From Patellaria atrata CBS 101060 (lineage: Eukaryota): a stretch of DNA of 42,119 bases. A program made the position numbers and the translations under genes. Below the pieces are notes generated by a model. It saw only the letters and a program-made list of their open reading frames with translations, was not told where the DNA came from and ran no database searches. Numbering within the stretch: position 1 is the first letter of the stretch; the number at the start of each line of letters is the position of its first letter. This document shows positions 1 through 42,119 of this stretch, in pieces. The DNA is taken from contig MU006121.1 of the NCBI GenBank assembly GCA_010093705.1, positions 124,001 to 166,119 of the forward strand, read 5' to 3'.

Positions 1-2019
1 CTGTCTGCACCCTTCTACCGCTTCGGGATCGAACACGGATTCCTCGAGCATGCGACCAGTCTTACTGTAGCAACCATAAACCGCCCATGCGCCCTCTGCT
101 GTCTTCAGAGCTCGGCCTGCGGTAAGTCGATGAATGCGCAAGTGCCAGCAGTCACTAGCTTCCGTCGGTGGCACTAGCCAGGTTTTAACGTCGACGTCAG
201 GCCAAGGTTTCATACTGCTGACGAGCACAGGGACGCCTTCCAGCGTCTCGATATCACTGTCACCGTCGAGGGCGCGACGCATCTTCCATATCTCGCCGTC
301 GTCGTCGGAGAGCGCGAGCGAGGACTCGGGCACAAACTGTTCCAGCGTATAAGAACCGGTAGGGACCGAGTACGCGAAGGCAGAGGAATAGGAAAATTTG
401 CCATATTTAGCTTGCGTCGCCTTGAGAGGGTAATGGCAGCTTTGGCCGGAGGAAAGGAGGAATGTGTGTCCACCGCCAGCGCCACGGCACATGATGTGGC
501 GTGGATGTGGTAATGGACGGATTATGGGCAGGTGGAAGAGAGGATAAGGCTCCTCGTCTACCGTCCAGAAGGGGTGTGTGGGTGGTAGAGCTAGCGGAGC
601 AAAGGCGAGCATACTCCAGTACGGTGAACCAGGGGAGTTGTAATTTTCCGCAAGGTAGGTATTTGGGTATGTGTATCCAATAGAGAGCATACCATTTGAA
701 TGGAAAATATCGGGATGCTTGCTCCACCACCTCAAATTACGCAACCAGATACCCTTAACAACGCCCCAGCTGAGGGGTTCGGGTAGCTCGAGATCTGCAA
801 ATGCCACAGCAGCCCAAAATCCAACCATGGCGAAGCGATACGTTAAGCTCCGACCGAATGTTATTGCACGACCCTCGGGATCCCAATAATGCACGAAATC
901 TAGAGCGTACTTTTTGGCACGGTCTCTATATTCCGACGCTTGTTCAGGGTCGGAATCCGCCGCGAGTGTTGCATAGAGAAGTTGCAAATACTGGATTGCA
1001 AAGGAACCGGAATAATAGTCCATCTGGCGGTAGCCTTCAGGGCCATCGTTTGACCACCCATCGCCGCGGTAGAAGGTATTTAGTTGTTTGATATCGGCAT
1101 TTAGACGATCTTGTGAGAAGGCGGCTCCCTGTTTCTTTAGTCCGAGATTGGCGAATACACGGAACCATAGCCTGAAATATTAGCAATAAGTGAGTAGACG
1201 GGATAAGATTAGAATTGCAATGATGATTTCGTCAGGAAGGCAATTCACGGCTGAACGAGGAATATGAAGCATAAGCATATATGAGGAAAAATGTGTAAGA
1301 TCAAATCACCAATATTGATTCGCAAGACAGTAAATTCTGTTGATTTTGAGGTCTGAAGTACGACAGACAAATCTCTGGTGACGGTGTACATGACTCTTAG
1401 ACGAAAGTCTAAGTGTCTCTAGCTTTCTTTCAATCATGGCGACTCAAGTGAGAACGATTAGATATGGGGGGAACATGAAGTGAAATGTGTATGATAGATA
1501 TTACGTCAAGACACGTAGTTGCACTTACCAGTTAGTGTTGGGCATCTCTTTATCGTTCATACTCCCGAGCCACGTCTCTATGTTATCTTTCTGTTTCTGT
1601 GTCAAAGGGTCCCAGAACTCATGGCCTGCTATAGCGAGCGTGTATCCGATTGGACATGCTTCTACCATCCTTTGATCGATATCTTCCATGTAGCCCCAGA
1701 ATTCCGGACTTTCAGGATCAGTGCCGTTGACCAAGCCATTAACAAATCTCTGAGTGCCGGAATACTTGCTTCCTCCAGCAAGTAGAGGCGCGAGACCCCA
1801 GAGAGGACGAGCATATCCTTCAACCTGGGCTGCAGTTTCATCGAACCTAGTACCTGTACCGGAGACCTTCACAAGAGCTCCTCCGGAGGAAGTACCGCCG
1901 GCGAGGGGATCGAGTAATGAGGCGACTGCATCAACAACATTATCACGGGTCCGTAGAGGATTTTTGCAGAAAGGATGGAGTGGAAATGGGCGGTTAGCGC
2001 TCGCAGCCGCTGCTGTCAT
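1..2019 (-). CDS. DUF2264-family protein (GH154-like putative beta-glucuronidase), 3' end runs off the window; exons 2019-1529 and 1171-<1
   Basis: Exon 1 has [22 protein letters not shown] and DQRMVE, ending NTNW. After a GTAAGT..GCTAAT..CAG intron (1528-1172) the frame continues [59 protein letters not shown]. These are typical DUF2264 motifs. No signal peptide is evident. Confidence 0.9.
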
Positions 2020-3997
2020 GGCTTGTTTTTTTTTTTTTATATAGCCGTACTGGTTGTCCAGAAAGGCAGAACTGGGATTAAAAAATAATAATTAAGGGAC
2101 TAAAATCCAGAAGCAAGGCCGTCAACAATTCCCTTTTCACTTTGTTCGTTTTGTCGTTGGAGCAGGACCAAAGAACAGTCCCATGAAAGCTTCCACGACT
2201 AGAAAACGATCTTCTTTAAGCACTTTCGGAAGACAAGACGGAACTTTTCTTTTGGTTTGATAGGTAATGCGGCACCGTTACAAGAATTTGAATCTGGATA
2301 GTAGTAGGATTGCTTAAGTCTGTAGTTGTGGGATGTTCCACTTTGGAAAGATGGTGGTGAAGTCAACACCGACTCACAGACCGAGAGGGGAAATTCTGGA
2401 ACCTTTCGCGCCGTTCTTCTGGAAGGTTTGTTGAATTCAGGCGTGAATTGATCTCCATAGTGACTTTGGGCATGGCACCCCGTTGGTCGTTTCCGGGTAA
2501 ATGCATGATTGACGGAGGAATTTATGGGCCTGCAGGCTACTTGTGGGTGTACTGGTAGAAATCGTAGAACTAGAGTAGATCCATCGTCGCCACGCCTTCG
2601 CTAAGGTGCAACTATATGAATGTAATAATGACAATAGGAGCATCAGAGCTTCTAGAAAACGGTGGCAAAGGAAAAGGACACATGACTGAGGTGCAAGTTG
2701 AACCAGATAAAGAAAAGTCCAGAGTAGTACGCGTGAATCATGCAACACTGCAGTTGATTAGACTTGACGGGTAGCGTAGGAGAGATATGACAGGAGAGAT
2801 TCGAATTCATGGAATATAAAGTCCAGCGAATATACTTTTAAGTTTGTTCTTTTCCAGCCTCTTCAACTCCTTCATACCTTAGTTTTGTGGAGAGGAGGTC
2901 CAAAGGGTCCTTGGTCGTAGAATTTCTTCCCCAGAATTTCTGTTGATAAGGTGGCTTGCGGGATTGCGGCACTTTGGCCCACAATGGTTTAGCACTCAAC
3001 ACTAAAACTAGCTATAAACAGAACAAGTTAGATTGTAAAACAGTAACTGATGATTATTAAGAATGGAACGTACAGTACAATAGCCTTTCGTATTTGTTAC
3101 TATAGTTCTACTCTACCTGGTTCTAGTTCTATTGTATACATGGTTCGTACTGGTTAGATCTAGTATCCAGATATCGCTGCAGCACATTACAGTAGTGACG
3201 AGTCGGGCACTGTACAGTACAAGTAGATATACAAGTACTGTACAGATAGTTCTAATCGACGGTTAAAAGCAAGGGTAAAATATGCCACCACCACGAGAGC
3301 CGAAGACCTCATCAGAGTTAGAAAGGTCTACAAGCAAAGAAGCAGCCGGTAAACCGATCATAATCTGAGCATCTTTCTTTCCCCCTCACTACTCTGTACT
3401 ACTTTTACTGCTGTAAGAGTTGGATTTACTACTGTACATATCAAAGTGTTGGAGAGTAATTGGAAAGAGATCAGCCTCTCTGCCGTCTCTCACAAATCAA
3501 AACCCAGTCACCCCTCAAACCACACCCCCCCGGCCTCCTTGTAGAAGTGGTAGTAGCCGGCACTCAGAGGCAAATAAAGGTGATGAACACCATGATCACC
3601 CATGAAGAGCATGGAAGACTTTCCATCAAGAGTTAAACCTCATCGAGATACTTTAGATTGCCGTTGTCCACTTACCGACTTGGCATGTCAAGGTTCGCTA
3701 TTTTCCCACAAATGACATGCATCTATCCGTCTGCAAACTGACTAGAAATCAACATGCTGCCCAGTACATATCTGTTCCACCGGGTCGCTGGAAAGTGGAA
3801 ACCGTCTTGATAAACATGATAAACTGACCACCTCCCAGAGGCCCTGGTTGATAGTTATATTCTGTCTTTTGCTAGAGTCAACCAGTGTACGGTACAGCAG
3901 ACCAGCTGTCTTTCATTAATTTGCCCCCAACTTGTTCGACTCCTTCACCTTTCCATTCCACGTTGCTGCTACCTCCATCGAGGAACTAGCTGTCAAG

Positions 3998-5955
3998 ATG
4001 CCTGCTGGAGCTGGAGCGAGATTCCTCCAGAGAATTGTTAAAAATGATGCCATGAAAAGTGATCCTCCAGAGATCTATGGATGGAGGTCTTTTGCGATAG
4101 CATGTTCAGCATGCTTCGGTGGTATGCTCTTCGGTATGGATGTCGGTATCATCGGCGGTGTGCTGATTCTGCCTGCCTTCAAGCAGTGAGTACCCTCCAA
4201 CGATTCTTTTCCAACATAGTATATCACGCAATCGCCTGATAGTAAGGCCGTCTGACCTTCATGGTGAATGACACGCGTGGACAACCATACTGGGCTAGAG
4301 ATCTTATGGTACACTGTATGCTCACAAGTGATCAGGGATTATGGACTTCAAGGCTTGAATGACACTGCTCTGGCCGATCTCCAGGCAAATATCGTCTCAA
4401 CTCTGCAAGCTGGATGTTTTGTCGGAGCACTCTTCGCGTCTTGGGTTGCAGACAAGATAGGCCGCCGCATGTGCCTGATCTATGCCGCTCTTATCACTTG
4501 TATAGGATGTATCTTCCAAGCCGCTGGTGAGGGTGAAATCGCCGTCATGTACATTGGCCGGTAAGTAATAGACATCCGGAAATCACTCTAACCGAGCTTA
4601 TTTGATATATCAAGCTTGATTGCCGGTCTTGGTGTCGGTGCTGCGTCTATGGTCGTACCCCTTTACGTCTCTGAGAATGCTCCTCGTGCCATTCGCGGCG
4701 GATTGACTGGGCTTTACCAGCTATTCATCGCGACTGGAGTCATGCTTGCCTTCTGGATCAACTACGGTAGTCTTCGTCATCTCAATGGCAATGCTACTTA
4801 CAGTAAGCGGATTCGCAATGAGTGCCACTTGTAATATCAAGGCTAACCAAGTGACAGTCGTACCCTTAGCTTGCCAGGCCATCCCCGCTGTGTGCCTTCT
4901 TGTCGGTATGTACTTCTGCAACGAGTCGCCCCGTTGGCTCGCGAAAGCAGATCGATGGGAGGATGCCACTCGCGAATTGGCTAAAGTTCGTCATCTCCCA
5001 CCAACTCACCCTTACATTAAGGATGAAATCTCCGAGATCAACGCACAGCTGGAGCATGAGCGCATGTTGATCGGTGGCGCCAGTGTCATGGACCTGCAAA
5101 GGGAGATGTGGAAAATTCCCGGGAACCGAAAGAGAGCTATCATCTCTATTACTTTGATGATTTGTCAACAGATGACGGGAACCAATGCGAGTAAGTAGAA
5201 TCCTAAGCTTGGGTGATACCCATGGGATATTACTGATCAGGAGGTTAGTCAACTATTACGCTCCGCTGATCTTCCAACAACTCGGTATCGCTAAGGCTGA
5301 TACGGGCCTTTTCGCCACCGGCCTGTATGGAGTCGTCAAAATGATTACTTGCGCAGGATTTCTACTCTTCGCCGCTGATAGTTTGGGAAGACGACGATCA
5401 CTTCTCTGGACCAGCATCGCCCAGGGTTGCTCCATGTTCTATGTCGGCTTGTACGTGCGAATTCAACCTCCAGTAGCTGGGCAAGCTGTCCCTCCGGCGG
5501 GATACTTCGCCCTCGTCTGCATCTTCCTCTTCGCTGGTTTCTTTCAGTTCGGCTGGGGCCCTGTCTGCTGGATCTACGTTTCCGAAATCCCAACTGCACG
5601 TCTTCGATCTCAAAATGTCGCTCTTGCCGCGGCTACGCAGTGGCTATTCAACTTTGTTGTCGCCCGCGCGACACCAAACATGCTTAAGACGGTCGGAAAG
5701 GCTGGATACGGCGCATTCCTGATCTACGGCTCATTCTGTTTCTCCATGTTTATCTTCGTATGGTTCTTTATTCCTGAGACCAAAGGTCTTTCCCTCGAGA
5801 AGATGGATGACCTCTTCGGTGTTACGGAGCTCGTCAAGAAGGTCGAGGAAGAAGAAGGCATTTCCACCCCTACCCGTGAGATCTCCATCGACGGTAAGGC
5901 TATTTCAAGCCACGTTGAGACTGCGCCAGTTGCGGAAAAGGATATCAAGCAATAG
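3998..5955 (+). CDS. gatA: MFS sugar-porter transporter, quinate permease/D-galacturonate transporter (GAT-1/GatA) clade; exons 3998-4185, 4336-4560, 4615-4802, 4858-5190, 5249-5955
   Basis: The spliced frame is continuous through four GT-AG introns. Sugar-porter motifs: [45 protein letters not shown]. The N-terminus [18 protein letters not shown] and [17 protein letters not shown] resemble Neurospora GAT-1 as I recall it. Confidence 0.88.
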
Positions 5956-6392
5956 GATATCTCAGTATAAAGCATAAACCACCCATTCTGGCGATAGAAA
6001 GGAGTGGATAGTCTAATAATACTGTAGTTTTTGTTAATGCAAACGTTCAACAACTTGCTCCCTGATGTGTGACCGTCAATCTGCAGCCCGTATTTCCTGA
6101 CCATCTTACTCTTGTGTCTATATCGCCGGCTGAAAGCGAACCGGCCCGACCTTTCAGGTGCTGTATTCTGTTTCTGTGTACAGAGTATTATTTATATGCT
6201 TTTGGACGAAGGTACGTTTTTATGTCCTTCAGACTTAATCCATGGCATCCGCGGAACGACTTCGGCGATGACGAAAAGCTTGAATCCTTGATATCCGAGG
6301 TCTGACAATATTTCGAGCTTGGAACTACTGCACTGCTTTGGTACGAACTTCGACAGTAACATGTTCGTCGAGTTCTATTACTTACCTCCCTA

Positions 6393-7482
6393 ATGTCTTC
6401 AAACTCTGGTGACGATGTGAGTCTGGCATGTATTCAGTTGAGCTTACCAGCTGTAAAAGTATTTTAACTACATCACCTAGGCCCTCAACAACACTCCCCC
6501 TTTAGTATCACTCCTTGCGGGAGCTATTGCCGGAGGTATAGAAGCAGGGTCAACAGTCTGTATCACACATGAATAGCATAGGAAGAATATTTAATTGAAA
6601 TCTCCAGTACCCCTTCGAATTCGCTAAAACCCGTGTTCAACTACGTCAGGAATTCGGCGTACCAACCCCCAGGACCCCGTTTGCGGTTATCCCCCAAGTG
6701 ATTCGAGATGAAGGTCTACGTGCCATCTATAGAGGCTGTCCCCCACTAGTGATAGTATGCAACTTTGGACTAATATTTTCCATTCCGAACACTGTTAATC
6801 AAAAAGTCACTAGGGCTCCCTCGCCAAAGATGGCATTCGTTTTCTCTCTTTCGATACTATCAAACAGTCCTTCTCTGATCCGGAGACTGGCACGCTCTCA
6901 CCGTTGCGCAACCTTCTGGCTGGTATGTCAGCCGGCGTCGTAGCCTCCATATGTGCCGTGACACCAACCGAACGCATCAAAACCGCACTCATTGACGACG
7001 CCAGACACGCTCGCCGGTTCCGCTCCTCATGGCACGCTATCCGGCTCATATACGCTGAGGACGGCTTTTTGGGCCTCTACCGTGGATTCGCAGGTACAAC
7101 GCTGAAACAGGCATCCGCGACCGCCTTCCGGATGGGGACGTACAACATCTTGAAAGACTTTGAGCGCACACGGGATATCGAACAGTCCACTGCAGTTAAT
7201 TTCGTTAATGGAAGCGTGGCCGGCATCGTGACGACATATGCCACGCAGCCCTTTGATTGCCTAAAAACACGCAGCCAGAGTGCCTCGAGAACGACGACGG
7301 TGGAAGCGTTCAAGAGTATTTTGGCAGATTATGGGATTAAAGGGTTCTGGAAAGGGACGACGATGCGGCTGAGTAGGACGGTGTTTTCCGGGGGTATCCT
7401 TTTCATATGCTATGAACAGAGCGTGAAGATTTTGAACCCGTTGTTCGGTGTTGTCAAAGGAAAAGTCTTTGAGGAGACATAA
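6393..7482 (+). CDS. Mitochondrial carrier (SLC25), CTP1/tricarboxylate-carrier-like paralog; exons 6393-6416, 6481-6555, 6608-6754, 6814-7482
   Basis: Three Px[DE]xxK signatures (YPFEFAKTR, TPTERIKTA, QPFDCLKTR), plus LAGAIAGGIEA and FWKGTTMRLSR..SGGILF. The introns are GT-AG and keep the frame. Confidence 0.9.
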
Positions 7483-7614
7483 GTTGGGCGAAATGCGAAA
7501 CTATGGGATAACAATAGCACCATCGTGGTTGCACTAGTAGCAACCACCTTCTGGATACCTTAGATCGTAGCTTCATCTCTCGGTCGTACCTTCAACTACG
7601 ACGAGCAGAGCACG

Positions 7615-8511
7615 CTAACCTTTACTCTTCATCTGTTGATTTACCAATGTGATCTGGCTCCCCAACTCGGCAATCGTATTCCTTCTGCCAAGTGCGTCTG
7701 AGCCGTCCTGAACTTCTGAGGATCCATCATTGTCAGTCTTCTCCCTCGGCACAGCATCTTCCCCTTCTAGAATGGTGATTTCATCGTCATCCTTTGCCTC
7801 AGTTTTAAGGTGACCGACAATGCCACACGTTCTGCCGAATAGGAAGGTAATCGTTGTTTCTATGTCCTCCTTCAGTCCGCTTTGAAGTAACACTTTGCAC
7901 CCCGGTTTCTCCATGTCTTTGCACCCCTCTATCCCGTACGCGACGATGCTAGCTTCCCACATATTGCGGGTCTTGGGCATGGAGGCGTTAGAATCGATGC
8001 GGGCTTTTGCAAAGAGCCCTTTTGGGGATGAAGGTAGTGCAACTGTTACGCTCCGGCCGGCAACTACGAGATCGATGCTCTGCCCGGGCTGACAGTGCCA
8101 GATCAGATTCGCGTTCGCGAGGATCTGGTCCCGATAGAAGGAGAGCTTGAGCATGTGGCCGGGGATGGAAGACTCGAAAGTTGTGTACATGCGTGCGGCC
8201 TGGCAAATAAGGCGGTGTGGAAATGTATCGCCTCGGTGATAGGAGATATGTATCGTAGAGTGTTATGTTGGTGTTACCCAGCGGAGTTGCTGACACTGGC
8301 CGTCCTGCACAGGATCATGTTCCCGGACTGTAAAATAATTACACGGTACAGGTCCAGTGGAATCTGATATAGGTCCAGCAGAGAAGGTCTGGGGATGGAC
8401 GCCGCCAGGTAGTAGTCGAGTCCAGTTGTTGGGGGTGAGGTAAGGTATGTAGATGGTAAGATGGTTGTCCTTTCTTGTGGGTGCTGGTATTGTGAAGGAC
8501 GAATGGCGCAT
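7615..8511 (-). CDS. Hypothetical protein; probable exons 8511-8278 and 8199-7615
   Basis: A 191-aa ORF can be joined in phase to an upstream ORF (MRHSSFTIP...QQLRW) by a GTAACA..CAG intron at 8277-8200. No recognisable domain, and the branch site is weak. Confidence 0.45.
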
Positions 8512-9365
8512 CTTGGCGAGTCCAAAATGTATCCGTACGGTACAATACTGTACTCGACAGAGCCTCAAGTCTTGTATCATAAAATTCACAAAGAAAATCC
8601 CTACCGCACTTTACAGATACGGTAAGGTAGTAGATGTCGCGTGCCTACTTACCTTGAAGGGGTTCCGACACCATCAGCCCGGGCTCTTGATGTACGAACG
8701 TTTTTTGTTCCGTCTTGGATACTGTAAGGCGTGCCTAGAAAGCTCAAAGCGAAGGTAAGGTAGAGACTTGGATGTTACCAAAGGAGAAAATACGCAGGGG
8801 ATAGTCCGTAATTGTCGGGTTTGCTACATTAAGCCTGCCAGAGTCCAAGTTGGAAGCTGATGTGAGATGCAACTCGTGGTATTGGCAGCGCGCGTAATGC
8901 AACAAGAATCCAATGATAACATGATCTACTATGTCTCTGGAATTCTGTTTGATCTACCCTTTGGGACGCTTAATCTGCCGTATACAATCGTGATGATGTT
9001 TTCCTCCTTTTATGAACCATGAACTAACTGATCTGATACCTCCTGAGAAGAAACGCAAGCATCTATGAGTACACTAATTCTACCTAGGATGATAGATCCT
9101 GACTACCAGGAGATTGTCCTAGAAATGTATCGTGCTCTTCATCTGCTAGTATCTGGCTTTAATGTATGAGAGCCGCAAACACTGGCGCGCTATAGCATAT
9201 GTACATCTCAAGGGTCAAGCTCGCCGAGTCACTTTCGCGGCACCAGAGATATCAGAGACGCAACCTTACACAAATAGTTATTTTTGTTTTTCGAATGCTC
9301 CGTAGTCCGAACATGCACTACTGACTGTCGCAGGAGGTAGATTCAAAGATACTAAGGAGACCATA

Positions 9366-10559
9366 TCACGACTGCTCGCAACTTATCAGATCCAATGCCC
9401 ATCGATGGACTGCATCACGAAGAGACTGGGAGACACCTTCCTCGTGCCAAAAGTGACCCGCACCAGGCACTTCTTGATATTCGAAAAGCGAACCGGATTC
9501 GCTACGCATTTTTTCGGCCCACGCACGTTGCTTCTTGACAGAGGAAAAGATATCCTGGTCGCCAAAGACAGCAAGGGTCCTATGAAAATTGGAGCTTTCG
9601 TAAGAATCATGAGGGGTTTTCCGTAGAAATGCGGTTGGAAATGAAAAGTGGATAATTACAGACACAGGCGGTTGTAGAGGCGCGATGATTAGATATGCTG
9701 TGGATGCCACGGGTATTGAGGATGAGTACGACGAGTCTAATGATAGCGTAGTATGCTCTTCACTTTTCCGGCGTGCGGATTTGAATCTACGTGATATGTC
9801 CAGACTACGCCTTAGACCGTCGTGACTACGTCTACGCACATCGACTGACGTTTCCTCCCCGCCTATTGTAACTGAATGGGAGTGAGCATGTCCTTTGTCA
9901 TTTCTCCTTTCCTTACGTGAATGTGATCCCGCTGTAACATTTGCTTTTGACTCTTGTGTTGCTTGGCTAGCTAAACTTTTGGCTCGCAGTAAAACTTCTG
10001 ACGCTGTCGTGCCTTCCTCATGAGAGCGTAGCCTTTGGAGGATATCATTTGTTGGAGGAAGATGAGAGAGAACTAGTGAACCATACGAGTATCCACCAAG
10101 GATAACATTGATTTTTTGAGCTGAAGAGTGCGGAGGTAATGGATGAGGTGAAGTAGACGGAGAGACAGATGATGGTTGGAAATTGTCTAGGAAGTGTACA
10201 AAAAAGTTAATGAAAGTAATATAATCCTCTAATTCCGGCCTTCCGCTCCAGCTGGTCCGACCTTTGGAGTTGCCTGCACCCCTAAAGTTGAATAGTCCAA
10301 CGATAAAGCCTAGGGAGAGTAATTCTTTCGCAGTAAGCCCGACAACTGGATCGTCGTAGGATCCGCCAAGGGGTGCGTAGGGGTGGGCAATGATAGCCCC
10401 ATGTTTGCTCGATATCTGATCAGCGAGACTGATGTCTCCCAGTATTCCCGCCGTAGAGGTTCTCCGTGTAATTTTAGGAAGATAGATACGACAGTCGAGA
10501 GGTGTATCATCGAGAAGCGACGGGATCACGAAGGTGTAATTTGGCTTCATAAACCCCAT
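9366..10559 (-). CDS. Alpha/beta-hydrolase fold protein (397 aa, single exon)
   Basis: AHPYAPLGGSYDDPVV, FNFRGAG.S.G..SW.G, nucleophile elbow GGYSYG, acid FGDQDIF and His GAGHFW. Confidence 0.88.
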   Translation of the reverse strand: MGFMKPNYTFVIPSLLDDTPLDCRIYLPKITRRTSTAGILGDISLADQISSKHGAIIAHPYAPLGGSYDDPVVGLTAKELLSLGFIVGLFNFRGAGNSKGRTSWSGRPELEDYITFINFFVHFLDNFQPSSVSPSTSPHPLPPHSSAQKINVILGGYSYGSLVLSHLPPTNDILQRLRSHEEGTTASEVLLRAKSLASQATQESKANVTAGSHSRKERRNDKGHAHSHSVTIGGEETSVDVRRRSHDGLRRSLDISRRFKSARRKSEEHTTLSLDSSYSSSIPVASTAYLIIAPLQPPVSVIIHFSFPTAFLRKTPHDSYESSNFHRTLAVFGDQDIFSSVKKQRAWAEKMRSESGSLFEYQEVPGAGHFWHEEGVSQSLRDAVHRWALDLISCEQS

Positions 10560-11004
10560 GACCGATTGACGCGCTGAATTGAACTCTTGTGAATACCATT
10601 ACTCTATTGCAATGGCGACTTGCTCAGAAGTGATGTAAACGCAAAAGCATCGGGTGGTCGAGGTTTGTCTGTACCTTACCTTATTAGATATTGCCCTGCG
10701 ATTAGGGATTGCTTTGTCATCAAGAACTATACACTAACCACACATGGATAATCTTTTATTTCTGCACTTAGGATGAACTTAGGACGAGAGACACATGACA
10801 GATAGAACCAGAACGAATGTGAGTCCTATGTAAGGATTTTTTGATAATACGATAAGTCAACGCTCCTAAGTCAAGGTTGTATCATCCAATGGAAGCATCT
10901 GTCAACACTTGGAAGACATTGTCTCGTCTATAAACGTCATTTCTTGTTGTATTAAATTACTATTTCAAAGGAATTAAATATCTACAGGTGGTAAAATGGT
11001 CGAG

Positions 11005-12483
11005 CTAGTCAGTATTGGCTTCCTGATGAGAGATCAAGAGTTCCGGATCGGGTCCGTCGTCATCATCAGTGTCGAAATAATGCGTCCTTCGGCCTTCTAT
11101 ACCGCCGCCAGTCGAAGAAGACTGGCCGGAAAGATGAATTACTGAGCCCGTAAGAGGTCCGTGATGAGCTGGTGCTTTCATATCGACTAGCTCGGTACTG
11201 TTTTTACTCGAAAGGTCCTTTGTACTCTCAAGTACGGAGTCGAGTACTTTTCTCCCTTGTTTGAATGCATCAAGCTCAGCCCCTATACAACACACAAGTA
11301 GATTCCAATTCCTCGTCTCCGCGAGCGTTAGCTTACTATGCAATTGATCTATTTTGCGATCCATCTCCACTACAAGGGCTGCCAAGGTAGATTCAGCATG
11401 ACCACTGTTTTGTTCGTACAGATTCATTGACCGCATTTCGTTGCGGAGGTGTCTTTCAAAATCGCTCACTTCTTGTATAACGTCATCCCATACAATAGCG
11501 CCCTCTTCTAGGGCTTCACGTTCCATCTGCACGTTCAACCTTCTCTTCTCGACGAGTTTATGCTGTTCTTGCCAGTACTCACGGGCGACACTAAGCGTCC
11601 TGCGGTTTGCTGGCAACGATAGCAACGTCGAAGCGGACGGCGTAGCTTTGTAGGTGAAAAGGGGAGGCCTAATGAGAAAGCTCTGGATACTCTCGTCGAG
11701 ATTCAACAAGGCGGTCTTGTACGAAGATAGTTTTGACTGAACGGAATTATCCAAACTGGAGAGCTCTGTAAGAATTCTTCGATGCTTTGCCTTCAAGTCT
11801 GCTAGTCTATCTTCCATATCTATAATCTTCGAGTGAAGTTTATCTGCTTGTTCTTGGAGCTCTTGCTTCTGGGATCCGGCCTTTCCTTTTTCTATCTGCT
11901 GTATTCTGCGCTCTAACCCTTCCCTTTTACTAGACCAGTCTTCCAACTTTCGGACTGTTGCTCGGTTGTTAGATATATCATCTTTCAAAAGATGCTCTTC
12001 TTCGTCTTTGATCACTACGAGATGTCGAATAGTCTTCAGTATCCCACGACGAGCTGCACGTAGTCCAAGGGGAGGACGTGCAGCTTTGCCCGAACCGGAG
12101 ACACGGCTGCTGGATCGGCTCCCAAAAGCTGTTGGTGTGGAACTCCCGTTGGATGCTTCATCCTGGAAGGTGGGTTGACCATGGCCAGCAACAAGGCCCT
12201 CCGCTTGCGCATCAAGAAGACCTTGCAGGTCTTCATGCAGTAGATATTCCCTTTTCTGAAGCGCCAGTAGAGTGTCCGGCACATTCCTCCGTCGATCTAA
12301 TTCCGCGGTTGGAATGACAAGGCTGGTGGCGATGGGTGGTGGCAGTTGCACAGAGTCTGTAACAGCATCTTCACTCGTCCATCTTGGGAGCTCGTGCTGG
12401 GATCTTGAGAGCAACCGTTTCGAGGGAGGGGACGAGGAAGCTAACCAGGACGCGAATAGTGACATTCTGTTCAGATGATGCAC
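11005..12483 (-). CDS. atg28: Autophagy-related protein 28 homolog (coiled-coil)
   Basis: LQGLLDAQAEGLVAG, a long coiled coil, NSVQSKLSSY and C-terminal AETRNWNLLVCCIGAELDAF, as recalled for filamentous-fungal Atg28. Confidence 0.75.
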   Translation of the reverse strand: MHHLNRMSLFASWLASSSPPSKRLLSRSQHELPRWTSEDAVTDSVQLPPPIATSLVIPTAELDRRRNVPDTLLALQKREYLLHEDLQGLLDAQAEGLVAGHGQPTFQDEASNGSSTPTAFGSRSSSRVSGSGKAARPPLGLRAARRGILKTIRHLVVIKDEEEHLLKDDISNNRATVRKLEDWSSKREGLERRIQQIEKGKAGSQKQELQEQADKLHSKIIDMEDRLADLKAKHRRILTELSSLDNSVQSKLSSYKTALLNLDESIQSFLIRPPLFTYKATPSASTLLSLPANRRTLSVAREYWQEQHKLVEKRRLNVQMEREALEEGAIVWDDVIQEVSDFERHLRNEMRSMNLYEQNSGHAESTLAALVVEMDRKIDQLHSKLTLAETRNWNLLVCCIGAELDAFKQGRKVLDSVLESTKDLSSKNSTELVDMKAPAHHGPLTGSVIHLSGQSSSTGGGIEGRRTHYFDTDDDDGPDPELLISHQEANTD

Positions 12484-14408
12484 TGGATTATTTCAAAGAG
12501 AAGCAGTGCTAGCTAGATGGAAGAAGAAATGTATATTGTTATCGGATATAGATACCGGTCTGCTGCCTGCGTGTACAGGACATACAAAATACTTTCCTGT
12601 GAACTCTTGAAGCTTGTTCACGATCGAATTGCGATAAGATAAGATCTGTTCTGTAAATAAATATATTATGTAAGGCAGTTTCCCTTCCACCAGTTCAGGT
12701 CCGCCGGGTCCCGTCCTTACTTGTACTGAGGTGTACCCCACGTAACATTTGCTTGGCGTTGAGTAGACAAAGGTACTTAATAAAATCTCCGAACACACAA
12801 ATTTTAAAGCGACGAGTAAACATCTACTAATAACAAAATGCAGGACTTTACATTTGCCGATCGACAAAAATACGTATATAACAATTTCCCAACTCATCGT
12901 CCGACTTCTCCGTACAGCATAGGCATGCACATGGCACAGGAACTCAGGTACCGGAGAACTACAATACTCCATGTGATGACGATGGACGGTGGATTATTAC
13001 CCTACGGAGTAAAATAGAGAATCCTACAAGTAACCAATACTGTAGAGATCGACAAAGCATACAGCACGCACTGTACTGTACCCTACAGTTGGTCCACGAA
13101 TTTGCTTGAACCGTCTGATGGCCGCCTTAACAGTATTCGCGGTTTATGTCAATGCACAACGATGTTGTCCATTTTCCGAAATGCACGTTGGAACTACCTA
13201 GATGGGATAGAGGCAGTGAAAGGTGGTCCTAGCGGAAGCGCAAGGAGCGTGATACTTGGAGTAACTTACCTTCACCTACGGTATACTCTTATAATTATAC
13301 TGTAACTTTCTGTATGATCTACGCAAGCATCATTAACACTTAGAACAGACTCTCGAAGCATTTCCGATCCGACCGGCTTTTTGCCAAGCCGTCTCAATTC
13401 TCAACTTCTCCTGTCTCACACTCTCCATTAGTCTCGGTCGGACCCCTAAAAAACATTCGACTTTTTGTCATTTTGGAAACTGTCTGTCTCTTTCAAAACC
13501 TCCTGTCGCTTCATGTCTCGGCGAGAGAGAAAATGCGGAAGTAAACACATGTTTCCCTCTGTTGATCGAAATCTTCGCCTCAGTTCTACTTCTACTTCTC
13601 CTCCTTCTTTTTCAACTCTTGTTCTCCAGCTGATTTATCCGAGATTGCAGTCTTCAGCTGTCGTCAGTAATCACACCAACATGTATAATCATGATCAGCA
13701 TTACACGTATGTGAATGTGCTTTTGGTAAAGTAAGCATATGACTATTTTTTTCGCGCTCTCAGCCGCTTAGATCTTAGTTCTGACACAAGCACCCTTTCT
13801 CGTAACTCTTGGAGTCTTGGTTCTTGTCAAAACGCCTTGTATCGTCGTTAGTTCCACCCAAATGCAGATATTTACTCCTATAATCCTATTCGTTTCTCTC
13901 TTGGCCCACAGTATTGAGCTTGACACATTTGAGCATTCGGCTGTCCCACTTTTAGTTTACCGTATATCCTACGTTAGCCTGCATGGAAAACCGATTTTGC
14001 GAGAGCCTGGTAAGTCTGACTTGGCTGCTTCAAAACCTGCTTGGCAAGAAGGGGTATTCTCTCCAAAACTTCGCCCGCTCTGATCTGGGCGCTGGGCATT
14101 TGATAGATATATCTTTCGCTGGATCATGGATTTCGTATCCTCACCTCAGCATCTTCGGCTTAGCCTTCCATCATCTGTTAATTCGTTTCTCAGCGCCGGA
14201 CGCACGTTCCATTCTTTTCCTCTGGGAGGACTTAATTTTTGTGCGTTCGTATCCCACCACACTCCCTCCAAGCGTAGATCGCCATTCATTGACAACAGCT
14301 GGATCTTTTTTTTTTTTTTTCCCGGATATTCCGCATCCAACGCGCTCTATTATAAGTCTTCATTATCCGCACCTAGTTAGGGCAGATCATATCAACCCAC
14401 AAGTCGCC

Positions 14409-15814
14409 ATGTTGCAGCGAAGCTTAGTCACCGCTGCCTGCCTTACGGCTTATGTCTCTGCCAACTGTTTACATGCTACGTCGCAATTGAGAAGACGATT
14501 AACACCTGAGGGTGGAGTTGAAGTTAGCAACTTTGGCTATACCAATCGCCAAGGTCCACTGAACTGGGCCAACCTTGCTCCAGAGAATGAAGCATGTTCT
14601 ACTAGCAAAGTCCAGTCCCCTATCAATCTAGGTCAGTCTCCGAATTTACTCATCTATAGCGGGGTTGAACTGACTTGAATACAGATGAGACAATTCCTCT
14701 AGCCGCTTCAGCACCGGTTGTGAGGATAGAGAACGTCGAATCGGCGGAGTTCGAGAACCTGGGAACAACAATTGAGACCATTGTCAATGGAACTACCACG
14801 TTTGAGGGAGCCGACTTTGCTCTGCAACAGTTTCATCTTCACACTCCCTCAGAACACCGAATCAACGAGGAGTACTTTCCACTTGAAATGCACATGGTCC
14901 ATGAAGCAGCCGGTGAGTCATGATTGTTCCTCCCTCTTGGACACCGTTCTGATAAGATTGTAGATGGATCTGGAGGACTCGTCGTTCTCGCTGTTCTCTT
15001 CCAACTATCTGAGGATGGAAGTACCACGAATCTTTTGACCGGAGTGACGCAGAATTTGGAAGAGATTGAGATCCCTGGTAGAATCACAGAGACTGGCCCA
15101 TTGGACTTTGCTCCCCTTATCGATCATCTGCAGACAAAGCCGCTCGTTCAGTATACTGGGTCACTTACTACGCCTCCTTGTGCCGAAGGTCTGACGTTCC
15201 TTGTCACTCAAGAGCCCCTTCCCATCGATGTTGCAACCTTCAACAAGATTAAGAAGGTGGTTAAATTCAACTCGCGATACACACAAAACGCACTTGATGA
15301 GGGTAACTTTCTCGCCCTCCCCCCCGCAGATCTCGCTGCACTATGCGCAACTCAAGTCACCGAGGAACCTGTGTTATATCCGGTTCATACTCCTGCAGCG
15401 GAGCACACACCCCCACCGGCGGTAGTGCATACTCCCCCTCCAGCGGAACACACTCCTCCTCCAGCGCAACATGAGGCACCCCCACCCGAGCATGTGGTCG
15501 TTTCGATCCCCGTTGCTATGGCTCCTGCTGCAGCGGAACACACACCTCCACCGGAGCACGTCGTAGCTGAAGAACAGCCCCCCATGGTTCACCCCGTTGT
15601 TGTTGTTGAGCATCCAACACCAACCCATCCAGTCATGGTTGAGACCCCGCCGGCGGAGCACATGCCTCCTGTCGCGCACCCAGTTGCAGCGGTTGTGATG
15701 GAGCACCCTCCACCAGTTGTTGAACATGTTGCGCCCACTCCCACGCCCCATATAATGACCGTAGTCAAAGCTCATATGCCAGTACAGACACATGTCCCCG
15801 TGGCACATGCTTAA
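14409..15814 (+). CDS. Secreted alpha-class carbonic anhydrase with a C-terminal His/Pro/Val-rich tail; exons 14409-14631, 14685-14912, 14964-15814
   Basis: Signal-like N-terminus MLQRSLVTAACLTAYVSA, then GPLNW, QSPIN, Zn ligands QFHLHTPSEH and EMHMVH, and YTGSLTTPPCAEG. Two GT-AG introns keep the frame. Confidence 0.93.
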
Positions 15815-16591
15815 ACGCTTGGATCTTTAGTTTTTAGTATCGTATATTTATTTGGGCAGAGTGCGTTTGTCCTAACAGGGCTTTTCGAGATTGAATATAT
15901 TGCATAGGGTGGGCGCTACATTTGTGGGTCATGGATGTAAGATCAAGATATATCGGTGTTTTTTTGGTTGTCGTCAACTACGCAGCGCACTTTTCTCGAA
16001 CATAGGGCAGATGGAGGTGCGTGAATTGGGGTATTTAGATTGTACAGCAATAGAGATAACTTTCAACCTGAACACTCCGGAGGTTATATGATCTCTTACG
16101 AATGTGAATACATCATAGTGGGATACGTCGGTATAGTCTTAGGTGGGAGAGCCGTCGTTGGACGTCCGCTCAAGCATGGACTGCAGCAGAAGTCTTGTAC
16201 CCAAGCTATCAAGACTCTTGAAGGAGTGAACAACTCAAGAGAAAGTAATTTAGAGAAAGGCTTAGGGCAAAGATGGTCGCTTGGCATGCCCAGTGGACCA
16301 TTTCAAACAATTCGTGAGTTTTTTCGTTTCCGTATACTGTATGGGAAACATAGGGTGCTCTATCTTCCCGAGCAGACATTTTGTAGTCATGTTGTGGTGC
16401 ACCGCCGGTTAGAGACGGATTTAATGCGGAAGTGAATTGTTTCTTCGAGGGATGGAAGGACTGATACTGGGTTATCATAAGAGGTTCGGAGTACCTGGCC
16501 CGCTTGCATGAAGTATTATTTTATACATGTTTCGGTACCGCTGCATCAACCGTCAAGGGGATTAGACGATGGTAGTGCATTGTTTCGTTCT

Positions 16592-17537
16592 CTAATTGTT
16601 CGCTTCAATCGCTTTCCAAACGTGAGGCCACACCCCGGCCGCCCGACTATTCATCAGCGCTTTCTTATCTTTCAAGTCCACATAGAATTTGTTCCTAGAC
16701 TTTGATGCAAAGAAGATAAGGCGTTTCCATCCGCCCACCGTTTTACTCCCCTTCTCTATCTTCTCGAAGTTCGCGAGACTGAGCTTTCGACGTGGAAGAC
16801 TCCGTAGATTGTGAAGTGAGGCTGAACTAGTCTTTTGAAAGCCGGAAAGCCGCAGTGTTATAATCTGTAGCTCCGCATCTTTTGGCAGGTTCGAGACATA
16901 TTTGTTAAGTGCTTCTACGGAGCGGCGAGCGTGTAACGGTAGGCGCAAATGGACTGCGTTCACAAATGGACCAGTAGCCGACGAGACAAGCAGCATGGGT
17001 ATCGCTCCGCATGTTATAGCTTCATCAGTGGGTTGTGATATCAGCTTAAAGCAATTATAAGGGAGCTTAAGGAAGTATGCGCGTACCAGCAAGGGCCATC
17101 CAACTTGGGTCGTCCGGAGAGAAGACAAATCGTGGCGCTACAGCGAGACACGAGAAGGCGAAAACAAAGACAGTAGTCAGTTTGTTCCATGCGATGAAAG
17201 TTGTCTTCATTGTACCGGAGCGGTAAATGAGTAAACGTTCACCGAATTCATTCTCTGAGCTTGTCAGAGTCCACGACTTGTAAGAACCAGAGGAAGTATC
17301 TGGCTTACCAGGACCGCCCACTCTTTCTAAACGCCCAGCAGATCGATATGGAAGAGGTTGAGCGTCGATAGCCTTGGGAACTTTTGAACTGTAGCCTTGG
17401 GATCTATTAGGAGTGGAATAGCGGGTAACGCATAGTCGAGAGGTGAGTGCACATCGACTGGTTTCAATGTATGTTCGCGAGAGGATGTTTAACCTCAGTG
17501 AGGAAGATCGCAGAAATACATGACCGTTAAGTATCAT
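16592..17537 (-). CDS. Predicted mitochondrial inner-membrane protein with two TM segments (possibly TMEM70/TMEM223-like); exons 17537-17309, 17254-17087, 17019-16592
   Basis: Arg/Ser-rich, acid-poor N-terminus resembling a presequence; ERLLIYRSG followed by two hydrophobic segments; PFVNAVHLRLP; C-terminal GVW. The introns are canonical. The family assignment is inferred. Confidence 0.65.
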
Positions 17538-17823
17538 ATTATTATAACATGAGAGAGGAAAGGAAGGTTGAGAGTAGAAAATCAACGGGTTGATGAGCAA
17601 CCACATTATAGATATTTCTCTACATACCCTTGCGTCTGTACCAGCCCTTGGCTCCTCGAGTATCTTATGGAATTCAAAGACCACCTGTAATCAACTATAT
17701 ACTGTACATGCCTCACACTCATTTTTGACCCTCGCAAATGTACTCATACTTCTCATGTACATGGGGAATGCACACCGGCATGTTACTCCTTGTTCCATTT
17801 ACTTCTAGATAGGAGCTTTAACA

Positions 17824-19145
17824 ATGAAGTGCTTACTTGTCCTTCCTTTCGCTCCCCTACTCTCAATAGCGACCGCCTACACCATCTTGACCGACGAGAC
17901 ACTAAAGAATATCCCAGAACCAGGCGATGATTTCGATATAAAATCTGGGAGGATACTTGCGCCGATCCTAATACCCCGAGTTCCTGGGACATCTAATTCC
18001 ACAAAAGTCCTAAACCACTTTGCCGACTTCTTTCATAGTACTTTGCCCGAATGGAAACTCGAATTCCACAATTCTACATCAACAACGCCTACTAGTAATG
18101 GACAACAGGTCCCGTTTGTCAACCTCATAGCGACTCGCGATCCTCCATGGGCAAGAGAAGGACACGTTGGCCGATTAGCACTCGTTGCCCATTATGATAG
18201 CTTACAGACACCGGTGGGATTTATCGGGGCCATAGATAGCGCTGCCCCATGTGCCATGATTCTCCATGCTGTGCGTAGTATTGATGAGGCGCTCACGAAG
18301 AAATGGGCCGCGATGGAAGCTGAAGGAGTTGGCTCCGAGGGATATCTGGGCATCGAAGAGGAAAAAGGTATTCAGGTCCTGTTGCTAGATGGTGAAGAAG
18401 CCTTTCTACATTGGTCAGATGAAGATTCACTGTATGGTGCAAGGTCAGGATTGTCACCATTCACGTTCTAGAGAGGATTAAATTGCTAACAACCGAAAGA
18501 GCACTCGCGGAACACTGGGAGAACACAGTACACCCCGCCATGTCCACATTCCACAATCCTCTCTCATCCATAGAGCTATTCGTCCTGCTCGATCTCCTTG
18601 GGTCGAAAAATCCCACCATACCATCCTACTTCCACACCACCCACTGGGCATACAAAGCCATGTCCAAGATCGAGACAAGATTACGGTCTCTACAACAATT
18701 TAAATCATCTCCAAACCATCCTACCAATGTCGCAAACGCGGAGGCTAAGAGTGGGAAACCTCGTAAGAAGCCGCGAGCAGAGCCTGTGTTTTTGACAGAA
18801 GCCCAAAAGGATGAGACAAGATTCATGTCGCACGCCGTCTCTGACGACCATCTCCCATTCATGGCTCGTGGCGTGGAAGTTTTACACATGATACCAATAC
18901 CTTTTCCATCTGTATGGCATGAACTAACTGATGACGGCGAGCACCTCGATATGGACACGGTGGACGACTGGGCGAAGCTTGTAACGGCGTTTACAGCAGA
19001 GTGGATGGACCTTGAGGGATTTATGCCCACCGCTCCCGAGTCTGAGAATACACTCAACATTGCCGTGCACGATGATACAGAGAATGGGGGGCATCATCCA
19101 ATAAAGAGGAAAAGGGAACATGTGATCAGTAAAACTGAGCTGTGA
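17824..19145 (+). CDS. Glutaminyl-peptide cyclotransferase (M28 family); exons 17824-18443, 18500-19145
   Basis: Signal peptide, then IPRVPGT, AHYDS, GAIDSAAPCA, LDGEEAF, SLYGAR, LLDLLG, DDHLPF and PSVWH..DD. Intron GTCAGG..GCTAAC..AAG. Confidence 0.93.
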
Positions 19146-20000
19146 GTCGCATTCCTGGCGTTGGTTTTAGGACTAGATCAGGCGTTGATGATTGTTCAGG
19201 AAATCTGAATAACTGAATGCAAATGATTTATATTTTTCTTCAGCTTCTGTATCACGAAAACTCCGTTTAGAGCCTGGAATCCCATTGTTTGCTGCGACAA
19301 TGCCGTGACCATTGACAGGTCATACAATGGATTGGCCTCACGTTGGGACGATAGTTATCTAATATCGATGCTCAATGAAGAGCACAATAGGATCAATTAT
19401 AAGTTGAAAATCTAAACCCAGCCTGCTCTTAGAAAATTACTTACTTAAGAGAACAGTGCTTTTGAGTCTTATTTCCAATTTCTTTGTTCGTCTTCCTCTT
19501 CAAACACCTTCCGTTCGCAACAAGTATCTCTCACTGCTTTATACTCTCTCAAGTTTCGCTGAATGCAGAAAACCTTTGTTATATTTCACCAAGCAGCTAT
19601 TCTCCCAGTCTTTCTCCCTACCGGACAGAGTACTCTTTTTCCCAACCACGTCTATTAAGTTGCGGCAATCTTTATCATGGTTTTCGAATTCTTGGCCACT
19701 TTCTAGCGGCGTGTCCCATCACTATACTCGATTGTCGAGCTCTTTACGGCTGCGCCGGTTCCATATATCTCATCAGTTCCCGTCCCCATAGCGCCTATTC
19801 TCACACCGTCCATAGACTCGATTTGCAAAAGTTCCACACCACCCTCCACTACAATCCACGTACGCTAAAAGGAATAACGCACCCTTCGTGCGCTTGAGAG
19901 TTCATCTACAGGGGTATTGGTAGCATGCCCATGGATCCCTCTACGTCCGTCATGTGATCATGTCAATAAACGAAACTATCATTACCCCCCAGGAGCAGAA

Positions 20001-21334
20001 ATGTTTCTCGCCCGCCCCTATTGTAATTTGACGCACCCGTATAGGGGAATTCATCGGCTTTTTTGCAGGCGCCGAGTTGCTCTGACTAGAAGACTTCGGT
20101 CACTGTACGCACGAAGCCGGACGAATTGGGTAGATTCGGTTACCGGACGTTGGGTAGAGTACAAGACAGATCGCCTTAGAGTACCAAAAAAGGGATTTTA
20201 CGAGGTGCAATCTCCCGGGAAACGGTTATTCTTCATCAAATTGAAGGGTGAAGACCTTCCGACGTTTCATTTTTGGACATTGAATGGGGGAACATTTGAG
20301 GTCGAAATTCGAAAAGGGTTGAGCTCCAAAGCAAATCATCAAGAAAGGGAAACGGAAGAGCCAGGAAACTGAAGCTATAGGCAGACCCCATAAGCGCCCC
20401 TTCAAAGGTGGTCCCCACCGCGATCCTATCACAGCTATGCTCTACACTGCAGAAGAGCTCGAACAAGTGCTGCAGCACAGCCATCCCAACCGAAATGTTC
20501 AAGCCCTAGCTACACCAGTGGCCGCCCAGCTCTAGCTGAAGTGACGATTACCGAGAACACATTACAGCGTATTGTTGCCTTAGTGGAGAGAGTGGAATCC
20601 GCATAGACGCCTGTTTCGTCCTCAATGCCGGTTTTACAACCTTCTGCCCCGAAGAAACGAAAGCAGGCTACGGAGATTTTACCAACGGCCAAAAGACCTA
20701 GGTTTGCAAATAGACGGTCTCCCGGCCAACCTACCGCCGTAATAACATCGACCCGAATCCCCGGTACTACCTCTCACGTAACCCCTACTCGCGGTAAGCA
20801 TTTTCCACACCATTCTACCCGTCCGGGCGGGCATAGGTCTCCCCGTTCTCTTCGCCCTGCGCAGGTCCGCAGGTCAACCTCACCCCGACCGTACCTACCT
20901 CCGTTGTACCGTCCTATCAGCAGTCTCTCAGCCATACGGTGCAACCCGCCACCGCCACAAATGTGGCACCACCCCCTTCTCCTCCAAATTTACAAGCAGG
21001 ACCTCTCAGTACCTCACCTCCGACGGCCCTTTCTCGAGTTTCCTCTTCGCCGCCTTCTTCCCCACTGCGACTCTCCTCCCCCGCTCCGGATTCTAAGGCC
21101 AAGAAAGCCCGCCTCGTATCTGATCAAAGTTCACCGCTCGTTTCACGGATTACGTCGACCAGCTGACCTTCCAAAGGGCCGGATCTTGTCTTAGCGTAGC
21201 TCACCGAGTACGAACCAGTAAGATACACTGGATTTGGTACTAACATTCCCGACGTTAAGAGACGGAAGGCGATGAGGGCGCGATATGAGGAGATGGATCT
21301 GCATAGTGAGAGGGCAAGGAAGGTCCTGCAATAA
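20001..21334 (+). pseudogene. Degenerate gene encoding a basic, Pro/Ser-rich protein of unknown family
   Basis: Protein-like reading continues across frameshifts and in-frame stops (TAG 20604, TGA 21164, TAG 21197) to TAA 21332-21334. It includes an NLS-like PKKRK. Confidence 0.45.
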
Positions 21335-21771
21335 AGTGTACGGCGAGTTGCCTTCACGTTGGCGGCGCTGGAAATGGATGCAGGAATGGAAGTAGTGCCG
21401 GTGAGTACGGATGAGCTATTGGTGTGGTTGCACGAGACGCTGTTGGGTGCCGAAGACTTGTAGGCAGCGGAGGAAAGAGACGAGGAGGATGCTCAGTCCA
21501 TGTTGGCGAGCACCAGGGGCATCGTTGACTGAGATGGGGATGTAATGATGCACGATATGGGTGGTAATTGATGTTTATCACAGCCCGTTATGGGTACATT
21601 GCCGGAAGGACTACGTCTCAGTGACAGCATGGATGGACGGAGAGTACAGCAACTGATAAGCAGCAATCTGGTGTTAGAATATTTTTGAACGCAATAGCGA
21701 AGTTTATTGTGTATATCTCCATAAGTGACACCGTTATTGAACTTTGATTCGTGACCAACCCACGTCTCGGC

Positions 21772-23234
21772 TCAAGCACTCCGCAACATACTAAGTACAC
21801 CGGCCCACGTTTCTCTAACAGTAGCTTGAATTTGACTGGCCGGGAGCGAAAAGCCATACCTACCAGTATCTCTAAGTTCATAGGTGTATGAATACGTCGC
21901 CTGTCCAGTCACATCCGTGTAGTCTGTACTGTCACCAGTGGTGGCGTAAAGGGTAGAGCATGCAGGACCGATGGTATACCGTGTGCCTGATACAGCGCTG
22001 ATTGCGGATGCGGCAGCAGATGCGAGGGACCGATGTGCTGCGGCATTCTCGGGCTGGAGATTGCAATTATATCCATACGCTTTAGTAATTGTCAGCTTTT
22101 TTCCATTTGAGAAATTACCATGGTTCACTTACGCCATAGAATATATTGACCATAAGAATGAATGTCAAGGTACAGTCTGATGCCACGTAAATCTCTGAGT
22201 TGGTTGACCTGAGCGACAAGTCCCTTGTTTTCAGGAGCATCACCAGGAGCTAGACCTTTGAAAGTTTCGGAGCATGGGTTGGTAGATGCACCACCGGGAA
22301 CCTCCCACTTATATGGCCAGTTTCTGTTGATATCACGCCCAACACATGAGCTAGAGCTTACCGTTTGCCGATTCTTGCGCCAGAGACGGTCAGTTGTTTG
22401 TGAGTACACGAAACCTGTTCAAAATTCAGTTGTTGGAGCTGAGAATCATGTCTAGTATCCCATGTACTGACCATCAGGATTGACAACTGGCATAATGTAA
22501 AAGTCGAATTTGTCAACGACTGCTTTTACACTCGCATCAGTGCTGTACTTTGTCAAAAGCTGCCAAGCCATATACTCAACAGCCTTGGAGCCAAATCAGT
22601 ATCAATGAACATTTGCGGCCACAACGTAACTCACCATGGTTGAAATCCATTCACGAGCATGGACCGTTCCATGGAAAAGAACAGCTGGCTTTGAGCCCTT
22701 TCCTCCACTCCCCCAGATGTGGATCCCAGTAAGGGCCCGACCTTGCACTGAAGTGCCGGCGGTGATGATCTCGGACTGGCCAGCGAAACCGCCTTGCAAA
22801 TCGCGCAAGAACTGGAGATGGTCATTGTAGCTATGATAGGCGGTGAACCATGTCTCACTTGGAACTAGGACGTGTTAATGGTTCTACCTTATGCATTTGA
22901 TAATCTAATGCTCATAGTTACCGGCATAGGAAGCAAACTCTCCCTCCTCAGCGAAAGCTTCCCCAATATCATCAGCAATGATAGTGCTATTCACAGCAAG
23001 TTCTGTAATGCTATCGATATTGTCCGGGGAGACAACAACATCGAGCTGTTTGCCTTTTCCGGGGTTCAGGATGTGGGCGGCTAAGTCATTAATCTGCGCT
23101 TCCACGCCAACAACGTCCTTAGGAAGTTCTATTCGCAGGACCTTGTAGCCATTATAATCCACCTTAGCATCTCTCGGGATAGCGGTTGCTAATGCTAAAG
23201 ATAGTAGAAAGGGAGTCCACAAGAGGGATTTCAT
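21772..23234 (-). CDS. Secreted zinc carboxypeptidase A (M14A) with propeptide; exons 23234-22922, 22864-22635, 22583-22472, 22414-22133, 22079-21772
   Basis: Signal peptide, propeptide [40 protein letters not shown] and YELRDTG. Four canonical introns. Confidence 0.95.
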
Positions 23235-26200
23235 TCTGACGGTATCTCCTGCGTCTTGCTAGAATGCGCCGATGGAAAACTGTGCTGTGATGGAGAAGAT
23301 GTTTGATTTATACCAACATTTCAACGTGAATGAACGGCGATAATACTCACTCTCCTGCCTATTCTGAACTTGACTCGATGCTAGACATCGCGTCTTTGTA
23401 TCCCTGTATCAAGTATAAACAATAAAAGAGGCAGGTGGGAGACACGGAGTATGCTTCGCGGATGAAAGCCATGCTGATGGAACTATAGACGGAGATAGAT
23501 AACCATACAAGAACAGAGAGCAATATAAGGGAGCGTGGGGACGTTATGGAGATCGTGTGCTGCTACGCATCTAGAAACTTTTTGACGATGAAGGTGGGCC
23601 GGCGATCGTAACTAATATCGGAAGGTGAAGCAGTGGAAGCACATAATACCAAGAATACCAAGAAAATTTACCCAGTCCTGCATAAGCATCTCAAGAAATA
23701 ATTACAACCCTCGACGGGCCAGAACTTGAGATTGTGCGAGAATATTTTATATATGTCTTAGTTTGCCTACGCGATTACAAGAACAGTAGGAGTATAAGAG
23801 GGCACGAAGTACCTACACAGACTAATGCGGAGCGTGCAAAAGAAATAGTTTGGAGTTCAGAAGAGATACAATAATCTTTTGTGATATTTGCTTGAGTGGA
23901 AAGAAGATTGAAGAAATGGATACTATACTGTAACCAATATATACAAAAGGTACAATCGACCCAACCATAGATTAGCTGAGGTGAGGCCCGGTAAACACCT
24001 TGATGGTGAAGATGCAAGCGCTTGGAGGATACTTTAGGCATAGTTATCCAAGGTGTGTTTTCCATATGTCTTTGACCTTGTCCGCTTACATGTCTTCATC
24101 TCGCACCTGGAAAGACTACTGCCTCCACTCGCTATGTCGTCGGCGAATTGTCAGACACACAAAACCGGGTTTGGTCTGAGGATCAGATTGCTATATTGTC
24201 GTTCTTACTGCGTCGAGTCGATATTAAGTATACTTGAACTACTATACTTTTGTAAGTACAAGTACTGTGCTTATCTTGGCCATAATTCTAAACGGCTGGG
24301 ATGAAGCATACCTTTCATGTAGAATATTCAAGATAAATTTGGGTGAACATATCTTGAAGCACTTCCCTAGAACTCGGATAGATAGCAGAGTACACAAGGC
24401 TTATATTCAGGTCAACACGTAAACTTAAAATCCCTAGTGCATGGGAGGAACTGAATGAGGTGTTTGACAGAGAAGATCGGTAATTTCTTGAGGTTATAAA
24501 TTTTAGACTCTGCCCATGAGGGGAGCTGCTGAGAGCTGTAGACACATTAGGTACAGATGATTTGGAAAGTGCAGACTGTATCGCTTTGTTTGAATCTTTT
24601 CCGTTTCGAAAGGAGCCTGGGCGGTCTCGATATCCTTTAACTTCATGGAATATCTTAGAGTTGATGACCTCCCAAACTCTGAATGGCAAATATATGGCTC
24701 CCAAAATGCAGTAGCTGAATTCTAGGAGATGGTAGGACCTTTCATCCACCGTTCATAATGTGTAAGGGATATTCCTTTGAGAAACCGAGAGAGTCCTCTT
24801 GTCTGTACCGAGTCAGTTAGCAGACAACATAGTGCGAAATCCACTTTCTCGTCCTCCACCACTATAGGATGTTGTCACATGGACAGGAATGATATCTACC
24901 ATAAGAATGAATCGACGACTCTTGCAAACCTAGATGATGAAGAAGGGTATGAAGGATCAGGACCAAAAGTACTATGATTTGAGAGACCACAGAGTCTTCT
25001 TCATATCATGATTAACGTCAGAATGTAACACTCAATGGAAGGAGAATTTTAAAAGCGAAGCGGGGAAATGGAGACGTTCGGACGCATATCCGGCGTAAAT
25101 TATATAGCCATCGGAATACTGGAGAGAATGACTTGCTCCGGAATCAATCGCCCATGCCCGACGTGTTCTTTCTCTTTATTTTCTGTTATCCTTTTAACAT
25201 CCAGAATTTTGAAGACTCGTGACGCGTATAGTACAAAACTTCTCCCACGTAAGCATCAGAAAACAATAGTGGATGCGTACTACGAAGGTACCGCTATGAT
25301 GGTGGAGGTGGAGAAACACGGTTCGCAGTTTTATCGGATCGTTAGAACCTAACGTTATAATACTGTAAATTATGGGCTTAGCTTAGGTAACGGCTTTCAA
25401 ACGAGGTAAGTTATGGTTAGTATGTACAAAAGCTTGGTGGCATCGTACTATCGAAACTTATGCCGGCTACCACAGTACTTATCTTGCTGCTGACCTTTGA
25501 CAACCTCTTTGACTACTGATTGAAACTCGAGCAAAACCAAAAGAGCTTGGACGATAAATATAAACACACGATTCATGAGTCTATTCCCGAGGGTAACTCA
25601 ACTTCAATGAATATATTTCCCCTTTCCTGGGGTGCACCCATAGCTGCTCATTGCCGAACAAATGCTACCTTATGAGCGTCTTTGGAATAGATGATCTATT
25701 ACGCCAAAAAAAACCGAATCGCCCTCTATAATTCCCTTCATTAAGTCTCAAGACATCTTCAGCAGTTATAGGGGTGCCCCAATGCAAAATAAAAAAAGAA
25801 AAAAGAAACAAAACGTCCGCAGTTGTACAGCATACAAGAACTGAGATAGAACTACGTATGCCTGGTCTCAGCCAGCTTTTCAGCTCTTCCGCCAAGACGA
25901 CGCCCGATTAACGAACGCGGTAATACTATCATTGACAAACTTTCGAGGCTTTCTCCCATCTCATATTCTCATTGATATTACCCCTACGGACAAGGGCGTT
26001 GTGGATACCGATAAATTTTCTTCTTAATTGGTACCGATAAGTGTCAGCCTATTCCGCCCAGGAGGTAAGACTAAAACCCAGGGAACAATTGGAGATAAAT
26101 ATCGTATGCGCCTCCTGAGTGGTAATCGGACTGGAGACCAATGATCGCCTGTGGTACCCTTTCAGCTGCCGAGAATGAGTTCCAAAGTGGGGGCGGAGCC

Positions 26201-26349
26201 TACAATGTGGAGGAAGATATATCTCTCGTCACATTCTTCGGCTGGTGGATTGAAGAGATTTGCAGTTCCCTCTGACATTCGATCTCCTTCAAATTGCATC
26301 TAAGATAACTCTTTTTTCGTTTTTAAAGGTTGACCTCGGTCGAAATCCA

Positions 26350-27975
26350 ATGTGGTCGTATATCTCCCAGCTCTTTAACAAGTTTTTTCGGTCAGATGAA
26401 CGCTCCAAAAAGCCGAAAGTAGACAAGCCGGCCACTATCGAAGGGATAACTGGCAATCAGTTTCCGAAAGGCACTCAAGCATACCAGAATAACAAGTATC
26501 AATATGCGTCATCAACGTATGAGCTGGACCACAATATGAACCCAGGACTGATAATCCAACCCAGGAACAAGGCCGACATTAAGCTCACGGTCAAGTATGC
26601 GAAGTCGAAGAATATCGCTGTTGCGGTTAGAACAGGAGGCCACCAGTATAGTGGTGCATCATCGACTTCGGCTCCCAATATTCTTCTTGATCTGAAGAAA
26701 ACATTCCAGGGCCCCGAGGACCGAACGGTTTTCGAAAAGGACGGTAAAAGTTTCGTTCGTACTAGCGTTAGCTGGAGCCTCGGAGATTTCAATGCATATC
26801 TCACAAAACACCACTTATTTGTTCCCCATGGACAGTGTACTTCGGTTCACCTCGGAGGACATGTTCAAACAGGAGGGTACGGCCAATTAGGACGCAGTTT
26901 CGGACTTTTTGGAGATCATGTGCTGTCCATCGAGTTGATAGACCATAACGGCATGGAGAAAGAGGTAACGAAGCAGACTGATCCCGACCTTTTCTACGCA
27001 ATCCTTGGGGGGAGTCCTGGAAATCTGGGTGTTATCACCCATTTCACCATTGAGGTGCATCGCGACAATGACCACCAAGGTTCACGGGGGTTAAAAGCAC
27101 TTTACTGGTATGACCCCAAGACCCTAAAGCGTCTCATCGATATCCTCGTAGAAATGTCCGATGATGAAAACTTCCCTCGCAATTATGACTTTTGCATCAG
27201 CGTGCTCAGTTCCTCCTTCAAGCTCCTGGATCTGTGGCCCGAATTGGACGGAAGAATGAGAGAAGAACATCCGGAGATTTATGGAGAGAATAGTATTCCA
27301 TTCTGGCCCCGAACTATCGTGGTGTACGCACAGTGGGTTCCATTCGAGAAGAACGATGTCTGTAATATGGACTGGTTCAACCGCATTAGGAAGGGCTCCA
27401 TCTTCAACCAGGGTGTGGAAGAGAAGCCAATGTCAAAGCTCACTGGAGACTGGATATTTCGAAATGTGCGCGAATTTGAGCACCCGTACGTCAAGCGCAC
27501 ATACTTGACGAACTCAACCACTCTTGGTAGGGATGGTTGGGCGGACTGGGTGACTAAACGTATCGATGCAATCGTCAAACCGGAAGCGAACCGCTGCTGG
27601 CTGTCTGCCCAACTCCAATGTTACGGTGGTAAGTACTCCAAATTCACTACCAACGCTGGTAACGGTACTGCCTTTAGCTGGCGGGATTCGACACTCATCG
27701 CCACCCTCGATTGCTTCCATGAGAACTCTGCAAAATCTCGAGCTGAAGACTGGCAAAAGGTCAATGATGCGGAGGGTATCGGCCCTAACGGGATCTTCAG
27801 TAAGCAGGACCGTCGTGTACTCTGGGGTTCGTACGGCAGCTATGATCTTGATGCGAGTTGGGCGTACTATTACGAGAACCGAGAGAAATATGAAAAGCTC
27901 CGGCAAGCAAGACAATTAGCTGATCCTAATGGTGTCTTTACGTATAACTCGTTTTGTGTAAAACGGTCCGGTTGA
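26350..27975 (+). CDS. FAD-linked oxidoreductase, berberine-bridge-enzyme/VAO fold (AA7-like), intronless, 541 aa
   Basis: AVAVRTGGHQY (FAD His), VPHGQCTSVHLGGHVQTGGYG (Cys), DLFYAILGGSPGNLGVIT and a C-terminal YEKL..ARQLADPNGVF BBE motif. The first ATG is at 26350. Confidence 0.9.
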   Translation: MWSYISQLFNKFFRSDERSKKPKVDKPATIEGITGNQFPKGTQAYQNNKYQYASSTYELDHNMNPGLIIQPRNKADIKLTVKYAKSKNIAVAVRTGGHQYSGASSTSAPNILLDLKKTFQGPEDRTVFEKDGKSFVRTSVSWSLGDFNAYLTKHHLFVPHGQCTSVHLGGHVQTGGYGQLGRSFGLFGDHVLSIELIDHNGMEKEVTKQTDPDLFYAILGGSPGNLGVITHFTIEVHRDNDHQGSRGLKALYWYDPKTLKRLIDILVEMSDDENFPRNYDFCISVLSSSFKLLDLWPELDGRMREEHPEIYGENSIPFWPRTIVVYAQWVPFEKNDVCNMDWFNRIRKGSIFNQGVEEKPMSKLTGDWIFRNVREFEHPYVKRTYLTNSTTLGRDGWADWVTKRIDAIVKPEANRCWLSAQLQCYGGKYSKFTTNAGNGTAFSWRDSTLIATLDCFHENSAKSRAEDWQKVNDAEGIGPNGIFSKQDRRVLWGSYGSYDLDASWAYYYENREKYEKLRQARQLADPNGVFTYNSFCVKRSG

Positions 27976-28532
27976 AAATGTTGAAAGTTTTTCGCATCGT
28001 TGTTCATCTGCGAACCTGTCCTTGTGACCGTTTCTTAGAGAGATGTCTAATCTGTGAGTTACTTATACAATATCCACTAGAATCAAGATGCTACTTTAAA
28101 CTCTGAAGGAAGCCTGCGGATACGATATCCTGTCGTCAGCTTTCTGTTATCAATCATCACATAGTACATATCTGGTAATGGTCTAGTCGCCTCAATGTAG
28201 TCCAGTTTTTAAGAAAAGAACCCCTCTCCGAGTCCCTGGACTCATTCCAAAGGTTTGAACTCCCTTAGAGGAACTTCCGTAGCCGCAACCCAAGTTGTAC
28301 GATATGACATACAGGAAGAACAGTCTCACACATGTGTCACGCAGCACCCACAGTTCTCATATGTGACTCGTCTCATCCATTGGCTATTTCTCATTCCGCT
28401 TACTGCCAAACCATGTAAGGCTTGATGCCTATATGATCAAGCTACCATGATATACGTAAAAACCTTTTCTAACTCCATCCAATTTCAAGAACTCAACATA
28501 TGTCGAAACACAAAATCCAGACAACATATTAC

Positions 28533-29113
28533 CTATTCCTCAGCGACACATTGATAATAGAACTCTGTGATTTCGGATTAGCGATAACATCTGACCTAGC
28601 AACGGTTTGGTGTAACTTACCATTCTGAGTCTTACAATAGGAGCCCTTTTCACATGTCTTGCATCCTGTCCAGGTGGCACCACCGCATTGATAATATAAG
28701 GGAACAGGGCATTTTGAGCTGGTCGGTCCGACCTCTCCGCCTGTGCTTGTCTTACTTGAAGTGGTTGAGGTTTTAAGGGTAGTGGATGTGGGTGGGTAAT
28801 AAGGTTTTGAGGTGGAAGTAGAACTTTTCTGAGTACTTGTACTTGTTGTGGTCTTCTTAGTGCTGGTTGTCACGGGCTCCGGTGTAGATGTTGAACGCGA
28901 AAGCCAGCTTATAGACGGGATATAAGTCTTCGTAATTGTAGGCTTGGTTATTGTAGGATCAAAAACTTGACGTCTTCCTGCTTCGTTGACTGGGTCCGCC
29001 GCCTATTGCAGATTAGCATACATGGATGGGAATATGATGTTAAGAGAACACACCAGTATCTTTCCAGATAAGAGAAGAGTAAGAGAAATGAAATGGTATG
29101 TGTCGAATCTCAT
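28533..29113 (-). CDS. Small secreted protein: signal peptide + Thr/Ser linker + single CBM1, no catalytic domain; exons 29113-29054, 29002-28621, 28564-28533
   Basis: Spliced product MRFDTYHFISLTLLLSGKILAADPV...(T/S-rich)...VPLYYQCGGATWTGCKTCEKGSYCKTQNEFYYQCVAEE. Both introns have GT, a CTAAT branch site and AG. Confidence 0.85.
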
Positions 29114-30331
29114 CTTGGAAGGATATGTGTTGGGCAGATGGGATAGAAAGCGTTCAATTAGGCGCGGTCTCCTGGGTAGCTTTCTAAGGAGCAGATGCTG
29201 TCGCTTTTTATATTCTGCTGATGCCAGAAGTGGGGTTCTATGCTGATAATATCCCATATGTTTTGGACGTAACTGCCGCATTAGCCTCCCGCACAAGCAA
29301 AAGTTCGTCTGAGAATCTCACTATTGTGGCTTAAATACTCTAGAGAGTGACGGTGCTGTGTGGTAAAGAACTCTGATCTAGATCGATTCTCCTTGGTGCA
29401 ATGCCACTAATATCAACTTTGATCGGCCCGTTAACCCTGGGCACAGTGACGGTCATTGATCTGATACTCGACCTTCCTCTTCTTGATCAAGATCAATGTG
29501 GTGATTTGAACCGCTTTCGGTCCATCTGGAGCCAGAAACGAGGATACAAGCGAATACTATCGTCTCCTGCCGTTATTTCTCGGTTGTCAGTCTATAATTG
29601 GCATCTAGAATAAAATCATAATCAATTACAGGACTTAAAAATACATGATACTTAATATACATTTCAGATACGAGAATCTGTGGACCATAAGTAATGGATC
29701 TATGGCTGGGTCATATATATAGTGTTCCAGGGATCCATAGTACATGGCCCACGTTCTAGTGCAAATCTAGAAGTGGGTTGGTAGTACGGTTACTGGCAGC
29801 GTCTGTCAAAAGATGCAATCAATTAAAATATATTCTGGATATTTTCGCTTAGGCTGAAGTCGTTATCTTACCTGCATATGTAGTAACAAGTCTCGCACAC
29901 TACCTCCAGAAGTCAAGCTCCGATGAGTTGACCGTCTTCGCAAGCGATATAGATCTAGAGCAAATCTAGAGGTAATGACATCAAGCTGGTGGTAATTTGG
30001 CCTCGTAAATCGCGTCAGACGTGGATAAGTCTTGGACTGATGATTGATTAACTGAATAGAGCTTTCATAGAGGAATTGTAGGAAAACAGGGGAATTGATA
30101 GATGTACAATTCCCGGGGAAAAGGATTTACCAGGAAGGTGACCTTGGTCCACTCCTTCGGTATCAAACATCGAGTGTCTCATGCCCGACTGATCGGTCTA
30201 TGGAAGGGAGTAGAAGGGTCGATGGGTCACCAATCATAGTCAATCCGCTGCTGTATACTGTAAGGGTATAAATGTGGATTATGGTACGTCGACAATGGAT
30301 AACATCTTTGTAAACATTACCTCGAAGCTCT

Positions 30332-30733
30332 TTACGTAGTGATTTTTGGAATAACCGCACACTTTGCAACTCGCTCTTCCTTAAGCGACTCTCTTATGCG
30401 CCTCTTCGATGCGCGTGTTCTTTGACTCCTCCCTCTTGTATGAGCGGCTCTCTTGTGCATGCTGAATTTTGTGTCTCTTCCTATCTTCTTCGTGGCCCTC
30501 CCCTGCAGGTTGGTGAATCGCTCGATCGAAGGGTTGCATGCCTTGTAGTGGCTCTTCACGGTGCTCTGCATGGGGTCGCATGCTAAACAATTTAGCGTCT
30601 CTTTTGGGCATTTCACACGTGGTCCACTATATCTCACCCTGCTAAATTTAACAGGAGTTGCGGTGATAACAATTGTAAGTAGATGGAGACAGAACAGTAT
30701 CAAGCCACTGCCCAGAACCGGTACATAGCTCAA
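30332..30733 (-). pseudogene. Possible degenerate small secreted protein gene
   Basis: Hydrophobic signal-like segment and an intron-like GTGAGA..CTAAAT..TAG. There is no in-frame ATG, and splicing gives an early stop. Confidence 0.2.
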
Positions 30734-30906
30734 ATTTGCATATTGAATATGAAGTTAAAACAAATGTAATACATCAGCTATCACTTTGAACAAGCCGGCA
30801 CTACCAGCTCCCAATCATCCTGAGATCAATGCCCTGTTATTTGACCATCAAGCCCTCGTTGAACAGCAGGAGATTCGGGTGCAGCTAAGACTATCAGCTG
30901 TCAGAG

Positions 30907-31647
<741 letters not shown>

Positions 31648-31749
31648 TGTAGAACTTGAAGATCTCGAGTTGACAATGATCAACACGTCGAATCGGGGAG
31701 TGAAGCCTGTATCTTTATACCTAATTTTCAAGATGACAATCTCTCATAA

Positions 31750-32170
31750 TCTCTCCGGGAGTCATTACGGCTATTTCCATTGTCGATGGAGGGACTCCCT
31801 AGCGACTATCAATAACCGTTAAATAAATTTAAGTTAGATGGGGGTCACGCTCACGTATGACCGCCATACACAAAGTGAGTGAGTTAGAAAGAGACACACC
31901 CGGAGATCCGCAGGGCCATTCACGCTCGGAAATTTCGTAGTGACGTTATGGTTTCGGAAGAATAGACCGAGGTGTGAAACAGTTGTCCCAATTTCAACCC
32001 CACAGTTACTCTATCTCCAAGATCTTTAAAGATCTCCAAGCTCTCCAAGATTTCCTAGTTCTGCATAATGACTAGGATTCCCCAAGATTCCAAGATTCCC
32101 CAAGATTAAGCACCCCAGGATTTCCACATGTCATCAATTCAGGCTGAATTGAATTATTGCGGGGGGTCAA
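31750..32170. promoter_or_regulatory. Xylanase upstream region with about five CreA-type SYGGRG sites and repeated CCAAGAT
   Basis: CTCCGG ~31753, CCGGAG ~31900, CCCCAC ~31998, CCCCAG ~32113 and GCGGGG ~32159. A TATA-like TATAAA lies on the minus strand at ~31714-31719. Confidence 0.4.
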
Positions 32171-32480
32171 GGTTTAATTAAGTCAGGTAATGAGCGGAAA
32201 AATTATAGTAGTAAGTAACGGTACCATATGAGGTTGTTTGGGTTGGGTTGGTAGTGGGTTAGGCAACTGGTAGGTTTATCTCAGACACTTTGCTAGGTTT
32301 ATCCTGCGTGACGCTAGTACCTATAGTTATGTATCTGAACGCCACACATCATACCTTAATCGGTAAGGTAAGGTAGATACTTTAACGCCACACACTGCAA
32401 CACTAAGGTACTCCCTGGCGTGCCTGGGTACCTTATACAACCGAACAGACTGAGGTGTACCTACACTGATATCAGTTGTC

Positions 32481-33577
32481 ATGGCTTCGCAAGAACAAGA
32501 ATATTCAGTGGATCAAGAAATCGCTGAATTTTTCCTGAAAACGACCGCGACTCGATTAGCTTGCGACACACGCGCAGAAGAACCCGTTGGAGGCAATAAA
32601 ATACCGTACAAGACGTGTGTAGCTACACCGGTATGGTGTGGGCCTGACAGCGAATTCGTTGTTCAATTTCGTCTCAAATCCTTGGAGCTGAAATCAGAGA
32701 CTGCCAGTCTCGCTCACACAATCTATGGTCTTTGGCACCCGACATTTCCTTCAGAGGCCAGCTTGGGGAGAGTACCGATGGAAAGGAAGCAATCTTCATC
32801 AATGTTATGGGTCGTGTACAAGGCATCAGCCATCTGGACTTCATCCTCGCGCACAATCTACCGGAAAATTCATCCAAATATTGCATTTGGCGGAACAATC
32901 TAATTGTCGACGTCGCGAGGTGAGTGCATTCAACGTCACACACATTTCTATCGAAGGTTAACTTAGCATCTTCAGGTTTTTTGCTTCTCCATGAAAGGCT
33001 CCTCGGCGTGTTGAGCAAACCTACCGGCAGAAACTTGGCCGCCGATACCAACATAAGTTACAGCTACTGCGAGATTCTCTCCCAGTTCGGTTCCATCCCA
33101 TATTCGAAAACGCGCTCGATTCGATACCTATTATCCTTTCCCTCCCAATGACATTACTCCATAAGGATTTTGGTGCATACAACATTATGGTCGATAGCAG
33201 CACATGTCATCTTGTCTGTGTAATCGACTGGGCAGAATCCGAGATTTATCCCTTCGGTCTCAACCTACACTCTCTACAGCCGATACTTAATAAATATAAC
33301 CTCAGAGATGGATGGATCAGATATGCTGATTACGACGGTTTGCAGAGACCTTGTGGGACACGTTCTGCAAGGAGGTCGGAAATCTGGATAATGAAACAAT
33401 CCAGCCCATCAACTCCGCCAGGATTGTCGGCCTGTTACTCTCACACAGATTTTCCAGTTGTCTTGAAACATGCCGGAGCCACCACCTATCCGAGATGACG
33501 AGAGCGGCGCCTATGAGATGCGAGGTCTTTATGGATTGCTGATCAAGGCGGCCACTAAGATAATGGATTCAGGGTAA
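32481..33577 (+). pseudogene. APH/choline-kinase-like (protein kinase-like fold) phosphotransferase pseudogene; intron 32920-32975
   Basis: EFVVQFR, catalytic LLHKDFGAYNIMVD and VIDWAE.EIYPFG. It has several frameshifts (~32605, ~32730, ~33350, ~33465) and a premature TGA at 32992. Confidence 0.85.
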
Positions 33578-33647
33578 TTAGGAGTTAAACATGTCAGAAC
33601 GACGGAGGGGATAAAGATCTGGAACTGTGCTTGGACAATGATTCAAT

Positions 33648-34320
33648 ATTAGAAACGCGAGTCCAATAAGGGCTAGCTGAGATCCCCGATGTTCTGCAGC
33701 TTCGGGCGCGGCTCGCTCGCAATGAAGACCTTATGATTCTCGGTGGTCATTTTCGCATGTTTCTCGTTAGACATCTAAACTCGCGGTTTTCCATCGACAG
33801 AAATCAAATCTCTAACCATTGAGGTGGGTCGGAACTGTTTCTTTTGACAACCACAGAATCCACCGTCATAGTTCTGTGCTCAAGAAGGAGCTTAGACATA
33901 GGTATGCTTCTACATCGCAAGGATCTGAAGACTGATAAGGGTTGTGAGTTTAAGCTTTCCGAGATAGTCCATGGCAGTTCGCAAGAATCCCTCGCAGACG
34001 GACGGCATGTCGGGCATGGGCCCGTCCTGGAATTCATATGCGCATAGCTCGCCATAGATGTCATAGATGAGGACGAAGATATGCCTATGTATATTGTCAG
34101 GATCAATTTTTCTTATATCGGTACAACGAATGGTAGGATTGTCAATGTTGGACCTGAGTATGACAGTTTTCTCCGGTATCTCGAACTGTCTATGGGTAAG
34201 GCGAATTCCGAAGCCGTTCTCCGCATTATGGCGGACGTGTCAGACGTGAGGGTGCTGAATAATCAAGATAATCGCTTGATTTCTATCTATCTACTGAAGG
34301 AACCTCCATATATACTGAAG
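33648..34320 (-). pseudogene. Pseudogene of a fungal hypothetical protein, convergent with the APH-like pseudogene
   Basis: The minus frame reads FGIRLTHRQFEIPEKTVIL..DNIHRHIFVL..AYEFQDGPMPD..LISLQIL*, shifts to MSKLLLEHRTMTVDSVVVK, then reads DGKPRV*MSNEKHAKMTTENHKVF. This resembles a recurrent fungal hypothetical family as I recall it. Confidence 0.55.
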
Positions 34321-34483
34321 AGGTACAGAGAACACGTATCCAAATTTTAATATAGCTAATAGTTGTTGAGATATCTGTTGAGATAGTAGAGTCGTGTGAG
34401 GACTAAACAGATATCGAAAACAGATAACTTTTGAAGATAGACTTTTAGTGCTACATACTACTCCGTGGCTGACAACGACCGAA

Positions 34484-34587
34484 CGTCCAGGTCACGTGAC
34501 CCATGGTCACTCGTTCCTGTTCGCAGTTCTCCCAATTGGTTCCCCTCTACCACAGTCTGCGTTCCTTTACAACTTGTGGCCGTAACA
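34484..34587 (-). mobile_element. Partial copy A of the LTR/TIR-like repeat
   Basis: GTCACGTGACC...TTACAACTTGTGGCCGTAACA matches the end of copy B in direct orientation and the start of copy C in inverted orientation. Confidence 0.65.
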
Positions 34588-34607
34588 ATCGTAACATCCA
34601 ATCTAGA

Positions 34608-34920
34608 TGGTAAGAAGAACTAAGAAGAGTTTAAATACATGCGTAAAGGAGCGTCCTTAAGTATACCATCTCCGAGCCCTGTTCTAAGTACTTGGACGTG
34701 CTAGCTGTGCTGGCCGTTCTGGACCTCCAACGTCCACTGCGTCCACCGCGTCCATACCCTCTGGACGTGTTGGACATTTTGGACGTAACACTCCTCTACG
34801 TCCATTGCGTCCACGTCACGTGACCCTCGTGTCACTGCTTTTCCTCCATGGTTATACCCAGTGGTCTCTTTCCTCCTCTCACTCGTCAACTGCATGTCCT
34901 TACAACTTGTGCCTATAATA
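34608..34920 (-). mobile_element. Copy B of a ~310-330 bp repeat (solo LTR or long TIR), left arm
   Basis: Aligns end to end with the reverse complement of 37252-37583. Shared blocks include AAAGGAGCGTCCTTAAGTAT, TCTCCGAG, TGGCCGTTCT, TGCGTCCACCGCGTC, TGGACGTGTTGGA and CACGTGACC..CGTGTCACTG. Confidence 0.8.
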
Positions 34921-35202
34921 GGATATTAAATGCTCATATATAAGATCCTAGGTATAATGACCGGAATTCAAGATCGGTATTTCAATTGTGGGGATATAGA
35001 TATCGGGACTGAGACTCGGCTTCTATATAACTTCTCTTGTTTAGAATATGCTAGCTTAGGAGCGAGAAACAATTGTTCCTAGGATATGGTCGAGATGTCA
35101 ATATAAGAGATAGATTCCACTATCAATACTTTCCTAATTCCATCGACACATTCATTCGTGCAATCCGCCCTTTTTTTTTTTCATTCATTCACAAACTGCA
35201 TA

Positions 35203-36057
35203 ATGAAGCTGAATATCGCCGCCCTTCTTTTTGCCTCGACGCTCTTTGCAGAGGGACTCGCTGCAACGCCTGGTTGTGGTAAACAACCTTCGAAAATCAA
35301 AGCAGGCGTTAACACCGTAACTGTTAATGGGAAATCTCGGCAATGGATCCTTACTTTACCTGATAACTACGATAATACGATACCTTATCGACTGATCTTC
35401 GGTGTCCATTGGCTAGGCGGTAATATGAATGATGTTGCGAATGGGGGCATGATTAACCCTTACTACGGTCTTCCTTCTCTTGTTAATGGATCTGCTATCT
35501 TCGTAGCTCCGAATGGGCTTGAAAATGGCGGCTACTCTGGATGGGCAAATACCAATGGCGAAGACATCGCATTCATTCAAGAGATCTTGAAGGCAACCAA
35601 TGATGACCTTTGTATCAACGAAAAACTAAGATTCTCCATGGGATTCAGCTACGGAGCTGCGATGTCGTACTCCATCGCATGTACTCTCCCCAATGACTTT
35701 CGTGCTGTCGCAGCTTTGTCCGGAGGCCCTATCAGTGGATGCGTAGGAGGAACAAGTCCTGTTGCATACTATGGTCAGCACGGTATCAGCGACCAAACTC
35801 TACCGATTGCTATGGGACGCCAGATGCGGGATAGGTTTGCTACCAACAATGGTTGCACGACCCGAGAGGCAAAGGAACCTGTTGTAGGGAGCAAAACACA
35901 TATTGTGACGAAGTATGAGGGATGTATGGAAGATAAACCGGTGTGGTGGACGGCGTTTGACGGCGATCATACGCCTATCCCGACGGATACGGGTTCGAAT
36001 AAGGACACGACGTATACTGGGGCAGCAGTTTGGGAATTCTTTTCGCAATTCAAGTAG
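35203..36057 (+). CDS. Secreted CE1 feruloyl esterase (FaeC/FaeD-like), intronless, 284 aa
   Basis: Signal peptide, TPGCGK, YRLIFGVHW.GG, AIFVAPNG, GWANTNGED, nucleophile GFSYGAAMS, HGISD and FDGDH.P, ending W.FFSQF. Confidence 0.92.
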   Translation: MKLNIAALLFASTLFAEGLAATPGCGKQPSKIKAGVNTVTVNGKSRQWILTLPDNYDNTIPYRLIFGVHWLGGNMNDVANGGMINPYYGLPSLVNGSAIFVAPNGLENGGYSGWANTNGEDIAFIQEILKATNDDLCINEKLRFSMGFSYGAAMSYSIACTLPNDFRAVAALSGGPISGCVGGTSPVAYYGQHGISDQTLPIAMGRQMRDRFATNNGCTTREAKEPVVGSKTHIVTKYEGCMEDKPVWWTAFDGDHTPIPTDTGSNKDTTYTGAAVWEFFSQFK

Positions 36058-36749
36058 ACTCTTTCTAAGGAGATGAAGTATTGAATGATCGGTTCCTTTT
36101 TCGCTGCACTTTAGTTTTATCGCGATGATATTCAAAATTGCTTCCCGTCAAGCTAGGCAATCTTGGTCCCGGATTCTCTTACTGTAATTAGTGATAGCCG
36201 AAAATGAATATAGTAGGTTAAAGAGAGCGCATTCAAGTCTCCGTAGTGACCAAAAATTCTATTAGACAATTTTATCCTTCGGTTCAAAAAGTGAGACGAA
36301 GGCGAATATATAGAATGCGGAGAAACCTTACACGGAAAACAACCACGGCAATTGAGCGCGCATGCTGAAGATCATCCCTGGATAACATTATAATACTAGC
36401 CGTTTATGGGCGTGCTTGGCTTTATGTATACCAACGTTTCGAGTCCCAGGGTATAAGGAGAGCTTGAGTAAGTTTAACGTCTCACTCAATTATGGGCATT
36501 GAAGATAGGGGAAATAGCCTGTTATAGAATATTCAAGGATGAGATTAAATGAACTAAATCTGCGGAGTAGACTGGAAACGCAGTCATCGCGCAGTTCGTC
36601 ACCATGATGCTTTTAGTAGCAGCATGGCGTAGAATACGGTCACACGTCGGCGAACCCTGCAAGGATTTAATGGAGTGAGCTGGAGTTTAGAACGAGCGGA
36701 GGGATAAGACTTATGAGAAACCCTTATATAGAGTTGTATAAGTAGGACG

Positions 36750-37085
36750 GGAACGATTGTGGAGCGAAAACGGATATAGCAACTGTAATAGGGCACACGA
36801 ACTGCTATAGGGAATGGTATAGACGACGAGAACGGTTATAGACGACTAGAACGGTCATGGAGGATGAAAACGGCTGAAAGGTCCGGTTATGGATGATCAG
36901 AACGGCTATGGAGGACGAGGCCGGCTATGGTGGACGACAACGGGCTATGGAGAACGGTTGTGGAGGATCAGAATGGCTATAGAGGACGAGCACGCCTGTG
37001 GAGGACGAGAACCGCTTAGGAGGATAGCTATGGAGGACGGAGGACAGTGACGATAGTGGATGACGAGAAGGTTGTGAAGAGTGAC
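36750..37085. repeat. Degenerate minisatellite, ~19-nt unit, consensus AACGGCTATGGAGGACGAG, about 12 or more copies
   Basis: Units include aacggttatagacgactag, aacggtcatggaggatgaa, aacggctatggaggacgag, aacggttgtggaggatcag, aatggctatagaggacgag and cacgcctgtggaggacgag. Confidence 0.8.
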
Positions 37086-37251
37086 GTTTGCCACGGATGT
37101 TCGTAGAAAGCGATTTAGATAAGTCGTGGAGAGAGGATGAAATAGGGCTATAGAGCACATGAAATGGGTCTAGCGACTGGCATTTGCTTATTATAGGCGC
37201 GGTAGTAGCACCCTCACTAGACGTCACATGGAGATGAAGATCTGAGTTTAG

Positions 37252-37583
37252 TGTTACGGCCACACGTTGTTAGAAGCATGTAGTTGGCAAGTGGGGGAGG
37301 AGAAGGACCACACGGCACAACTACGGAAGAAAACCAGTGACACGCAGGTCACGTGGCTTGGACGCAGCGGACGCAGAGGAGGTAGAAGGGATGCTACGTC
37401 CAAAACATCCAACACGTCCAAGAGAGGTTGGACGCAGCGGACGTAGAAGACGCGGTGGACGCAGGGCGTCTAGAACGGCCAGAACGGCTAACGCGTCCAA
37501 CAGTCAAAATAGGACTCGGAGAAGGGATACTTAAGGACGCTCCTTTGCACATGTATTTAGATTCTTCGTAGTTATTGTTAAGA
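37252..37583 (+). mobile_element. Copy C of the repeat (solo LTR or long TIR), right arm, inverted relative to copies A and B
   Basis: Begins TGTTACGGCCAC (LTR-like TG start), has internal GGACGCAGCGGACG repeats and ends GTTATTGTTAAGA. Confidence 0.8.
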
Positions 37584-37943
37584 TGGTGGAGCTGTTGGAG
37601 TCTCCGGCGCCATGACCCATCATCTTAGCCCCATCTAGTGTCGTTGATGGACTGAATTTTTCGTGGATATGTCCAGTATATTGGTTGTATATTACCAATA
37701 GTAGGGGTGTTTTTGGCTTTTTAGTTCATGCTAAGTTCTAACCTTAATCGTAATTTGCTTGGTGCCGTACGCGGGACATGAACAAACAATATCGATCTGA
37801 TGTCAACACTTTATGAGAACATTCTTCCTAGCAACCGTTGCACCTATATTATAATAGAGATTATAAGCAATCGTTTCCTATCTACGTCGAATGTCCTATA
37901 TCAGATCCCCTAGCAGAAGTAACTTCCGAACTGCCGCACCTTG

Positions 37944-39449
37944 ATGGCGGTAACTCCGCCATTATCGCCTTCAATTGCTGTTACAAAGACATCACGCCTT
38001 GAAGGTTGGATCCAGCAGCTCCCGGAGTACACTCTTTCGTCCCTATCGACTCCCAATGCAGACCGCTCATCACTAAAACGGACACGTCCAACCTCCTCCC
38101 CACCCTACACCTCTACGATGTCGACCCGCACGGGTAGTCCTAAGCGCCCGAGATGCGATAGCGACATCGAAGTTCTACCTTCCCATAGCGTATCGGCAGC
38201 CGGAGCGGCCTCGAATACGAGCGCGTTGCTACTCAATGAAAGGAATACCTTCAGTCCACCTGATAGCCAAGCCGGCGCCAGAAGCCCTCGCCGAACGAAC
38301 AGCCCATCGCGCGATAATATCACCGTACTCGCTTCTGCGTCACCTTCGACGATAATGGAACCGAGCTCAGGGTTGAAAGCACCACCACCGCGGAGGGTAA
38401 GGGATGTCATGGAGCGGCTAGAGGACGGGCTAGACAGAGGTTGGATACCCGGCTTGTTACGGGACTTGATCGAGGAAGACCGAGACTTTGGATACCAGAG
38501 ATTTGAGCGTCATGCTTGGAGCGAGACGGCAGCAAGTAACTTCTCGCAGCCGGGTGCTGACCGGGAGGAGTGCGATAGCCTAGCATACATGCTGCGGAAG
38601 GTGAAGAAGATCTGGCTGAACGCGCGAATGTGTCAGTTAAGAGGTCGCGATGAGAACGCGTGGTGTATGGACGTTATCTAGCCACTGGTGAAGCTCGCGA
38701 TGAGGCTTGAAGGTGACGATAAATTCTGGCTTCAGAGTGTGTAAGTAACCCTTCCCTTCGTTGGTATAACGTAGTTCTGATCTTCGAGCAGACAATCCCA
38801 GGCCATCTCCTGCGAATTCCTCTCCTGCGTTCCCACCGCATCTGGTAAACCTCGTCTTCTCGATTGCAAAGCGGACTTCACACTTTCCTTCTCACATATG
38901 GCATCCCCAGGTTTCAAAGACCTTTACAGCCGCCTAAGAACCGCGGGTAATCCCGTCGTAAGCCATATGGCGGACGCATTTACGAAGACGACCGCGCTCT
39001 TCTCCTGCGTGGAGGTAAAACCCGCCAGTGGCGATTATACTGAAGCAGCATATCAACTTAGCATATGGATAGCAGCAAGCATACGGAAGAAGATGCAGCT
39101 CGCGCGGCAGGTGGGACAGGCAGATAAGAGTAGACTGGTGGAGCCCTGCTTTGCCATCGTCGGACACGAGACTCATGTTTACTTTGCCTACATGGCATCA
39201 GAAGAGAGGGAAACGGTGCATATCCTTGGACCGGAGGTTGGTCCCTTGGGTTTCTGCGAGACAAGGAGTTTGAGTGGTATCTTTCGAACGCTGAGGCTTT
39301 GGCGGAATGTGATTAGGTATGGGAGGGATGAGGGTAGTGAGGGTTTCTGGGGTGGTTTCATAGGTCCCGTCTTGCAGAAACTCACTGGAGACAATGATGA
39401 AGCAGATGGAGCAACTCTTATTTCTACACCCCCCCTAGCCATTGGATGA
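37944..39449 (+). pseudogene. Fungal PD-(D/E)XK nuclease-like gene with a single premature stop; exons 37944-38740, 38792-39449
   Basis: Disordered Ser/Pro-rich N-terminus, then GRDENAWCMDVI*PL (TAG 38679-38681). After a GTAAGT..CTGAT..CAG intron it reads KADFTL, VEVKPASG, AAYQLSIWIAA and IVGH, matching the D..ExK..Q pattern. Confidence 0.8.
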
Positions 39450-40739
39450 GAGTATACACGTCCAAACTTCTTCGCAAAGTTGAGGACCTTAGGCTCGCGT
39501 AAGCTTGACATTTGCCTCCAGCTCGCCGATACGACGAAAGTATGTATCATGGTGACGGTTTACAGTAGAGGGTGACGCGCTAGTCTTAAAATACACGTAA
39601 AGTAGGTTCTTCTTGTTGATATTAAAGACTTCCCCTCGGCGCATATCGCATGCTGATATATCAATGGCGCAGTCTTAGACATCACCATTGAGCGATAATA
39701 ACCTTCACCCGCGTCTCCCTTGAGATATCAAAGGGTAAGAATTACTCATATAAATACCCTCTCTAAGCATGAAAACACCTACAAACCCAAAACTCGAAAC
39801 ACCACCTTATCGCGCATTTATGCTCTCATTAAAAGCGACTCAAACCTTCGGGTCTTTCTCCTACGTGTAGAGTACCAACCACCTTCATACGGAAATTAAA
39901 GCTCAATGGATTAGAAAAACTTTTATCATGGAAATAGCACTCCGGGCGCCTCCGCCGTCCAACTAGGTCTTTTGCAGTGCTGGTGGAGTCACCTTATCCT
40001 ATAGACCCATAATCGATCGCAGGAAGATCCAACGTAAAGCTACGGCTCCGATGGGGAGGCATAGCTTATTAAAGAGAGGGAGTAGCACATTTCAGTGAAG
40101 AACCGGGATATCCAGTCAGCATTACCAGCACAATAGAGAGAAGCTGCCCATTGTATGTTACGGCCCTCGCAAAGGTTTCGAAATCCAAGAGTCGCGAGAC
40201 GATTTATTGCACCATCAACATGTATAGAGCTTGGCTCGGCCCCCATTCTTTGGCAAAACAGGAGAATTACGAGTACGATAGACACGACTGGTTGCGGCTC
40301 ACAAGGCCGTTCTCAAAACACTGGAGGAGGTCAACGTGCGAAAATGGTCACCTATCCAAACACACACATTTTCCATCTTCCGCACAGTCTTACTACCTCT
40401 ATACATACTACTCTTCCTTCCTAGCTTCGGTTGTCCCTTTGACATGATGTGTTCTTTGGGTGCAATGGTTGACCGGCCCCTGGGTCGTTTCCACGACTGC
40501 AGTCTCTGTGTTCATCCTCCACCTTGTTTAAGCTTGATGTAAGATGAAAGAGCTTCAAAAGAAAGGCTTTGTAGGTTTATAGAGAATTCGTACCGAAGAA
40601 CCGCGTATAACTGACCGGTATATTAGCTCTCAGACCTGACTAAGCACTTAGTCGGGTATATATACTTGCTCCCCTCCAGTTTTTCCTATAGAGGCACGAT
40701 TAACTTTACACTTCACTTCACGCACTTATACTTTCCAAT

Positions 40740-41900
40740 AGTTATAAGTTCGGTATAATTCGTTTTTATTAATTACTAACTAAGGCTATTAATCTATCTC
40801 TAATTATTTAATTATCTATTAATTATTTTTATTATATTACTTTCTTTTTTTATTTTTTTAATTCTATTATATTATATTTCCTATAATATTATATATATAG
40901 CCTTTAAATTATAATATAACTCTTTATATATATAAATTTCTTTTATAATTTAACTATAATACTTAAATTAATAAATATATAATTAATTTAAATATAAACT
41001 ATATATATTAAAAAAGTAAAAATATTATTAATTTAAAAAATTTATTATAAATTAATAAAAGATAAATTTTTAAATAAATATAAATATAATTTAATAAAAA
41101 GATAAAATTAATTTTATATAATTAATTAATTAAATTAGATTTTTTATATTACTTTTAATTTCTTTAATATAGTTTATAATATAAATTATTAATTAAAAAT
41201 ATTAATAGAATTATTTTCTATCTATACTTTTTACTAATACTATTTTTTTAATTAATTAAAAGAAGAAGAAGAAGAAAAAATAAAGAAAATTTAAATAAAA
41301 GAAATAAAATATCTTTTTTTTTATTTTTTATTATAATAAAAGTTTATATTTATTAAGATAAAGTTAAATAAATTTAAAAATATATTTAACTTCTTATTTA
41401 ATATAATTAATTATAAAGATAAATTTAGTAAAATAATAAAATATATATAATAAAAGTATTTTAAATTATTAATATAATTTATTAACTTTTTAACTTTAAA
41501 TAATATTTATAATAAGATAAAATATATATTATAATAAAAGTCTATACTTATTAAAATAAGACTAAATAAGTTTAGAAATATATCTAGCTTTTTATTTAAT
41601 ATAGTTAATTATAAAGATAGATTTAATAAAATAATAAGATTTATATAATAAAAGAACTTTAAATTAATAATATAATTTATTAACTTCTTAACTTTAAGTA
41701 ACGCTTATAATAAAATAAGATATATTATATAAAGATAATATAATAAATAAAGTTAAGTTAATATAATAATATTATAAATTATTATTTTCTACTTTCCTTT
41801 ATTAGTAGTAGTCGCGTTAAAATTCTATTATTATATACTTAATATTAATAAATCGCGTGATTATAACTTCTTTTTTCTTTAACTTAATCTCTTTGTGACG
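40740..41900. other. Extremely AT-rich block, RIP-degenerated repeat DNA
   Basis: Abrupt switch to almost pure A/T, rich in TpA and poor in CpA/TpG, with no ORFs. Confidence 0.85.
41331..41730. repeat. Tandem duplication, period 198 nt, two copies
   Basis: ATAATAAAAG.. at 41333 recurs at 41531, and TTATTTAATATA(A/G)TTAATTATAAAGATA at ~41394 recurs at ~41592. Differences are mostly transitions. Confidence 0.75.
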
Positions 41901-42034
41901 ATGTCACAGATTATCATTTCCTACTTTCCCTTATTAGTAGTAGTCGCGCCGAGGTTCTACCGCTACGTGCTTGATACTAGTAGATCGCGCGACTATAACT
42001 TCTTCTTTCCTTAACTTAATCTCTTTACACTGTA
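41771..42034. repeat. Tandem duplication, period 132 nt, two copies with unequal RIP-like damage
   Basis: CTACTTTCC.TTATTAGTAGTAGTCGCG and TTAACTTAATCTCTTT occur twice, 132 nt apart. Confidence 0.85.
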
Positions 42035-42119
42035 GTTAGGTTATACTAGTTGCAATCCAATTCGATTCTCTACAACCGCTACGCCGTCACATTAGATTAA
42101 GTTCCACCACCACGGCCTT

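Follow-up and report, generated by a model that had tools for sequence, protein, structure and literature searches.

A GH154 enzyme gene paired with a GAT-1-type transporter gene in Patellaria atrata and other fungi: a possible route for D-glucuronate use

Deletion of gat-1 (NCU00988) in N. crassa abolishes the uptake of both glucuronate and galacturonate, and the clade-1 transporter GAT1 of T. reesei (Trire2_106330) has Km values of 0.008 mM for glucuronate and 0.155 mM for galacturonate, a difference of approximately 20-fold; clade-1 transporters have been characterized on monomers only, and A. niger is without one (PMC3933009, PMC8290022, PMC6265301). Proton-coupled uptake of galacturonate and glucuronate has been shown for GAT-1 orthologues. 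In N. crassa, galacturonate is imported mainly through gat-1, which is under PDR-2; the neighbors of gat-1 are a P450 gene and a barely expressed hypothetical gene. In A. niger, glucuronate is degraded by a route via GluC that is not impaired by deletion of gaaC, and a review of fungal uronate catabolism mentions direct galacturonate dehydratases for two bacteria only (PMC6353982, PMC4870679). According to the accessible text of a 2025 report, enzymes of family GH154, including BT3677, are glucuronate 4,5-dehydratases that act on terminal glucuronate; the two-domain BT3677 dehydrates methyl beta-glucuronide but not chondrosine, both substrates shown for the family are glycosides, and that text describes neither free glucuronate nor 4-O-methylglucuronate as a substrate (PMC12269599). 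Our search of mostly non-subscription literature found nothing linking GH154 to a fungal transporter or uronic acid cluster, or tying transporters of the GAT-1 clade to a GH154 gene; some fungal papers, including Aspergillus papers, name GH154 merely in lists of families.

We analyzed a stretch of 42,119 nucleotides of contig MU006121.1 from Patellaria atrata CBS 101060 (hereafter, the window), which contains three intact genes of interest, encoding a GH154 enzyme (PF10022 and PF20938), a sugar porter (PF00083) and a mitochondrial carrier (PF00153). The DUF2264 and DUF2264_C (GH154) gene, encoding a predicted cytosolic uronate 4,5-dehydratase of 653 aa, covers positions 1 to 2019 on the minus strand and runs past the window edge: its first exon extends from the ATG at 2019 to 1529, a GT-AG intron of 357 nt occupies 1528 to 1172, and the second exon begins at 1171 and ends 299 bases left of the window. 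The reading frame contains no internal stop and is the same as that of the database protein P0121 (653 aa). The sugar porter gene (546 aa; positions 3998 to 5955, plus strand) has five exons (3998–4185, 4336–4560, 4615–4802, 4858–5190 and 5249–5955) separated by four GT-AG introns. It is followed on the same strand by the carrier gene (positions 6393 to 7482; 304 aa, identical to P0001), a second CTP1-like paralogue and probably a bystander, with exons at 6393–6416, 6481–6555, 6608–6754 and 6814–7482. The distance between the ATGs of the enzyme and transporter genes was 1978 bp, and that from the transporter stop to the carrier ATG was 437 bp, in agreement with the preliminary description, which placed the first two genes head-to-head across approximately 2 kb and the carrier start approximately 440 bp past the transporter stop. 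Two DNA-like public runs, from which the assembly may have been built, span positions 1 to 9000 in one piece with zero differences. The genes to the left, a direction to which that description had also pointed, are an orphan coiled-coil gene, DNA polymerase kappa and FKBP; because these neighbors are housekeeping genes, the gene group has no leftward extension, and a cluster extending in that direction was ruled out.

Judged by its sequence, the transporter is an orthologue of GAT-1 (clade 1), and neither a GatA (clade 2) protein nor a quinate permease, with its activity in Patellaria putative. A hand count over the N-terminal part only gave 78 of 134 columns identical to GAT-1 (58%), compared with the 39% identity between GAT-1 and quinate permease given in the GAT-1 literature. 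Full-length identity was 64–66% to Sordariales proteins bearing the first-helix motif of GAT-1 itself, and the next paralogues in the genome showed 36–43% on their best segments. The GAT-1 part of the earlier label "GAT-1/GatA-like" and the exclusion of quinate permeases were thus upheld, and the GatA part was not.

The best sequence match of the enzyme was PDB 8OI4 (E = 1.8e-32), with PF10022 above its cut-off, and one orthologue is annotated as CAZyme family GH154 in the database. In a fold search, the top matches were the GH154 structures 8OI4, 9O4U and 9NWF, followed by lyases of PL35, PL12, PL17, PL33 and PL8; among the matches listed, no title named a glycoside hydrolase besides the GH154 entry. 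Like BcGDH (9O4U, 9NWF), BT3677 and BD-beta-Gal (8OI4), the enzyme has a DUF2264 catalytic domain, with an extra C-terminal domain as in BT3677; it differs from them in being fungal, in lacking a signal peptide and in being only approximately 25% identical. By alignment, E67, R71, N163, W164, F167, Y217, R271, Y275 and Y341 correspond to E74, R78, N177, W178, F181, Y229, R285, Y289 and Y354 of BcGDH, such that nine of the ten active-site residues probed by mutation, including both catalytic tyrosines, are kept, and the tenth (N176 of BcGDH) is Thr, as in 8OI4. These nine residues were invariant in all 42 fungal homologues. A hydrophobic N-terminus was absent from the enzyme and from all 72 full-length homologues in a simple hydropathy test, consistent with the cytosolic location proposed previously. 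Because dehydration of terminal glucuronate is the activity shown for GH154, BT3677 included, and the catalytic residues are retained here, a 4,5-dehydratase function is more probable than beta-glucuronidase activity, and we hold with considerable confidence that the enzyme acts by elimination rather than hydrolysis. The beta-glucuronidase assignment of the preliminary description would accordingly be outdated, as far as the accessible text shows (PMC12269599).

The enzyme and transporter genes were numbered consecutively, by accession or locus tag, in 10 of the 15 species of Dothideomycetes and Eurotiomycetes with numbers for both, and lay on contigs of equal length, and thus apparently on the same contig, in 16 of the 21 species present in both homologue lists. 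In Elsinoe batatas, the two copies are widely separated by locus tag. Adjacent copies were also found in three independent environmental fungal loci, head-to-head in two (L057 and L058/L059) and in tandem in the third (L080). The pairing exceeds chance; the same was not demonstrated for the position of the carrier. The earlier claim of a conserved, uronate-related enzyme–transporter pair is borne out by this linkage, and the two genes very probably form a functional pair. The characterized GH154 genes belong to a PUL that also holds GH88 and lyase genes, whereas the gene here is paired with that of a predicted uronate proton symporter.

The divergent promoter region common to the pair (positions 2020 to 3997) is 1978 bp long, compared with 1508 bp in L057 and 1351 bp in L059; repeats within it are unremarkable in appearance. 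It contains an 11-base element, CGGNTAAATGC, at positions 2494 to 2504 on the plus strand, 475 bp upstream of the enzyme ATG, which includes CGGNTAAW, a sequence that we take to be the XlnR-type core. The element was present upstream of the enzyme gene, in identical orientation relative to it, in all four loci (the window, L057, L059 and, out of sample, L080, where 0.0012 occurrences were expected). It was not enriched in the genome (8 occurrences, versus 11 for the reversed control), 13 of 150 shuffles produced an 11-mer common to the three discovery loci, and none of its seven other genome matches had an evident uronate or xylan gene nearby. A second core at positions 3260 to 3267 (plus strand) is without the TGC extension, and no counterpart was seen in the other loci. 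Of seven patterns examined, the GaaR, CreA and GGCTAAA motifs were not consistently overrepresented across the three promoters, exact 8–10-mers common to all three were at chance level, and the upstream region of GH67 in the genome lacks a CGGNTAAW core. In N. crassa, an XLR-1 ChIP peak lies 1376 bp from the gat-1 ATG.

Our favored reading, which we put forward tentatively, is that two genes of the locus work together to take up D-glucuronate and process it by elimination, and that the carrier beside them is unrelated. The proton symporter would import free D-glucuronate and also galacturonate, and possibly 4-O-methylglucuronate freed from xylan by GH67 and GH115. The enzyme would then eliminate water or methanol at C4 by a two-tyrosine mechanism, yielding a 4,5-unsaturated uronate that would open to 5-keto-4-deoxyuronate. 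A GaaA/Gar1-type reductase could reduce C1 of this compound, a step proposed for GaaA on chemical grounds, to give 2-keto-3-deoxy-L-galactonate, on which the aldolase GaaC acts and through which the galacturonate pathway would be entered. The proposed route resembles the A. niger GaaA-D route for galacturonate in ending at 2-keto-3-deoxy-L-galactonate and using GaaC and GaaD, but would dehydrate the aldouronate first, whereas the GaaA-D and GluC-type routes reduce first. The genome contains a divergent gaaA-like/gaaC-like pair, a GH67 gene and two GH115 loci, and no match to KduI was found in it. Weighing against this reading are the glycosidic substrates reported for GH154, the availability of a cytosolic GH105-like protein, the gaaC-independent glucuronate route of A. 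niger, the role of gat-1 in galacturonate import in N. crassa, the distant copies in Elsinoe batatas, and the genome-wide and shuffle counts for the 11-base element. That the substrate is the free monomer is, taken separately, held with the same caution. A broader claim, that a second glucuronate pathway in which dehydration comes first is present in many filamentous ascomycetes (import of glucuronate and 4-O-methylglucuronate by GAT-1, C4 elimination by GH154 and reduction to 2-keto-3-deoxy-L-galactonate), is rather speculative.

The principal alternative, which we consider less likely than the free monomer, retains the pair and the dehydratase chemistry but takes the substrate to be an imported glucuronide or glucuronate-capped di- or oligosaccharide, for example from arabinogalactan side chains, whose unsaturated residue would be removed by an unlinked GH105 or GH88 enzyme, as in Bacteroides. 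This mode of action is that shown for BcGDH, and the setting that of BT3677, in the accessible text of PMC12269599. GH88 occurs within 10 kb of DUF2264 in five of eight prokaryotic loci and in a second fungal DUF2264 clade (L097), and a cytosolic GH105-like protein encoded in the genome could supply the hydrolase step. However, this protein is paired with its own divergent allantoate-type transporter, and the characterized clade-1 transporters have been shown to act on monomers. Moreover, no unsaturated uronyl hydrolase gene was found near the pair in the window or in L002, L003, L057, L059 and L080; PF07470 genes of the genome are unlinked, on contigs C27 and C3; and UGL-type GH88 was found neither near the pair nor in the genome with two queries, run without a positive-control genome. 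A search of 88 prokaryote genomes gave matches only on fungal-type contigs in G001.

It is unlikely that the two-domain enzyme is instead an exo-acting oligo-uronate lyase, cutting a 1,4 link by elimination and freeing the unsaturated monomer without a hydrolase. The whole model does align over approximately 680–750 columns with the toroid-plus-beta-sandwich lyases of PL35, PL33, PL17, PL8 and PL15, and three of the eight prokaryotic loci have a hydroxyacid dehydrogenase and no GH88 (matches in the Patellaria genome to the rhizobial hydroxyacid dehydrogenase reach only 29–39%). Nevertheless, identity to these lyases is 9–13%, versus 24–26% to GH154, the transporter carries monomers on the evidence so far, and no GH154 lyase activity is reported in the accessible text of PMC12269599. 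Even less probable is genuine intracellular hydrolysis by the enzyme, whether as a beta-glucuronidase, the proposal of the preliminary description, or as a beta-galactosidase. The best match in both sequence and fold, 8OI4, bears the title beta-galactosidase, and earlier reports on BT3677 and BD-beta-Gal are cited in the same text; according to that text, however, clean BcGDH has no hydrolase activity, BT3677 is a dehydratase, and an acid/base–nucleophile pair is lacking in all of the structures, whose active-site residues the Patellaria enzyme matches (PMC12269599).

Similarly improbable is a single pathway of all three genes, in which the carrier would take a downstream keto-deoxy acid or other carboxylate into mitochondria. 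The carrier resembles the citrate carriers Ctp1/CtpA in its three carrier repeats and in basic residues at three contact points, which we placed by the presumed yeast positions. The protein does not fit the canonical Ctp1 citrate carrier: it has KQ at the second contact point, where we take RQ to be the canonical signature, and is 41% identical to a separate Ctp1 copy with canonical motifs on contig C8. Its subfamily has a binding-site signature of its own (K-D-[GA]-[VI]-R-F in 120 of 120 close homologues, of which 118 have KQ in place of RQ), which, together with the short gap in the window and the presence of the carrier on the contig of one of the paired genes in Lecanosticta and in two species of Phyllosticta, would suit a joint pathway. 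However, the carrier shared a contig with the transporter in only 2 of 11 species, there 79–113 accessions apart, and with the enzyme in one of seven, and gene shuffling within chromosomes is usual in Dothideomycetes. In addition, the 6 kb that follow the transporter gene in L058/L059 contain no carrier, none was found in G001 with the query used, and no CGGNTAAW site was found in the gap before the carrier. As none of the other genomes examined has the carrier next to the pair, microsynteny holds for the enzyme and transporter but not for the three genes, the previously claimed membership of the carrier in the cluster is not supported, and the carrier is in all likelihood a bystander.

Finally, that the linkage is inherited inertia, with a transporter that merely imports galacturonate and an enzyme with a separate role, is hardly credible: N. 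crassa does rely on GAT-1 in pectin use and no GH154 gene is evident next to it, and five of 15 species are non-consecutive by number, but the pair persists while every flanking gene differs between the window, L057 and L059, it outlasts a change of orientation, and each protein independently points to glucuronate.

Two annotations would be corrected by these results, namely that of fungal GH154 as beta-glucuronidase and that of the Patellaria transporter as quinate permease. Our survey hints that glucuronate use by a pair of importer and dehydratase is undescribed in fungi. If the monomer reading is true, the pair would represent a glucuronate route distinct from the one through GluC in A. 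niger, an outlet for 5-keto-4-deoxyuronate in a genome that yielded no KduI match, and a candidate for the fungal disposal of 4-O-methylglucuronate from hardwood xylan. If dehydration comes first, one step would demethylate the xylan side-chain sugar, feed it into the galacturonate pathway and generate the GaaR inducer. The pair would also provide a short route to engineer glucuronate use in yeast. The pairing suggests a function, open to experiment, for a widespread, uncharacterized family of fungal enzymes and connects that family to a well-studied transporter.

All three genes that the preliminary description had combined into one uronate cluster were present where it had placed them, and all were intact: an enzyme gene (DUF2264 and DUF2264_C, 653 aa; minus strand, 3' end 299 bases left of the window), a sugar porter gene (546 aa) to its right, head to head across 1978 bp, and, 437 bp beyond the porter, a mitochondrial carrier gene (6393–7482, 304 aa). 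The enzyme gene is a single match across the genome, and no leftward extension of the cluster was found, the 20 kb left of the window containing housekeeping or unrelated genes only. The enzyme gene's sole intron (1172–1528) has 357 nt, vs ~64 nt for the corresponding intron of the environmental fungal locus L057. In the deposited porter model (P0241; 4336–4615), four residues are missing towards the end of exon 2; they are regained when a canonical GT donor at 4561 is used. Some 20–30 kb rightward (26254–36057) lie an FAD-binding oxidase, a CBM1-bearing exon, a GH11 xylanase, a kinase-like fragment and a secreted esterase; at the contig end (40500–42119), beside a PD-(D/E)XK nuclease gene (38781–39449), GC falls to 13%, possibly in a decayed repeat.

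We compared the positions of the enzyme and transporter genes among the 21 species found in both top-120 match lists. The longest contig had the same length for both in 16 species; four of the five misses were multi-member clusters, whose representatives may stem from different assemblies, and in the fifth, Elsinoe batatas, the genes are far apart by locus tag. With accession or locus-tag numbers as a proxy for position, consecutive numbers were observed in 10 of the 15 species numbered for both (Lojkania, Glonium, Microthyrium, Myriangium, Lasiodiplodia theobromae, two Pyrenula, two Paecilomyces and Penicillium chrysogenum), five of the pairs having been picked since they were already on a common contig; the remaining distances were 4 (Lineolata), 14, 20, 36 and >5000. 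In Lineolata rhizophorae (P0206/P0310), three accession numbers separate the two, and intervening genes, if any, could name further pathway members. Five metagenome loci included three fungal ones (two of them 99.7% alike), and in all three the pair is head to head with 1.35–1.5 kb between and with different flanking genes at the DNA level. On L080, a more distant, intron-rich fungal contig (50% identity) in a bacterial bin, the pair is in tandem. This bin (G001), titled a bacterial metagenome-assembled genome, contains intron-rich fungal contigs (L080 and L097), and the protein from L080 clusters with one from Pyricularia. The enzyme and the transporter thus form a real, conserved two-gene module.

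The carrier was adjacent to the pair nowhere else examined, so that the proposed microsynteny applies to two of the three genes. Its membership was not borne out: it lay on the transporter's contig in 2 of 11 species and on that of the enzyme in 1 of 7. In Phyllosticta it lies 79–113 accessions from the transporter, and Vermiconidia and Elasticomyces, omitted from the tally, have locus tags likewise far apart. No carrier occurs within 6 kb downstream of the transporter in L058/L059; the L057 contig ends too early to judge. The gene is a second CTP1-like copy, 41% identical to the canonical one in this genome, with a subfamily signature of its own in 118–120 of 120 homologues (an invariant Asp next to the first contact lysine; KQ in place of RQ). 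Members of this subfamily (72–79% identity) are found widely among Dothideomycetes and lichen fungi; the name 'CtIP-endonuclease' given in the Atlas probably reflects a confusion of names.

Seven motif patterns were scanned in three intergenic regions. CGGNTAAW, whose core resembles the XlnR site, was present in all three, and the shared site extends to CGGNTAAATGC. Its sharing by these regions alone is weak evidence, because some common 11-mer also arose in 13 of 150 shuffles. The same element occurs in L080, 271 bp upstream of the enzyme gene in unchanged orientation (0.0012 expected). In N. crassa, a ChIP peak for XLR-1 is listed upstream of gat-1 (supplement, PMC7084071), and gat-1 is also reported as PDR-2-dependent.

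The transporter had been described as GAT-1/GatA-like. The GAT-1 part stood: Sordariales matches with GAT-1's own first-helix motif were 64–66% identical to the window transporter over the full length, and the other paralogues in the genome reached 36–43% on best segments. GatA is assigned to clade 2, and A. niger is described as having no clade 1 transporter (PMC3933009). Deletion of gat-1 is reported to abolish uptake of both glucuronate and galacturonate (PMC3933009); the T. reesei clade 1 gene, Trire2_106330 (primer table, PMC6265301), has a Km of 0.008 mM for glucuronate vs 0.155 mM for galacturonate (supplement, PMC8290022).

The enzyme had been considered a β-glucuronidase, although GH154, including BT3677, is reported as dehydratase. 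Among solved structures, 8OI4 and that of the glucuronate dehydratase BcGDH come closest to the enzyme. BcGDH is reported to have no hydrolase activity and to dehydrate terminal β-glucuronate to the 4,5-unsaturated form for GH88; BT3677 acts likewise on methyl β-glucuronide, and the activity is proposed for the whole family (PMC12269599). Nine of the ten residues mutated in BcGDH are identical in the enzyme, among them the arginine and the two tyrosines proposed as catalytic, and the tenth is Thr as in 8OI4; all ten positions were invariant in 42/42 fungal homologues. A fold search with the predicted structure (mean pLDDT 83.5; low-confidence loops 333–344, 412–417 and 435–442) placed GH154 on top and eliminating lyases next. 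The suggested lack of a signal peptide agrees with the absence of a hydrophobic N-terminal stretch in 72/72 full-length homologues. Four distant DUF2264 proteins (P0472, P0514, P0529 and P0561) are fusions whose other part is an isomerase-like TIM barrel, a GT2 domain or a piece of a 2-hydroxyacid dehydrogenase, and the first and last of these mirror neighbours in a rhizobial operon.

In eight loci of the closest two-domain prokaryotic relatives (36–42%), hand-picked among 234 plasmid records, the catalytic Y, R and Y are all retained, sugar importers adjoin in seven, GH88 is present in five and a hydroxyacid dehydrogenase in the other three. The bacterial dehydratase–hydrolase pairing recurs in a fungus: a second fungal DUF2264 clade (L097, G001:C225:10000–21045) lies beside a UGL-type GH88, a fungal transcription factor and an allantoate-family transporter. 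No GH88 was found near the window pair, or in the genome with two queries run without a positive control.

The simplest reading, which we advance tentatively, is that the substrate is a monomer, because GH88 was found neither nearby nor, with two queries, in the genome, the GH105-like gene has its own transporter, and the partner transporter is predicted to carry monomers. Glucuronate and galacturonate differ at C4 alone; therefore, after import of the monomer by the transporter, elimination at C4 by the enzyme would give 5-keto-4-deoxyuronate, whose C1 reduction could yield 2-keto-3-deoxy-L-galactonate, the GaaC substrate. This last compound is reported as the GaaR inducer (PMC6353982, PMC5153877). 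A gaaC-like aldolase gene is divergent from a gaaA-like reductase gene (L108, G000:C10:733410–737300), two further DHDPS-family genes lie on C20 and C7, GH67 and GH115 genes are present, and KduI had no match in the genome. Against the monomer, GH154 activity is reported on glycosides only in the accessible text of PMC12269599, A. niger uses GluC with gaaC dispensable for glucuronate (PMC4870679), and no GH154 neighbour of N. crassa gat-1 is evident in the available part of PMC7084071. Alternatively, an unlinked hydrolase might complete the route, a step that the cytosolic GH105-like protein could supply; its gene (L107:3450–7036, G000:C27) is head to head with its own allantoate-family transporter, an arrangement reminiscent of NCU02654 (GH105) and NCU02653, which are consecutive in N. 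crassa.

Our literature search, with most subscription papers outside its reach, found no earlier description of a conserved GH154–transporter pairing in fungi, and the fungal papers found, as far as their text was available, merely list the family. What appears to be new is the conserved fungal pairing; the chemistry and the transporter were already known.
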